DNA from: Ignavibacteria bacterium
GTDB taxonomy: Bacteria; Bacteroidota; Ignavibacteria; Kapaibacteriales; Kapaibacteriaceae
Assembly: GCA_015709655.1 (NCBI GenBank)
Contig: CP054181.1
Span: 15,327-79,326 of the forward strand
DNA: 64,000 nt
Direction: 5' to 3'
In this document: positions 1 to 64,000 of the stretch, one piece after another
Position numbering within the stretch: position 1 is the first letter of the stretch
How the letters are laid out: the number at the start of each line of letters is the position of its first letter
Notes under the pieces: model-generated
The model's input: the letters and a program-made list of their open reading frames with translations, nothing else
The model's database searches: none
What the model was told of the DNA's origin: nothing
Program-made: the position numbers and the translations under genes

Positions 1-1
1 T

Positions 2-1774
2 ACCACCGGCCGAGGCAAAATCATTGTCCGCGCAAAGGCAAATATCGAAGCCAACAAGCAGGGTAAGGAAAGCATCGTAATTACCGAACTTCCATACCAG
101 GTGAGCAAGGCTGGTCTTATCGAGAAAATTGCCGCTCTGGTACGAGCAAAATCGCTTGAAGACATTTCTGATATCAGAGATGAAAGTGACAGGGAAGGTA
201 TCCGTATTGTAATCGAACTTAAACGTGATGGCGTACCGATGGTTGTACTGAACAACCTATACAAGCATACACAAATGCAGGTCACGTTTGGTGCCATTAT
301 GCTTGCACTGGTCAACGGCAGACCACGGATCCTGACGATTAAGGAAATGATCACTGAGTTTATCAGTCATCGTAACGAAGTTGTTGTTAGACGAACTCAG
401 TTCGATCTTGAGGCAGCCGAAAAGCGTGCACATATTTTGGAGGGCTTCATTATTGCCCTCGATAATATTGATGCCGTAATTGCAACAATTAAAGCAAGTG
501 CAGATGTTCCCACAGCGTCGGCTGCTCTGCAAACCAAGTTCGAGCTGTCGGAGATTCAGGCAAAGGCCATTCTCGATATGAGGCTGCAACGCCTTACCGG
601 ACTGGAACGCGATAAAATTCAGGCAGAATATCGTGAACTTATCGAAACAATCGAACGTCTGCGCGCCATCCTTGCCAGTAAGGAGCTTCAGATGAGCATC
701 ATCGGCGAGGAACTAACACTACTTGCTGAAAAGCATGGTGATGAACGCCGAACGGCAGTCGTTCATGATGCCCGCGACTTTACTCTGGAAGACATGATCG
801 CCAATGAAGAGGTGATCGTATCTATTACCCATAACGGTTACATTAAACGTACACCGGTTACAACGTACAGGAGACAGAATAAGGGAGGACGTGGTGTAGC
901 CGGACAGGGTATGTATGACGATGACTACGTAGAACTGGTCTTCCGTGCTTCTACCCACCATTACCTAATGTTCTTTACCGATCGGGGACGTGTTTACCGA
1001 ATAAAAGTATATGATATTCCGGAGGGATCCAGAAATGCAAAAGGTCGGTCAATCGCCAATGTAATTCAAAAGCAAAGCGATGAAAAGGTCACCGCGTATT
1101 TACCGGTTACCGATATCGATCAGGAAAACGCCTACGTATTCTTTGCTACTAAAAATGGAACCGTGAAGAAGACAGCACTGAATGATTACGCCAATGTCCG
1201 CTCTACGGGAATCATCGCAATTAATCTTGCGGATGATGACAGGCTGGTTGGTGCACGACTAACCGATGGCCACATGAATATTCTTATTGGCGCCAGCCAC
1301 GGACTTGCCGTGCATTTTAACGAAACCGACGTGCGCCCAATGGGACGCGCTGCAGCAGGCGTTCGCGGCATTGACCTTCCCGAGGGTGCTGAAGTCATCT
1401 CACTCACTGCTGTACGTCATTCTGATGCTCAAGTAATTGTTGTAGGGGAAAGGGGCTATGGTAAGCGTACCAAGGTTGATGATTTCCGTAGAACAAAACG
1501 CGGAGCAAAGGGTGTGATTGCAATGAATATCACGGAGAAAACCGGTCCAATCTGTGCAATCCTTGAAGTAACTGATACCGAAGACCTTGTTGTAATGACG
1601 GTGAACGGTATCCTTATCCGCCAGCATGTAGAGGATATCAGGGTTATCGGCCGTAACACACAAGGAGTACGGCTTATCCGCCTTGAAGAAGGTGATAGCA
1701 TTGCCGCAATTACTACCGTTACCAGGGATTCTGAGGAAGAGGACGATACCGAAAGCGAAACACCCGTTTCATAA
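2..1774 (+). CDS. gyrA: DNA gyrase subunit A, C-terminal part (5' end lies upstream of the window)
   Basis: Frame is open from position 2 (TGRGKIIVRAKANIEANKQGKESIVITELPYQV...). It continues through the GyrA C-terminal beta-pinwheel repeats and an acidic tail, with the stop at 1772-1774. Confidence 0.9.
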   Translation, partial: TTGRGKIIVRAKANIEANKQGKESIVITELPYQVSKAGLIEKIAALVRAKSLEDISDIRDESDREGIRIVIELKRDGVPMVVLNNLYKHTQMQVTFGAIMLALVNGRPRILTIKEMITEFISHRNEVVVRRTQFDLEAAEKRAHILEGFIIALDNIDAVIATIKASADVPTASAALQTKFELSEIQAKAILDMRLQRLTGLERDKIQAEYRELIETIERLRAILASKELQMSIIGEELTLLAEKHGDERRTAVVHDARDFTLEDMIANEEVIVSITHNGYIKRTPVTTYRRQNKGGRGVAGQGMYDDDYVELVFRASTHHYLMFFTDRGRVYRIKVYDIPEGSRNAKGRSIANVIQKQSDEKVTAYLPVTDIDQENAYVFFATKNGTVKKTALNDYANVRSTGIIAINLADDDRLVGARLTDGHMNILIGASHGLAVHFNETDVRPMGRAAAGVRGIDLPEGAEVISLTAVRHSDAQVIVVGERGYGKRTKVDDFRRTKRGAKGVIAMNITEKTGPICAILEVTDTEDLVVMTVNGILIRQHVEDIRVIGRNTQGVRLIRLEEGDSIAAITTVTRDSEEEDDTESETPVS

Positions 1775-1775
1775 T

Positions 1776-3758
1776 ATGAACCGTCAGGCTGTTTATATTG
1801 TGCTTGCCTTGGCACTCCTTATGGTATGCCCCGTACAGGCAACAGTACAACAGTCTGATGAGCTTGTTCTTCTTGCTCCTTTTGTCCCCGTCTTGTTGCA
1901 TGCAGATAGTTCGGACAGCCACGACGTCAAAGACATTGATTCAGCACGACCGATGCCCAAAGGGTATGGGCGCATCGGGCGTTTGCCATTGGATATTGCC
2001 GATAGTATTTCCAAGACCGACCGGCTATCTGTACAGTATCAGACGCTAGGGGAACTCCTTATGCGTAGTACACCGTATCAGCCTTTGTCGCAAGGCGGGC
2101 TCGGACAGTTTGATGCGATCTCAGTACTTGGGAGTTTGCAAACAAATTTACTAACGTCATTGAACGGACGTCCGTATTCCTCTGCATGGAATAATAGTAT
2201 CAATTTAAGTGCAATTGCAGTAGAAGGACTTGAAACTGTTGAAATCCTTGTCGGCACGGCTGCCATTGGTCTTGCACCGGGTATCGGGCAGGCCGCAATG
2301 AACCTGCAGAAAGCACGGTACGATTCAAAAACGCCACATACGGCATTATGGTACAGCCAGGGTGGCGGTAATTTTATCGGTACCGATGTATTGTTTACAC
2401 AGAATATTGCAAAGGGCACGAACATCAATGTTGGAATTCGGCGCAATGGAGCTGAAGGAAGCTATCTTCAAACAGATTATGATGTGTGGAATGTACGCCT
2501 TGGATACAGGTATATGCCAGATTCGAATTCCGTTCTTGATTTCTCGTATGACCTCACTTCACACAACACCGATTTATGGGGCGGCATTGTAACGGGTACT
2601 CATAATCCATTGATATCAGAATTTGATACACCGGTTGTATTTGGTTCATTACGCGACCTGCAACGAAGGCATGATCTTCAACTTGGATTTATGACCTTAC
2701 TCACCCGCGACTCACTTCACACGATGACCGCACAATTGTACTATACTCATGACAACCTTATCCGCTTGCAGGACACCGTGTTGGCTCCAGACTCAGCGTC
2801 GGGTGTCTCAGAACCGGTCCTTTTTCAAGGCCGTCAGGCGGGTATGCTGCTTAGAACATCGCATCAGCTTGGAAACACATTGATTCGGGTTGGTGCCGTT
2901 ACCGAATATGTGCAAAACACTGGCAACCACATTGTAGATGCCGTCAGTGAAATTCAGCCGCAATTGTTCCTGCATTTGCATCACACCATAACCCCCCAGC
3001 TTAGCCTTCAGGCAGCGTCGCACCTGAAATATGCAATGAGTACAGCAGCCTATGGCGCCGGTGCCGGGTTGTTATGGAAAGGTTCAGTATCAAGGGTACT
3101 TGCAGACGTAAGCTATGTAACCACGCTTCCAACGCCGGCCGAGACACAGCTTGGTTTGAAACCTGAAAACGTTTTGTTGGCACTGGGTGAATATGCGTTT
3201 TCCGGAAAAAATTTTAAGGTTCGGGGAAGTTTGTTTTTTACATCAACCACCAACATGATTTCGAGCCATCTGGTGTATGACAGCCTTGGTCTGGCCGGTG
3301 ATATACGTGCTTCGAACAGGCAAGACGCTGCACGTATGGTGGGAACGATTCTGTCAGGCACCGTGAGACATGGCTTACTTGAAACACAGGCAACCGTTCG
3401 CACTCACACAGCCATAACAGGGAGTAACCTTCTGCCACCACTCTCAGGAGACGTTCAGGTTGCAGGGATCTATCAATTAGGGCGGAATACAATTACGGGC
3501 GGCATTCATATCTCTGCACTGATACCTGGCACGGTACTCCAGTTCGTTCCAATTCGATGGATGAGTGTTCAGCCGCCCGGTGATGATAAAAAAGCTGTGT
3601 ACAATGGGATTGATGCCTTTATCACCGCCTTTGTTGGTAATGCAGCAATTCGGCTCAGCTGGGAAAATATATTGGCTGAACGGTGGTATTCTACCTGGGT
3701 TACACCTTCGGTGCCAAGTAACTTCAGACTTAGCCTGACTTGGAATTTCCTGGATTAA
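1776..3758 (+). CDS. TonB-dependent receptor-like outer-membrane protein (signal peptide, plug-like N-domain, large beta-rich C-domain)
   Basis: Start at internal M32 of ORF 1683 (MNRQAVYIVLALALLMVCPVQA signal peptide). Plug-like segment LGELLMRSTPYQPLSQGGLGQFDAISVLG...AVEGLETVEILVGTAAIGLAPG. The ~500-aa beta-rich remainder ends in the strand FRLSLTWNFLD. Starting at 1776 puts it only 1 nt after the gyrA stop. Confidence 0.6.
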   Translation: MNRQAVYIVLALALLMVCPVQATVQQSDELVLLAPFVPVLLHADSSDSHDVKDIDSARPMPKGYGRIGRLPLDIADSISKTDRLSVQYQTLGELLMRSTPYQPLSQGGLGQFDAISVLGSLQTNLLTSLNGRPYSSAWNNSINLSAIAVEGLETVEILVGTAAIGLAPGIGQAAMNLQKARYDSKTPHTALWYSQGGGNFIGTDVLFTQNIAKGTNINVGIRRNGAEGSYLQTDYDVWNVRLGYRYMPDSNSVLDFSYDLTSHNTDLWGGIVTGTHNPLISEFDTPVVFGSLRDLQRRHDLQLGFMTLLTRDSLHTMTAQLYYTHDNLIRLQDTVLAPDSASGVSEPVLFQGRQAGMLLRTSHQLGNTLIRVGAVTEYVQNTGNHIVDAVSEIQPQLFLHLHHTITPQLSLQAASHLKYAMSTAAYGAGAGLLWKGSVSRVLADVSYVTTLPTPAETQLGLKPENVLLALGEYAFSGKNFKVRGSLFFTSTTNMISSHLVYDSLGLAGDIRASNRQDAARMVGTILSGTVRHGLLETQATVRTHTAITGSNLLPPLSGDVQVAGIYQLGRNTITGGIHISALIPGTVLQFVPIRWMSVQPPGDDKKAVYNGIDAFITAFVGNAAIRLSWENILAERWYSTWVTPSVPSNFRLSLTWNFLD

Positions 3759-3869
3759 TTGCCGAAGACTGCGTAATCCCGGAATAGTCCTGGCTATTTA
3801 GTGCCATACGACGATAAATGCATATTCTTGCTAAATTTACAGGCAGGATCCACTATCGCTCATACAGCA

Positions 3870-5666
3870 ATGCAGGCAACAACAATACCCGGGATGTTTT
3901 TGGAAGTCTGTAACAGGTTCAGTGCTTCACCTGATAAGATTGCATATTCCAGAAAAGTTAACGGAATCTGGCAACACGTCAGCCACATTCAGTTGTTCAA
4001 CGATGTGTGTGATCTTGCCAATGGATTGCTGGAACTTGGAATAAAGGCCGGAGACCGTGTTGGAATTGTAAGTGAGAACAGGTTGGAGTGGATCATCGCA
4101 GACTTTGCTATTACGGGTATTGGAGGCATTGACGTTCCCGTTTTTACAACGCTCTCTGAGCAGCAACTGGCTTACGTATTTAACAATTGCGAAACTCGTG
4201 CTGTTTTTGTTTCCAATACGCTTATTGCCGAGAAATTGCAGCGTATACGTGCGTCTATCCCGTCGCTGGAAGTTGTTATCGTGATGAACGCTGATGTTCC
4301 AATTTCACACGGTATGTTGCACTTTTCAGATGTTGCTGAACTTGGACAGAGAATCCCGGAGAAGCAGCGAGTTAAACGATTTTATGACCATACGTCAAAC
4401 GTACAACCCGAAGATATACTGACGCTGATTTATACGAGTGGAACAACGGGCAATCCTAAGGGAGTCATGCTTACGCACGACAACCTGTTGTCAAACATAA
4501 AGGCCTCGTTGTCTGTATTTAACCTATCGGCTACGGACACTTTTCTGAGCTATCTTCCCATGTGTCACAGCTATGAGCGCATGAGCGGTTACTATCTGGC
4601 CTTTGCCGTTGGTGGCACTACCTTTATTGCCGAAAGCATCGAAACGGTTGCAGAGAATATGAAGGAGGTACAGCCAACGATCATGACATCGGTACCACGG
4701 CTGTTCGAGCGCATCCGGATACGAATCGAGCAAACAGTTAGCAGGGAATCGGGAGTTAAGAAACATCTAGGAATGTGGGCTCTGAATACCGGGAAACGAT
4801 ATGCAGCCGGAAATCATACACCTGCCAGCACCCTGACATTTAGGGTGGCACGTACCCTTGTATTGTCAAAGATTAGAAATCGGATTGGAGGCAACCTGCG
4901 TTTCTTCATCTCTGGAGGAGCCGCTCTTCGATATGAGGATGGTATTTTTTTTAAGGCACTCGGAATACCTATTCTTGAAGGATACGGATTAACGGAAACG
5001 TCGCCTGTGCTGACGGTTAATCGAGAAGGCGAGGAAAAACTCGGTACAGTGGGAACACCACTTCCTAACGTAGAAATTAAGATTGCAGAGGATGGGGAAA
5101 TCCTTGCAAGGGGACCCAATGTCATGGCTGGCTACTGGGCTGATGAGGAAGCAACCAGGGCAATGATCGATTGCGAGGGCTGGTTATCTACAGGCGATAT
5201 CGGTGTGATTGATACGGATGGACGCTTACGGATTACAGACCGGAAAAAGCACCTCATCGTTTCAAGCGGCGGAAAGAATATTGTCCCTCTACCAATTGAA
5301 AGTAAACTACAAGAATGTAAATATATCAATCAGGTCATGCTTGTTGGCGACGGACGTGAATACTGTACAGCGCTTATCGTTCCTGATCAGGACGCGGTGC
5401 TTGAATGGGCAGCACGGCGCAATTTGCCAACTCAGAACTGGGACGAGCTGGTGAGGAGTGAAGAATTATTCTCCGAAATCAAAATTGCAATTGGTTCACT
5501 GCAAACCGGATTTGCCAAGTATGAACAGGTACGACGTTTTCTGCTGCTAAGTGAGCCATTTACGGTTGAAAATGAATTACTGACGCCTACGCTAAAGGTT
5601 CGGCGTAATGCTGTGTTAGCAAAGTATAGCAGTCAGATCGAATTATTGTATCAGTCAAAAAAGTAA
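3870..5666 (+). CDS. Long-chain-fatty-acid--CoA ligase (AMP-dependent synthetase/ligase family)
   Basis: AMP-binding signature YTSGTTGNPKGVMLTHDNL, the GYGLTETS motif and C-terminal LTPTLKVRR. Start chosen at M24 of ORF 3801. Confidence 0.8.
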   Translation: MQATTIPGMFLEVCNRFSASPDKIAYSRKVNGIWQHVSHIQLFNDVCDLANGLLELGIKAGDRVGIVSENRLEWIIADFAITGIGGIDVPVFTTLSEQQLAYVFNNCETRAVFVSNTLIAEKLQRIRASIPSLEVVIVMNADVPISHGMLHFSDVAELGQRIPEKQRVKRFYDHTSNVQPEDILTLIYTSGTTGNPKGVMLTHDNLLSNIKASLSVFNLSATDTFLSYLPMCHSYERMSGYYLAFAVGGTTFIAESIETVAENMKEVQPTIMTSVPRLFERIRIRIEQTVSRESGVKKHLGMWALNTGKRYAAGNHTPASTLTFRVARTLVLSKIRNRIGGNLRFFISGGAALRYEDGIFFKALGIPILEGYGLTETSPVLTVNREGEEKLGTVGTPLPNVEIKIAEDGEILARGPNVMAGYWADEEATRAMIDCEGWLSTGDIGVIDTDGRLRITDRKKHLIVSSGGKNIVPLPIESKLQECKYINQVMLVGDGREYCTALIVPDQDAVLEWAARRNLPTQNWDELVRSEELFSEIKIAIGSLQTGFAKYEQVRRFLLLSEPFTVENELLTPTLKVRRNAVLAKYSSQIELLYQSKK

Positions 5667-5731
5667 TACCTGCAGAAGGTATCTGAAGGTCGTACACCTG
5701 ACGTGTTCTGTACCAGATATGTGTACCCGAA

Positions 5732-5808
5732 TGGTACCGGAGGAGGGATTTGAACCCCCGACACACGGATTATGATTCCGTTGCTCTAACCAACTGAGCT
5801 ACTCCGGC
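5732..5808 (-). tRNA. tRNA-Met (anticodon CAT; could alternatively be tRNA-Ile2 if the CAT is lysidine-modified)
   Basis: Reverse complement reads GCCGGAGTAGCTCAGTTGGTTAGAGCAACGGAATCATAATCCGTGTGTCGGGGGTTCAAATCCCTCCTCCGGTACCA. The acceptor stem is 7 bp, and the D-loop (AGCTCAGTTGGTTAGAGC) and T-loop (GGTTCAAATCC) are canonical. The anticodon loop ATCATAA gives CAT, and the CCA is encoded. Not initiator-like (no 3xGC anticodon stem, 1-72 is paired). Confidence 0.85.
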
Positions 5809-5858
5809 AGAGCCACAAAGATAAGAGATAGCACTTAATAACAACAGACCGGAGGCAC

Positions 5859-6473
5859 CTAATCGTGCAACTTGTTCAGTTCGTCGCGTATTTGAGCGGC
5901 TCTCTCGTAGTCTTCCAGCCGAACAGCATCCTCTAATTCCTGTTCCAGACGTTCTCGCGCTGTCAGAGGCCTGGCTGGCTTCCTGCCTAGCTCCGGATTA
6001 AGCGCATGGGGATCATCGCTGTCCGACTGCGAAAGAGAACCAAATGCAGCAGAACCATCGGTACCTGAGTCTTCGGTTTCATCTGAAGACTGTGATAGTA
6101 TCTCTTCGGTAACATACACGGGGACTCCGCAGCGAATTGCCAAAGCGATGGCATCACTTGGGCGTGCGTCGATTTCAACGTTGCTATTCTCGAAGATCAG
6201 TGATGAATAGAAGGTCCCGTCATGAACCGAGTGAATTACTACCTCTTTGAGGTGTGCTCCAAGGCCTTCGATCACTGAACGCATCAGGTCATGCGTAAGC
6301 GGACGCTGTGCATGAATTCCTTCCAGCTCGCTGGCAATAGCCTGCGCTTCGTGAATACCGATAATAATCGGCATCTTCCGCTGTCCATCGGCTTCCTTTA
6401 AGATCAGGGCATAAGCACCCTGGCTCATGCCACGGTCTGTTAAACCAAAGATGTCCATTTGGATACGCGCCAT
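5859..6473 (-). CDS. Bifunctional nuclease family protein (DUF151/BFN domain) with C-terminal UVR motif
   Basis: BFN core MPIIIGIHEAQAIASELEGIHAQRPLTHDLM...ARPSDAIALAIRCGVPVYV. C-terminal UvrB/UvrC-like helix EQELEDAVRLEDYERAAQIRDELNKL. Confidence 0.7.
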   Translation of the reverse strand: MARIQMDIFGLTDRGMSQGAYALILKEADGQRKMPIIIGIHEAQAIASELEGIHAQRPLTHDLMRSVIEGLGAHLKEVVIHSVHDGTFYSSLIFENSNVEIDARPSDAIALAIRCGVPVYVTEEILSQSSDETEDSGTDGSAAFGSLSQSDSDDPHALNPELGRKPARPLTARERLEQELEDAVRLEDYERAAQIRDELNKLHD

Positions 6474-6558
6474 GGTTCCTCGGAAGTTACTGAAGCAATT
6501 TGTAAGTGTGATGGTTTGGGGAAGGTACGATCTTCATACGGTCACTTGGAAATCACAG

Positions 6559-7524
6559 TTAATTTTTATGAGTAATCGTGGCAATCCCTGACGTGAGCTT
6601 TGGTAGGACATCAAAAACATCACCAACAATCCCATAGTCGGCCATTTTAAAGATGGGTGCGTCTTTATCCTTGTTAACGGCAACAATGATCTTGCTGGAA
6701 CTCATTCCTGCAAGATGTTGAACGGCGCCACTAATTCCACAAGCCACATACATCGTTGGGCTGACGGTTTTACCGGTTTGGCCTACCTGTTCACTGTGAG
6801 GCCGCCATCCGGCGTCAACTACTGCACGTGACGCACCAACAGCACCACCAAGAACACGGGCAAGGTTCTCGATTAATTCGAAATATTCAGGAGCCTTAAG
6901 CCCCCTTCCACCACTGACAACAATATCAGCTTCCGATACATCCAGTCGTCCCTGATTTACAATCGTTTCTTTTACGACGGCAGAACGCACTTGTGCGCTA
7001 TCCGAGATACTAATCTGAGATTCCTGCGGCTGTGTTGCGTTTTCAATCGTCCTTGCAGTAAAAACATTCGGACGTACGGTAACTACCGTAACAGGGGTGG
7101 TGGACCGTACTTTTTGTAAAACCCTTCCACCGAAAATTGGGCGTACGGCTTCGATATTGCCGGGTGCACCGTCGAGTTCTACGCAGTCAACAAGTAGTCC
7201 AGCTTCCAGGAGTACGGCCACACGCGGCGCCAAGTCCTTGCCATGTGCATTAGCAGAAAACAATACCATTTGTGCGCCGCATTGTTTGGCAGCATCTGCA
7301 ATCGTGCGTGCCCATACACCGTTGGCGTATTCCGTTACTCCGGAACCAATAACGTTGATGCACGACTCAAGACCGTAGGCACCTGCAGCAGCTATGTGTT
7401 CAGCGCTTGCATTAAAAACTACCCCGCAGACTTTCTTTCCGCCAGCAACCTTACGTGCTGCTGTAATTGCTTCGTAAGAGGAACGCTTTAATCCATTTAC
7501 TCCTGTTTCTAAAAACACTAACAT
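6559..7524 (-). CDS. etfA: Electron transfer flavoprotein subunit alpha
   Basis: EtfA-like sequence with an FAD-binding C-terminal half (PTMYVACGISGAVQHLAGM). Lies immediately downstream of etfB on the same strand. Confidence 0.85.
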   Translation of the reverse strand: MLVFLETGVNGLKRSSYEAITAARKVAGGKKVCGVVFNASAEHIAAAGAYGLESCINVIGSGVTEYANGVWARTIADAAKQCGAQMVLFSANAHGKDLAPRVAVLLEAGLLVDCVELDGAPGNIEAVRPIFGGRVLQKVRSTTPVTVVTVRPNVFTARTIENATQPQESQISISDSAQVRSAVVKETIVNQGRLDVSEADIVVSGGRGLKAPEYFELIENLARVLGGAVGASRAVVDAGWRPHSEQVGQTGKTVSPTMYVACGISGAVQHLAGMSSSKIIVAVNKDKDAPIFKMADYGIVGDVFDVLPKLTSGIATITHKN

Positions 7525-8271
7525 TTAGATCACCTTTGCTTCTTCGTGTAACAACCGTACCAGTTCTGCGATATCTGCGTCAGAGTCAGAATATATTTTA
7601 TTTAACCGTTTCAGGTCAGGAAGAGTCATTGATACAGTTTCCGTCCTTGACTGAACCGATGAAACTGCCCGTTCGGTGATGGGCTTGCTTTTGGCTTTCA
7701 TAATGTCAGGCAGTTTGGGATATCGAGGATCGTTCAGTCCTTTTTGAGCACTGACAATGCAGGGCAGGGAACAGGTTACTTTTTCCTTACCTCCTTCGAT
7801 GTCACACTCAGCAGTAACGGTCGTTCCATCAATTGTAAGTGTACTTACAATCGATACACTAGGCAGTTCCAGGAGTTGCGCTACCATTCCAGGCACGGCA
7901 AACGAATCAAAGTCAATACTTTGTTTTCCAAAAATGATAATGTCGGGTGACAGTTCCTTGGCATACTCTGCAATGCTGCTTGCAACAACAAACGAGTCAG
8001 AGGAATGTGGGTCGTTAATGAGCACAGCTGCATCGGACCCCATTGCCAGCGCTCGTTGGAGCACTTCTTTGGAGGCAGGAGTACCAACTGTTACCGTGGT
8101 AACCGTGCCGCCATGTTTTTCCTTAAGCTGAAGGCCTTCCTCAATTGCAAACTCGTCATATGGATTAAGGATAAACTTAACCCCTTGTGGATTGATTTTC
8201 TTTCCATCGTCCGCTACACCGATCTTCGCCGATGTATCTGGAACCAGGGATGCACACACTAAAATATTCAT
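7525..8271 (-). CDS. etfB: Electron transfer flavoprotein subunit beta
   Basis: MNILVCASLVPDTSAKIGV... is a typical EtfB N-terminus. Start chosen at internal M16 of ORF 7525..8316. Its stop abuts the etfA start. Confidence 0.85.
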   Translation of the reverse strand: MNILVCASLVPDTSAKIGVADDGKKINPQGVKFILNPYDEFAIEEGLQLKEKHGGTVTTVTVGTPASKEVLQRALAMGSDAAVLINDPHSSDSFVVASSIAEYAKELSPDIIIFGKQSIDFDSFAVPGMVAQLLELPSVSIVSTLTIDGTTVTAECDIEGGKEKVTCSLPCIVSAQKGLNDPRYPKLPDIMKAKSKPITERAVSSVQSRTETVSMTLPDLKRLNKIYSDSDADIAELVRLLHEEAKVI

Positions 8272-8386
8272 GGTATACAATGATTGGTTGAAATTGGAAG
8301 AACAAATATACCGCAATCAATTTTCTAGTCTTGCAGTGCCTACCATGCATCGGAACCTGTGAAACCGTGGTTCTAACCAAGCGGGG

Positions 8387-11251
8387 TTATGCACCTGTAA
8401 GCATGCTCCGTACGTATTGCCCTGTAATTGACATTGGGTGAGCAGCAATTTGCTCGGGAGTTCCTGAAGCCACGATGATACCGCCATGTCTGCCTCCATG
8501 CGGACCAAGATCAACAATATGGTCGGCATGTGCAATAACGTCCAGGTTGTGTTCAATCACAAGCACTGTATTCCCTCTGTCCACCAAGGTATCGAGCAGC
8601 TTTAACAAAACCCGGATGTCATCAAAATGCAGTCCAGTGGTAGGTTCGTCTAATAGGTAGAGTGTTTTACCCGTACCTACCTTTGCCAGTTCGGTGGCGA
8701 GCTTAACCCTTTGAGCCTCACCACCAGAAAGCGTAGGCGCCTGCTGACCCAGGCGGATATAGCTCAGGCCAACATCATATAATGTTTGCAGCCGGTGCCT
8801 GATTTTTGGGATACTGGAGAAAAAGTCAAGTGCTTCATCGACCGACATGTCAAGAACATCGGCAATTGACTTTCCTTTATACTGAACTGCAAGGGTCTCG
8901 GCATTATACCGTTTGCCATTACACGTTTCACAGTTCACATAAACATCAGGGAGAAAGCTCATTTCTATGCGCCGAAGCCCTGACCCTTCGCACTCTTCAC
9001 AACGTCCGCCTGCAACATTAAAAGAAAACCGTCCCGTTTTGTACCCGCGTACCTTAGCATCAGGTAGTACTGCAAAAAAATCACGGATATGGGTGAAGAG
9101 CCCGGTGTAGGTTGCCGGGTTTGATCTTGGAGTACGGCCTATTGGTGCCTGATCGATTTCAATTACCTTGTCCAGATACTCAAGCCCGGTAATCGAATCG
9201 TAGGGTAGCGGGTTCGTTTCCGCTTTGTGATAATGTTTTGCAAGAATTGGATAGAGTGTTGAATTGATTAAGCTACTCTTGCCGCTACCACTCATGCCCG
9301 TTACACACGTAAATGTTCCAAGCGGTAACCTCAGTGTGACGTTCCTGAGGTTGTTCCCGGATGCACCGGTGAGGACGAGTTCGTTTCCTGCATTGCTTCG
9401 CCTGACGGCAGGTATTGGAATGCTGCTCTTGCCTGATAGATAGTCGTAGGTTAATGACTTACCAGAAAATTCCGGTGCTGGAGCGTCAGGTCTCATTGAA
9501 AATTGTGCGGTGACTGACCCGCCATGAATCCCTGCACCCGGACCGATGTCCACTACCTTGTCGGCCTCAACAATCATTTCCTTATCATGCTCAACTACGA
9601 TGATGGTATTGCCCAGGTCGCGTAATTCTTTGAGTGATTGAATAAGTTTCATGTTGTCGTGCTGATGCAGCCCAATGCTCGGCTCGTCAAGAACATAGGT
9701 AACTCCCACAAGCTGACTGCCGATCTGTGAGGCCAGACGAATCCTCTGGCTTTCGCCACCGCTCAGGGTTCTGGATGAACGGCTAAGTGTTAAATAGCTG
9801 AGACCGACCTGATTTAAAAAACGAAGCCGCGATACAATTTCCTTAATGATAATTCCGGCAATGATGCGTTGCCTGTTAGACAAGTGGTTGGCAAGGTCTC
9901 TGAACCATGCTTCAGCAGTCTCGATATCCAGAGTCGTGACTTCATAGATATTTTTATCATTAATCCGGATAAACAAATTTTCGGACCTGATGCGTGCTCC
10001 GTGACATTCGCTACATGGCTTTGAAGAAAAGTACTGTTCAATGAGTTTTCTGCTTGTAGACGATGTTGTTTGCTCGTATTGATGTCGTAAGGCTGGTAAT
10101 AATCCGATAAACCGGTGAAATACGCTACGTTGTTTATACGAAACTTTTGCACGGATGTTATCACCTCCTTCCAGAAACAGGTGAAGCTTCTCAGCAGGGA
10201 TGTCGGCAATCGGACTCGAGACATTGATATCGGTTTCGCGACAGTAGGCACTTGCAATTTGCCACAACCATGTTTCGCGTTTTTTACCAAGCGGAGCTAT
10301 CCCGCCGTCAGCAATCGAGACGGATGTGTCAGGAATAATGAGTGCAGGATCAAAATTGCGAGTCTGCCCGAGGCCCTCGCAGGCAGTACAGGCGCCAAAA
10401 GGGGAGTTGAACGAAAAGCTATTGGGTGCAGGTTCGCTATAGCTGGAACCACACTGCGGACATGAAAGGCTGGTACTGTAGTTTAATTTCTGTAGCGAGG
10501 TGTTATTACGCAGGAACTCAATGTAGACGTTTCCCTCGCCGACTGCCAAGGCTGTTTCGATACTTTCTGTGAGTCGTCGCTGTTGTCCCTCATTTACTTG
10601 CAGCCTGTCCACCACAACATCAATTACGTGAGTCTGGTATCGTCGCAACTGCATCCCTTCTAAAATCTCCTGCACTTCTCCATCAATCCGAACCCGGGTG
10701 TAGCCCTGACGTCGGAGCTGCTCGAAAAGTTCGCGGTAGTGACCCTTTCGGCCTTTCACAAGGGGTGCATACACGTAACAGATGGCAGTTTCTGGCATGT
10801 CTTTGGCATGAATCAGTACCGATTCAACGATCTGATCAGGACTCTGCTGCATAACCGGAATGTTACAGTGTACGCAGTACTGAATGCCAGCCTTGGCATA
10901 CAGAAGTCGTAAATAATCGTAGATTTCGGTAACGGTACCCACAGTGGAGCGTGGATTGTGTCCAACAGTTTTTTGCTCAATACTGATGGCAGGCGAAAGA
11001 CCTTCAATCAGATCGACGTCGGGTTTTTTCATGATCCCGAGAAACTGACGTGCATAGGCACTCATACACTCTACATATCGGCGTTGTCCTTCTGCGTAAA
11101 TCGTATCAAACGCTAGCGACGATTTGCCACTGCCACTTAATCCTGTGATTACTACAAGCTGGTCACGTGGTATATCCAGGCTAATGTTTTTAAGATTGTG
11201 TTCGCGTGCTCCACGTATCTGTATTGTTGTGAGATTCGATTCCGTTGTCAT
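8387..11251 (-). CDS. uvrA: Excinuclease ABC subunit A
   Basis: 954 aa with two ABC ATPase modules ([23 protein letters not shown]; [13 protein letters not shown]) and zinc-finger Cys clusters ([15 protein letters not shown]). Confidence 0.95.
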
Positions 11252-11380
11252 GGCTTACCAGTTATCGGTACAGGGATGTTAATGGTGTTTGTTTGTGGAA
11301 TCAGGAGTATCAAAACCATACGGCATCCATGGTGGCAAAGTTCGTAAGGAGCTTTTTTCAGAAGAAACGTCCGACAAACG

Positions 11381-14062
11381 CTACAGATAGGCTTCAAGTT
11401 CACTCTCGCTTTGCAGTAGAACTGATCTGCCCTTGCTGCCGTCCGGTGGACCCACGATGCCGGCGCTTTCAAGCTCATCTACGATCCTGGCTGCACGGGC
11501 ATAGCCGATTTTTAGGCGCCGCTGTAACGTACTGACTGATGCTTGTTGAAGCTGAATAAAAATGCGGGCGGCGTCAGCAAACAACACGTCAACATCATCG
11601 CTGGTGCTGGTGCCGCCCTGACGTTTCTGGGCAATTGATGGCAAAATATATGGTGTTTTATATCCTTTTTGTTTTCCAATGTGTTCACAAAGGGCTTCAA
11701 CTTCTTCGGTAGAAATAAAAGCATTCTGCATTCGAATTGGCTTAGGTGTATTTCCAGGAGCGAAAAGCATATCACCGTTACCAATCAAGTGCTCGGCACC
11801 ACTGGTATCAAGAATTGTCCGCGAATCAACGCGGGCACTTACCTGGTACGCAATGCGAGCGGGAAAGTTTGCCTTGATAAGACCGGTTACAACGTCAACA
11901 GACGGACGTTGTGTAGCCACCACGCAGTGAATACCAACAGCGCGAGCCAGCTGGGCCAAGCGTACAATGGGTTCTTCTACATCCTTGCCTGCTGTCATCA
12001 TCAGGTCTGCCAACTCATCAATAATGACAACGATATAGGGCATTGGTCTGTGTTTAATACCATCCTTATCCTTGATCTTGCCATCCTTAACCTTGCGGTT
12101 ATAGTCGGCAATATTCCGCTGCCCGCATCCTGCAAGAATATTGTACCTCAGCTGCATTTCTTCGACAACATTTTTCAAGATGGTTACGGCATTGGCAGGT
12201 TCGGTAACAATGGTTTCGTCGATATCAGGCGATACGGCAAGGAAATGATTCTTCAGCTCGCGGTAGAGACTCATCTCAACCCGTTTAGGGTCAACAATCA
12301 CAAACTTCAAATCACGGGGATGCATCCTGTAAATCAGTGATGCAATCAGCGTGTTAATGCCAACAGATTTGCCTTTCCCGGTTGCGCCGGCAATAAGGAG
12401 GTGTGGCATCTTTGTCAGGTCAGCACAGTAAACATCGCCAACGGCAGTTTTTCCTAATGCAATTGGGAGCTTGATATCGGGATTGTGGTATTTTTTACTT
12501 TTTATAATGCTACTGAATCGTACCAGGGACGGATTGAGATTAGGTATTTCGATACCTACCGTACCCTTGCCGGGGACAGGTGCCTGAATTCGTACAGCTG
12601 GTGCTTTAAGGGCAAGCGAAATATCGTCAGCTAGGGATTCAATCTGTGAAACCTTGATACCACTTGCTGGCACAAACTCGTACTGAGTGACAACAGGACC
12701 CGGCTGCACCGTCAGGTTTTCAATTTTAATCCGAAATGTTTCAAGCTTATCCTGCAAGATCTTTGCATTCGTGCGAAGCTCTTCTTCGTTAACCGACACT
12801 TCGTCCGTACCTTCCACCAGGAGAGAAGCTGGAGGTGGCTTATACACAATGTTTTCATCGTAGAGCGTAACGTTGGAGAGTTCTACCTCGGGTTCCCTGT
12901 GAACCTTCTCTTCAACGTTCACGATTAACGTGGGCTCAGCACCACTTTCTTCGGTGGGGGTGTTGGTGTTGGTATCAGTTTCATCATCATCATTTAAAAA
13001 GAGCGGCAGCTCCGGCACATCACCCGGATCGGATGGTCCTTTCTCAATCGGGTTTAAAATACTCGAGTCCAGAGACGTGGTTGCTGACCGCCGCTGGACT
13101 TCATCCAACCCGTAGCGCACATTTTTATCCTGTTTTCCAAGTGCTGCGTCAACCGGTTTTTCCGATGGAACCACGGGCTTAGATGCTATACCAGCTTCTG
13201 CACCGGATCGAACGATCGTAACACCGTCCGCCGATGATCGTGCCGGCCGGACGATGACCGAACCATCATCGGAAGAGCGTTCGGAGACGGTATCTGCAAC
13301 ACCGGCGATCGATTCTGTCTGGTCGGGATCATGACGCTTAGTGGCCTTTGTCCGGACTACATTCATAAGAACTTCACCCCCCCGCCTGGCAAGTGCAGTC
13401 AGTGAGTCAACAGGAATTGTAAATCCAAATGATACGGTAAAGAACAGAGCAGTGAAAAAGAACAGGAAACTTCCGATTGATCCGATGATTGGTGTTAATA
13501 CACCGGCGAAGAACTGTCCAACGGCGCCACTGTAAATGGTTCCTATCTCGGGCAACCAAGACACCAGCTGTGCTGTACCAACAATGGACGACACGATAAT
13601 TGTAGAGAGTACCGTTGCAACGGAACGTTTTGTCAGCAACGGTGAAATCTTCTGAAAACGGTATAAGTCCCATGCTGCCAGCAATCCCAAAATGGGGAAT
13701 GCGACTGACCAGATGCCAACCGTATTTGTGAACAGCCAGTGGCTGATAACTGCACCTAACAGACCAAGCCAGTTATGTGTTGTTTCGAACCGTAGTCGTA
13801 AATCGTCTGTTCCTTTCAGTGTTCCAAAAAGATCACGGGCTGTAAGCTGGGCATTTGCCTCGTCGCGTTGAGTGTACGAAAGCAAGGCCAGCAGAATCAG
13901 AAAGCACAGAAGTGACAGCAGAAAAGCCACGATTCTGATGTTTCGGACCTGCATACCTGGCGCAGCCTGCTCCACAATCGTAGGATCGGGGACCGGCTCG
14001 GACTCAACGATGCGTCTCCTTGCTGAACGTCTGGGGGGTAAATGATCTGGTATTGTCGACAC
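11381..14062 (-). CDS. ftsK: DNA translocase FtsK/SpoIIIE
   Basis: N-terminal multi-TM region, a Pro/Ser/Asp-rich linker, and a C-terminal FtsK motor (GATGKGKSVGINTLIASL, VVIIDELADLMM) with a gamma domain. Confidence 0.9.
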   Translation of the reverse strand: MSTIPDHLPPRRSARRRIVESEPVPDPTIVEQAAPGMQVRNIRIVAFLLSLLCFLILLALLSYTQRDEANAQLTARDLFGTLKGTDDLRLRFETTHNWLGLLGAVISHWLFTNTVGIWSVAFPILGLLAAWDLYRFQKISPLLTKRSVATVLSTIIVSSIVGTAQLVSWLPEIGTIYSGAVGQFFAGVLTPIIGSIGSFLFFFTALFFTVSFGFTIPVDSLTALARRGGEVLMNVVRTKATKRHDPDQTESIAGVADTVSERSSDDGSVIVRPARSSADGVTIVRSGAEAGIASKPVVPSEKPVDAALGKQDKNVRYGLDEVQRRSATTSLDSSILNPIEKGPSDPGDVPELPLFLNDDDETDTNTNTPTEESGAEPTLIVNVEEKVHREPEVELSNVTLYDENIVYKPPPASLLVEGTDEVSVNEEELRTNAKILQDKLETFRIKIENLTVQPGPVVTQYEFVPASGIKVSQIESLADDISLALKAPAVRIQAPVPGKGTVGIEIPNLNPSLVRFSSIIKSKKYHNPDIKLPIALGKTAVGDVYCADLTKMPHLLIAGATGKGKSVGINTLIASLIYRMHPRDLKFVIVDPKRVEMSLYRELKNHFLAVSPDIDETIVTEPANAVTILKNVVEEMQLRYNILAGCGQRNIADYNRKVKDGKIKDKDGIKHRPMPYIVVIIDELADLMMTAGKDVEEPIVRLAQLARAVGIHCVVATQRPSVDVVTGLIKANFPARIAYQVSARVDSRTILDTSGAEHLIGNGDMLFAPGNTPKPIRMQNAFISTEEVEALCEHIGKQKGYKTPYILPSIAQKRQGGTSTSDDVDVLFADAARIFIQLQQASVSTLQRRLKIGYARAARIVDELESAGIVGPPDGSKGRSVLLQSESELEAYL

Positions 14063-14120
14063 AGTTCCTCATTCAAGTAAAATTCGCTGCGCTGAAAATT
14101 ATGGATAATTTGCGGTCTGT

Positions 14121-14906
14121 ATGATATACTCCCCAAACCGATTGCTCCTAATTGCCGGTCCGTGCGTTGTTGAAAGTGCTGAATTAGTCATGGACGTAGC
14201 CCGCCACCTCGTGCAGATTACCAGCGGATTACCAATTGATCTTGTCTTCAAATCTTCGTACCGCAAGGCAAACCGAACAAGTCACACGTCGTTTACCGGC
14301 ATCGGAGATGCAAAAGCGCTAGAGGCTCTCGCCAGAGTGAAAGGGGCTTTTGGCATACCTGTTCTTACTGACATTCACGCAGACCACGAGGCTGCCATTG
14401 CCGCGGAAGTATGTGATGTTCTTCAGATACCTGCCTTCCTCAGCAGACAAACGTCACTCCTTGAAGCTGCCGCTAATACCGGTAAGGTCGTAAATATTAA
14501 AAAGGGCCAGTTTATGGCACCAGAGGATGTTATCAGGGCGGCTGACAAGGTGCTGGCAACCGGCAATCGCCATGTATGGCTAACCGAGCGCGGTACAACT
14601 TTTGGCTACCATGACCTGGTGGTTGACATGAGAGGTCTAATTACAATGAAAGCCTCAGGCTTACCGGTGATTTACGATGCCACGCACAGTGTGCAGCAGC
14701 CCAGTCTTGGAACGCAGAGCGGCGGGAAGTCGGAGTTTATTTCCGGGCTGGCACACGCAGCGATGGCTACCGGAATTGGAGGGCTATTCATTGAAACACA
14801 CCCGGATCCGCCTCGTGCACTCAGTGACGCAGCCACACAAATGCCTCTGCATTTGGTTGAGAACTTTCTACATTCCATTTTGCGTGTATGGAATGCCGTA
14901 CGATAG
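14121..14906 (+). CDS. kdsA: 3-deoxy-8-phosphooctulonate (KDO-8-P) synthase
   Basis: LLLIAGPCVVES...FKSSYRKANRTS...LTERGTTFGY is the KdsA/DAHP-synthase-I family pattern. Confidence 0.85.
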   Translation: MIYSPNRLLLIAGPCVVESAELVMDVARHLVQITSGLPIDLVFKSSYRKANRTSHTSFTGIGDAKALEALARVKGAFGIPVLTDIHADHEAAIAAEVCDVLQIPAFLSRQTSLLEAAANTGKVVNIKKGQFMAPEDVIRAADKVLATGNRHVWLTERGTTFGYHDLVVDMRGLITMKASGLPVIYDATHSVQQPSLGTQSGGKSEFISGLAHAAMATGIGGLFIETHPDPPRALSDAATQMPLHLVENFLHSILRVWNAVR

Positions 14907-15436
14907 GTTACGCACTCAGCATTGCTGCCACAATGGTATTACTTACCTCTAGTTCCCAGCATCAACAGTATAAACGCTCTGATAATGATCCTTACTTGAT
15001 GGCACCACTTCATGTTAGCTACAATATTCAGGTACGGTTTCAGGACAGTTCATTTACAAAAGCTGTTCTGCAAGCAGGCAAAGCTCAAGTGTATGAAACA
15101 CGAATGGAAACATTACTCGGTCAGGGAATCCGAATTGTGTTTTATGAAAAAAACAGCGTAAAAGAAGTTGCTACTCTTGTGGCAGACAGTGCAGTGATTG
15201 ATGACCGAACAAAAAATATGACTGCGATTGGAAACGTAGTCGTACACTCGGATTCAAGCAATACTACGCTGAAAACAGCAACACTTAACTGGGATCAGGG
15301 TGACGAGAAAATTAAAACCTCAGATGCCGTTCGGATTACCACACCTACAGAAGAGATAGACGGCATTGGTTTTGTATCAGATCACATGCTAATTAATTAT
15401 ACGATATTCCGAGTGAGAGGAGTACACCGCCGATGA
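14888..15436 (+). CDS. LptC-like (OstA-N family) lipopolysaccharide export protein, N-terminal membrane anchor
   Basis: A single N-terminal TM segment (IGYALSIAATMVLLTS) followed by an LptC-like beta-jellyroll pattern (AGKAQVYETRMETLLGQGIRIVFYEKN...AIGNVVVHS...ATLNWDQGDEKIKTSDAVRITT). Overlaps the kdsA 3' end by 19 nt. The call rests on pattern resemblance only. Confidence 0.5.
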   Translation: MECRTIGYALSIAATMVLLTSSSQHQQYKRSDNDPYLMAPLHVSYNIQVRFQDSSFTKAVLQAGKAQVYETRMETLLGQGIRIVFYEKNSVKEVATLVADSAVIDDRTKNMTAIGNVVVHSDSSNTTLKTATLNWDQGDEKIKTSDAVRITTPTEEIDGIGFVSDHMLINYTIFRVRGVHRR

Positions 15437-16221
15437 AAAAAACCTATGTTATTGGTAATTGGAAAATGACTGCGAGCGGATCAGAAGGCATCAACCTTGC
15501 TCGACTCTTACGAAGCGGATCCAGCTCGGAAGCTCTGGACCTTTTAGGCGATGACAACATCGAGTATGACAATCGCGACCTGGTTCCAATTGTGATATGT
15601 CCGCCTTTTCCGGTTTTAAGCGAAGTTGCCAGACTGTTTCATGGTACACGCTTCTACGTTGGTGCACAGGACTGTCACTATCATGACAAGGGGGCTTTTA
15701 CAGGCGACGTAAGTCCTGCAATGCTGGCTGAACTTGGATGCACCTGGGTGATCGTCGGACACAGTGAACGACGTCGGTACCATTCCGAAACAAATCAGGT
15801 CATTGGAAAGAAAGCTGCTGCAGCTCTCAGGAACGGATTAACGCCGATCGTTTGTATCGGAGAAAACCAGGACGAACGTCGGCAGGGGAGAACAGAGGCG
15901 GTGCTGATAGAGCAGATTGACGGAATCGTCTCGGAACTTGGTCCTGAATCACTTCAGAAATGCGTGATCGCATACGAGCCTGTCTGGGCCATCGGCACAG
16001 GTAACGCTGCAACATCTGACCAGGCTACCAGTGTACATTCAACAGTCAAGCAGCACTGTCTGATCATTTGCGGCAAACAATTGCCCGTGCTTTACGGTGG
16101 AAGCGTTACGTCTGATAATGCGCGAGACTTTATATCGATGGCTGACATTGACGGAGTACTTGTTGGAGGAGCTTCGCTCAGCAGTGACTTTCTTTCCATT
16201 GCCATTGCTGCCGGTGCCTGA
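15433..16221 (+). CDS. tpiA: Triosephosphate isomerase
   Basis: VIGNWKM, IVGHSERR and AYEPVWAIGTG active-site motifs. Overlaps the lptC-like stop by 4 nt. Confidence 0.9.
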   Translation: MKKTYVIGNWKMTASGSEGINLARLLRSGSSSEALDLLGDDNIEYDNRDLVPIVICPPFPVLSEVARLFHGTRFYVGAQDCHYHDKGAFTGDVSPAMLAELGCTWVIVGHSERRRYHSETNQVIGKKAAAALRNGLTPIVCIGENQDERRQGRTEAVLIEQIDGIVSELGPESLQKCVIAYEPVWAIGTGNAATSDQATSVHSTVKQHCLIICGKQLPVLYGGSVTSDNARDFISMADIDGVLVGGASLSSDFLSIAIAAGA

Positions 16222-17318
16222 TGAATCTTACGTTTGCCAATATTCTTACACTAACGCGACTGTTTCTTGCGCCAATTGTTCTTGCACTCGCTGTAGCCGG
16301 TACACCACTTACAGTTTCGTTGGCCTGCATTACCTTTATTGCTGCTGCCCTGACTGACTGGCTTGACGGGTATCTTGCCAGAGCCTACGGACAGGTAACG
16401 GATATGGGAGCATACCTTGATCCGCTGGCAGATAAAGTGCTAACAATTTCTGCCTTCGTAACGTTTTATATTATCGGAATCATGCCGCTTTGGATGGTAC
16501 TGGTTAATGTTATTCGTGATTTTGTTGTTACTGCTTTACGCAACATTGCTGAAGAGCGTGGAACATCTGTTAAAACTACCCGCCTTGCTAAATGGAAGAC
16601 TGCTCTGCAAATGGTTGTCATCATCAGCGTCTTATTCCTGTACTGGCTTTCGATCACCGATCCCGGGTTTGAACTCTCAGGTATGGTTTTAGGTACAACG
16701 ACCGATATTGTTTCTATACTGTATTCAAAATTGGTATGGTGGATGTTGCTTGTACTCACTGTTTACACCCTGATCACCGGTATTGACTATACAGTTCGAT
16801 ACCGTAACCTGCTTTCCAGACCAATCATGAGCAGCCATCAGATTGCAGTCACCATTGCCACCGTAGGATACACTGGGTACCTGCCGGTTGCACCCGGATC
16901 GTGGTGCAGCCTTGTGTTCATGTTTATTGCGCTCATTACTACCGGAGTAGCCGACGTCTGGTTCTGGTTCTGTATTGCGGCATGTGCACTAGCCCTTCCA
17001 GCACTGTGGGCAATTAAAACTCTTCAGCCGTCGTGGGGTCCAGACCCGGGTCGAATTGTTATTGACGAGGCAATTGGAATGTGTGTAGTTTATGCAGTAC
17101 CAATGATGACCGCCAGTGTCTGGTACATCGTAGGCGGGTTCCTGTTATTCAGGATTTTCGATATTGCAAAGCCCGTTCCAGCCTCTACACTGAACAACCG
17201 AACCGAAGCCTGGGCAGTAATTGCCGACGATGTGATTGCCTCCATTTATACCATTGTAGTGGTGTACTGCATTAATTTTTTCGTTCAATTGACCCCTTTT
17301 GCTCTGAAAACCTTGTAA
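16221..17318 (+). CDS. pgsA: Fused CDP-diacylglycerol--glycerol-3-phosphate 3-phosphatidyltransferase / phosphatidylglycerophosphatase A (PgsA-PgpA)
   Basis: N-terminal half carries the CDP-alcohol phosphatidyltransferase motif DWLDGYLARAYGQVTDMGAYLDPLADKV. C-terminal half matches PgpA (GYLPVAPGSWCSL, IVIDEAIGM, FRIFDIAKPVPA, VIADDVIASI). No stop codon separates the halves. The start overlaps the tpiA stop (ATGA). Confidence 0.8.
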   Translation: MNLTFANILTLTRLFLAPIVLALAVAGTPLTVSLACITFIAAALTDWLDGYLARAYGQVTDMGAYLDPLADKVLTISAFVTFYIIGIMPLWMVLVNVIRDFVVTALRNIAEERGTSVKTTRLAKWKTALQMVVIISVLFLYWLSITDPGFELSGMVLGTTTDIVSILYSKLVWWMLLVLTVYTLITGIDYTVRYRNLLSRPIMSSHQIAVTIATVGYTGYLPVAPGSWCSLVFMFIALITTGVADVWFWFCIAACALALPALWAIKTLQPSWGPDPGRIVIDEAIGMCVVYAVPMMTASVWYIVGGFLLFRIFDIAKPVPASTLNNRTEAWAVIADDVIASIYTIVVVYCINFFVQLTPFALKTL

Positions 17319-17419
17319 ATACGGTCATTGTGGAAAAATTACCCTTGCTAACCCGCATGGTTATGGGCTATGTTCGAACTGTAATTAATTCATCTTCATC
17401 ACACTCATACGAGGTTTGT

Positions 17420-17761
17420 ATGAACAAGGCAGAGCTAGTTGAAGCGATTGCCAATGGTGCCGGCCTCAGTAAAACACTGGCCGATGCAGCTCTCAGCGCA
17501 ACACTCACGGCTATTAAAACTGAGATGGGCAAAGGGAATGATGTTTCCTTAATTGGTTTTGGCTCCTTCAAGGTAGGCAAACGTGCTGCACGCATGGGGC
17601 GCAACCCGCAAACGGGCAAGCCGCAAAAGATTGCAGCTCGTAAGGTTGCTAAGTTCTCGCCGGGCGCCGAACTGAAAGCCATTGTCAACGGCGAAAAGAA
17701 GGCCGCTTCTGCAAAGAAAGCAGCACCAGCTAAGAAAGCCGCAGCAAAGAAGAAGAAGTGA
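17420..17761 (+). CDS. HU family DNA-binding protein with Lys/Ala-rich C-terminal tail
   Basis: MNKAELVEAIA...GFGSFKVGKRAARMGRNPQTGK is the HU/IHF fold. The tail is AKKAAPAKKAAAKKKK. Start taken at M31 of ORF 17330. Confidence 0.85.
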   Translation: MNKAELVEAIANGAGLSKTLADAALSATLTAIKTEMGKGNDVSLIGFGSFKVGKRAARMGRNPQTGKPQKIAARKVAKFSPGAELKAIVNGEKKAASAKKAAPAKKAAAKKKK

Positions 17762-17778
17762 CGGCTCACGTACGACGA

Positions 17779-17807
17779 GGCTCACATTTTTGTGAGCCTT
17801 TTTTTTT
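17779..17807 (+). terminator. Rho-independent terminator downstream of the HU gene
   Basis: Hairpin GGCTCACA-tttt-TGTGAGCC followed by a run of 9 T, 18 nt after the HU stop. Confidence 0.65.
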
Positions 17808-17830
17808 GCCATTCCATAGCTTTGCTTTGA

Positions 17831-18745
17831 ATGAAACAGAACAATCTTGTTCGCATCACCGATTTGACTGACGATGATATTGATGCCATCCTTGGTACTG
17901 CATCGGTATTCCTTAAGAAAGATGATCATCGTTTGAAGTTGCCAGTGAGCCTGGCCGGATACAATATCTGCCTTCTGTTTTTTGAGCCATCCACGCGAAC
18001 CCGCATGTCATTTGAACTGGCTTCGCATCGTCTCGGAGCAACGGTATCAACCTTTGTTCCGCTTGGCTCCAGCATCTCAAAAGGCGAATCGGCAAACGAA
18101 ACTGTTGCCACTGTTTCGCACATGGGATTTGACCTGTTGGTGATCCGTAGTGCTCTGGACGGATTAACTGATTATGCCGCAACCCTGGGCACTACACCCG
18201 TACTGAGTGGTGGCGAAACCACCGTCACTCATCCAACTCAGGCGCTGCTGGATGCGTCAGCCATAATGGAAGCACGCGGCTCTTCCCTCCATGGGGAACG
18301 TATAGTCATCGTAGGCGACGTGCGCCATTCCAGAGTAGCCCGCTCGCAGGCTGAACTTTTTATTCGTCTGGGGGCGACGGTAGCGCTGTGCGCACCACCG
18401 GAATTTCAGCCCCTTGCCAACGATGAAGTGTTCAGAGACATCCCTACACTCGAGTCTGTCTCTGATGCTCTTGAATGGGGTACTGTGGTGAGTATGCTAC
18501 GAATCCAGCATGAACGGCTTGGTACAGACGCTGTTCCCGGTATAGAACATTACCGTAGGCAGTACGCACTTACATCACAGCACCTTGCAGAGTTGACATC
18601 TACCTTAGTAATCCATCCAGGCCCGGTTAACGAAGGAGTAGAAATCGATGGTGAGTTGTTAACCCACAAAAATGTACTGATACACCGGCAGGTTACTCAT
18701 GGAGTGGCTGTACGGATGGCTGTTTTGCAACACATGTTAAGCTAA
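17831..18745 (+). CDS. pyrB: Aspartate carbamoyltransferase catalytic subunit
   Basis: STRTR motif ([15 protein letters not shown]) and HPGP ([10 protein letters not shown]), at typical ATCase length. Confidence 0.9.
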
Positions 18746-18750
18746 TAATT

Positions 18751-21700
18751 ATGCCCAAAAGAACAGACATACACACCATACTGGTTATTGGATCAGGCCC
18801 AATTGTAATCGGACAGGCATGCGAGTTTGATTATTCCGGTACACAGGCATGCAAGGTGCTAAAGCAGGAGGGATATCGGGTGGTGTTGGTAAACAGCAAT
18901 CCGGCTACCATCATGACGGACCCCGAAACAGCTGATGCTACCTACGTAGAACCGATAACAACTGAGTACATTGAGAAAATAATCCAAATCGAAAAGCCGG
19001 ATGCAATTCTTCCAACAATGGGCGGCCAGGTAGCTTTAAACGCTGCTGTTGCATTGCATGAGAGCGGCATCCTAAAGAAATATAATATCGAACTGATTGG
19101 GTCACAGATTGATTCAATTCAAAAAGCTGAAGATCGAGAGAGCTTCATGCATGCTATGAAGAGGATTGGAATGGACATGCCACGGGGTGGGTTTGTCCAT
19201 TCAGAAGAAGGCGGCATGGAGATAATTGACACCGTGGGATTCCCGGCGATTATCCGACCAAGCTTTACTCTTGGAGGTACCGGGGGCGGCATTGCCTACA
19301 ACATGCAAGAATACCGTGAACTGCTCAGGAGCGGTCTTTTGGCAAGTCCTGTACACCGGGTTCTTGTGGAAGAAAGTATTATCGGCTGGAAAGAGCTTGA
19401 ACTGGAGGTAATGCGTGATTCAAACGATAATGTGGTGATCGTCTGTAGTATCGAAAACGTTGACCCAATGGGAGTGCATACCGGCGACTCTATTACGGTT
19501 GCCCCCTCACAGACACTTACTGATGCCGAATATCAGAAAATGCGTACTGCTGCACTGGCAATCATCAGGGAGATTGGCGTTGAAACTGGTGGCTCGAATA
19601 TTCAGTTTGCACTCCATCCCGAAACGGCACGGATGGTTGTCATTGAGATGAACCCACGAGTGTCGCGATCATCTGCACTAGCCTCTAAAGCTACCGGCTT
19701 CCCGATTGCCAAAATCGCAGCACTCCTTGCCGTAGGCTATACTCTTGATGAGTTGACTAATGACATTACAAAGAAAACACCCGCCTGCTTTGAACCTGCT
19801 ATTGACTACGTTGTTGCCAAAGTACCACGTTGGGATTTTGAGAAATTCCATGAACACAATACAACGTTGGGCGTCCAAATGAAGTCAGTCGGCGAGGCAA
19901 TGGCCTTTGGTAGAAATTACAAGGAAGCCCTGCAAAAGGCATTGCGATCGATTGAGCGCGGACGTTATGGTTTTGGGTTCGACAGCCATTCATATCGTCA
20001 GATCGAACACCGTACCGAAGAGGAGCTTGTCCCGTTAAAACAACAACTCCGTATCAGACACAGTGAATCGATTTTTGATTTATGCGATGCTCTGCGGTTT
20101 GGTATCCCTGTTGACGAAATTTCACGGATCACGGGCTATAATGCCTGGTTTGTACACCAGTGCAAGGAAATTGTTGATACGGCGCACAGTATCATAGAAG
20201 CATCAAACACCGGGACCACACTCCAGCAGGTAGATGCTGCCACGATGCGCCACCTGAAACGCATGGGTTTTAGTGACGTTCAGCTTGCAGTTCTGTATAA
20301 TACAACCGAGGCGGCTGTTGCAGGTCATCGCCGATTGCTTGGTGTAATCCCGGTTTTCAAAACCGTTGACACATGTGCTGCTGAGTTCGAATCCTCAACA
20401 CCGTATCATTATTCCACCTACGAACAAGAGAATGAGTCTGCCGTTACTGACCGAAAAAAAATTATTATTCTCGGCAGCGGACCCAATCGTATTGGGCAGG
20501 GCATTGAATTTGACTACTGCTGTGTTCAGGGGGTTTTCGCCTTGAAAGCAATGGGATTTGAAACAATTATGATTAATTGCAATCCCGAGACGGTTTCCAC
20601 TGATTATGACACTACTGACAAACTGTACTTTGAACCGCTTACGTTCGAAGACATCATGCATATTGTTGACCTTGAAAAACCCTACGGTGTTGTTGTAACC
20701 TTCGGAGGTCAGACGCCCCTTAAACTTGCACAACGCCTGGCTGATGCTGGTGTTCCAATCATTGGAACATCGCCCGATGGCATTGATCTTGCCGAGGATC
20801 GCCAACGCTTCGGAGATCTCCTTTCCCGTCTTGGCATCCCGTGTCCACCTTGGGGAACAACACTTTCCACCGATGAAGCAGCCAACATTGCTCGTCGGAT
20901 TGGATACCCGGTATTGGTACGCCCATCGTACGTACTTGGTGGACGTGCCATGCAGATATGCTTTCGGGAGGAGCGCCTTCGAGAATATATCGAAGAGGCT
21001 ATCACCCAGGATCCAACGCGCCCGGTACTCATTGATCATTTTCTTGAAAATGCTTCCGAATTTGATGTTGATGCGGTCAGCGACGGCACAACCGTTGTTA
21101 TCGGAGGCATTATGCAGCATATCGAGGAAGCAGGCGTACATAGCGGTGACTCGTCGAGTGTGTTGCCTCCGTACGATATCTCTGAAGAGGTTTTGGAAAC
21201 CATGATCAGGTACACCAGAATGCTGGCCCTGAAGTTAAACGTCGTGGGTTTAATTAACCTGCAATTTGCTGTACAGAATGGTGTTGTTTACGTCCTGGAA
21301 GTTAATCCGCGTGCTTCACGCACCGTCCCCTTTGTTTCTAAAGCAACCGGAATACGCTTGGCACAGGTTGCAGCACGCGTGATGGCGGGTGAACCACTAA
21401 ACCCGGACGAGTTTCCTGAGAAGCCGGAAATGAACCGCAGAGTTGCCATTAAGGAATCGGTCTTTCCATTTATGAAGTTCCCACATGCAAGTTTGTTCCT
21501 GGGACCTGAAATGAGGTCAACCGGTGAAGTAATGGGAATGGACCGCAGTTTTGGTGAAGCCATCATTAAGAGTCATATTTCAGCCGGAAATACCTTGCCA
21601 CTGGAAGGCAATGTTTTTATATCGCTTAGCTCGTATGATAAAACTCAGCGTGCAATTGATTTGGCAAGGGGCTATGCCAGCCTTGGATTTACAATCATGG

Positions 21701-22020
21701 CAACCGGTGGGACGGCTACGTTCCTGGAAGACAACGGTGTACAAGCCCAACGTGTTCTTAAACACTACGAAGGACGACCAAGTATCATTGACTTAATTGC
21801 TGACGGTAAAATCCAACTGGCCATTAACACCCCATTGGGTGAGAGTGCCCGGTATGACGAAGCCATCATGGGAAGAACTGCAATGCGGTACACCGTACCA
21901 TTTTTTACTACCATTGCTGCCGCTGAGGCTTCGTTACACGGAATAAAGGCACTGAGGACTGGTACTACTACTGTACAATCGCTACAATCACACTACGCAG
22001 ACGCGGTGTCGACCGCCTAG
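18751..22020 (+). CDS. carB: Carbamoyl-phosphate synthase large subunit
   Basis: 1089 aa with duplicated ATP-grasp halves ([21 protein letters not shown]... and [21 protein letters not shown]...) and a C-terminal MGS-like domain. Confidence 0.95.
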
Positions 22021-22034
22021 TACACCCTACAGGT

Positions 22035-22925
22035 ATGGCCAAGAACAATGCTGATAGAGTGTGGACGGTGATCGACCTTATCAAATGGGGAACTGAGTAT
22101 TTCCGCGAACGGGAGATCGAGAGTCCGCGTCTTACAATGGAGCTGTGCCTGTGTGATGTACTTGCCGTTACAAGAATCAAGCTGTATTCTGAGTTCGACC
22201 GTCCATTGTTACCACCTGAACTGGCACGTCTGCGAACCATGGTGAAACGTTTAGCTCATAACGAACCCTTGCAATACGTACTTGGCTACGCAAACTTCTA
22301 CAGTCTGAGATTCGCAGTTACACCTGATGTGCTTATTCCACGCCCGGAAACAGAATTCCTTGTAGAACAGGCAATTCAGTTTGTTCAAGATGAAACGTCA
22401 AAAGGGGAGTCCGGAGCATTCCACTGTCTGGATATTGGCACCGGCAGCGGTTGTATAGCTATCAGCATTGCCGTACATACACCAACCACTCAGTGGACGT
22501 GTGCCGACTCTTCGGCAAAAGCTTTAGCAGTTGCCAGCTCTAATGCACGCACCCACGGTGTTGACGACCGTTGTACATGGATGCACGGCAATATTCTGAA
22601 ATCCATACCCGAAGGACGTTTTAGACTAATCGTGATGAACCCACCATATATCCCTGCCAGCGAAGTCTCGCACCTTGATCCCAATGTCCGGGATTACGAA
22701 CCCCATCAGGCGCTTACCGACGATGCTGACGGTATGACGTTCTACCGATGGCTTTCTCAGAACCTGGAAGGACTAATGGAAGAAAAGGGGCTGTGCATTA
22801 TTGAACTTGGCCATGGTTTGCTTACGAAGGTTGTAGATCTTTTTGCACCAGCATGGGGTGTTTCAGTTATCGAAGATCTTGACAGGATCCCGCGAATAGC
22901 CGTCATAAGCAGAGCAGGGCCGTAA
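22035..22925 (+). CDS. prmC: Release factor glutamine N5-methyltransferase (PrmC/HemK)
   Basis: SAM-binding DIGTGSGCIAI plus the NPPY motif (VMNPPYIP). Confidence 0.8.
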   Translation: MAKNNADRVWTVIDLIKWGTEYFREREIESPRLTMELCLCDVLAVTRIKLYSEFDRPLLPPELARLRTMVKRLAHNEPLQYVLGYANFYSLRFAVTPDVLIPRPETEFLVEQAIQFVQDETSKGESGAFHCLDIGTGSGCIAISIAVHTPTTQWTCADSSAKALAVASSNARTHGVDDRCTWMHGNILKSIPEGRFRLIVMNPPYIPASEVSHLDPNVRDYEPHQALTDDADGMTFYRWLSQNLEGLMEEKGLCIIELGHGLLTKVVDLFAPAWGVSVIEDLDRIPRIAVISRAGP

Positions 22926-23131
22926 ATTATGCCAACCCAAAGCAACTATACCCCGTTTTGTGTGTACTTTTTTGTAGTTTCGGCTCGATTTATCAGTAAC
23001 TTGAATTTGATGATTTGTTAAGACCAGCAATTCTTGACTCAGTTATTGATTAAACCAGTCAGTGTCTAAATCAGATAATCGGGCATTGACTTTTTGAATT
23101 TGAACAACTTTTTTTACCAACTGGATTTAGT

Positions 23132-23926
23132 ATGAAGAACCTAACCAATCTTCTCATAATCACACTTTGCCTGATTGTGGCCTATGTATTCTTCTATATG
23201 GTCTTGGGTGCCGATGCAAACTTCACTGACCCCAAAACCGGAGTTGTGGATTTCCATAACCCACAGAATGCTATGGGAATGGTTTTTACGGGTGGTCCTC
23301 TTGTAGGCCTGCTTATCGCCTGTGTGCTTTTAGCAATTACGTATGCCGTTGAACGCTGGCTCTCAATATCTAAAGCTAAGGGCAAGGCAAGTATGGATGT
23401 ATTTGCAAAAGAAGTTGTAAAGTTGGTCGAAGGTAATAAGTTGGGGGATGCCGTAAAAGCATGTGAAAATCAGAGAGGAAGCCTTGCCAATGTTCTTCGC
23501 GAAGCAATTCTCAGGTTTCAGCACGTTGAGAACGACTCGTCAATGAACGTTGAGCAACGCTTGGGCGAAGTTCAGCGGATTATTGATGAGAACATGAATC
23601 TGGAAACTCCGTTGCTTGAGAAAAACCTGGTAATCTTGTCAACCGTAGCCTCGATTTCAACGATGATCGGCTTGCTTGGCACGACCGTTGGGATGATCCG
23701 TGCCTTTGCAGCTCTCGGAGCCGGTGGCACTGTAAGTGCACAGCAGCTTTCAATCGGGATTTCAGAAGCATTGTATAATACGGCAGGCGGACTGCTGGCC
23801 GCCATTATTTCCATTGTTGCATATAACATGTTTACAACAATGGTTGATAACTTCACCTATCAAATGGATGAGGCAATTCTAAGTTTAAATGAAACGTTCA
23901 GCATTCGTTTAGGTTCGAAAGCATAA
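23132..23926 (+). CDS. exbB: MotA/TolQ/ExbB proton-channel family protein
   Basis: Three-TM topology with the conserved C-terminal TolQ/ExbB segment LGLLGTTVGMIRAFAAL...ALYNTAGGLLAAI. First gene after a ~200-bp intergenic region. Confidence 0.85.
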   Translation: MKNLTNLLIITLCLIVAYVFFYMVLGADANFTDPKTGVVDFHNPQNAMGMVFTGGPLVGLLIACVLLAITYAVERWLSISKAKGKASMDVFAKEVVKLVEGNKLGDAVKACENQRGSLANVLREAILRFQHVENDSSMNVEQRLGEVQRIIDENMNLETPLLEKNLVILSTVASISTMIGLLGTTVGMIRAFAALGAGGTVSAQQLSIGISEALYNTAGGLLAAIISIVAYNMFTTMVDNFTYQMDEAILSLNETFSIRLGSKA

Positions 23927-23950
23927 TTCCTGTAACTGGAAGTACATCCT

Positions 23951-24469
23951 ATGCCTAAAATCAAAAAGAAACGCGTTGGCTTTGTGATGGATATGACGCC
24001 TTTGGTGGACATTACATTCCTGCTACTGACGTTCTTCATGTTTACAGCTAAATTTCGAAGTGAAGCCGAAAGCGAGCAGAAATTTACTATTAAACGTCCA
24101 CAGACTGTTGCTGATACTGCAAAACTTCCAGAGAAAGATCTTGTTCTCATTAAGATTGGCGTTGACTCAGTTGCACGCGATACGGCTTGGTATGTATCGA
24201 TGTTAAACGAAGAGGATGTTGCCGAGTTGTCCAAGGCGATGATGGCTATGGACTATCCAAATGCAAATGAGTCGTCGGTCAGCTTCAAGATCACTGACAC
24301 AACGTGGCTGGGCAAGATCATTGAACGCACTCGCATTATCAATACTCAAGCTCGGTACGCTATTGATGCTGACAGAGGTCTCAGGTATTGGTGGATTGAT
24401 AAAACCATAAACGAATTGCGCAAGAAGAGGGCAACGACGTTCAACTTCGTAACCGAAAAGCGACAATAA
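23951..24469 (+). CDS. exbD: ExbD/TolR biopolymer transport protein (paralog 1)
   Basis: N-terminal MDMTPLVDITFLLLTFFM is the ExbD/TolR TM signature. Confidence 0.8.
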   Translation: MPKIKKKRVGFVMDMTPLVDITFLLLTFFMFTAKFRSEAESEQKFTIKRPQTVADTAKLPEKDLVLIKIGVDSVARDTAWYVSMLNEEDVAELSKAMMAMDYPNANESSVSFKITDTTWLGKIIERTRIINTQARYAIDADRGLRYWWIDKTINELRKKRATTFNFVTEKRQ

Positions 24470-24531
24470 CTTGTAACTAAAAAGCACTACAGTGCGTCTC
24501 AGCCTTAGTGCCTACTTAAAAGGAGATTACA

Positions 24532-25086
24532 ATGGCAGGCGGTGGTGAAGCGCTTGGAGGAGGCGCAAAACAAAAACGCGGGAAAGCCGGAAAAAGAAAG
24601 GCGCGAAAGCGTCTTGGTTTCAGAATGGATATGACGCCCCTGGTGGATATCACATTCCTGCTGCTAACATTTTTCATGCTGACAACATCCATGATTACAC
24701 CGCAAACCATGGAGATGTTTGTTCCGCCTGAAATCGATAAACCGGTAGAAGTACGTGAGTCTGAACTGTTTACGATTCGTATACGAAACGATGGCAAGAT
24801 TTTTTATAACATCGGGAAAGACGAACCAACAGCAGTTGTGAAAAAGGACGAATTACTGAAGGTGGTTGTTGATCAAAACGTGGCACTTAAAAATCGCTGC
24901 ATTGTAACCCTCAAAACGGCAGATAATGCTCCGTATGGTTTAGCAGTTGAAGTCTTGGACCTCCTCAACCAGGCAGAACCGCTGATCATCGACGGATTAC
25001 GTAGAGCCGGAATCAATGAACGAAAGCGAATTTTCACAGTTTCACCATTTACTGCGGACGATGCTAAGGAGGTAAATGGACTATGA
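24532..25086 (+). CDS. exbD: ExbD/TolR biopolymer transport protein (paralog 2)
   Basis: Same MDMTPLVDITFLLLTFFM signature after a Lys/Arg/Gly-rich N-terminal extension. Strong SD (AAGGAG) upstream of the ATG. Confidence 0.8.
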   Translation: MAGGGEALGGGAKQKRGKAGKRKARKRLGFRMDMTPLVDITFLLLTFFMLTTSMITPQTMEMFVPPEIDKPVEVRESELFTIRIRNDGKIFYNIGKDEPTAVVKKDELLKVVVDQNVALKNRCIVTLKTADNAPYGLAVEVLDLLNQAEPLIIDGLRRAGINERKRIFTVSPFTADDAKEVNGL

Positions 25087-25874
25087 CAACAGCAGTAGCA
25101 CAGACCCCTGCAACGCTTCCTGGCTTTGGCGCTTCAGCGTTTAAGGACCTGATACGGAAGAATACCCGAAAGGCATTTTATACAACACTTGTCATTCTGC
25201 TTCTATTTGGGATGTCGTCCTGTTCGTATCGTTACATCGAAAACTGGATGTTCCCTCCACCACAGGTGGTTAGAGTAAAGCTTGCCAAGGTAAGCCTGGA
25301 TATGTTGGCACCGCCGCCCTCTGAAAATCAGGATGTGCCGCCTCCACCACCACCTACCGTTGTTCCACCTGTTAGCGGCCCGGCCGTCAGAGCCGGAATG
25401 CCGGTGGCCGTACCCGACGCATTACTCCCTGAGGACCTAAAGGATTTTGCTACTGTTAAGGACATCAATGTGGCATCTGCCGTTGGCGGAGACGGATCGA
25501 ATTTCGGAGACTTTGCAAGTAATATCGGACATGATGTTGGCACCCTGAACATTCAAACCAAGGAAGAAGAGCCGAATGTTGAAGATTTTATTGCAGTAGA
25601 AAAGGAACCTGACTTTGATTATGCAGCCCTGCAGCGTAGAGTTAAATACCCTGAGCTTGCTCTAAAAAATGGTATCGAGGGTCAGGTGCTTGTTGCAGCA
25701 TTGGTTGGCAAGGATGGACGGGTTGAAAAAACCCAGATAATTGACTCAGAGAACGAAATACTTAATGCAAGTGCTGTGAATGCAGTAAAAGAAACCATTT
25801 TCACCCCGGCAGTAAATAACGGTGTTCCTGTCAGAGTGTGGGTACGTATTCCAATTGCATTTAAACTTCGGTAA
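25083..25874 (+). CDS. tonB: Energy transducer TonB (Pro-rich linker plus TonB C-terminal domain)
   Basis: N-terminal TM segment, proline-rich stretch PPPPPPTVVPPVSGP, and C-terminal TonB domain ALQRRVKYPELALKNGIEGQVLVAALVGKDGRV...VPVRVWVRIPIAF. Strong SD (AAGGAGG). Start overlaps the exbD stop. Confidence 0.85.
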   Translation: MTTAVAQTPATLPGFGASAFKDLIRKNTRKAFYTTLVILLLFGMSSCSYRYIENWMFPPPQVVRVKLAKVSLDMLAPPPSENQDVPPPPPPTVVPPVSGPAVRAGMPVAVPDALLPEDLKDFATVKDINVASAVGGDGSNFGDFASNIGHDVGTLNIQTKEEEPNVEDFIAVEKEPDFDYAALQRRVKYPELALKNGIEGQVLVAALVGKDGRVEKTQIIDSENEILNASAVNAVKETIFTPAVNNGVPVRVWVRIPIAFKLR

Positions 25875-25876
25875 TC

Positions 25877-26065
25877 GTGTTCTTTACGATACTCAATGTT
25901 GCCATACGCTCAGCAGTACTTCTTCTTGGTTTTGGCATACTCTTTACCGGATTGGGAGCAGGAATCTCATCACCAATCAGAGAGGTATTTGGTGCTCTGT
26001 GCATTCTGTTTGGCATATACCGACTTTTGATGTTTTACCAGGCTAAAAAAAAGTACCATCAATGA
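25877..26065 (+). CDS. Small two-TM membrane protein (hypothetical), GTG start
   Basis: 62-aa ORF with two hydrophobic helices and a KKKYHQ tail. It starts 2 nt after the tonB stop, and its TGA overlaps the ATG of the next gene (ATGA). That packing is typical of a real operon member. Confidence 0.4.
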   Translation: MFFTILNVAIRSAVLLLGFGILFTGLGAGISSPIREVFGALCILFGIYRLLMFYQAKKKYHQ

Positions 26066-26979
26066 ACATTGTCCTTCTCCTGTTTGTTTGTTGTGTTCTG
26101 GCTGCGTGTAACCCGGCCGAACAAACAAACCAGAACGCAGAAACGGCTATCTCTGGTCAGGCTGAGGTTTTGTGCGATGCTGAAGTTGTTAACCTGATAC
26201 AACCAGCACAACGACTTTTTGACAGCGTAACCCCCAAGGCAACAATAACACTGGTTCCAGTTCCTGCCAATGAAGCCGTATTGCAGCTTATGCAACACAA
26301 GGCACGTGCCATTGTGGTTGCCAGAGACTGGTTCCCTGAGGAACGACAGGAAGCAGAAGCAACCAAGGGTGATGATGGATACCCCCGTACGTTAATAGCA
26401 CGTGACGCCCTTGTTTTTTATGCAAACAAGGATTTTCCGTACGATACGATGCATGCAGATCATATTCGTGAATGGGTCCGAACGGGGAAGTTCCCACTTT
26501 CTTCCTATCCTCAACTGAAAAAGAAGCCTATTCTGATTGTTCCGGGTTCTGCGTCGTCGGTCTATGGCAATCTGCGCACTGTTGTTTTGAATGGCACAGA
26601 GCCCTGCACTGACTGCATTCATTCACTAGGCACCACTGATTCTGTTAAAGCCGGTGTTCATGGAAACGTTCATTACATCGGCGTTGGCTATTTATCCGGG
26701 CTGGTAAGAGATACCTCGGTTAAAATGTTACGGCTGAGCTGGACCGACTCTACCGGACAATATCAGTTTCCCCGGCTGGTTCATGCCGGTAATCTCGTAC
26801 AAGGATTGTATCCATTTCCCGTCCCCATATACGTTGTATTACGCGATCGTGCAAACCAGTACAGTCTGCCAAGCGGATTTGCACTCTATCTTGCACGTGA
26901 CGGTAAGGCTCAGCGCTCATTCTTTGATGCGGGGATTGAACCTGGGTTCGCCAAGATTGTTATTCACACTCCTGAATAG
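26062..26979 (+). CDS. PstS-family (PBP-like) periplasmic binding lipoprotein
   Basis: Lipoprotein signal MNIVLLLFVCCVLAAC. PstS-like segments IARDALVFYANKD...ILIVPGSASSVYGNL...VHYIGVGYLSG. Family assignment is by motif resemblance only. Confidence 0.5.
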   Translation: MNIVLLLFVCCVLAACNPAEQTNQNAETAISGQAEVLCDAEVVNLIQPAQRLFDSVTPKATITLVPVPANEAVLQLMQHKARAIVVARDWFPEERQEAEATKGDDGYPRTLIARDALVFYANKDFPYDTMHADHIREWVRTGKFPLSSYPQLKKKPILIVPGSASSVYGNLRTVVLNGTEPCTDCIHSLGTTDSVKAGVHGNVHYIGVGYLSGLVRDTSVKMLRLSWTDSTGQYQFPRLVHAGNLVQGLYPFPVPIYVVLRDRANQYSLPSGFALYLARDGKAQRSFFDAGIEPGFAKIVIHTPE

Positions 26980-26982
26980 AAC

Positions 26983-28707
26983 ATGATTCGATTAATTATT
27001 TGTGTTGCCGTTGTTTTAGCAACTTTACCATCCAACGGCAGGTCCGAAGATTATTTTGAAAAGGCAAAAGCTTCTGCCTCCGTATCAGACTACGTAGAAG
27101 CAGGGCGCCTAATCAGGCTTGCTGTAAGTGAGAAGCCTAAGGACGAAGAAGTACTCGAGTTAGCAACACGTATTTACACTGAACTTGAGATTCTTGATAC
27201 TGCAGTTCTGTACGGCCGACGTTTGTACGAACAGAATGCCTCGACTCCCTCTGCCGTTCGTACCTATGCTACTGCACTTATTCGCGCTGGTAATCCAACT
27301 GAAGCCGTACGGATCCTACGGAAAATCACACAGAAAAACGCAGATGTTGAGACGTCGCTCTCCCTTGTGGAAGCCCTCGTGGAAGCCGATAGTATCCAGG
27401 CTGCTGAACTGGTAGCCACAACAGCAAAGAAGAATTACCCCAAGAGTCCTGATGCCTACCTGGCCGTAGGGTTGTTATACATGAAGTACAAACCTCAGCC
27501 AGTGTATGAACTGGCTAAGGACAATCTTGAAAAAACCATCGAGTTGGAGGAAAACAATCTTGATGCCCACTTCGCCTTGGCTCAGGTTTACTGGAGGATG
27601 GCCAACCGTGAATCTGATCAGGACCTAAGCAATGAACTGTTTAAGCGGTGTCTGCTGGAGTGGAATAAGGTAGGGCAACTCGACCCTCGTAATGCACGTG
27701 CCTGGTTTGAACAAGGAAAAATCCTATACCTGGCAAAGAAGTTCCGTGAATCAGTTGGAGCGCTCCAGCGGTATAAGGAGCTGCGACCAGGCAAAACTGG
27801 GAACTCTATTACAAACTGGTACCTTGGTGACGCTTTCTTTGAGCTCCATCTCTTTGATTCGGCAACGGTCTATTTAAACCAGGTTATTGAGTCAATTGAT
27901 ACACTCAAACCCAATGCTTACATGATGTTAGGTAAGTGTGGTGTCTATTCCAAAGACTGGTCTGCTGCCGTGAACTCGTATAACCAGGCGGTTACAGCCG
28001 GGCGTTCCCTTAACCAATGGGAACCTACCGACCTGTGGTACTTTGGTACCGCCCTTGTCATGGCCGGCGATACGTCAAAAGCAATTTCCGTCATGACTGA
28101 AGCTTCTCAAAAGGAGCCTGGTAACTGCAGCTTTATGTTCAGGTTTGGTTTGCTGCTGTCGGGCAAAAACATGAGAGAACATTCAAATCAAATCTTTCGA
28201 CAGCGTTTACTGAACTGCTCGGATTCACTTGACGCAAAGGTGTATCTGTTCCTTGGTAATAACTTTTATGCTGACAGCGTTCTTGACAGCGCACGGGTTT
28301 ACTACGAAAAGTCGGTAAACCTTGATCCGGCTCCCTACACGCTGAACAGGCTTGCAGAAACATTCACGGCACTGGCAGATGAACAACAGGCCAGAACCAT
28401 TTATGAACGTGTGATTACTGCCGGTGCAGCTCCGGGTGCCTCAACTGCAGACAAACAAGGAGCAGTTCAGGCGATATTGAGGCTTAACGGATTTGATTTA
28501 ACTGCAAAGAATTTTGATGCTATTATCACGCGGAGCAAGGCAGGCCTTGAAATTGACGGCAAAAATCAGTGGTTGAACCTCTACCTTGCCATCGGCTATC
28601 AGGGTAGCGGCGACACTAATGCTGCCTGCAAATGGTATAAGGAAGTTCTGAAAATTGATTCCAACAACGATACAGCCAGGAAAAATCTGAAAGCCCTTGG
28701 CTGCTAA
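26983..28707 (+). CDS. Tetratricopeptide-repeat (TPR) protein, secreted
   Basis: Signal peptide followed by multiple A/Y/L-patterned TPR-like helical repeats. 574 aa. Starts 4 nt after the PstS-like stop. Confidence 0.65.
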   Translation: MIRLIICVAVVLATLPSNGRSEDYFEKAKASASVSDYVEAGRLIRLAVSEKPKDEEVLELATRIYTELEILDTAVLYGRRLYEQNASTPSAVRTYATALIRAGNPTEAVRILRKITQKNADVETSLSLVEALVEADSIQAAELVATTAKKNYPKSPDAYLAVGLLYMKYKPQPVYELAKDNLEKTIELEENNLDAHFALAQVYWRMANRESDQDLSNELFKRCLLEWNKVGQLDPRNARAWFEQGKILYLAKKFRESVGALQRYKELRPGKTGNSITNWYLGDAFFELHLFDSATVYLNQVIESIDTLKPNAYMMLGKCGVYSKDWSAAVNSYNQAVTAGRSLNQWEPTDLWYFGTALVMAGDTSKAISVMTEASQKEPGNCSFMFRFGLLLSGKNMREHSNQIFRQRLLNCSDSLDAKVYLFLGNNFYADSVLDSARVYYEKSVNLDPAPYTLNRLAETFTALADEQQARTIYERVITAGAAPGASTADKQGAVQAILRLNGFDLTAKNFDAIITRSKAGLEIDGKNQWLNLYLAIGYQGSGDTNAACKWYKEVLKIDSNNDTARKNLKALGC

Positions 28708-28807
28708 ACCGGAACTGACTCGATAGGAATTGCTTCAGCCCCTTACCATTCCCTCAGTTGTTCGCTATTTTTCGATTATCTGACCGTATATTTGTAGTCT
28801 TGTGGAA

Positions 28808-29332
28808 ATGAGTTCACGGAAACTACCCGGCATTACCGTATGGATTGCTGGCATGGAAACAGGCGAGCGTGAGTTCGATCTTCACGTTGAAAGTACAGAA
28901 ATACCTGACCTGGTTGCAGAGTACATGTCACCGATCCATGTGTATGGAAAAGTGCTAAAGCGAGGCAGAAAATTGCATGTCACCTATACGGTCTCTACAA
29001 TTGCACGCTTGGTTTGCGACCGGTCTGTGGAGGAGTACGATGAGCAAATCACGGTAAACACAGAATTAAACTATGTGTTAGATTCAGATTTGTTCTTTCA
29101 GCAAAAAGGATTAGAACTTGATCCGGATGATGTTAGGGGGCTCAGAGATGATGCCCAGGAGATTGACATAACAGATGATGTGCGCCAGGATCTTGTGGTG
29201 GCACTTCCGATGAAAAGGGTGGCACCACAGTTTCGGGAAACCGAACTTCCTCGGGAATATACCACGCCGGATTCCGGAAGTGAAATTGACGAGCGGTGGG
29301 CATCATTACAGAAAATACAATTAAAAAAATAG
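28808..29332 (+). CDS. yceD: YceD/DUF177 family protein (23S rRNA accumulation protein)
   Basis: DUF177-like size and acidic composition, in the conserved position directly upstream of rpmF-plsX. Start taken at the first ATG (M3 of ORF 28802). Confidence 0.6.
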   Translation: MSSRKLPGITVWIAGMETGEREFDLHVESTEIPDLVAEYMSPIHVYGKVLKRGRKLHVTYTVSTIARLVCDRSVEEYDEQITVNTELNYVLDSDLFFQQKGLELDPDDVRGLRDDAQEIDITDDVRQDLVVALPMKRVAPQFRETELPREYTTPDSGSEIDERWASLQKIQLKK

Positions 29333-29355
29333 CATAAAAGAGCAGAGGAACACAA

Positions 29356-29532
29356 ATGCCAAATCCTAAAAGACGACATTCCAAAACACGCGGTGCCAAA
29401 CGACGCACCCACTACAAAGCCTCCGCACCAACGGTAACAGCATGTCCTAACTGTGGTTCATCAAAACAACCACACGTGGTTTGCCATACGTGCGGCTACT
29501 ATAACGGGCGTAAGATTTTAAATATTGACTAA
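29356..29532 (+). CDS. rpmF: 50S ribosomal protein L32
   Basis: Hand-translated 58 aa: MPNPKRRHSKTRGAKRRTHYKASAPTVTACPNCGSSKQPHVVCHTCGYYNGRKILNID, with CxxC...CxxC zinc-ribbon residues. Absent from the ORF track only because it is under 60 aa. SD GAGG upstream. Confidence 0.85.
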   Translation: MPNPKRRHSKTRGAKRRTHYKASAPTVTACPNCGSSKQPHVVCHTCGYYNGRKILNID

Positions 29533-29560
29533 TGCCGCCGCAGTCGTGCGATTGCGCCCG

Positions 29561-30610
29561 ATGAACGCCCAGTTACCAGGCTACAACGAGTCTGCACTCC
29601 CAACTATTGTCCTTGACGCGATGGGAGGCGATCAAGCACCGCACCCTGAAGTTCAGGGAGCATTACTTGCTATCGGTGAATTGCGCGGTAAGGCCAGAAT
29701 CGTGCTGGTTGGAAAGGAAGACAATTTAAAAATGGAGCTACCTGATGCTCCTCCTGACCTGACCATTGTCCACGCACCCGATGTGATAACGATGGACGAT
29801 GAACCATCAACGATTGTAAAGTCACGCAAAGAGTCATCGCTGTATGTGGGGTTAGACATGGTACGTGCCGGAAAAGCACAGGCCTTTGTTTCTGCCGGAA
29901 ATACAGGGGCTGTTATGGCAACGGCAACCATGCTGTGCGGTAGAATTGAAGGGGTAAGCCGTCCAACGATTGGATCGTTTTTCCCAACGTCCGGGAGCCA
30001 TCCAACCTTGGTCCTCGACGTTGGAGCCAACGTTGGAAGCAAGGCGCGATTCCTGCATGACTATGCCGTGATGGGAAGTGTGTACTACCGGCTAATGATG
30101 AACGAACCCTCGCCAACTGTAGGGCTGCTTAACGTTGGAGAAGAACATGGGAAAGGCACCGATACGGTGAAGGAGACGTTCAGCCTCCTTGAGTCTGCCA
30201 ATATCAATTTTGCAGGAAATGTTGAAGGTCGGGACATCCTTAACGGGAAGGTACATATTGTTGTGTGTGACGGCTTCGAGGGTAATATTATCCTGAAATT
30301 CGCGGAAAGCGTCCTCGGATTTTTGCGACATCGATTTATGAATTACGCCAATAAGGGACTCGTCAATAAACTTAGAATGGCCGCACTAAAGCCAGTATTG
30401 AAATCTGTTCTGAAAGATATGGATTACCAAACCTATGGTGGCGTTCCTCTCTTAGGTGTTAATGGCGTTGTGGTAATCGGACACGGATCGTCGTCACCGG
30501 TAGCAATTAAAAACATGATTATTAAAGCATTCGAAGTTGTCAGAAATGATGTTAACGGAAACATCCGTCAGGCCCTAATGCCACAACAACAGGAAAGCCA
30601 CGCACAATGA
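29561..30610 (+). CDS. plsX: Phosphate acyltransferase PlsX
   Basis: IVLDAMGGDQAP N-terminal PlsX motif. Start moved to M13 of ORF 29525 so that it no longer overlaps rpmF. Confidence 0.85.
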   Translation: MNAQLPGYNESALPTIVLDAMGGDQAPHPEVQGALLAIGELRGKARIVLVGKEDNLKMELPDAPPDLTIVHAPDVITMDDEPSTIVKSRKESSLYVGLDMVRAGKAQAFVSAGNTGAVMATATMLCGRIEGVSRPTIGSFFPTSGSHPTLVLDVGANVGSKARFLHDYAVMGSVYYRLMMNEPSPTVGLLNVGEEHGKGTDTVKETFSLLESANINFAGNVEGRDILNGKVHIVVCDGFEGNIILKFAESVLGFLRHRFMNYANKGLVNKLRMAALKPVLKSVLKDMDYQTYGGVPLLGVNGVVVIGHGSSSPVAIKNMIIKAFEVVRNDVNGNIRQALMPQQQESHAQ

Positions 30611-31605
30611 GAGCAACCATTTCAGCAGTATCACACTTTCTACCTGATGATGTATATGATAATCATTGGTTCGAATCAAGGCTCGATACTTCGGATGAAT
30701 GGATTCAGACGCGAACCGGGATAAAGGAACGACGTTTCCTGCGCGAAGGGGGAGTAAGCGAAATGCTGGTTCCTGCAGCCCAAAAGTGCCTGCAGCAGCG
30801 TGGACTAGCACCCGAAGAAATTGACTGCATTATCGTTGCTACGGTTACGGCCGACAGGATATTTCCGTCAACAGCCGCAATTGTTCAGCGTAAATTGGGT
30901 GCGAAAAACGCCTGGGGTTTTGACCTTGCTGCTGCATGCTCAGGTTTTCTGAATGCACTCATCACGGCAGCTAAGTTAGTAGAAAGTGGGGCCGTACGAA
31001 ACGTATTGCTGTGCAGCGGCGACAAAATGAGTGCGATTGTTGATTTTCAGGACAGGGCAACTGCAGTCCTCTTCGGAGATGGAGCAGGTGCCGTGCTCGT
31101 AGAACCAAGCACTGACGAATCACTGGGTATTCTGGATTTTATTTTGCGAATGGATGGTAACGGTGAGCAGTACCTGCACCAAAAAGCCGGAGGCAGTATG
31201 TTTCCGCCCACAGCTGAAACTGTAGCCAATCGGGAACACTATATTTTCCAAGATGGTCAGCCTGTGTTTAAAGCTGCGGTTGTTGGAATGGCTGATGTGA
31301 GTTACGAAATCCTTGAACGAAACGGTTTGTCGGGTAACGACGTTGCTTGGCTTGTCCCTCATCAAGCCAACCTCCGCATTATCGATGCCACGGCAAAACG
31401 CATGAATTTGTCTCCCGAAAAAGTAATGGTCAACATTGACAAATATGGGAATACGACTGCCGGAACAATACCAATCTGCTTGTCGGAACTCCTGTTGCAG
31501 GGTAAACTTAAAAAAGGTGACTTGATTGTACTGTCATCCTTTGGCGCAGGCTTTACCTGGGGGAGTATCCTGATACGCTGGTCATTCGAGGTACAGAATT
31601 CATGA
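30607..31605 (+). CDS. fabH: 3-oxoacyl-ACP synthase III
   Basis: FabH motifs (DEWIQTRTGI, AACSGFL Cys active site, HQANLRI, GNTTAG). Start overlaps the plsX stop (ATGA). Confidence 0.9.
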   Translation: MRATISAVSHFLPDDVYDNHWFESRLDTSDEWIQTRTGIKERRFLREGGVSEMLVPAAQKCLQQRGLAPEEIDCIIVATVTADRIFPSTAAIVQRKLGAKNAWGFDLAAACSGFLNALITAAKLVESGAVRNVLLCSGDKMSAIVDFQDRATAVLFGDGAGAVLVEPSTDESLGILDFILRMDGNGEQYLHQKAGGSMFPPTAETVANREHYIFQDGQPVFKAAVVGMADVSYEILERNGLSGNDVAWLVPHQANLRIIDATAKRMNLSPEKVMVNIDKYGNTTAGTIPICLSELLLQGKLKKGDLIVLSSFGAGFTWGSILIRWSFEVQNS

Positions 31606-32540
31606 AAGCGATTCTATTTTCCGGCCAAGGTTCGCAGTACGTGGGTATGGGTGCCGACGTTGCAGGTGCATTTCCGGGAGCCCGTGAATTAGCTCTGCAT
31701 GCAAACGGAATTTTAGGGTATGACCTGCTTAAAATTATGTCGTCGGGCCCGGCAGATCTCCTTACTCAAACAAAAATCACACAGCCTGCTTTGTTCTTGC
31801 ACGAAGCAATGGTATTAGAAGTAACAAATATCCAGCAGACGGTGCAGGCAGTTGCCGGACACTCTCTCGGAGAATTTAGTGCTTTGTATGCCGCAGGAGT
31901 GTTATCATTTGCCGATGGGTTGAACCTTGTAAAGATTCGCGGTGAACTCATGTTTGCCTCCGGTGAGTCAACTCCTGGTACGATGGCAGCTGTAATTGGG
32001 TTAGACGACGACGTGGTTGCCAACATTTGCCAAGAGTTTGGAAGGCAAGACAACCACATTGTGGTACCTGCGAATTACAACTCACCAGGCCAAGTCGTGA
32101 TTTCGGGATCTCGTGAACTACTGCGGAGCATTCTTCCCGTATTTAAGGAAAAAGGGGCTCGAATGGTGAAGGAACTGCAGGTTAGTGGCGCATTTCATAG
32201 CCCCCTGCTGTTAAATGTTCAGGATGAATGGACATCTGCCGTCAATGCAACTCAGTTTAACGATCCGCACGTTCCGGTTTATGTCAATGTTTCGGCTAAG
32301 GCAACGACTGACAGACAGGAACTCAGGCGTGCGATAATTGAGCAGATGACAAGTCCGGTGTTGTGGACTCAAACAATGCAAAACATGTTTAAGACAGGTA
32401 TTACGCACTTTGTGGAAGTTGGACCGCAAACCGTGCTTCAAGGTCTGGCAAAGAGAACTCTAACAGACGTGATAACAGAGGGTATCGACAAGGTATCAGA
32501 CTGTGAACGCTATATCGCTAGCAGGGAGAACCATGAATAA
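31602..32540 (+). CDS. fabD: Malonyl CoA-ACP transacylase
   Basis: FSGQGSQYVGMG and GHSLGEFSAL active-site motifs. Confidence 0.9.
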   Translation: MKAILFSGQGSQYVGMGADVAGAFPGARELALHANGILGYDLLKIMSSGPADLLTQTKITQPALFLHEAMVLEVTNIQQTVQAVAGHSLGEFSALYAAGVLSFADGLNLVKIRGELMFASGESTPGTMAAVIGLDDDVVANICQEFGRQDNHIVVPANYNSPGQVVISGSRELLRSILPVFKEKGARMVKELQVSGAFHSPLLLNVQDEWTSAVNATQFNDPHVPVYVNVSAKATTDRQELRRAIIEQMTSPVLWTQTMQNMFKTGITHFVEVGPQTVLQGLAKRTLTDVITEGIDKVSDCERYIASRENHE

Positions 32541-33282
32541 TACTCATACCGGAAAAACATTTATCGTCACCGGTGGTTCCCGAGGCATCGGTGAAGCCAT
32601 TGTCCGCCTTTTATGTAGTCAGGGGGCTACCGTTTTCGCAACGTATAACTCATCGGATGAAAGGGCGGCCAGCCTGACACGCGAGATAACTGAGGGTGGC
32701 GGAGCGGTAACCTATGTAAAATCCGATATCACACGTGAGACGGATGTGGAAACATTGTTCGAACGCGTTCGTGAAGCTGCAAACACCATACATGGTGTGG
32801 TAAATAATGCGGGAATAACCCGGGATGGGCTAATATTGCGCATGCAAACAAAGGACTGGCATGACGTTGTAAACACCAACCTTTCCGGAGTGTTCTATAT
32901 GTGCAGAGCTGCTGCAAAGGTCATGGTACGGCAAAAACATGGCAGAATACTTAATATTGGGAGCATCGTAGGACTTGCCGGGAATGCCGGGCAGGTGAAC
33001 TACAGTGCTGCCAAGGCCGGTGTGGTTGGGCTAACCAGGTCTTTAGCCAAGGAGCTTGCCAGTCGGAACGTTTTAGTAAATTGCTTAGCTCCGGGCTTTG
33101 TTGAAACCGAAATGACAGATAAACTAACAGAAGAACAAAAAAAGGCGTATTTCAGCACGATCCCCTTGCAGAGACCGGCACATGCCTCTGAGATTGCCGG
33201 TGTTGTTTCGTTTTTTCTTAGTGATTCATCATCGTACATCACGGGTCAGGTAATTAATGTCGATGGCGGACTTGCTGTTTAA
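32533..33282 (+). CDS. fabG: 3-oxoacyl-ACP reductase
   Basis: SDR motifs TGGSRGIG, NNAG and YSAAKAG. Start at M11 of ORF 32503, overlapping the fabD stop by 8 nt. Confidence 0.9.
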   Translation: MNNTHTGKTFIVTGGSRGIGEAIVRLLCSQGATVFATYNSSDERAASLTREITEGGGAVTYVKSDITRETDVETLFERVREAANTIHGVVNNAGITRDGLILRMQTKDWHDVVNTNLSGVFYMCRAAAKVMVRQKHGRILNIGSIVGLAGNAGQVNYSAAKAGVVGLTRSLAKELASRNVLVNCLAPGFVETEMTDKLTEEQKKAYFSTIPLQRPAHASEIAGVVSFFLSDSSSYITGQVINVDGGLAV

Positions 33283-33327
33283 CTCTTTTGAAATCAATTA
33301 CTTATTTTATTTTTTAAGGAACACTGT

Positions 33328-33564
33328 ATGTCAACAATTGCCGAACAGGTCACGGAAATCATCGTAAACAAACTTGGGGTTGAGGCTTCGAAGGTAACAG
33401 CAGCAGCTTCGTTTACCAATGACTTAAATGCAGACTCGCTCGACACCGTAGAACTTATCATGGAGTTTGAAAAAGCATTTGATCTAACGATTGACGATTC
33501 GGATGCAGAGAAAATTCAAACTGTAGGCGACGCAATAACCTATATTGAATCGAAAAAAGCATAA
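33328..33564 (+). CDS. acpP: Acyl carrier protein
   Basis: [17 protein letters not shown] phosphopantetheine attachment site. SD AAGGAA upstream. Confidence 0.95.
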
Positions 33565-33584
33565 CCTCCATTAATATTGTTTCT

Positions 33585-34835
33585 ATGGTACGACCACGAA
33601 TCGTAATAACAGGCCTTGGAGCTGTAACCCCAATTGGTAACACGGTTACCGAGTTTTGGGAAGGTATGATGCAGGGCAAAAGCGGAGCTGATCTGATCAC
33701 ACGATTTGATGCAACTGATTTTGATACCAGGTTTGCATGTGAAGTGAAAGGGTACGATCCACTTCAACATATCACGAGGAAAGAAGTTCAGAGAATGGAC
33801 CTCTTTACTCAGTTTGCTATGTCGGCTGCTGTTATGGCCGTTGACGATTCGGGAATCAATCCTGACCAAATCAACCATGAACGGTCCGGCGTTGTTTTTG
33901 GATCCGGAATAGGGGGTATGTGGACGTACCACCATCAGCAGCAGAATTTGTATGAGCGAGGGGGCAAACCTGACCGCATCTCTCCGTTTTTTGTACCCAT
34001 GCTGATTTCAGATATAGCCGCCGGCCACATTGCGATTCGGTATGGTTTGAAGGGACCTAATTATGCAACTGTTTCGGCATGTGCAACATCGTCACATGCA
34101 ATTGGTGATGCGTTCATGCTCATGCAGCGTGGCATGGCTGATATGATGCTGGCAGGAGGAGCAGAGGCCGTTGTTTGTCCAATGGGGATAGGGGGCTTTA
34201 ATGCAATGAAGGCTCTTTCTACCCGCAATGATGACCCGGCCACTGCAAGCCGCCCATTTGACCTTGGCAGAGACGGCTTTGTGATGGGCGAGGGCGGTGG
34301 GATTCTAGTGCTCGAAACCCTAGAACATGCAATGAACAGAGGTGCCAAAATTTATGCCGAAATTGTTGGGCTGGGGCTAACGGATGATGCCTTCCATATA
34401 ACCCAACCTGCACCAGGCGGTGAAGGAGCTGTCCGCTCAATGCGTCTTGCAGTCCAAGATGCAGGATTGGACTTTGCCGACATTGACTATATCAATGCCC
34501 ATGGAACAAGCACTCCGTATAATGACAAGAGTGAAACCGCTGCCGTACATACCGTTTTTGGCGATCATGCTTTTAAGCTCAGTATGTCTTCAACAAAATC
34601 TATGACAGGCCATCTTCTGGGTGCTGCCGGTGCCATTGAAGCAATTGCAACATCCCTTGCAATACATCACCAAACAGCTCCGCCAACAATCAACCAAATT
34701 ACTCCTGATCCGGACTGTGACCTGGACTACGTACCCATGGTTCCCAAGGCACGCCCGATTCGCGCAGCACTGAGCAATACATTTGGTTTTGGTGGTCATA
34801 ATGCAACACTCTGCTTTAAAGCTTTTGAGCCGTAA
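33585..34835 (+). CDS. fabF: 3-oxoacyl-ACP synthase II
   Basis: KAS II pattern with the active-site Cys (SACATSSHAIG) and His motifs (INAHGTSTPYND, GHLLGAAGA). Confidence 0.9.
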   Translation: MVRPRIVITGLGAVTPIGNTVTEFWEGMMQGKSGADLITRFDATDFDTRFACEVKGYDPLQHITRKEVQRMDLFTQFAMSAAVMAVDDSGINPDQINHERSGVVFGSGIGGMWTYHHQQQNLYERGGKPDRISPFFVPMLISDIAAGHIAIRYGLKGPNYATVSACATSSHAIGDAFMLMQRGMADMMLAGGAEAVVCPMGIGGFNAMKALSTRNDDPATASRPFDLGRDGFVMGEGGGILVLETLEHAMNRGAKIYAEIVGLGLTDDAFHITQPAPGGEGAVRSMRLAVQDAGLDFADIDYINAHGTSTPYNDKSETAAVHTVFGDHAFKLSMSSTKSMTGHLLGAAGAIEAIATSLAIHHQTAPPTINQITPDPDCDLDYVPMVPKARPIRAALSNTFGFGGHNATLCFKAFEP

Positions 34836-34858
34836 TACACAGATTAATCGGTTAGCCG

Positions 34859-35704
34859 ATGCGTGACTTAGTACGGAATCTATACGACAATCTCCTTCGG
34901 CTTACAGGTCAGCGTACGTCTGGTGAACTCCAGGAAATGAGGGAACTCTTCCCGCCTCTAAACATCCTGAATGATGAAGGAGCAGAGCGGATTGAAGAGT
35001 TGTTGGGTATTGCCATTGAAAATCGAGCCCTCTACGAACAGGCCCTGACCCACCGATCCTATCTTCAGGTTGTTCATCAGGGCGGGAATCGCTCAAACGA
35101 GCGACTCGAATTCCTTGGCGACGCCATCCTTGGCTTTATTACCGCTGAGTACCTTTTTTATAACCATAAGCAGGTGCTCGAAGGTGAGCTAACCAAAATG
35201 CGCTCCTGGCTGGTCAATAAGAAATCACTGGCAATCTGTGCCCGGTCACTCGAAATTGACAAGCTGATATTTCTAAGCTACAGCGCACGTCAGTCACTTG
35301 ATAACGGGAATGATGGTTTGCTGGCCGATGCCTTGGAAGCGATTATTGCAGCTGTGTATCTGGACTCGGGGTTCGATGAGGCTCGCAAATTTATCGTTGA
35401 TAAGCTGCTGCCAATAATGGTGCGCGAAAGCCTGATTCATGACACTAATTATAAAAGTTTACTTCTGGAAGCTGTGCAGCGAACCGGTACAGCAGGGCCT
35501 CGGTATAACGTGATTGCGGAATCTGGTCCGGACCACGATAAAACGTTTACAGTCGAGGTAATTGTTGCTGAAAAATCCCTTGGAGTTGGTAGTGGTCGGA
35601 ATAAAAAAGAGGCCGAACAGCATGCCGCGAAGCAGGCCCTGGAGGTATTTACAGCAAAGGCTACTCAGTCCAAGGACAGAAAACTAAATCGAGGAGCCGT
35701 GTAA
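34859..35704 (+). CDS. rnc: Ribonuclease III
   Basis: RNase III signature ERLEFLGDAILG plus a C-terminal dsRBD (GPDHDKTFTVEV...GSGRNKKEAEQHAAKQAL). It has an N-terminal extension relative to typical RNase III, so the true start may be M27 (34937). Confidence 0.85.
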   Translation: MRDLVRNLYDNLLRLTGQRTSGELQEMRELFPPLNILNDEGAERIEELLGIAIENRALYEQALTHRSYLQVVHQGGNRSNERLEFLGDAILGFITAEYLFYNHKQVLEGELTKMRSWLVNKKSLAICARSLEIDKLIFLSYSARQSLDNGNDGLLADALEAIIAAVYLDSGFDEARKFIVDKLLPIMVRESLIHDTNYKSLLLEAVQRTGTAGPRYNVIAESGPDHDKTFTVEVIVAEKSLGVGSGRNKKEAEQHAAKQALEVFTAKATQSKDRKLNRGAV

Positions 35705-35736
35705 CAGAAGTTCCTTTTCAACGTCTTCTAAACACA

Positions 35737-38700
35737 ATGTATATACTCGGTACCCGACCTCTGCTCCGCACGATTTCTGTGATCCTGCTTTTACTGACTA
35801 CAACATCCGGGAGTGCACAGTTCTCCGGTGAACTGGCCTTTGGCAAGAATAAAGTTCAATATGAACGGTTCCGCTGGAAATATATCCAGTCGGACAATTT
35901 TGACGTATACTTTCATGAAAACGGTGATTATACAGCCAGATTCACAGCAATGATGGCCGAACAAGCCCTACGTAAAATCCAGCATGAACTATCGTTTTCA
36001 ATCACTAAGCGAATTGCTTTTATTGTGTACGGATCACATAATCAGTTCGAACAAACAAATGTCATTGACGAATTTATGTCCGAGGGTATCGGTGGCGTAA
36101 CCGAGCTCTTCAAAAACAGAATTGTAATCCCGTTCGAGGGAGACTACGCGAAATTTGCTCACGTGATTCACCACGAGCTTGTTCATGCTGTTATTAACGA
36201 CATGTTCTACGGTGGGTCTGTGCAGTCCCTTGTAAGTAATAACCCAAGAGCCATGCTGCCTTTATGGATGAATGAAGGCTTTGCGGAATACAGTAGCGTT
36301 GGTGGCCTTGATGTAAAAACCGATCAGTTCATGCGCGATGTTGCTGTTAGCGAATATCTAAAAGGGCTCCAACAATTAAACGGATACTTTGCCTACCGCG
36401 GTGGACAAGCATTTTGGAGTTACGTAGCTCAGAAATACGGCCCTGAAAAAGTTGGTGAGGTATTAAACCGCTTCCGCACTCTTGGAGATGTAAACCAGAC
36501 CTTTGTTGCGGCATTTGGATTAAATTTCGAAGACATGTCAGACCAGTGGGCCAAGGATACCAAGAAGTTTTATTTCCCGGATGTTGACCGCTACGAATAC
36601 GTTGAAGACTGGGCTACACGGTTAACAAATCATCAAAAGGAAGAGAATTTTTACAATACCTCTCCCGCCATATCACCCGATGGCGAGCAGGTTGCGTTTA
36701 TCAGTGATCGTTCAGATGGTGTTTTTGGTTTGTATGTAATGAACCTTGCTACCAAGGATGTTAAAAAACTGGTCAGTAGTAACCGAACTACCGACTTTGA
36801 AGAACTGAATTTTCTGACACCAGGAATTTCCTGGAACCCGGAAGGCACAAAACTGGCCGTGGGAGCAAAAGCCGGCGGGCAAGATGCAATTTACATTTTT
36901 GATACTAAGACTAACACCTATACTACACTCTCTCTTGGATTCAACACCATTGGCGGTGTTCACTGGTCACCAGACGGACAATATCTGGCGTTCGACGCAA
37001 CATTTAAGAACGTGCAAAACGATATTTTTCTGTACACTCTTGCTACAGGTGACGTTCGGCAGCTTACCAACGATATTTTTACCGACACGGAACCAGTCTG
37101 GTCTCCAGATGGTAAGAGAGTTTATTTTTTATCGGACAGAGGCAGTCGACTCTCCGGTACCGAAACCTCAGAAAACTTTAAAATGTGGGACTACGATGTT
37201 GCACAAAAAGACATTTACTCTATCTCTGTAAATGGCGATTCATTACAGCGTATTACCACCGACCCCACAGTAGGTAAGTACTCACTTGCCGTTGCCCCTG
37301 ATAACGCGTCGCTCCTTTATACCGCCGACTACAATGGTATCACAAACCTGTGGGAAATAAACCTTACCACTGGTGAACGAAGGGCACGCTCCAACTCACT
37401 TCAGGAAGTAAGTCAAATATCGCTCAGTAGTGATGGGACAAAACTTCTTTTTTCATCACAGAACCGTGTTGGTTATGATTTGTTCCTGGTCACCTTTCCA
37501 TTTGATTTACCACAGCATGATACATTACCCTTAACAAAGTACAGGAGTCTGCAGCTTGAAGAAAAGAACTCCTTGGCAGCAATTATGGATCACCAGGCGG
37601 ATACAACCAACACGGCCGAATTTGCCTACGGTACGTTCGACGTTGACTTTGGCACCGGAAATACCGTTCAACCCAACACACGTGTTATCCAGCCTTTGCC
37701 AGCTGACTCTAGTGTTCAGGATAGCACAGTGGATTTTACCGCTAAGGATTACAAGGTGGCTTTCTCTCCGGACATCATAACCGGTGCTGCAGGTTACAGT
37801 AACTGGTTCGGCGCACAGGGAGTAGCGCAGATGTTGTTTTCTGATATGCTGGGTGACCACGAACTCTACGTAATGCTTAACCTGTTTTTGGATTTAGAGA
37901 ACAGTAACTTCTACGTTCAGTATAACTATAAACCGTTAGTAGTTGACTACAGCCTCGCAGTATTCCATAATGCGGGGTACTCGTACGTTGCAAATGCATC
38001 GTATCTATATCTGAACAGGTTTAGAACCTACGGCATGTATTCATCGATGTCGGTTCCCTTCAGTAGATACAGCCGCATCGATTTTGGTTTACAAGTCCAG
38101 GCAATGAGCCGTGAAAACATTGATGATCCGCGAATGCCCGGCTTAACCCGATTTGTTACGGTACCCTCGGTATCCTACGTTGTTGACGATGCAATTTGGG
38201 GGTTCTGGGCCCCGATAAAAGGTACGCGTTTTAATGTTACTCTGGAGGGGTCACCACAGATTGGAACAACCGGTTTATCGTTTGGGACCCTAAGAACCGA
38301 TGCACGGCAGTATATGCATCTTGGGGGGATGTACACCCTTGCATTGCGCGGAAGCGGGGGATACAGCTTAGGACGTGATCCACAGAAGTTTTTTATTGGT
38401 GGTGTTGACAATTGGTTCAACCGGTTTTTTAGCAGTGCCGGCTGGCCCTTTCAAAATCCCGAGGATTTTGCTTTTACCAGACCAGGTTGGCCATTGCGTG
38501 GGTATGCCCTGAACGAACGAAATGGTTCGCAGTATTTTGTGGCCAATGCCGAGCTTCGGTTTCCACTGTTCTTTGCATTTCAGGCAGGCCCCTTACCATC
38601 ACTTCTTCAGGGATTGCAAGGTCAGATTTTTTTTGATGCAGGTGGTGCATGGGACAATAATGGTATCCCTGGAGTTAGTGTCGACAATATTCGAATAGCA

Positions 38701-38850
38701 GCACCTGACCCAATACTGTATAGCACAGGATTTGGTATTAGAAGCCTTGCACTTGGATTACCATTACGCTTTGACGTGGCTTGGCGCCATGAGCCCACAG
38801 GTGGAATGTCAAGTCCGTATTATTTATTCTCCCTTGGTGGAGATTTTTGA
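35737..38850 (+). CDS. Secreted tri-modular protein: gluzincin-like HEXXH...E peptidase-MA-type module, TolB/PD40-like beta-propeller repeats, and a C-terminal Omp85/surface-antigen-type beta-barrel
   Basis: Signal peptide (LLLLTTTSGSAQ). HEXXH+E motif VIHHELVHAV...(18 aa)...WMNEGFAEY. Repeated TolB-like blades (SPDGEQVAFISDRSDG, SPDGQYLAFDA, SPDGKRVYFLSDRGS, SSDGTKLLFSS). The C-terminal ~300 aa carry an Omp85-like terminal pattern (IGGVDNWF, RPGWPLRGYALNE...ELRFPL) and end in ...LGGDF. Confidence 0.55.
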   Translation: MYILGTRPLLRTISVILLLLTTTSGSAQFSGELAFGKNKVQYERFRWKYIQSDNFDVYFHENGDYTARFTAMMAEQALRKIQHELSFSITKRIAFIVYGSHNQFEQTNVIDEFMSEGIGGVTELFKNRIVIPFEGDYAKFAHVIHHELVHAVINDMFYGGSVQSLVSNNPRAMLPLWMNEGFAEYSSVGGLDVKTDQFMRDVAVSEYLKGLQQLNGYFAYRGGQAFWSYVAQKYGPEKVGEVLNRFRTLGDVNQTFVAAFGLNFEDMSDQWAKDTKKFYFPDVDRYEYVEDWATRLTNHQKEENFYNTSPAISPDGEQVAFISDRSDGVFGLYVMNLATKDVKKLVSSNRTTDFEELNFLTPGISWNPEGTKLAVGAKAGGQDAIYIFDTKTNTYTTLSLGFNTIGGVHWSPDGQYLAFDATFKNVQNDIFLYTLATGDVRQLTNDIFTDTEPVWSPDGKRVYFLSDRGSRLSGTETSENFKMWDYDVAQKDIYSISVNGDSLQRITTDPTVGKYSLAVAPDNASLLYTADYNGITNLWEINLTTGERRARSNSLQEVSQISLSSDGTKLLFSSQNRVGYDLFLVTFPFDLPQHDTLPLTKYRSLQLEEKNSLAAIMDHQADTTNTAEFAYGTFDVDFGTGNTVQPNTRVIQPLPADSSVQDSTVDFTAKDYKVAFSPDIITGAAGYSNWFGAQGVAQMLFSDMLGDHELYVMLNLFLDLENSNFYVQYNYKPLVVDYSLAVFHNAGYSYVANASYLYLNRFRTYGMYSSMSVPFSRYSRIDFGLQVQAMSRENIDDPRMPGLTRFVTVPSVSYVVDDAIWGFWAPIKGTRFNVTLEGSPQIGTTGLSFGTLRTDARQYMHLGGMYTLALRGSGGYSLGRDPQKFFIGGVDNWFNRFFSSAGWPFQNPEDFAFTRPGWPLRGYALNERNGSQYFVANAELRFPLFFAFQAGPLPSLLQGLQGQIFFDAGGAWDNNGIPGVSVDNIRIAAPDPILYSTGFGIRSLALGLPLRFDVAWRHEPTGGMSSPYYLFSLGGDF

Positions 38851-39459
38851 ATAGCCCGCACGGGCATTTGTTCTGGTTGTAAGCTCAGTCACGAGATACT
38901 CCAGCTTTGGCTTGGCAATTTGGACGTGAAAGCGTACGCTGTCAGAATATTCGGTTGAAAATTCAGCTTGAACCTCTTCAAGCAACGGAATAACACGGCT
39001 AACATCGTCATACAGGCAATGTACAACGATATTTTCCTGGACCACTACGGGTAATCTTGTAACCATACTTACTGATTCGCGGACGGAATCTGCATATGCA
39101 CGGGCCAACGGACCCTTTCCAAGCTTCACGCCACCAAAGTATCGCACAGTAACTGCGATAATATTGGTAAAATTGCCCTGTTGTAGCACGAACAGGATTG
39201 GTTTTCCAGCAGTTCCGGCCGGCTCGCCATCGTCTGCAAGACGGTAGTCTTGTCCAAGATGTCCAAGCCGCCATGCATAACAATGGTGAGCTGCGTCCCA
39301 ATGCTTTTTTCGTAGTGTTTCAAGATATTGGAGTGCACTTTCCTTGTTCTGAACAGGTGCTAAGTACGTGATAAATAACGAACGGCGAACCTCGAGAGTG
39401 GCTGAAACCTGCTCCGTGATTGTATCCAGAGTTATTAATGGCTGCTTGCCTGTACTCAT
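38824..39459 (-). CDS. yigZ: IMPACT/YigZ family protein
   Basis: RSLFITYLAPV...HHCYAWRLG...DDGEPAGTAGKPIL is the UPF0029/IMPACT signature. Its 3' end overlaps the convergent gene 35737..38850 by 27 nt. Confidence 0.7.
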   Translation of the reverse strand: MSTGKQPLITLDTITEQVSATLEVRRSLFITYLAPVQNKESALQYLETLRKKHWDAAHHCYAWRLGHLGQDYRLADDGEPAGTAGKPILFVLQQGNFTNIIAVTVRYFGGVKLGKGPLARAYADSVRESVSMVTRLPVVVQENIVVHCLYDDVSRVIPLLEEVQAEFSTEYSDSVRFHVQIAKPKLEYLVTELTTRTNARAGYSKISTKGE

Positions 39460-39483
39460 AGTTTTAATAATGGAGATTCATAC

Positions 39484-40611
39484 GTGAATATTGGAATGGT
39501 TTGTTATCCCACCTATGGTGGTAGTGGTGTACTTGCAACAGAACTGGGAACGCATTTAGCAAGGCGTGGACACCATGTGCATTTTATAACGTATGCACAA
39601 CCAATGCGGCTTGATAATTATCAGGAAAACATTTACTACCATGAAGTAGAGTCACCTCAATATCCGTTATTCGAATTCAACTTATACACTCTTTCCCTTG
39701 CAGGGAAGATTATCGACGTTGCAAAATATGAATCTCTCGACGTAGTGCATGTTCATTACGCAATCCCTCATGCTGTAAGCGGATTTTTAGCCTCGCTTAT
39801 TCTGAAGGATAAATATCCGTTCAAGCTTCTCACCACGCTGCACGGAACCGATATCACCTTGGTTGGCCTTGATCCATCCTACCATCCGCTTATCCAGTTT
39901 GCACTGGAGAAATCTGATGGAATTACAGCGGTATCAAATTTCCTTGCTGAGCGAACCACTCAGAATTTTGGAGCTGATTTATCAATTCAAATTATACCAA
40001 ACTTTGTTGATACACAAGTTTATAAGCCGGACTCCTGCACTGATTTATCAAGGCAAATTAAGCGGGATTCCCAGTTTGTATTGATGCATGTATCGAACTT
40101 TCGTTCAGTAAAAAGGGTTCAGGATTGTGTTCGGGTACTTGCACTGTTACTTGCAACTGTAAATGTACGCCTTGTACTTGTAGGTGACGGCCCGGAACGG
40201 AGTGAGGTTGAGCGCTTATCAAGAGAATTGGGAGTGGCGGACCACGTTACATTCTTGGGAAAACAAAGTGCCTTGCCTCAGCTCCTCAGTACTGCTGATA
40301 TTTTCCTTCTTCCTTCACAGCAGGAAAGCTTTGGTTTGTCGGCCCTTGAGGCAATGGCATGCGGTGTTCCTGTTGTGGCCACTAACATTGGTGGTATTGG
40401 CGAAGTTGTTAAGCACGGAGAATGCGGCTACCTTGCAGAGTTGGGTGACGTCCAGCGGATGGCCAAATATTGTCTTGACCTGCTCACCAGTAAACGCAAG
40501 ATGCAAGCTTTTAAAACGGCTGCACGGGAGCGTGCGGTACGAAATTTCGACAGCAGCACGATTGTACCGATGTACGAAGCCATGTATGATGCACTCACTC
40601 AAGGCAAATAA
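39484..40611 (+). CDS. bshA: N-acetyl-alpha-D-glucosaminyl L-malate synthase (bacillithiol biosynthesis glycosyltransferase BshA), GT4 family
   Basis: BshA-like along its whole length: MNIGMVCYPTYGGSGVLATELG...HVHYAIPHA...TLHGTDIT...HVSNFRSVKRVQD...LVGDGPE...ESFGLSALEAMACGVP. Confidence 0.75.
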   Translation: MNIGMVCYPTYGGSGVLATELGTHLARRGHHVHFITYAQPMRLDNYQENIYYHEVESPQYPLFEFNLYTLSLAGKIIDVAKYESLDVVHVHYAIPHAVSGFLASLILKDKYPFKLLTTLHGTDITLVGLDPSYHPLIQFALEKSDGITAVSNFLAERTTQNFGADLSIQIIPNFVDTQVYKPDSCTDLSRQIKRDSQFVLMHVSNFRSVKRVQDCVRVLALLLATVNVRLVLVGDGPERSEVERLSRELGVADHVTFLGKQSALPQLLSTADIFLLPSQQESFGLSALEAMACGVPVVATNIGGIGEVVKHGECGYLAELGDVQRMAKYCLDLLTSKRKMQAFKTAARERAVRNFDSSTIVPMYEAMYDALTQGK

Positions 40612-40626
40612 CAACAAACCAAACTA

Positions 40627-41472
40627 TTACGGGAAGATATAGCGCACCTGCTGTTTTGCAAGTCCCGAGAAATCCGAGGCATGTTCATCCCGGGTTTCGT
40701 CCTGATAATGCATGAGCATCATCTTTTCCCTGATAGATTTTGGCAAAGTTTTCAGATCGTTTATCGAAGCATGGACTGCGTTGGGCATTAAGCTCGCATC
40801 ATGGAAAATAAATTCAGCTTTAGGGCCATAGTGCTCTATCAGGTCAGTGTCGAACTTTGTATCCCCGCTAACAAACACCCGGTCATCAATCATTAAACCG
40901 TAGGTAATAAATGCATCCCGTGTAAATTCAGCTGCTCCCGGTATGTGATTGGTATGGAATAACTCAAGTGCAATCTCTCCATATTCAATCCGATATAGCG
41001 GACGGTTCAGAGTTCCCGGCACGGGAGTGGCCAGCTGCAGGTTAAAGTAGTCTTCCAGAGTTAATCGTTTACCTTCTGATGTTATTTCGTTATACTCCAG
41101 TCCGCCACGAAGACTTTCATTCCATAAGATTGTATGGTATTCATCCGTTGAAACCATGGTGATCTTCGGGCGGCCACTGGGAATAGCAACATACCGGTTT
41201 CTCAATGCCAAATATTCAATACCGCCTATATGGTCAGCATGCGAATGTGTGGGCAAAATCGTTGTAATATCTTCAGCCTTTAACCCGACTTCTGCCAGGG
41301 CTTTAGGTCCGGTCATGCCTAAATCAACCAAAATATGAGTATCACCCTTGATAATTAAAAAGTTGGTCTGGTTGAGTTCTGACGCAAACGCTGTTCCCGT
41401 TCCCAGAAAAACTACTTCCAGTGCTCCTGAATTCGTTAACGCCAATGGACCTTTAAGTGGAACTATGTTCAT
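40627..41472 (-). CDS. MBL-fold metallo-hydrolase
   Basis: PTHSHADHIGG metal-binding motif plus downstream His/Asp ligands. Confidence 0.6.
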   Translation of the reverse strand: MNIVPLKGPLALTNSGALEVVFLGTGTAFASELNQTNFLIIKGDTHILVDLGMTGPKALAEVGLKAEDITTILPTHSHADHIGGIEYLALRNRYVAIPSGRPKITMVSTDEYHTILWNESLRGGLEYNEITSEGKRLTLEDYFNLQLATPVPGTLNRPLYRIEYGEIALELFHTNHIPGAAEFTRDAFITYGLMIDDRVFVSGDTKFDTDLIEHYGPKAEFIFHDASLMPNAVHASINDLKTLPKSIREKMMLMHYQDETRDEHASDFSGLAKQQVRYIFP

Positions 41473-41503
41473 TTAGGGTTTAAAATTAAGTGGAACAAAA
41501 ACC

Positions 41504-42160
41504 TCACCCGGCAGAAACATTGTTTGTAGTCTGATCTCGTAGCAATTTATCTACCAAATTACTTGTAAAAACTCCCTGGAGTGCACTAGTGAGCTCCGGA
41601 TATTTCTTTAATAGATGTTTTAGGTCATTAAAGTTCCACATAAGGTAGCGTGACGGTACAACAGTCTGAACAGTCGCCGAAGCAGGATTACCCGAAACAA
41701 ACGCCATCTCCCCAACAAAATCACCCTGCTTACAGTAGGCTGCGATTCTGCCGTCGATTTCTACAGACGAAGCTCCGTCAGTAAGCAACATGATTTTTTC
41801 AACCGGCTTACCTTGTATTGTCAAAATATCTCCGGCTCCGGATGTAACCCATTTCCCAATCCGAATTAATCGGTAAAAGTCAACCACATTAAGCTTGCTG
41901 AATTGAGTCTGGTGGAGAATCTTTTCTTCCGCCGTGAGTTTAGCTCGTTGCTTTTCGTAGATCAGGATCCCTCCCTGGACAACATTAACAAGCGTAAACA
42001 GACCTTCCCAGGCAACCATTCCCATTTCTCCTATGTGCCAGTCATAGATTATTCCGGTTAACCCACCGGCAATGGCTAGTAAACGCAAGGGCAGGATGGA
42101 GCGTACGAGAAATGCAACCACCATCAGTAAGTTTGACAAATGCAAAATAACTTCAAACAT
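41504..42160 (-). CDS. Membrane-anchored cyclic-nucleotide-binding (CAP-effector) domain protein
   Basis: Two to three N-terminal hydrophobic helices (LLMVVAFLV..., LLAIAGGLTGII..., LFTLVNVVQGGILIY) followed by a cNMP-binding beta-roll (GDFVGEMAFVSGNPASATVQT). Confidence 0.55.
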   Translation of the reverse strand: MFEVILHLSNLLMVVAFLVRSILPLRLLAIAGGLTGIIYDWHIGEMGMVAWEGLFTLVNVVQGGILIYEKQRAKLTAEEKILHQTQFSKLNVVDFYRLIRIGKWVTSGAGDILTIQGKPVEKIMLLTDGASSVEIDGRIAAYCKQGDFVGEMAFVSGNPASATVQTVVPSRYLMWNFNDLKHLLKKYPELTSALQGVFTSNLVDKLLRDQTTNNVSAG

Positions 42161-42279
42161 CTATTGAAGCCTTCCAAGCGACCACGTTATTAAATTAAAC
42201 GAGCTTTTAAACAACAGTTCCCAACTTAACAAAAAAAACGCGCCCATTTGACTTTTTTTCACACCAAATAACAAACAAA

Positions 42280-43662
42280 ATGATAACTGCTAACGAAAAC
42301 GCCTTGGAGCGTGCTACCCAAAATCAAACAAATAGCGAAATAGACCTGTTTACCTTTTTATCAATACCATCGGTTAGTACAAACCCCAACGAAGCAGCTA
42401 ACGTGCAACAGTGTGCAGAGTGGCTGGCTGCACATCTCAGTAGCTGCGGGTTGCAGCATACCGAAGTTATTACGACCGCCGGACACCCGATCGTTTTTGC
42501 AGAGCACCGGTGTGCTGTTCCCGATGCACCAACAATCCTGTTTTATGGTCACTACGACGTACAGCCGGTAGATCCACTGGAACTTTGGACAACACCACCG
42601 TTTACTCCAACAGTCCGTGACGGGAAAGTATTCGCCCGTGGTGCCACTGACGATAAGGGGCAGGTGTTGATACACGCCAAGGCATTACAGGCACTGATTG
42701 CCGATGGGTCGCTAGCCGTACATATCAAGATGCTGATCGAAGGCGAAGAAGAGGTTGGCAGCCCTAACCTAGCCCCCTTCATCAAGGCTAATACCCAAAA
42801 GCTTGCCTGTGATGCCGTTGTTATCAGCGATACGGCAATGTTTGCACCAAACAGACCAAGCCTGGTGGTTGGGCTGCGAGGACTGGCTTACGTTGAAATT
42901 CATGTTCAGGGACCCAACAGAGACCTTCATAGTGGCGCGTACGGCGGACCGGTTGTAAACCCTCTCAATGCACTGTGCTCCATAATAGCATCAATGCGTA
43001 ACGACGACGGCAGTATTGCCATTGATGGCTTTTATACTGACGTCCTTGAACTAACTCCGGAAGAAAAAGGAGAGATCGCAGACCTGGGTTCTATGGATGA
43101 CAGGCTGATTGCTGACGTTGGTGTCACCGCCCTTGGTGGCGAAAAAACATATAGCACGCTTGAAAAGCTGTGGGTGAGGCCAACGCTGGATCTGAACGGC
43201 ATCTCAGGGGGGTATCAGGCAGCTGGAGCCAAAACCGTTCTGCCAGCGAAAGCGATGGCAAAGCTAAGTATGCGACTTGTTCCAAACCAGAAACCCGAAC
43301 ACATCGTTGAACTTGTTCGCAAACATGTGCAGCAGCACGCTCCGAAGGGTGTAACCGTTTCCGTTGTGGACCTACACGGAGCAAATCCAGTGTATGTAAA
43401 CCGGGATAATGCAGCCACAAGAGCAGCGAAGGATGCACTGGAAAAAACATTCGGTGTGCCCTGTGTATTTCAGAGAGAAGGGGGCTCGATTCCAGTTGTT
43501 GACCTCTTTACATCGGTTTTACAAGTTCCTGCCGTCCTCATGGGCTTTGGTTTAAACACCGAAAACCTTCATTCACCGAATGAGCACTTTCACCTTGCAA
43601 ATTTCCATAAGGGTATCGAAGCCTGCATTCGCTTTTATTCATCAGTACAGGACTTTGAGTGA
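42280..43662 (+). CDS. M20 family dipeptidase (ArgE/DapE/PepV/CNDP-like)
   Basis: GHYDVQP metal-binding motif, LIEGEEEVGS, and an M20 dimerisation-domain pattern. 460 aa. Confidence 0.7.
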   Translation: MITANENALERATQNQTNSEIDLFTFLSIPSVSTNPNEAANVQQCAEWLAAHLSSCGLQHTEVITTAGHPIVFAEHRCAVPDAPTILFYGHYDVQPVDPLELWTTPPFTPTVRDGKVFARGATDDKGQVLIHAKALQALIADGSLAVHIKMLIEGEEEVGSPNLAPFIKANTQKLACDAVVISDTAMFAPNRPSLVVGLRGLAYVEIHVQGPNRDLHSGAYGGPVVNPLNALCSIIASMRNDDGSIAIDGFYTDVLELTPEEKGEIADLGSMDDRLIADVGVTALGGEKTYSTLEKLWVRPTLDLNGISGGYQAAGAKTVLPAKAMAKLSMRLVPNQKPEHIVELVRKHVQQHAPKGVTVSVVDLHGANPVYVNRDNAATRAAKDALEKTFGVPCVFQREGGSIPVVDLFTSVLQVPAVLMGFGLNTENLHSPNEHFHLANFHKGIEACIRFYSSVQDFE

Positions 43663-44546
43663 CACGGTTACGGGCTGAAGCATATTTGCTAACAGCAACT
43701 GCACTATGGTCAGCAACATTTTTATTAACTCAAGCCTCATTTCAATTCATTTCTCCGTCAGGCTTCGTTTTCTTTAGGTTCTGTATTGCCATTGTGGTAT
43801 CAGTTGCTCTATGGCATGGCTCACTACGATCGTTAACACCCGGCCTGCTTATTTACGGTATCGGACTTGGTGTTTTATATGGTATCGGATTTGTGCTGCA
43901 GAGTATCGCTCTTCAAGATGTTTCAACTACAACATCCGCCTTTATTACAGGAACAACTGTTGTGTTCATTCCATTTATCTACCGGATGTTTTATCGTAAG
44001 CGGATACCTGGAATACATTGGCTTGGGGCAGCAGCGGTATTATTGGGGTTATTCCTGTTTACTGAACCCGAGTATGGTGGGGTTGGTCTAGGTGACATCC
44101 TCACGATGGTCAGTGCAGTTGGCTGGGCAGGCTACATCGTAATGCTTGACAAGCTCACAACAGCATACTCCGGCTCTGATGGGGCCATTAACCTGCTGAT
44201 CATCATTCAGTTCACGGTCACTGCACTCCTTGCTCTCCTTGCCTCGGCAATCGTGGACTCAAGTCTGGCCCCAGTGGTGTACACATCGGAATTGGTAATG
44301 ACACTCCTGTATTGCGGAATTCTGGCAACTGTCGTAACAACCTGGATTCAAACAACCAAACAGAGGTTCACCCATCCAGTTCGTGCAGGAATTATATTTT
44401 CGCTGGAGCCGATATTTGCGAGCACCCTTGCGTTGCTTCTTGCCGTTGAACAATGGAACTACCGACAGTTCACGGGTGCTGTTGTTCTTATGTTGGCCGT
44501 GGTTACTCCCGATTTATTAACCTATTACTACCGTAAAAATGACTAA
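43659..44546 (+). CDS. EamA/DMT family transporter
   Basis: 10-TM protein with duplicated EamA halves. Overlaps the peptidase stop by 4 nt. Confidence 0.6.
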   Translation: MTRLRAEAYLLTATALWSATFLLTQASFQFISPSGFVFFRFCIAIVVSVALWHGSLRSLTPGLLIYGIGLGVLYGIGFVLQSIALQDVSTTTSAFITGTTVVFIPFIYRMFYRKRIPGIHWLGAAAVLLGLFLFTEPEYGGVGLGDILTMVSAVGWAGYIVMLDKLTTAYSGSDGAINLLIIIQFTVTALLALLASAIVDSSLAPVVYTSELVMTLLYCGILATVVTTWIQTTKQRFTHPVRAGIIFSLEPIFASTLALLLAVEQWNYRQFTGAVVLMLAVVTPDLLTYYYRKND

Positions 44547-45105
44547 GGACGAGATTCGCGCAGCCGTACGTACAAAGCGATCAGCAATGACTGCACAACA
44601 AAAGGAAACGTGGGATTTGATCATCTTTGAAAGGGCTCATAAGCAACGAGCTTTTCAACTGGCAAAAGCCATTCACGTGTACATGAGTACTTCAGCCGAA
44701 ATTCAGACAAATCCATTTATCGAATATGCGTGGGGAACCGGTAAGGATGTCTATGTTCCCGTAATGATTGGCTCAGCAGATTTAACACACGTTAAGGTGA
44801 GTCGTGATACAGAATGGTCTACGGGTAGCCATGGAATACCTGAACCTATCGATGTTCGTGAATCCGTTCAGGCATCGTTTTTTGACCCTACGTGTTGTAT
44901 CGTGGTTCCGGTGGTTGCATTTAATGAGCAGTGCGATCGTCTTGGATATGGCAAAGGGTATTACGACAGATTTCTTTCACAAGCCGATGCTACGAAAATT
45001 GGTCTCGCCTACGAATTTCAAAAAACGCCACAGATGCCGGTGGACGAGCACGATGTGCCGTTAGATTGCATCGCAACCGAAGAACGATGGTACAAAAAAA
45101 ACTAA
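44539..45105 (+). CDS. 5-formyltetrahydrofolate cyclo-ligase
   Basis: Family signature GIPEP...VPVVAFNEQCDRLGYGKGYYDRFL. Confidence 0.75.
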   Translation: MTKDEIRAAVRTKRSAMTAQQKETWDLIIFERAHKQRAFQLAKAIHVYMSTSAEIQTNPFIEYAWGTGKDVYVPVMIGSADLTHVKVSRDTEWSTGSHGIPEPIDVRESVQASFFDPTCCIVVPVVAFNEQCDRLGYGKGYYDRFLSQADATKIGLAYEFQKTPQMPVDEHDVPLDCIATEERWYKKN

Positions 45106-46328
45106 TCGTAAGTCTTTATACCTTCCTTTTTACTTTCATGGGCTATACCGCCACTGCCCAGTGTTCCGACGTGTTGCTCCTGGACAACTCGCATGAAATA
45201 CTCCGGTTTGATATTGATACTACTGGACACTGGTGGGCGATTACCCGCCTTACCAAGGATAAACAAAGCCTCATCATCGACGGGCAGGATATCGGGGCGT
45301 TCGACAGCGTTCAACCACCGATTTTTAGTGTTGACGGTGAATCCTGGGCAACAGTCGGAACGGTTATGAACCAGTCCTACATCGTTGTGCCGTCAGGTAG
45401 CCGAGTCACACAGCATCACGTGGAATTTGTTACGTTTCCACCGTTATCTGCAGATCCATGGTGGATTGAAAATGACGGTACCTTACGACGAATTACCAAT
45501 GGCATGCGCAGCTATGGTTCAAGCTATCCGGTTCGAAACCTGCATTTTGACCCCCAAGGTCTTGTTGTTGCATGGATTGAAGAGCGTGGAGACCTCAGCG
45601 TGCTAGTATCTAATGGCTCTGAAGTTACCAGGGGGAATGCCATAACACTCCATGGTGTGTGGAGTTCGGGAGAGTGCATATACAGTGAACAGACTAATGA
45701 TGTAACATCAATGATGCTCGGAACCGAGGAACTTACGCCGAATATGAAACGATTGAGTACTGTCCGACTTAATAAACAATGTGATGTTGTGGCATGGCAG
45801 GGGGCTGATGCTGTTGGCCAGATTCGTACATACGTATATGCAGCCGACTACCTGAATCCATGGGAAAGCCCGCCCCTGGAAGAGTTCGATTACAGGTTTT
45901 CGTTAAGTCCGTTTGACCCACTTGTTGCTTACAGGACGGTATATCAGGGCAGCAGGGTAGTTGGTTACAACGCTGCTTTTTATCCTCAGGGGAGTTCAGC
46001 CGGCCCAACTGTGTTCTCGCATGACGGCAGCCAAATGGTTTACGCAAGTAAGGACAACGGAGAGTATATCGTGATTAACGGTAGACGCCATGCCGTAAAC
46101 GCAGCCGTTCCCATTACAACTGAGATTGCCGTTAATTCGTCCGGGACAGCTGTTGCCTGGCCAAGCAGTACAACCCTTGTTGTGGTATATCCTGAACGCA
46201 ATGTTGTACAAATGGGCAAGATGTGCGATACAGTTGGGAGCGTAATCTACAACCGCACGACCACATCCTTTGAGGCTCTGGGCGTGTACGGTGGACGGCT
46301 CTTTAAACTATCATGCAAGGCGCAGTAA
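45087..46328 (+). CDS. Secreted hypothetical protein (signal peptide, beta-rich repetitive sequence)
   Basis: Start at M53 of ORF 44931 (MVQKKLIVSLYTFLFTFMGYTATAQ). No recognisable catalytic motif. Overlaps the MTHFS stop by 19 nt. Confidence 0.5.
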   Translation: MVQKKLIVSLYTFLFTFMGYTATAQCSDVLLLDNSHEILRFDIDTTGHWWAITRLTKDKQSLIIDGQDIGAFDSVQPPIFSVDGESWATVGTVMNQSYIVVPSGSRVTQHHVEFVTFPPLSADPWWIENDGTLRRITNGMRSYGSSYPVRNLHFDPQGLVVAWIEERGDLSVLVSNGSEVTRGNAITLHGVWSSGECIYSEQTNDVTSMMLGTEELTPNMKRLSTVRLNKQCDVVAWQGADAVGQIRTYVYAADYLNPWESPPLEEFDYRFSLSPFDPLVAYRTVYQGSRVVGYNAAFYPQGSSAGPTVFSHDGSQMVYASKDNGEYIVINGRRHAVNAAVPITTEIAVNSSGTAVAWPSSTTLVVVYPERNVVQMGKMCDTVGSVIYNRTTTSFEALGVYGGRLFKLSCKAQ

Positions 46329-46338
46329 GTTTGTACCC

Positions 46339-46929
46339 ATGAACGAAGTCTATGTTGTTTGTATTGACAAACAGGATGCTAATTACAGTGTAGAGGTATC
46401 CGATACACAGAGCACCTGTAATAACCAGTCAGTTATCCTTGACAAAGGTCCCGGGATTTGGGAATACAACATTCATACCGGTGGTGCCGTTATACCTGTC
46501 TGTATTGAAACAGATGGAATGCTCAAGGCATTTGTTTCAATCCGTGGGTACCGTTATCCAGTAGAAATCTTTCGTAAAAGACACCACACACTTCTGGACA
46601 TTCTCGCATCATCGCCAGCGCTTCAGTCAAGAACAATACGGATTTCAGCACCAATGCCCGGTTTAATTAAGTCCGTATTTGTAACAAACAATTCAGTCGT
46701 TAAGAAGGGCGAAACCCTGTTTACTCTGGAAGCAATGAAAATGGAAAATGCCATCACTGCTCCGTCTGACGGCATGGTGCATGACCTACAGGTAGAAACG
46801 GGTCAGACAATTGAAAAAGGGGGGCGGCTTTGTACCCTTGCACCCTTGCACCCATTGCTTCAAACTAACAGCGTAGTCACCCGTACAAAATTACCTGCCA
46901 CGCTTCATAAACAAGATTACTTGCTATGA
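46339..46929 (+). CDS. Biotin/lipoyl-attachment (BCCP-like) domain protein
   Basis: C-terminal biotinyl domain with the EAMKM biotinylation motif (GETLFTLEAMKMENAITAPSDGMVHDL). The ~120-aa N-terminal region is unrelated. Start at M24 of ORF 46270. Confidence 0.6.
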   Translation: MNEVYVVCIDKQDANYSVEVSDTQSTCNNQSVILDKGPGIWEYNIHTGGAVIPVCIETDGMLKAFVSIRGYRYPVEIFRKRHHTLLDILASSPALQSRTIRISAPMPGLIKSVFVTNNSVVKKGETLFTLEAMKMENAITAPSDGMVHDLQVETGQTIEKGGRLCTLAPLHPLLQTNSVVTRTKLPATLHKQDYLL

Positions 46930-47800
46930 ATGCCTTGGCGATTCTATGCCGTGATATCACGTCATTGGTATTCCCAAGCCGTATAAACGCAGCCAGAGCC
47001 CCTTTCGGATTCTCGCATTTAAGTTCAATTTCTACGGAATCAGCATTAAGGGATTGAACCGACTGGATGAAGTCGGGATCTGCCTTTGGAATTTCAGGGA
47101 GGTAGGCAAGCTGTGCCAGATCGTTCCCGGTAAGAACCATACTTGTGCGGACGTCCTCAGGAAGCGCATCCATGCCCATTGGAAGGTGGGACGGCTGAAT
47201 TGCCGTAAAGATATCCCTTGTCCCGGTGTACCAGCTTAAACCCATTCTGCCCACAAGATCCATTTTAGCAGGACTGATGGTACCATTTTCCCACACACTG
47301 TCTGCAACATGAAAGGCAACAACTTCCAGGAGCATCAAATTCCCATTGCCACCAAGGTCCCGCTTGAGAGCGATACTCTCAACCAGCACACATTCCATGG
47401 CAAACGGACTCTCACCAGCGAACGGCGGCTGAACAATCCGGCTTTTCTGTTTGGTAAGACCAGATTTCTCAAACTCATCTACCGTGTCAGGGTAAGGGGC
47501 TGAGGCAAGGTTGACTCTGTGCACCATTGCTGATGTCACCGTGCTGATGGTACACTCGCCGGTATCAGTAATGTTCCGCCATGTATCCTTTTCTCTGCCC
47601 GTTTTAACTGCGGTGGCAGGCCCTATCGCCACTATCGGCGGCTTTGAAGAGAAGGCGTTGAAAAAAGAATACGGTGCAAGATTCCCGATTCCGTGAGAAT
47701 CAACTGTAGAAACCAGCGCTATTGGACGGGGAGAGACACCTGCAATGAGGAGCTGGTGCCGGTCTCGATGCTGCATCTCGTCAGGCAAAATCGTTCTCAT
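46877..47800 (-). CDS. Flavin reductase-like (FMN-binding split-barrel) domain protein with C-terminal extension
   Basis: N-terminal ~190 aa resemble the flavin reductase domain (PRPIALVSTVD...GNLAPYSFFNAFSSKPPIVAIG). The last ~110 aa are an extension of unknown function. Confidence 0.5.
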   Translation of the reverse strand: MRTILPDEMQHRDRHQLLIAGVSPRPIALVSTVDSHGIGNLAPYSFFNAFSSKPPIVAIGPATAVKTGREKDTWRNITDTGECTISTVTSAMVHRVNLASAPYPDTVDEFEKSGLTKQKSRIVQPPFAGESPFAMECVLVESIALKRDLGGNGNLMLLEVVAFHVADSVWENGTISPAKMDLVGRMGLSWYTGTRDIFTAIQPSHLPMGMDALPEDVRTSMVLTGNDLAQLAYLPEIPKADPDFIQSVQSLNADSVEIELKCENPKGALAAFIRLGNTNDVISRHRIAKAFIASNLVYEAWQVILYG

Positions 47801-47907
47801 GAGCGAAGATATGTATATTCGGCAGCCACAAATGATTACTTCGTGCTATTTTAATGCCCTCATTTAAACATAGGGGAAACGGACTTATGATAAATACTGG
47901 TCGCAGT

Positions 47908-49842
47908 ATGCGTTATTTGATAACAATCGTGACATTGGTCTCGATCATCACTTTACCTTCTTGCGGAAGGAAACAACGGACTGCTTCATCAGAGATCAAG
48001 GTTACCTGGAAGGTGTACGATACGCCTCCCGGTGCTGACCCATCTGTTCCTGACAGTTTGGGTGGTAACGGTTTCGAGAAAATTGCGGCTGACCTTGGCT
48101 ACACTACGTACGAGCCAACACAGGACGAAATGAAGTACTTTGGCGACCCAAGAGCTAAAAAGGGCGGGAGTATAACCCTGGCTGAATCCCAGTTCCCAAA
48201 CACCTTCCGTCCGGTTGGGCAAGGTTCGAACATCACGACCATATCCGAAATGTCGGGGCTTGTTTATGAAACCCTCCTGTCAACCCACCCGATTACACGA
48301 GAGTACATACCATCACTAGCAACACACTGGAAGGTTGGTGAAGACAAGAAAACCTATACGTTCCGTTTAGACCCTAATGCCCGATTTAGCGACGGTAAAC
48401 CGGTAACATCCGAAGATGTTGTAGCAACATGGAAGCTCCTCATGGACCCATCGATCCTTGAACCATCTATGCAGTTAGTGTTTGGAAAGTTCGAAGAACC
48501 GGTAGCCATAAGTAAATACATTGTTGAGGTCAAGTCAAAAACTGTCAACTTCCGTGACCTCCTCTATTTTGGTGCATCGCTCCTCATTTTACCTGCACAC
48601 GAGATTTCCAAGTTAACCGGTACTGAATTCCTCGAGAAATTTAATTTCAATATGCCTGTGGGCACAGGTCCGTACATCATCCTTGAAAAAGACATCAAGC
48701 CCGGTGCGTCATGGAAGTGTACGCGCCGGCCAGACTATTGGGCGATACAATATCCTACAGCAAAAAACTACTCGAATTTTGATTTTATCAACTATATCGT
48801 AGTAAAAGATAACATGAGGCTGTTGTATGAGAAGTTCAAAACAGGCGAAACTGACTTGTACCGTTTTAACATGCTAAGTACTGAATGGCTAATTAATGAC
48901 ACTACCTACGATGCCTTGAAAAATGGCTGGGTTCGCAGATGTCGGGTGTTTACCAACGGTCCAATGGGTACCCAGGGGATTACATTTAACATGCGAAAAC
49001 AACCATTTAGCGACAAGCGTGTACGGCAGGCCTTTATTATGGCGTATCCTCGTGAAACCTTGATTGAAAAACTGCTCTATGGTGAATATGAAGCATACGA
49101 CACCTACTATCCGAACACCGTTTATGCTAATCCATCAAACCCTCCCGTAAAGTTTGATCCACAACAAGCCTCGAAGTTGTTGGCTGAAGCAGGGTGGACC
49201 TCGCGCGATCAGAATGGTATTCTTGTGAAAAACGGACAACCATTTGTAGTAGAACTGCCGATCACGAAGGACTCCGAGCGTTGGATAACACCATACCAAC
49301 AGGAGCTTAAGAAAATTGGTGTTGATCTTAGACTGAAGTTTATGGACTGGAACTCACTCATTAAAGCTGTTGACGAGCGGAACTTTACAATTTTCCTGTA
49401 CGGATATTCAGGGTTGTTAACACCAAACCCGGAAACTTCGCTTATGAGTTCCCTTGCTGATAAAAACAATAACAATAATATTCAGGGATTCAAAAACGCC
49501 CGGGTTGATGAGTTGTTAAAAGAGTATGACTCAACCTATTCGGTACAACGTCAGATTAAAATTATTCAGGAAATCGACGGAATTGCATATAACGAGTATA
49601 TGTCCAGTTTCTGGTGGAACCCCAAGGGAATCCGGTTTGCTTACTGGGATAAATTTGGAATGCCAGAATACGGCTTGTCCAGATATGCACAGTTAGGATA
49701 CTTGTATGGTACAATCGTTAGTTCCTGGTGGTATGAACCTGAAAAGGCTGAGGCACTTAAAGAAGCCATGAAGAACAAGAAAGATCTGGGTGGTGATAAA
49801 AGCATCCGGACAATCGATTACTGGCGTAAGTTCACGAATTAG
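47908..49842 (+). CDS. ABC transporter substrate-binding lipoprotein, family 5 (oligopeptide/dipeptide OppA/DppA-type)
   Basis: Lipobox LPSCG. Family-5 SBP size (~640 aa) and pattern. Directly upstream of Opp/Dpp-type permeases. Confidence 0.7.
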   Translation: MRYLITIVTLVSIITLPSCGRKQRTASSEIKVTWKVYDTPPGADPSVPDSLGGNGFEKIAADLGYTTYEPTQDEMKYFGDPRAKKGGSITLAESQFPNTFRPVGQGSNITTISEMSGLVYETLLSTHPITREYIPSLATHWKVGEDKKTYTFRLDPNARFSDGKPVTSEDVVATWKLLMDPSILEPSMQLVFGKFEEPVAISKYIVEVKSKTVNFRDLLYFGASLLILPAHEISKLTGTEFLEKFNFNMPVGTGPYIILEKDIKPGASWKCTRRPDYWAIQYPTAKNYSNFDFINYIVVKDNMRLLYEKFKTGETDLYRFNMLSTEWLINDTTYDALKNGWVRRCRVFTNGPMGTQGITFNMRKQPFSDKRVRQAFIMAYPRETLIEKLLYGEYEAYDTYYPNTVYANPSNPPVKFDPQQASKLLAEAGWTSRDQNGILVKNGQPFVVELPITKDSERWITPYQQELKKIGVDLRLKFMDWNSLIKAVDERNFTIFLYGYSGLLTPNPETSLMSSLADKNNNNNIQGFKNARVDELLKEYDSTYSVQRQIKIIQEIDGIAYNEYMSSFWWNPKGIRFAYWDKFGMPEYGLSRYAQLGYLYGTIVSSWWYEPEKAEALKEAMKNKKDLGGDKSIRTIDYWRKFTN

Positions 49843-49860
49843 TAACCCGAGAGAAATCTG

Positions 49861-51093
49861 ATGTTTCAATATTTTGTTCGGCGTTGCTTACTGGCCATCC
49901 CAACGTTTATTGGCGCAACAATCGTCATCTTTTTTGTTGTTCAGATAGCTCCCGGTGGGGCCTACGAACAGCAACTCAATGCCCTGCGGAAGGGGCAGGG
50001 GGCTGAGGGTGCGGGATCGGCAACCGGGATGGAAGGGATGTCGTTACCACCGTCGCAACTTGAAGCACTTCAGCGTTATTATCAGGTTGACAAACCGATC
50101 TGGGAGAGATATTTAATCTGGCTGGGTCTTATGCCACGCCCCGTAAATGATTACCAAACCGAAATCGGGCAGCCGCGCAATGTTGGTAATGGTAAGCGGG
50201 TCATTGTTCAAAAAGACGCTGCAGGATACAAGGTATTTAACGCTGAAAACCCTACTGAACAGCTTACAGACTGGAACGTAGATCCGTCAAAGAAAGCCGG
50301 AAGCGTGTGGGTGTATCAAAAGAAATTTTCAGGCATTGTTACCTTTGACTTCGGGACATCATTTCAGTACCGGAAACCCGTCACGGAATTAGTACTAGAC
50401 AGAATCGATGTCTCGATGCAGTTTGGTATTATTGGATTTATCATTTCGTATATCATCAGTTTTTATCTTGGCGTACAGAAAGCTTTACGGCACGGTTCGG
50501 CCTTTGATGCCGCTTCGTCGAGTATTGTATTCCTGGCATACTCCCTCCCGGCCTTCGCAGTCGGTGCCACACTGTTGGTGCTGTTAGGTGGTGGTAGCTT
50601 CCTGTCGATCTTCCCAACCGGTGGTTTCCAGTCACCCGACTATTCCGACCTTTCCTTACTTGAGAAAATCGGTGACCGGATGTGGTATTTTGTGCTTCCG
50701 ACTGTGGCCTATACTCTGAATGGATTTGCTTCACTTACGATGCTGATGAAAAACTCGTTACTGGATACACTGGGACAGGACTATGTACGGACTGCGTATG
50801 CAAAAGGGCTCCGTGAAGACAGAGTGATTTGGATGCATGCAATGCGAAATAGTATCATCCCGCTGATTGCGTCAATTGGTGGTGTTATCGGGATTTTCCT
50901 TGCCGGAAACTATCTCATCGAGGTTGCTTTTAACATTGAAGGTATCGGCAAGCTGTCATTTGATGCGATTCTGTACCGAGACTCAAATGTGTTTTTTGCA
51001 TTTGCAATGATCTCTGTAATGATCACGATTGTTGGTTCGATGATCTCTGACTTTTTACTCGCGATGGTTGATCCACGAATTCGTTTTAGCTGA
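49861..51093 (+). CDS. ABC transporter permease (OppB/DppB-like)
   Basis: N-terminal TM segment, a long periplasmic loop, then the BPD-transporter inner-membrane core with an EAA-like loop (YVRTAYAKGL). Confidence 0.75.
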   Translation: MFQYFVRRCLLAIPTFIGATIVIFFVVQIAPGGAYEQQLNALRKGQGAEGAGSATGMEGMSLPPSQLEALQRYYQVDKPIWERYLIWLGLMPRPVNDYQTEIGQPRNVGNGKRVIVQKDAAGYKVFNAENPTEQLTDWNVDPSKKAGSVWVYQKKFSGIVTFDFGTSFQYRKPVTELVLDRIDVSMQFGIIGFIISYIISFYLGVQKALRHGSAFDAASSSIVFLAYSLPAFAVGATLLVLLGGGSFLSIFPTGGFQSPDYSDLSLLEKIGDRMWYFVLPTVAYTLNGFASLTMLMKNSLLDTLGQDYVRTAYAKGLREDRVIWMHAMRNSIIPLIASIGGVIGIFLAGNYLIEVAFNIEGIGKLSFDAILYRDSNVFFAFAMISVMITIVGSMISDFLLAMVDPRIRFS

Positions 51094-51102
51094 TAATACA
51101 TT

Positions 51103-52230
51103 ATGGCACGAAAGAACAAAGACAACAAGGAAAGTTTGTCGATTAACCGGAGAAGGTGGCAAAAGTTCCGGGAGATGCGCCGTGGATACTGGTCATTCGT
51201 TATCCTTGTATCGGCATATGCACTGAGTTTTCTCCTGCCGGTATTGGTAAGCAATAAAGCATTAATCGTACATTACAAGGGTGAGTACTACTCACCTGCC
51301 GGCCTCGATTTGCTCTCATCCTTACCGATTCTGAATTTCCTGGACATCTCATCATTTTACAGTGGTGAAACCTTTGGTCAGACAGGAGTAAAAAGTGAGG
51401 CAGAATACAGAAGCCTTCAACAGCGGCTCGACGAAGAGGGAGAAGGGAATTGGGTGATGATGCCCTTGTACCCGTTTTCGCCACTGGAAGATATCACCGT
51501 TACTGGAAATGATAAATTTCTGGAACCGCTTGCTGAAGATGGCAATGGCTCAGTACGACTTTTGGGAACGGATGACCGGGGCAGAGACGTCTTCTCGCGG
51601 ATGACGTACGGTTTTCAGGTATCGATTTCTTTTGCCCTGCTCATTGCTCTTATTGAGTACCTGATTGGGATACCCATCGGAGCAGCCATGGGGTACTTTG
51701 GCGGTAAGTTCGACATTCTTAGTCAGCGTTTCATGGAGATCTGGGCATCAATTCCGTTCTTATTCCTGATTATCATTATTGTAAGCGTAATTGAACCAAC
51801 ATTTATGATGCTGGTTATCCTGATAGCTGTTTTTGCCTGGCTCGGTGTAGCCACTCAGATGCGTGCACAGTTCTACCGCGAGCGGTCAAGAGACTATGTT
51901 GCCGCAGCTGTCTCGATTGGTGTACCAACACGAACCATCATGGTCAAGCATATCCTGCCAAACTCACTGGTTCCGCTTATTACATTTTTCCCCTTCTCAA
52001 TCGTTGGTGGCATTGGTGCACTGGTAAGCCTGGACTTTCTTGGTTTTGGTCTCCGTCCGCCGACACCGTCATGGGGGCAAATGATCAGCGTTGGTTTGGC
52101 AAACATGAATGAATATTGGTTAGTGTTAGTACCCATGCTTGCAATGTTTATAACATTAAGCCTCGTGGTGTTTATTGGCGAAGGAATTCGAGAGGCGTTC
52201 GATCCAAAAGTATTCTCACGGTTACGATAA
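51103..52230 (+). CDS. ABC transporter permease (OppC/DppC-like)
   Basis: OppC-type topology with a large periplasmic N-loop and an EAA-like motif (YVAAAVSIGVP). Confidence 0.75.
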   Translation: MARKNKDNKESLSINRRRWQKFREMRRGYWSFVILVSAYALSFLLPVLVSNKALIVHYKGEYYSPAGLDLLSSLPILNFLDISSFYSGETFGQTGVKSEAEYRSLQQRLDEEGEGNWVMMPLYPFSPLEDITVTGNDKFLEPLAEDGNGSVRLLGTDDRGRDVFSRMTYGFQVSISFALLIALIEYLIGIPIGAAMGYFGGKFDILSQRFMEIWASIPFLFLIIIIVSVIEPTFMMLVILIAVFAWLGVATQMRAQFYRERSRDYVAAAVSIGVPTRTIMVKHILPNSLVPLITFFPFSIVGGIGALVSLDFLGFGLRPPTPSWGQMISVGLANMNEYWLVLVPMLAMFITLSLVVFIGEGIREAFDPKVFSRLR

Positions 52231-53234
52231 TGGCACAGACTCAAACGCCTCTTCTTCAGGTAAGAGACTTAAAAACATATTTTAATATCGGTGGAACGTG
52301 GGCAAAAGCCGTGGACGGTGTCAGTTTCGACATTTTCCCTGGTGAAGTCCTTGGCATTGTTGGTGAGTCCGGTTCAGGCAAAAGCGTGACTGCACTTTCC
52401 CTAATGAAACTGATACCTGACCCGCCAGGCCGGATCATGAGCGGGTCAATCATGTATAAGGGCCAAGACATCGCCTTGTTACCGTACGAAGACATGTATT
52501 CGGTTCGGGGCAAGGAGATCGCTATGATCTTTCAGGAACCCATGACCAGCCTGAACCCAGTATTTAAAATTGGAATGCAGATCGCCGAAGTTGCTCAAAG
52601 CCATCTTAACATGAACGAAAAAGAGGCACTTGAGCATGCTGTTGAAATGCTTCGCCTGGTAGGAATACCTGATCCCGAAAAACGAATTAACGACTATCCG
52701 CACCAGTTTTCGGGTGGCATGCGTCAGCGTGTGATGATTGCAATTGCTCTTGCCTGCAACCCCTCGATACTGATTGCCGATGAACCAACAACGGCACTCG
52801 ATGTTACCATTCAGGCACAGATTCTGGAGCTCATGCTCGAACTACAGAAGAAAAGGGGAGATGCCGCCATCGTACTAATAACCCACGATCTGGCTGTTGT
52901 TGCCGAGATGTGTCAGCGCGTTATTGTTATGTATGGTGGCAAAGTTCAGGAAATTGCTGAAATTAATGATTTGTTTAATAACCCGCTCCACCCGTACACA
53001 CAGGGTTTACTTGCCTCAATACCACGACCGAAACGGAACAGAGATCGCAACGAGAAATTAAAGGCAATCCCCGGAAACGTCCCAAGTATTATGAACCTGC
53101 CACAGGGCTGTAAGTTCTGTACCCGGTGCGAAGTTAAAATTGATATCTGCGATACGGTGGAACCCGAACTAGTCGAAATAACTCCAGGCCATTTTGTGCG
53201 CTGTCATCTGGTTAAGAAAGAGGCTACGGTATGA
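52230..53234 (+). CDS. ABC transporter ATP-binding protein (OppD/DppD-like)
   Basis: Walker A GESGSGKS, signature FSGGMRQR, Walker B ILIADEPTTALD, and a C-terminal oligopeptide-ABC extension. Start at M39 of ORF 52116, overlapping the permease stop. Confidence 0.85.
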   Translation: MAQTQTPLLQVRDLKTYFNIGGTWAKAVDGVSFDIFPGEVLGIVGESGSGKSVTALSLMKLIPDPPGRIMSGSIMYKGQDIALLPYEDMYSVRGKEIAMIFQEPMTSLNPVFKIGMQIAEVAQSHLNMNEKEALEHAVEMLRLVGIPDPEKRINDYPHQFSGGMRQRVMIAIALACNPSILIADEPTTALDVTIQAQILELMLELQKKRGDAAIVLITHDLAVVAEMCQRVIVMYGGKVQEIAEINDLFNNPLHPYTQGLLASIPRPKRNRDRNEKLKAIPGNVPSIMNLPQGCKFCTRCEVKIDICDTVEPELVEITPGHFVRCHLVKKEATV

Positions 53235-54262
53235 GCAACGGTACAACACAATCACAGCCAACACCCTTGCTCGACGTTAACGATCTGCATGTTTACTTTC
53301 CCGTCTATGGTGGTCTGCTGCAGAGAAAGGTTGCCGACGTCAAGGCTGTTGACGGTGTTTCATTTCACATCAATAAGGGCGAAACCCTTGGTCTTGTGGG
53401 AGAGTCTGGTTGCGGCAAAACCACGGTCGGACGTGCAATCATCAATGTGCTGCGTCATGTATCGCCAGATGTGTACCTTTCGGGATCGGTGAACTACAGC
53501 AAGGACGGATCGCAGACAACAAACCTCCTTCCGCTATCAAAACGTGAGATGCTGCCATACCGCCAGGCCATCCAAATGATATTTCAGGATCCGTACTCAT
53601 CATTAAATCAGCGACTGTCGGTGCGCCAGATTGTTGGCGAACCGATTGAACTGCACATGAAGTCGCTCTCAAAAAACGAGATTAATGACCGGGTGCTGTA
53701 TCTCCTGGAACGTGTTGGGTTGCAACCTGAATATGCAGGAAGATATCCGCATGAATTCAGTGGCGGACAGCGACAAAGAATCGGGATTGCCCGCGCTCTG
53801 GCAACAAATCCGGATTTGATTGTATGCGACGAACCTGTTAGTGCGCTCGACGTCAGCGTTCAGGCCCAGGTTATCAATCTTATGGAAGAGCTGCGCGATG
53901 AATTTAATCTTTCTTACGTTTTTATTGCCCATGATCTTAGCGTAGTTTATCACATTTCGGACAGAATTGCCGTGATGTACCTGGGTGATCTTGTTGAAAT
54001 CGGGACATCAGACCAGGTGTATTTTACGCCAACCCACCCGTACTCACGCGCCCTGATCAGTGCTGTTCCCGAGCCAAACCCCAATATTGAAGGAAGGCAG
54101 CGGATCGTCCTCCAGGGCGATATTCCCACTCCGATGAATAAACCAACGGGCTGTGGCTTCCGTACGCGGTGTCCGATAGCCATTCCATTGTGCGAAAAGG
54201 TAAAACCCGAGCTGACTCTTAAACAGAGCGGAGCCATGGTGGCATGCCATGTTGTGGAATAA
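53231..54262 (+). CDS. ABC transporter ATP-binding protein (OppF/DppF-like)
   Basis: Walker A GESGCGKT, signature FSGGQRQR, Walker B LIVCDEPVSALD. Confidence 0.85.
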   Translation: MSNGTTQSQPTPLLDVNDLHVYFPVYGGLLQRKVADVKAVDGVSFHINKGETLGLVGESGCGKTTVGRAIINVLRHVSPDVYLSGSVNYSKDGSQTTNLLPLSKREMLPYRQAIQMIFQDPYSSLNQRLSVRQIVGEPIELHMKSLSKNEINDRVLYLLERVGLQPEYAGRYPHEFSGGQRQRIGIARALATNPDLIVCDEPVSALDVSVQAQVINLMEELRDEFNLSYVFIAHDLSVVYHISDRIAVMYLGDLVEIGTSDQVYFTPTHPYSRALISAVPEPNPNIEGRQRIVLQGDIPTPMNKPTGCGFRTRCPIAIPLCEKVKPELTLKQSGAMVACHVVE

Positions 54263-54272
54263 AACAGCCCAC

Positions 54273-55202
54273 TTAGTGGGTACCGTGCTGTAGCCACGAT
54301 CTGCGTTTGCCTCCGAATACCGGAGTCACACGGTAACCAAGCTTAGCAAGCTCGGCAAGTAAACCCTGTTTGCCGCCAAGATGTGCTGCTCCTAATGCGA
54401 AAAAAGCACCTCCATTGTCAACAGCAGCCTTCATCCTCTGTGCCATGGTGATATTACGGGTATCGTTCAGTTTAACCATGAATGTTTCTAACGTGGACAC
54501 GCTGTCAACCATTTGCACAATTACATGAAGATCCTCGGTCCGGTAGGCATTGATCAGTACTGTAAGCGTACTATCGGATTCTGCCTGTCGGGCAGCCTCG
54601 AGCAGCATTGTGGGCGGAATACTGTCAAGAAGTGATAGCTGTTCGTGGAGCGTCTCCAGTCCGCTTACTCTGCATCCTGCTGACTTCGCTGTGCGCCACA
54701 AGAACTCATCAACACTCATCGGGGCCGTTGCGCCGTCTGCATCCATCGCCAGTAGGGCAATAACGGCACCGGGTTTAAGCTTTTCGGCCATGAAACTCAT
54801 TGGACCAAGTTTCTTCGTCAGTACGGCTTTCAGCTCAGTTACCTGCGACGGTGTATAAAAATCCCACAGTTTTTTTCCGGCAGGGAGCATCATTACCGAG
54901 GGGTCCATGCCACTCAGGGCTGAATCCAGATTGATTTCAGAATAAAACTCCCGACATCGTTGTAAAATGGTTAGCACGGTATCACGCTGAAAAAATACTG
55001 TACTGTCGGGCAGATGTATCGTGCCAAAAACATAACTTGCAGCATCGGCATCAGACTCAATCTTCCATAATAATGTTGGCTGATTAAAATCATGTTCAGA
55101 CCGAGATCCCACGCTACTGCAACCGATCACCAGGCACTGAAGCACGATACCAAACGTCAGACACCACTTCCTTAGATTTTTTTTTGTTTTCCATCGAACC
55201 AT
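54273..55202 (-). CDS. TraB/GumN family lipoprotein
   Basis: TraB/GumN motifs ASYVFGTIHLPD and FALGAAHLGGKQGLLAELAKLGY. Lipoprotein signal MVRWKTKKNLRKWCLTFGIVLQCLVIGC. Start chosen at M42 of ORF 54273..55325. Confidence 0.65.
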   Translation of the reverse strand: MVRWKTKKNLRKWCLTFGIVLQCLVIGCSSVGSRSEHDFNQPTLLWKIESDADAASYVFGTIHLPDSTVFFQRDTVLTILQRCREFYSEINLDSALSGMDPSVMMLPAGKKLWDFYTPSQVTELKAVLTKKLGPMSFMAEKLKPGAVIALLAMDADGATAPMSVDEFLWRTAKSAGCRVSGLETLHEQLSLLDSIPPTMLLEAARQAESDSTLTVLINAYRTEDLHVIVQMVDSVSTLETFMVKLNDTRNITMAQRMKAAVDNGGAFFALGAAHLGGKQGLLAELAKLGYRVTPVFGGKRRSWLQHGTH

Positions 55203-56289
55203 GGTACGCATCCTTATTTTATTGGCACTCCTTACGGTACACCTGCATGCTGAAGTTCTTGATACAGCTGCACTACAAAAGGTCATCAAAAAAGCTGTCA
55301 ACCTGATGGACCGCAATCTACCCACCGAAGCGATTATCGCTTGGGATCAGGCTATCGCATTGCGTCCTGACTTCCTTCCGTACAAATATGAGAGAACAAT
55401 TTGTTTGATGATGGATAAAAAGTATTCCCAGGCTCAGGTTGAACTGCTTGGCATGTACCGCGACACATCATTGTTTGACCGTGGCTTTCAGTTGTTGGGT
55501 AATTGCTACGACTTCCTGGGTGACACATCAAAGGCCCGTTCAACCTACCGCGAAGGCTTGCAGGCATGGCCCAAGAGCGGACGACTACATCTTGAAATGG
55601 GGAATGCCTCCTACCTGGATAATAATCCAAAGGCAGCACTTGAATGGTGGGCAAAAGGAGCACGAGCCGAGCCACAGTATCCAAGCAACTACTATCAGAT
55701 TGCAACAACGTTTGCCTTTACGCCGTACCGCTTCTGGGCTCTCCTGTATGGCGAAGCGTTTTTGAATTTGGAAAGGGGCTCTCAGCGATATGCAGAGGTA
55801 AGCTCGCTCTTATTTCAAATCTGGCAAAAAGGCATAAACCCGGGAACCTCTGACCCGGTTCACTTTGCTTCGGCTGAAGTCATCGAACAGGCCTCCGATA
55901 ACAACCCATCAGCAATGAGCTTCCCGATGGCCTTTGATTATACCGTCGCGGCTGCCCTGGCGATTGAGCGGAAAAATGGAACGATCAAGGACTCCGTCAA
56001 ACTGGGCACTGCTCAATTGGTAGCGTTACGCTCACGGTTTTTAAAACTCTGGAAAGAGTCTGGCTATTTTGAAAAATACCCCAATGATATTTTGGACTTC
56101 AACGCAACGGTACAGCATTCCGGTTGGTTAAACGAATACCTCTGGTGGCTGTACTCATTTGGTGATAAGGCTGCCTCGAACCAGAACTATCAGACCAACG
56201 AGGCTAGGTACGATACCTTCCTTGCCTGGTTCGGCGACCACCTGCTGGATGCCGAAAAACCACTGTGCATTGGTTTTCAATGTCAGTAG
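55201..56289 (+). CDS. Secreted hypothetical protein with TPR-like N-terminal region
   Basis: Signal peptide MVRILILLALLTVHLHA. Helical TPR-like repeats (AIIAWDQAIALRPDFLPYKYERTICLMM...). Uninterrupted 362-aa ORF. Confidence 0.55.
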   Translation: MVRILILLALLTVHLHAEVLDTAALQKVIKKAVNLMDRNLPTEAIIAWDQAIALRPDFLPYKYERTICLMMDKKYSQAQVELLGMYRDTSLFDRGFQLLGNCYDFLGDTSKARSTYREGLQAWPKSGRLHLEMGNASYLDNNPKAALEWWAKGARAEPQYPSNYYQIATTFAFTPYRFWALLYGEAFLNLERGSQRYAEVSSLLFQIWQKGINPGTSDPVHFASAEVIEQASDNNPSAMSFPMAFDYTVAAALAIERKNGTIKDSVKLGTAQLVALRSRFLKLWKESGYFEKYPNDILDFNATVQHSGWLNEYLWWLYSFGDKAASNQNYQTNEARYDTFLAWFGDHLLDAEKPLCIGFQCQ

Positions 56290-56328
56290 GAAGATTGTTA
56301 TCAAAACTTGACGTATTTTTGCAGTCTT

Positions 56329-56667
56329 ATGGCAACATTACTTATCCTTATCTCTGTTTTTGCGTCCATCCTGCTGATTTTGGTTGTGTTGATTCAACCC
56401 GGTAAGTCTGAAATGATTTCCGGAATGGGTGGCTTGGGCGGACAAATCAACAGCATGCTTGGCGTTCGCACTGGACGTAACTTTTTGCAGAATCTTACCA
56501 TTGGGTTGATGGCTGCTGTCATGGTTATTGCTATCCTGGCAAATAAGCTCTTCCTGGACCATGGAGATGTGCAAAAAGGCCCGGTAACGCAAGGACGGTC
56601 TATTCCGGCCAGTTCAATTCCCAATGCTCCGTCTGTTCCTGCCCCTCAGCCCCCTGCAGGAAAATAG
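56329..56667 (+). CDS. secG: Preprotein translocase subunit SecG
   Basis: LLILVVLIQPGKSEMISGMGG matches the SecG LLQxGKG signature, followed by a second TM helix and a Pro-rich tail. Start at M8 of ORF 56308. Confidence 0.7.
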   Translation: MATLLILISVFASILLILVVLIQPGKSEMISGMGGLGGQINSMLGVRTGRNFLQNLTIGLMAAVMVIAILANKLFLDHGDVQKGPVTQGRSIPASSIPNAPSVPAPQPPAGK

Positions 56668-56680
56668 TTAATCTGTAACA

Positions 56681-58348
56681 ATGGCCGGAATCATCGGGAC
56701 ACCGATACAAGAAGATGACCTGACGTACGCTGCAAATGCAGACGTAAACAGGCAGCGTATGCGCGTGATCGATGCCGTTGCTAACACTGTGCGAATGGGT
56801 GGTGGCACAAAAGCCGTCAGCAGACACCATGCAAAGGGAAAACTCACCGCACGTGAGCGAATTGATGCGCTCATCGATCCTGATTCCTTCTTCTTGGAAG
56901 TTGGACTGTTTGCAGCTGAAGGAATGTACGAAGACGAAGGCGGTTGTCCGGGAGCCGGCGTGGTTGCCGGCGTTGGAGTAATTGCTCATCGCGAGTGCAT
57001 GATTGTGGCGGGTGACGCAACGGTTAAAGCCGGCGCATGGTTCCCAATGACAGCAAAGAAAAACCTGCGGGCACAAGAAATTGCTATTGATAATAACCTG
57101 CCTATCATTTACCTGGTTGACTCGGCAGGTGTTTACCTCCCTTTACAGGAGCATGTATTCCCTGATAAGGAACATTTTGGAAGGCAGTTCCGAAACAACG
57201 CTGTTCTTAGTTCCAAGGGTATACCCCAAATTGCAGCAATTATGGGACCCTGCGTTGCCGGCGGTGCATACCTTCCTATCATGTGTGATGAAGTGATTAT
57301 CGTTAAAGGAACAGGCTCCGTCTTCCTTGCAGGACCAGCACTGGTAGAGGCAGCTATTGGTGAGAAAACACCAGTAGAACCCCTTGGTGGTGCCATGATG
57401 CATACTACCATCAGTGGTGTCACCGATACCATGGTTGATTCTGACCAGGAAGCTCTTGAGCGAATCCGCTCAATTGTTGAGACATTTTCGCCAACAAAAG
57501 GGCAAAAGAACATTTTCTCCCGAGCGGAACCCAAGCCCCCTACCTACGACCCCGCAGAAATCTGGGGTATTCTTCCATCTGACCGTTCTAAACCGTACAG
57601 TATGCGCCAAATACTGGCACGGCTTCTTGATGAAAGTAAGTTTGATGAATACAAGGAAGATTACGGTAAAACAATTATCTGCGGTATAGGCAGGATTGAC
57701 GGATGGGCCGTTGGCATTGTAGCAAATAACCGAGAAGTTGTCCGTAATGGCAAGGGAGAGATGCAGGTTGGCGGCGTTATCTATAGCGATTCTGCTGATA
57801 AAGCTGCCCGCTTTGTGATGAATTGTAATCAGCGCGGGATTCCACTGTTGTTTATGCAGGACGTTACCGGATTCATGGTTGGAACCAGAGCGGAACAAGG
57901 CGGAATCATTAAGGATGGCGCAAAGTTTGTAAATGCCGTAGCTAACAGCATAGTACCAAAGTTCACGATCGTTGTTGGCAACTCATATGGTGCAGGTAAT
58001 TACGCAATGTGCGGGCGTGCCTACGATCCGAGATTCATGTATGCATGGCCAACGGCACAAATTGCTGTCATGGGAGGAGCGCAGGCAGCAAAAACCCTAC
58101 TTTCAATTAAAATTGCTGCACTGGCGAAGAGGGGAGAGTCAATTACGGAAGCCCAACAAAAAGAAATGCTTGCCGAAATTCAGGCCCGCTACGATGCTAC
58201 AACAACCCCTGTTTATGCTGCTGCTAACATGTGGGTAGATGGTATCATTGCCCCAACCGAAACCCGTAGCGTGATTTCGCGCGCTATTGCTGTTGCCTCA
58301 CATGGTAATCTGCCCTCAACATTTTCGACCGGCGTTCTCCAGGTATGA
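56681..58348 (+). CDS. Acyl-CoA carboxylase carboxyltransferase subunit (propionyl-CoA carboxylase beta / methylmalonyl-CoA carboxyltransferase family)
   Basis: Duplicated crotonase-like carboxyltransferase halves. Overall PccB/MmdA-like pattern at the typical ~520-aa size. Confidence 0.85.
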   Translation: MAGIIGTPIQEDDLTYAANADVNRQRMRVIDAVANTVRMGGGTKAVSRHHAKGKLTARERIDALIDPDSFFLEVGLFAAEGMYEDEGGCPGAGVVAGVGVIAHRECMIVAGDATVKAGAWFPMTAKKNLRAQEIAIDNNLPIIYLVDSAGVYLPLQEHVFPDKEHFGRQFRNNAVLSSKGIPQIAAIMGPCVAGGAYLPIMCDEVIIVKGTGSVFLAGPALVEAAIGEKTPVEPLGGAMMHTTISGVTDTMVDSDQEALERIRSIVETFSPTKGQKNIFSRAEPKPPTYDPAEIWGILPSDRSKPYSMRQILARLLDESKFDEYKEDYGKTIICGIGRIDGWAVGIVANNREVVRNGKGEMQVGGVIYSDSADKAARFVMNCNQRGIPLLFMQDVTGFMVGTRAEQGGIIKDGAKFVNAVANSIVPKFTIVVGNSYGAGNYAMCGRAYDPRFMYAWPTAQIAVMGGAQAAKTLLSIKIAALAKRGESITEAQQKEMLAEIQARYDATTTPVYAAANMWVDGIIAPTETRSVISRAIAVASHGNLPSTFSTGVLQV

Positions 58349-58351
58349 TGC

Positions 58352-61021
58352 ATGTTTGCATCTATGGCAGACAACCTACGGCAACTATTTTCAAAACAGC
58401 AAATCAGTAGTGAGTGGATTGACAGGATCACGTTAGCCCACGATGCCTCGCTCTACCGAATAGTGCCACAAGTTGTTGTACGCCCAGATTCGGTCACGGA
58501 AATACAGGAACTCTTCAGGTACTGTCGCGATCACCATCGCCACCTCACGTTCAGGGCTGCCGGTACCAGCCTGAGCGGTCAGGCACTCTCTGACGATATC
58601 CTTGTTGATCTTGGAAGGGGCTGGGATAGTTACAAGGTGCTGGATAACGGCGAACGAATCCAACTTGGTCCCGGTATAACCGGCGGAAGGGTAAATCAAC
58701 TCCTTCAAAAGTATGGCACACGCATCGGCCCGGATCCAGCCTCGATACATGCTGCCAAAATTGGAGGCATCATTGCCAACAATGCCTCGGGTATGTGCTG
58801 TGGAACCCGACAGAACTCCTACAATACACTTGATTCTGCAGACGTTGTTCTTGCATGCGGACTTCATCTGAACACCGGCGATGTTGATGCTGATGAACGT
58901 TTCCGTCAGAATGCCCCTCAGATTTATGCCGGTTTGATTCGGCTACGTGATGCTATTCGCGCCAATACAAGCCTTGCTAAAACAATCGAACGGAAGTACC
59001 GGATTAAGAATACAATGGGGTATAGCTTAAACGCCTTTCTGGATGAGGAGAGCCCAGGTAAAATTCTTGCACGCCTGCTGGTTGGAAGCGAAGGTACACT
59101 TGGTTTTATTGCATCGGTCATACTACGGACGGTGCCCGACCCAAAAAATAAATGGACCAACTTTTTTCTCTATCCCGGCGTCCATCAGGCATGCGAAGAA
59201 GCAATTCGATGGCAGGAAATGGGTGCCGCTGCCATTGAGTTGATGGACGATGCCTCGTTGAAGTCATTTGCGAATATCCCTTCGACTCCGGCAAAATTCA
59301 GGTGTACAGACAAGAATGTTGCCGCACTGCTGATAGAATTTCATGATGCTGAACCTGACAATCCGGAAACATGGATTGTGTCCGAAAAAGAACAACATGA
59401 GCTCTGGCGTCTGCGGCGCGGGCTTATGCCATCAATCGGTGCCAAGCGGAAATCAGGTGAAACCATGATAAACGAAGATATCGCTGTTCCGCAGGCTCAC
59501 CTTGCTGACCTTGTACTGGACGTACGTGAATGCTTTCGGACGTTTAACTACGAAAAAGCAATCGTTTTTGGCCATGCCAAGGACGGGAATATCCATTTCG
59601 TGGTCAATGACCGTTTTGATTCCCAAGCCAGTATTAACCGATACGATGCATTTATGCATGCTGTAGCAAACGTTGTGGTCGGTAAATACAGCGGCTCATT
59701 AAAAGCCGAACACGGAACAGGACGAAACATGGCCCCATTCCTTGAACAGGAGTGGGGAACCGATGCCGTTGAAGTAATGCAAGAAATAAAAACTTTACTG
59801 GATCCGCATAACATCCTAAATCCCGGTGTCATTCTAAATGACAATAAGAAAATCCATATTGAAAATATCAAACCAATTCCCACTGTTGAAGCAGTGGTTG
59901 ATACCTGTATCGAATGCGGTTTCTGTGAGTCGGTCTGCCCGACAAGAAATTACACCCTTACCCCGCGACAGCGTATCATCCTTAGACGTGAACAACGGTT
60001 ATCCCTCCCCGAAACTGCCGCTGCCGATATAAAAAAAGATGAGCAGTTTTTTAGTATTGATACCTGTAGTGTTGACGGAATCTGTCAGTCTGCATGTCCT
60101 GTTGATATTAATACCGGCACACTGGTGAAACAGCTACGAAGCAGCCAAACATCGCCAATAACTCAGAAGGCTGCTGCCGTTGTGGCAAACCACTACGGTA
60201 TGCTTTCCAAGCCAATGCGACTGGCAACCAAACTGATAACCCCGATCCATCAAACCAATGGGGTTCGGCATCCTGAAAACGTTGTGGCAAACGGGATGCC
60301 TGCAGTAGTGTATCTACCCTCGTGTCCGCAGCGTTGGTCGCATACGGGAACGGACATTGTGTGTGACCTTGCAACACTTGCCGGACAGGAATTGATTTTA
60401 CCCGATACCTCTACAACCATGTGCTGTGGGCAGCCTTTCGATTCCAAGGGGCTGTATGAAGCATCTCAAATAACGAGGAACCATACAGTGGAAGGTCTGC
60501 GCCGTTCAGGAATTGGTGCCCACACAGCTGTCCTTGTTGATACTTCAACCTGTGCGGTTGCATATCGGGCAGACCTTGAACAGCATCACTGGAAGGTCTT
60601 ATCACCAGTAGAATGGCTGTTTACCCATGTTCTGCCATTTGTGAACCTCAAGCCCCTTAACACCAACATCATGTTGCATATTGGATGTAGTCAGTTAAAA
60701 CTCTCCGAAACCGAAATGTATCGCACAATTGTAGAGAGCATTGCGGGTGAGGGGAGTGTACTTGTTGAAACCGGGTGCTGTGGAATGGCAGGCATTCACG
60801 GTGTACGCTATCCATCGATACCTTCAACTGCACTGCGTGAACTTCATAAGCGAACAACGATGGAACAGTGTTCGCATATCGTTACGACGAATACGTTTTG
60901 TGCAGCAGGCATTGAGCGGTTTTCTGGCGGTATCCCCACACTAACCATTTTTGAAATGCTTGTGCAAGCTGCGCCCGAACGGAATACCACTACATTCGAA
61001 AAACCTGATTCTTCCACGTAA
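58352..61021 (+). CDS. Fused FAD-linked oxidase (GlcD/D-lactate dehydrogenase-like) and Fe-S / CCG-domain oxidoreductase (GlcF-like)
   Basis: N-terminal FAD-binding PCMH-type region (FRAAGTSLSGQA). Two ferredoxin-type clusters (CIECGFCESVCP, CSVDGICQSACP). C-terminal Cys-rich CCG-like repeats (TMCCGQPF, GCCGMAG). Starts 3 nt after the carboxyltransferase stop. Confidence 0.75.
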   Translation: MFASMADNLRQLFSKQQISSEWIDRITLAHDASLYRIVPQVVVRPDSVTEIQELFRYCRDHHRHLTFRAAGTSLSGQALSDDILVDLGRGWDSYKVLDNGERIQLGPGITGGRVNQLLQKYGTRIGPDPASIHAAKIGGIIANNASGMCCGTRQNSYNTLDSADVVLACGLHLNTGDVDADERFRQNAPQIYAGLIRLRDAIRANTSLAKTIERKYRIKNTMGYSLNAFLDEESPGKILARLLVGSEGTLGFIASVILRTVPDPKNKWTNFFLYPGVHQACEEAIRWQEMGAAAIELMDDASLKSFANIPSTPAKFRCTDKNVAALLIEFHDAEPDNPETWIVSEKEQHELWRLRRGLMPSIGAKRKSGETMINEDIAVPQAHLADLVLDVRECFRTFNYEKAIVFGHAKDGNIHFVVNDRFDSQASINRYDAFMHAVANVVVGKYSGSLKAEHGTGRNMAPFLEQEWGTDAVEVMQEIKTLLDPHNILNPGVILNDNKKIHIENIKPIPTVEAVVDTCIECGFCESVCPTRNYTLTPRQRIILRREQRLSLPETAAADIKKDEQFFSIDTCSVDGICQSACPVDINTGTLVKQLRSSQTSPITQKAAAVVANHYGMLSKPMRLATKLITPIHQTNGVRHPENVVANGMPAVVYLPSCPQRWSHTGTDIVCDLATLAGQELILPDTSTTMCCGQPFDSKGLYEASQITRNHTVEGLRRSGIGAHTAVLVDTSTCAVAYRADLEQHHWKVLSPVEWLFTHVLPFVNLKPLNTNIMLHIGCSQLKLSETEMYRTIVESIAGEGSVLVETGCCGMAGIHGVRYPSIPSTALRELHKRTTMEQCSHIVTTNTFCAAGIERFSGGIPTLTIFEMLVQAAPERNTTTFEKPDSST

Positions 61022-62096
61022 CCTTCTTTTTTAAGACAAGCACCGGAAGGAATAGCTCGGTAAGCACCAGAAAAAGCATTGACGGGATAATGACAAAGGG
61101 CGAAACCCTATGTTTTGTTAACGAAGATGCAACGTACACCAGTGAACTATCAGCAATCAGCCTGAGGAAGAGAAAACACCACAGCAGGATCCACATTTCA
61201 AAGACGGCCGAGATAGCAACACCCGCCCACAGTGCAATGCTGGTTGCAACAAAAAGAACAGCCTTCATGCCGAGAGCCGTACCGCCACGTACCCAACGAT
61301 GTCGCTGCTTAACATACTCCATAAAGTGACTGCAGGGCAGTGTAAGCACCGATGCTGACGGTGCGATGGCAAATCGAAGTTGGTATCCTGCATTCTTAAC
61401 AGCTTTCTGCAGGGCCATGTCTTCGGTTAAACTGAAGGCAATGGACCGGTATCCGCCCAGGTCGGTAAAGATATTCCGACGTATTGCCAGATTATTCCCA
61501 AAACAACCCAGTGCCGTTCCATTGCCAACGGCACCGGCAGCCATACTTTGAGTGTAAAGCCACTCCACCATCTGCGCCTGTTGCAGAAGACGTGAGCCTT
61601 CTACGCCGGTAATACCACTAACAAGCCCCACATCAGGACTGGAAAACTGTGCAACCATTCCCCGAACCCATCCTGCCGACACCCGGCAGTCAGCATCTGT
61701 CATTAAAACAATCTCACCGCCTGCATTATCAATACCATACTGTAATGCCCCCGGCTTGCCTCTCAGATTCGGGTTATTATCATCAACCTCTTTGTGGACA
61801 ATCCTTATTGGGTACTGTAACGCAAGGCGATTTAAACATTCGGCCGTTTTGTCAGTACTGCGATCATTTACAAAAATGTACTCAATCCGGTCCGGTGGAT
61901 AATCAGTTGTCATCAATGCTTCCACACAACGCAACAGGTTTTTATCTTCGTTTCTTGCTGGTACAACAACCGATACTGTTGGATAGGTAGAGGTATTGTT
62001 CCATCGGCGATGTTCACGGATAAAGCCAACAATAAAATACACGACCCGTGCGGTGTAAATCACTGCAAGACAAGATAAAAGAATCGCTAACGCCAT
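60990..62096 (-). CDS. Family 2 glycosyltransferase, membrane-integrated (ceramide-glucosyltransferase/HpnI-like)
   Basis: GT-A fold motifs (VVVPARNE, TDAD, QRHRW) with flanking TM helices. Its 3' end overlaps the convergent upstream gene by 32 nt. Confidence 0.7.
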   Translation of the reverse strand: MALAILLSCLAVIYTARVVYFIVGFIREHRRWNNTSTYPTVSVVVPARNEDKNLLRCVEALMTTDYPPDRIEYIFVNDRSTDKTAECLNRLALQYPIRIVHKEVDDNNPNLRGKPGALQYGIDNAGGEIVLMTDADCRVSAGWVRGMVAQFSSPDVGLVSGITGVEGSRLLQQAQMVEWLYTQSMAAGAVGNGTALGCFGNNLAIRRNIFTDLGGYRSIAFSLTEDMALQKAVKNAGYQLRFAIAPSASVLTLPCSHFMEYVKQRHRWVRGGTALGMKAVLFVATSIALWAGVAISAVFEMWILLWCFLFLRLIADSSLVYVASSLTKHRVSPFVIIPSMLFLVLTELFLPVLVLKKKVTWKNQVFRM

Positions 62097-62137
62097 AGGT
62101 ATGCGAATATAGAGACCTACTCACCAGTACGGTTGCT

Positions 62138-63511
62138 GTGGCTGAAACAACCAGAAAGACTATGACACACAAAACTGACCTCATCAACGGTCCGATTGAC
62201 TCTTCACTGCGGCTATTTTCAGTGCCATTAGCCTTTAGCTTCCTGGTTAACATGGTGTATTCGCTCATTGACCGTTTTTATGCCTCACGCCTGGGTGACA
62301 CGGCCATTGCTGCCATAGGCAGCAGTGATCAGGTAAGCTTTTTTCTCTTTACGATGGGAAGCGGACTTGCTGTAGGAACCGGCATTATTGTTTCACGACG
62401 CTTTGGTGAAGGAGCCATCAGCGAAGCAAATACAATTGCAACACAGGGAGTTGTGGGAATAACCTGTGTAGCGTTGTTGGTTACGGCAATCGTGTATGCG
62501 CTGATGCCGCATATCCCCGGGCTAATGAATATGCCCGGAGATGTTGCCGTGCATGCCCTGGCCTATATGGGGACCCTGTACTTGGGCTTTGCGGCTAACC
62601 TTGTTAGTTTTCAAATCTTTACAATCGTCAGAAGTACTGGCAATTCGGTATTTCCGATGGTTGTCCTGATATCAACAACGATTTTGAATGCAGCCATAGC
62701 CCCTTTCCTCATATTTGGCTTTGGCCCCTTCCCGAGGATGGAGCTTGCCGGTGCCGGTCTGGCAACTGCAATCGCACAAATCTGCGGGGCATCGTTTGCC
62801 GTATGGTCAGTTACCGCCGGTAAGGTAACAATAAGGTTATCACTCCGAAATTATCGTCCGGACTTCACACTGTTAAAGTCAGTTGCAAGGCTTGGGCTGC
62901 CGAGTGCAATTCAGATGCTTGCCGTAAGTGTAAACAGGGGTATCATCTTTGTGATTGTAGGGGGCTTTGGCACGTCGGTAACGGCTGCTTACACGCTTGG
63001 ACTGAATCTTGACATGATGGTTTTTATGAGTGTATTTGCTATTGGAGTGGCTGTGGAAGTGGCAACCGGACAGAATCTCGGAGCAGGGAAGCCAGAGCGC
63101 GTGGCTGCATTTCATACGTCAGCAATGAAACAAACAACAACCCTGATGCTTACCCTGGGTCTGCTGGTATGGTTGTTTGGCGAATGGTTCGCACGCTTAT
63201 ACACCCATACCCCAGAAACAGTAACAGAAGTGCTTCGATATCAGAGAAGCACGTCATTAGGGTATGCAGCATTTGCTATTGGGCTAGTCACTGTACGATC
63301 AATCAGTGGCGCAGGTGCAGCCTATACAAGTATGCTGGTAACGGTTGGGAGCTTGTTGTTTATGCAGCTTCCGTTGTGCTACGTTTTGTCTCATCAAGCC
63401 GGACTTGGGTCAAAAGGAGTATGGATGGGACTGGTCATGGGAAATTTCATTTTTGCAGGCATTGCCTTGGTTGTCCATCGTAAAGGTTCGTGGCGCTCTG
63501 CAAGAGTGTAG
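62138..63511 (+). CDS. MATE family efflux transporter
   Basis: 12-TM protein with duplicated MATE halves (SLIDRFYASRLGDTAIAAIG...). Confidence 0.75.
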   Translation: MAETTRKTMTHKTDLINGPIDSSLRLFSVPLAFSFLVNMVYSLIDRFYASRLGDTAIAAIGSSDQVSFFLFTMGSGLAVGTGIIVSRRFGEGAISEANTIATQGVVGITCVALLVTAIVYALMPHIPGLMNMPGDVAVHALAYMGTLYLGFAANLVSFQIFTIVRSTGNSVFPMVVLISTTILNAAIAPFLIFGFGPFPRMELAGAGLATAIAQICGASFAVWSVTAGKVTIRLSLRNYRPDFTLLKSVARLGLPSAIQMLAVSVNRGIIFVIVGGFGTSVTAAYTLGLNLDMMVFMSVFAIGVAVEVATGQNLGAGKPERVAAFHTSAMKQTTTLMLTLGLLVWLFGEWFARLYTHTPETVTEVLRYQRSTSLGYAAFAIGLVTVRSISGAGAAYTSMLVTVGSLLFMQLPLCYVLSHQAGLGSKGVWMGLVMGNFIFAGIALVVHRKGSWRSARV

Positions 63512-63576
63512 GGTGCACAGAAATTTCGTGCTACAATTAAACTTTTTGCACCTGGTATGCGATTATGGTGCTGAAG

Positions 63577-64000
63577 ATGACAACATTCACAACATCCACG
63601 GTAGCCGCACATCTAAGCACTGATGACGAAATCATCAGTGCCTATCGCAGTGGACAGCAGGAACAGGCAATAACGGCATTTGTACGGCTACATCAGCGGA
63701 CGGCGTATAGCACGGCACTCAGATATCTTAACTGTCCGGAAGACGCGCGCGACTGTGCTCAGGATGCATTGATAGCTGCCGTAAAATCTTTTAGTACGTT
63801 CAAAGGCGAGTCATCACTGAGATCCTGGTTGATACGAATTACACGGAATAAGGCTATCGGACTCTATCGCAGACAGCGCTGGCTTCGCTTCTTACCATTT
63901 GGCGACTCGGATACTGACCATGCCGTTATGTGTTCGTCCGAGAGTCCGTTCGACCAGCTTCATCGAAATGAATTTGAGGTATTCTTCCGGACAATACTTG
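63577..64000 (+). CDS. ECF-subfamily RNA polymerase sigma-70 factor (3' end beyond window)
   Basis: Hand-translated MTTFTTSTVAAHLSTDDEIISAYRSGQQEQAITAFVRLHQRTAYSTALRYLNCPEDARDCAQDALIAAVKSFSTFKGESSLRSWLIRITRNKAIGLYRRQR... It carries the classic sigma-70 region 2 pattern (DAxDxxQDxF...F.G.S.L.TWL.RI.RN...D..R). Not in the ORF track because it runs off the window. Confidence 0.7.
   Translation, partial: MTTFTTSTVAAHLSTDDEIISAYRSGQQEQAITAFVRLHQRTAYSTALRYLNCPEDARDCAQDALIAAVKSFSTFKGESSLRSWLIRITRNKAIGLYRRQRWLRFLPFGDSDTDHAVMCSSESPFDQLHRNEFEVFFRTIL

Follow-up and report, generated by a model that had tools for sequence, protein, structure and literature searches.

To our knowledge, every Omp85 protein of known function serves in the assembly or translocation of other proteins. 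The one exception studied so far is PlpD, which is also the only enzyme-Omp85 fusion that we know to have been studied experimentally. PlpD (a patatin-like Omp85 protein, formerly "type Vd") carries its enzyme domain N-terminal to a 16-strand Omp85 barrel. The type Vd self-secretion model, first proposed for PlpD, has been overturned, since experiments placed the fused enzyme domain in the periplasm; the barrel can thus take on a second use, keeping an enzyme at the outer membrane's inner face (PMC11116518). The "WD40-like" subfamily of Omp85 proteins was defined by Heinz & Lithgow 2014 (Front Microbiol 5:370; PMC4104836), with the domain profiles of the subfamily given in Table S2, and with Tables S2 and S3 listing proteins that combine PF01103 and PF07676 and that have TolB and aminopeptidase/collagenase Phyre2 matches. 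The "best aminopeptidase hit" entries in Table S3 are 1Z5H, 4KXD, 3QNF, 4AR1, and 4AR9; the main text of that paper treats the propeller only, with the peptidase-like domain confined to the supplementary table (PMC4104836). Listed members include Ignavibacterium, Melioribacter, Rhodothermus, Salinibacter, and Chloroherpeton, and also some outside the FCB group, and three subfamilies (WD40-like, Metallo, and noNterm) typically lack POTRA domains (PMC4104836). The subfamily has also been described as having "divergent WD40 and peptidase domains" (PMC11358297), and papers from 2024 still call it uncharacterised. In the literature, we found no experimental work on WD40/PD40-Omp85 proteins, only mentions of them as uncharacterised, and no functional study of a PF13485 member.

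We analyzed a 64,000-nt stretch of DNA (the window) from an uncultured Kapaibacterium-like bacterium (Bacteroidota/Chlorobiota group), in which one gene encodes a protein that combines a peptidase-like domain, a propeller, and an Omp85 barrel. The features of this gene are:

35737 to 38850, + strand: complete open reading frame (from the ORF list) of a putative WD40-like (peptidase plus propeller) Omp85 protein, 1037 aa plus stop codon
35737 to 35817, + strand: Sec-type signal peptide, predicted by sequence inspection, spanning aa 1 to about 27
35839 to 36621, + strand: gluzincin (clan MA) metallopeptidase-like domain, aa 35-295, opening with a conserved FGxNKVxY motif
36172 to 36186, + strand: HELVH, predicted zinc-binding and catalytic motif, aa 146-150 (H146, E147, H150)
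36265 to 36291, + strand: WMNEGFAEY "glutamate helix", aa 177-185, with E180 the presumed third zinc ligand
36634 to 37506, + strand: six-bladed TolB-type (PD40) beta-propeller, aa 300-590
37522 to 37731, + strand: variable tether, aa 596-665, a helix (601-623) followed by a disordered linker (624-661)
37732 to 38847, + strand: Omp85-type 16-strand beta-barrel, aa 666-1037
38494 to 38505, + strand: loop-6 "lid-lock" motif LRGY, aa 920-923
38629 to 38643, + strand: strand-13 FxDxG lid-lock motif FFDAG, aa 965-969
38818 to 38847, + strand: last strand and C-terminal beta-signal, ...YYLFSLGGDF, with an aromatic end

The initial annotation had described a single uninterrupted open reading frame, and this was confirmed exactly, including the ATG start; a near-copy (P0001, 98% identical) is present on 6 metagenome contigs. 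Matches from Pfam, NCBIfam, and PDB sequences back the peptidase, propeller, and barrel modules, with profile E-values of 1e-11 to 1e-23 for all modules and confident structural matches, which is far beyond chance, and the AlphaFold2 model of the whole protein has a mean pLDDT of 86.1 and a pTM of 0.84. The Pfam families that the initial annotation anticipated (Peptidase_MA_2, PD40, and PF01103) were all recovered, and its proposal of a putative hydrolase placed on an Omp85 scaffold within one secreted polypeptide is supported by these module matches and by the model. The N-terminus reads, by inspection, MYILGTRPLLRT-ISVILLLLTTT-SGSA-QF, with predicted cleavage near the junction of SGSA and QF and no lipobox Cys; it resembles a Sec signal peptide, in keeping with the signal peptide claimed earlier. 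This region (aa 1-31) has a pLDDT of <50 in the AlphaFold2 model, and the signal peptide contains no position conserved in ≥90% of homologues.

The protein has the PF01103 barrel, the PF07676 repeats nearest to TolB, and the N-terminal aminopeptidase/collagenase-like region by which WD40-like Omp85 proteins are recognized, and from this shared architecture and lineage we infer that it is a member of this subfamily. It has the same three-part build, in which the N-terminal region of the subfamily is best matched by M1 aminopeptidases or M9 collagenases, and likewise lacks POTRA domains, and the subfamily occurs in the same lineages (Ignavibacteria, Chlorobiota/Bacteroidota, Rhodothermota); nothing essential differs, and the Kapaibacterium-like lineage was absent from the 2014 set. 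The initial annotation could not match the gene to a characterised protein, which holds in that no member is known to have been studied experimentally, but the architecture itself had already been named (WD40-like Omp85; PMC4104836).

Our survey of relatives identified 1,590 cluster representatives (50% identity clusters) at E ≤ 1e-30, and relatives were present in at least 569 species-representative genomes. Using a divergent set of 124 full-length relatives with 28-45% identity, we observe that 117 contain all three modules together with HExxH...E and the Omp85 lid-lock motifs, i.e., the three-module order recurs well beyond this one copy of the gene. None of the three outcomes that the initial annotation had named as refuting it (no Omp85-type barrel, HEXXH and E not conserved among homologues, or a module confined to this copy) was observed.

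The N-terminal domain matches Peptidase_MA_2 in Pfam (57.7 bits vs a cutoff of 32.4) and has the features of a gluzincin, namely a fold resembling thermolysin in which the active-site helix carries HExxH and a later helix carries the presumed Glu ligand. Both HELVH and WMNEGFAEY are present as previously noted, but the 18-residue M1-type spacing assigned to them was wrong, as the gap between H150 and E180 is 29 residues; across the 124 divergent relatives it is mostly 28-29 and never 18. Peptidase family M1 is marked by HExxH-X18-E spacing and by a GxMEN exopeptidase motif. Here the edge-strand motif at the GxMEN position is GGVTE, and PF01433 scores only 12.1-13.8 bits vs a cutoff of 27.7; with this spacing, this score, and no GxMEN, an M1-type assignment was rejected. 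Among solved structures, the folds closest to it are those of M9 collagenase and M30, with M9 the best PDB match both by sequence profile (E = 1.3e-3) and by fold, and the glutamate helix aligns to the W-W-S-EG-V/I-AEY of M9 collagenases in an alignment that spans HExxH, EGxAEY, and a Y-x-x-G motif. The M9 pattern of HExxH followed about 28 residues later by a Glu within EGxAE(F/Y) agrees with the motif and spacing seen here, while PF01752 (M9) matches only 9 of 26 family members (best E, 1.1e-5) and is not listed for the window protein. The domain is nearer to M9/M30 gluzincins than to M1, although identity to M9 and M30 (hyicolysin/lugdulysin) gluzincins, and then to M1 aminopeptidases, is only 12-14%; the activator and accessory domains of M9 collagenases are absent, and Pfam assigns Peptidase_MA_2 rather than Peptidase_M9 or M1.

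Conservation of this domain is strong. HELVH is invariant in 115 close homologues, and among the divergent homologues H146 is retained in 122 of 124, E147 in 121, H150 in 120, E180 in 121, and Y220 in 120, with G181 and E184 present in all 124. The complete HExxH...E arrangement occurs in 119 of these 124 relatives (28-45% identity), and no other part of the protein is as rich in positions conserved at ≥90% as the peptidase domain. Taken together with the collagenase alignment, this pattern makes catalysis likely, and the zinc-peptidase domain is, judged from sequence, probably active. The loss of HExxH or of the Glu in the other 5 relatives indicates that at least some members act non-catalytically.

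The middle of the protein contains the TolB/PD40 repeats reported in the initial annotation, with SPDG at aa 313, 411, and 456 and APDN at aa 520, and PD40 scores 81.6 bits vs a cutoff of 20.9. We saw no sign of Pal or TolA binding by the window protein. A propeller likewise adjoins a peptidase in tricorn protease and in S9 prolyl oligopeptidase/DPP-IV, and the propellers of these enzymes were among the fold matches. The closest fold and sequence matches are TolB for the middle part and BamA for the C-terminal part, and source databases name such proteins "biopolymer transporter Tol" or "Tol biopolymer transport system component", with "BamA" used for C-terminal fragments; on this basis the gene could simply encode the organism's TolB (a Tol-Pal component) or its BamA, a reading that is virtually untenable. 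TolB is soluble and periplasmic, is ~430 aa long, and has an N-terminal domain of its own but no barrel. The window protein lacks this N-terminal alpha/beta domain, its propeller is covalently joined to a barrel and a peptidase, and the TolB equivalog model TIGR02800 reaches 121.4 bits vs a cutoff of 343.15, over propeller positions only. The BamA model TIGR03303 likewise scores 35.6 bits vs a cutoff of 297.15, over barrel positions 402-738 only, and the protein has an enzyme and a propeller in place of the POTRA domains that define BamA. With the curated NCBIfam cutoffs failed and the defining domains missing, both identities are refuted.

The C-terminal part is an Omp85 barrel, as the initial annotation had proposed, and is evident both in the Pfam scan of the C-terminus and in the AlphaFold model. 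PF01103, the Omp85/bacterial surface antigen (D15) domain, scores 44.0 and 45.2 bits vs a cutoff of 24 (profile positions 36-306 of 325), a match recovered solely by separate scans of aa 601-1037 or 701-1037 and absent from the full-length scan. The Foldseek TM-score, normalised to barrel-only BamA chains (6qgw, 7nre, and 9co2), is 0.60-0.64, and DSSP of the model gives 11 strands, a long loop 6, and 5 strands, as counted from the secondary-structure string rather than from coordinates. The lid-lock motifs, defined as (L/M)RG(W/Y) and FxDxG (PMC11358297), are both present, the first as LRGY in loop 6, which also fits the wider form (L/M/V/I)RG(F/Y/W), and the second as FFDAG on strand 13. Among the 124 relatives, R921 is retained in 123 and G922 in 121 (loop 6), and F965 in 121, D967 in 121, and G969 in 111 (strand 13). 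The protein ends in F (...SLGGDF), again as stated previously, and of 123 full-length homologues, 101 end in F, 9 in Y, and 4 in W. The 16-strand barrel, the loop-6 RG(Y/F), the strand-13 FxDxG, and the C-terminal aromatic residue are all shared with BamA and TamA, and since all the BamA-like lid-lock motifs are kept, the barrel could do more than anchor.

Between propeller and barrel, POTRA (PF07244) gave no match in aa 560-700 even at E ≤ 10, and the model over this region contains a helix and a disordered linker only (linker 624-661, pLDDT <50 in AlphaFold2), with no POTRA fold. In homologues the tether has no position conserved at ≥90%, contains 50-60% gaps, and ranges in length from 16 to 223 aa. 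This region bears on whether the protein might be a self-exporting (type V-like) surface protease, in which the barrel would move the peptidase-propeller unit to the cell surface, with the helix and linker (aa 601-661) threading the pore as FhaC helix H1 or a classical autotransporter linker helix does, and in which the enzyme would digest extracellular proteins for nutrition or surface remodelling. We consider this unlikely. The 23-residue helix and 38-residue disordered linker before strand 1 are superficially like FhaC H1 plus linker, but their lack of conservation is unlike a dedicated pore plug, and the barrel, with loop 6 inside its lumen, would have to let through a folded zincin-plus-propeller of ~560 residues. 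M9 collagenases and M30, the closest peptidases of solved structure, act outside the cell, whereas TolB-type propellers are classically periplasmic. In every Omp85 protein studied that we know of, PlpD included, the N-terminal domains are periplasmic. The original type Vd model proposed exactly such enzyme-Omp85 export, but it has been overturned for PlpD, the enzyme domain of which is periplasmic (PMC11116518).

Examination of the neighbourhood showed rnc 32 bp upstream of the gene and a convergent yigZ (Impact_N) that overlaps its 3′ end by 27 bp, which bears out the earlier placement of the gene after fab/rnc and converging on yigZ, with no functional hint from context. The order of fabG-fabF-rnc upstream and yigZ-GT4 downstream is retained only in relatives with at least ~56% identity and is gone below ~50%, i.e., it represents lineage synteny and not an operon clue, and this context lends no functional support. 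Neighbour clustering of 80 loci identified no partner gene common to the whole family, and a promoter/terminator scan around the gene gave no signal above shuffled expectation. The other large open reading frames of the 64,000-nt window (uvrA, ftsK, carB, and similar) include no paralogue, BamA gene, or AsmA-like gene. One clade of relatives contains the order AsmA-like/DUF748 gene, RNase R, Omp85 protein gene, and a possibility to which we give little credence is that, in this clade, the Omp85 protein serves its AsmA-like neighbour as a partner in the outer membrane; as the order is limited to one clade, we do not take it as functional evidence.

This gene order recalls TamB-TamA, a point in favour of a "BamA-BamB fusion", an idea suggested by Heinz & Lithgow (PMC4104836), in which the protein would be a non-proteolytic scaffold for assembly or quality control, the barrel acting as an insertase with a lateral gate and the propeller and peptidase-like domain only binding substrates or partners. 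The barrel does retain the lid-lock motifs of functional Omp85 proteins, and catalytic residues are missing in 5 of 124 relatives; however, ~96% of relatives show strong purifying selection on HExxH...E, G181, E184, and Y220, a pattern hard to account for without catalysis. The protein also lacks POTRA, through which BamA and TamA bind substrates and partners, its propeller is six-bladed and TolB-like and not of the eight-bladed BamB type, and RNase R separates the AsmA-like gene from the Omp85 gene in the single clade with this arrangement. We therefore judge a purely scaffolding role improbable.

The window protein is one polypeptide with an intact zinc-peptidase fold of the gluzincin type, a TolB-like propeller of six blades, a variable, unconserved tether, and a POTRA-less 16-strand Omp85 barrel. 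Our preferred reading, with a probability of roughly 60%, is that of an outer membrane-anchored zinc peptidase with its propeller on a tether. The protein would be exported via Sec, and its barrel would be integrated in the outer membrane by BAM through its beta-signal, to serve mainly as a membrane anchor from which the peptidase-propeller unit would be suspended by a flexible tether. The linker of variable length (16-223 aa), with no conserved position, and the absence of POTRA argue for this division into anchor and tether. The best working analogy for the arrangement is PlpD, and by this analogy the peptidase-propeller unit most likely faces the periplasm; the two proteins differ in that PlpD is a homodimer with a patatin lipase and one POTRA, whereas the window protein has a zinc peptidase and propeller, no POTRA, and a long unconserved tether. 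In the periplasm, the domain would cleave peptides or unfolded envelope proteins in a zinc-dependent manner, while the propeller might bind substrates or limit access, as the propellers of tricorn protease and S9 peptidases do. BepA, an HExxH protease of the periplasm that operates alongside the BAM machinery, offers a functional analogy for envelope quality control. A further reading, to which we give little credence, is a self-contained outer-membrane quality-control machine in which the seam between strands 1 and 16 would capture stalled or misfolded outer membrane proteins by their beta-signals and the tethered, propeller-gated peptidase would degrade them, in effect a BAM-like receptor fused to a BepA-like protease in one chain.

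The window gene does not establish a new principle; it is a clean, confidently modelled example of a design that was already catalogued. It does carry cautions for annotation, in that the barrel escapes a routine Pfam scan of the full-length protein, "Tol biopolymer transporter" and "BamA" are misleading as database names, and the catalytic domain resembles M9/M30 and not M1. The peptidase-propeller-Omp85 subfamily is broadly distributed, with members in hundreds of species across the Bacteroidota/Chlorobiota group, and is strongly conserved. Because a subfamily with this breadth and conservation is still uncharacterised, identifying what it acts on would give a central family of outer-membrane proteins a new function.

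The gene under study is a single open reading frame of 1037 aa with an ATG start at window 35737..38850 (+), and our ORF list agrees exactly with the initial annotation on its extent. The N-terminus of the encoded protein (MYILGTRPLLRT / ISVILLLLTTT / SGSA|QF) shows, as judged by eye, the n-, h- and c-regions of the Sec signal peptide that had been proposed, and no lipobox cysteine was found there on inspection; from established knowledge of such signals, the protein would be exported by Sec. This predicted signal peptide stretch has a pLDDT <50 in our AlphaFold2 model and is unconserved among homologues. Almost at the mature N-terminus, and upstream of the coverage of the Pfam peptidase model, lies a strongly conserved FGxNKVxY motif (FGKNKVQY here; aa 35-42, window 35839-35862), in which F35, G36 and N38 each reach 90% conservation or more, and a diverse set of 26 sequences shows no variation at G, N and Y; the motif may form the first strand of the zincin sheet or act as a docking peptide. 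We used 115 homologues to build the AlphaFold2 model, which is of high confidence (mean pLDDT 86.1, pTM 0.84) and contains the following parts.

Parts of the AlphaFold2 model
aa 47-295: alpha/beta domain, its sheet five-stranded, with HELVH on one helix (137-158) and E180/E184 on another (176-188)
aa 300-590: propeller of about 22 strands
aa 601-623: single helix
aa 624-661: disordered stretch, pLDDT <50
aa 666-1037: all-beta barrel domain with 11 strands, a long loop with LRGY (920-923) and 5 strands, i.e., 16 in the BamA pattern

The full-length Pfam scan returned the Peptidase_MA_2 match that the initial annotation expected (57.7 bits, cutoff 32.4, aa 74-273); HELVH lies at aa 146-150 and WMNEGFAEY at aa 177-185. 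The one factual error in that annotation concerned the spacing of these motifs, which it gave as the HEXXH-(18)-E of M1-type gluzincins: the gap between H150 and E180 is 29 residues, not 18. When a sequence profile built on 26 diverse N-domains was searched against the PDB, M9 collagenases were the best match (E = 1.3e-3), in an alignment spanning HExxH, W-x-EG-x-AEY and a Y-x-x-G motif, whereas M1 enzymes reached E ~1 at best. The M1-type assignment was rejected; the N-terminal domain is a bona fide gluzincin, nearer to M9/M30 than to M1.

The PD40/TolB-like repeats described earlier are real, with a PD40 match of 81.6 bits (cutoff 20.9) in the full-length protein, SPDG at aa 313, 411 and 456, and the variant APDN at 520. 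TolB was matched by the model in a Foldseek search of the PDB (E = 1.4e-13), and by analogy with tricorn and S9 peptidases, the propeller would have a putative role in substrate selection.

No Omp85 domain was reported when the full-length protein was scanned with Pfam, which is a search artefact, since the C-terminus scanned alone matches PF01103 at 44-45 bits (cutoff 24) over profile positions 36-306 of 325. Together with the 16-strand pattern of the model, this bears out the Omp85-type barrel of the initial annotation, and, with the peptidase and propeller matches, it means that all three modules are real. The miss in full-length scans probably also explains why PF01103 appears in the precomputed annotations of only a minority of homologues, and why the family takes its name from the propeller or the peptidase part. 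Many BamA chains were matched by Foldseek, with TM-scores of 0.60-0.64 normalised to barrel-only BamA structures, and the barrel would be inserted by BAM via its C-terminal beta-signal, going by established knowledge. These likenesses might suggest a plain TolB or BamA, an identity that is scarcely credible: the curated cutoffs refute it, as does the absence of defining domains. The C-terminus scores 35.6 bits against a cutoff of 297 with the BamA model TIGR03303, matching its barrel part alone; an NCBIfam scan of the full-length protein gave sub-threshold matches to TolB-type propellers and nothing else; and the protein has neither a POTRA unit in the model nor a PF07244 match in aa 560-700 even at E <= 10.

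Relatives of the protein are numerous. A word-indexed search found 120 near-full-length relatives (876-1086 aa, 46-98% identity) in Kapaibacterium, Ignavibacteria and Bacteroidota MAGs, at least 569 GTDB species-representative genomes encode one, and an exhaustive HMMER search of 1.84 billion cluster representatives gave 1,590 matches at E <= 1e-30. Among the matches listed, many MAG records with close relatives have titles such as Hyphomicrobiales, Bradyrhizobiaceae, Chitinophaga pinensis, Chloroflexota or Armatimonadota (loci L004, L006, L024, L026, L031, L080 and others); these labels look unreliable, since the records resemble contigs of Kapaibacterium/Ignavibacteria in gene content and synteny. 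We counted motifs in an alignment of the protein with the 123 relatives of at least 900 aa among the best 150 of the HMMER matches (28-45% identity to it).

Residues kept, of 124 sequences
H146, 122; E147, 121; H150, 120; E180, 121
All four catalytic residues jointly, 119
G181 and E184, 124 each
Y220, 120
Loop 6: R921, 123; G922, 121
Strand 13: F965, 121; D967, 121
Three modules with key residues, 117

Both the HEXXH and Glu residues and the three modules, on whose recurrence in homologues the initial annotation had staked its proposal, are widely kept; with the barrel borne out as well, none of the three outcomes that it had named as refuting was observed. The C-terminal residue is F, Y or W in 114/123 relatives. 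The share of positions conserved at 90% or more is highest in the peptidase domain (10.4%), followed by the barrel (8.9%) and the propeller (3.1%), and no such position occurs in the helix/linker, whose length ranges from 16 to 223 residues among homologues. From its sequence, the peptidase domain would be capable of zinc-dependent catalysis, and we consider catalytic competence of the protein a likely prediction; that it is an assembly scaffold without catalysis is distinctly improbable, given the joint retention of the four residues. Five of the 124 (P0149, P0177, P0179, P0204 and P0250) have lost the HExxH and/or the Glu ligand, with degenerate motifs such as HGLAK, HRLVL and RELVR, but retain propeller and barrel; these five resemble pseudo-peptidases within the family.

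The initial annotation placed the gene after the fab/rnc operon and convergent on yigZ, and saw no functional hint in this context, and we agree on both counts. The gene follows plsX-fabH-fabD-fabG-acpP-fabF-rnc after a 32-bp gap, and its 3' end overlaps a convergent yigZ-like (Impact_N) gene by 27 bp (window 38824-38850), an overlap in which a T-run comes after a weak hairpin (38828-38843); no promoter or terminator signals around the gene exceeded shuffled expectation. Among 80 related loci, this arrangement is kept only in relatives of ~56% identity or more, and no neighbour is common to the whole family. A second order, AsmA-like/DUF748 gene, RNase R, target homologue, occurs in 10-11 loci of one clade but not in the clade to which the window belongs.

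AsmA-like to RNase R arrangement in loci of other genomes
L061:807-5486 (+)
L068:5719-7899 (+)
Equivalents: L065-L068, L074-L076, L079, L082, L083

The AsmA-like/DUF748/YhdP-like proteins of this clade (1350-1560 aa) fall to 29% identity with the order retained, the target proteins being 56-96% identical. An AsmA-like protein beside an Omp85 barrel recalls TamB-TamA, but here RNase R intervenes. The other large genes of the window are housekeeping genes. Envelope-associated genes (a TonB_C-domain gene, a PBP_like_2 gene and a 574-aa multi-TPR protein) lie upstream of the fatty-acid synthesis genes, at about 25000-28707 (+), and are syntenic in 98%-identical contigs (L001:1-2970). In addition, a 691-aa ORF at 1683-3758 (+), unrelated to the gene under study, has a marginal match to Porin_10, a Pfam putative porin family (27.9 bits, cutoff 27), and may be another outer-membrane protein.

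To our knowledge, the N-terminal domains of all studied Omp85 proteins are periplasmic, that of PlpD included, and for this reason we infer, by analogy, that the peptidase-propeller unit is probably periplasmic. Surface export of this unit is unlikely; the unconserved, length-variable tether looks closer to a flexible leash than to a pore-threading element. In the patatin-Omp85 protein PlpD, the enzyme domain is periplasmic and not secreted (Hanson et al. 2024, PMC11116518).

The protein is almost certainly a member, with this architecture, of the WD40-like (WD40-Omp85) group, one of ten bacterial subfamilies of the Omp85/TpsB superfamily (Heinz & Lithgow 2014, PMC4104836). In that study, the domain profiles combine PF01103 with one to five PF07676 (Table S2), and each of ~100 WD40-like members has a BamA/TamA barrel match, a TolB match and a "best aminopeptidase hit", namely tricorn factor F3, aminopeptidase A, ERAP1 or collagenases 4AR1/4AR9 (Table S3). 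Members, often in multiple copies per genome, occur in Ignavibacterium, Melioribacter, Rhodothermus, Salinibacter, Chloroherpeton, Cytophaga, Anaeromyxobacter, Geobacter, Vibrio and Gemmatimonas (PMC4104836). The class was described in 2024 as having "divergent WD40 and peptidase domains" in a study that also defines the lid-lock motifs found in our protein (PMC11358297), and the subfamily as having "not been well characterized" (PMC11116518). We found no experimental work on it or on PF13485 in the literature.

Taken jointly, subfamily and architecture, predicted catalytic competence and periplasmic orientation have a probability of roughly 0.6. The subfamily has been catalogued since 2014, and our protein is one more member and no new kind of system. 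It is encoded by a genuine, well-conserved peptidase-propeller-Omp85 gene of an uncultured Kapaibacterium-like bacterium, and experiments on the family at large would be worthwhile.
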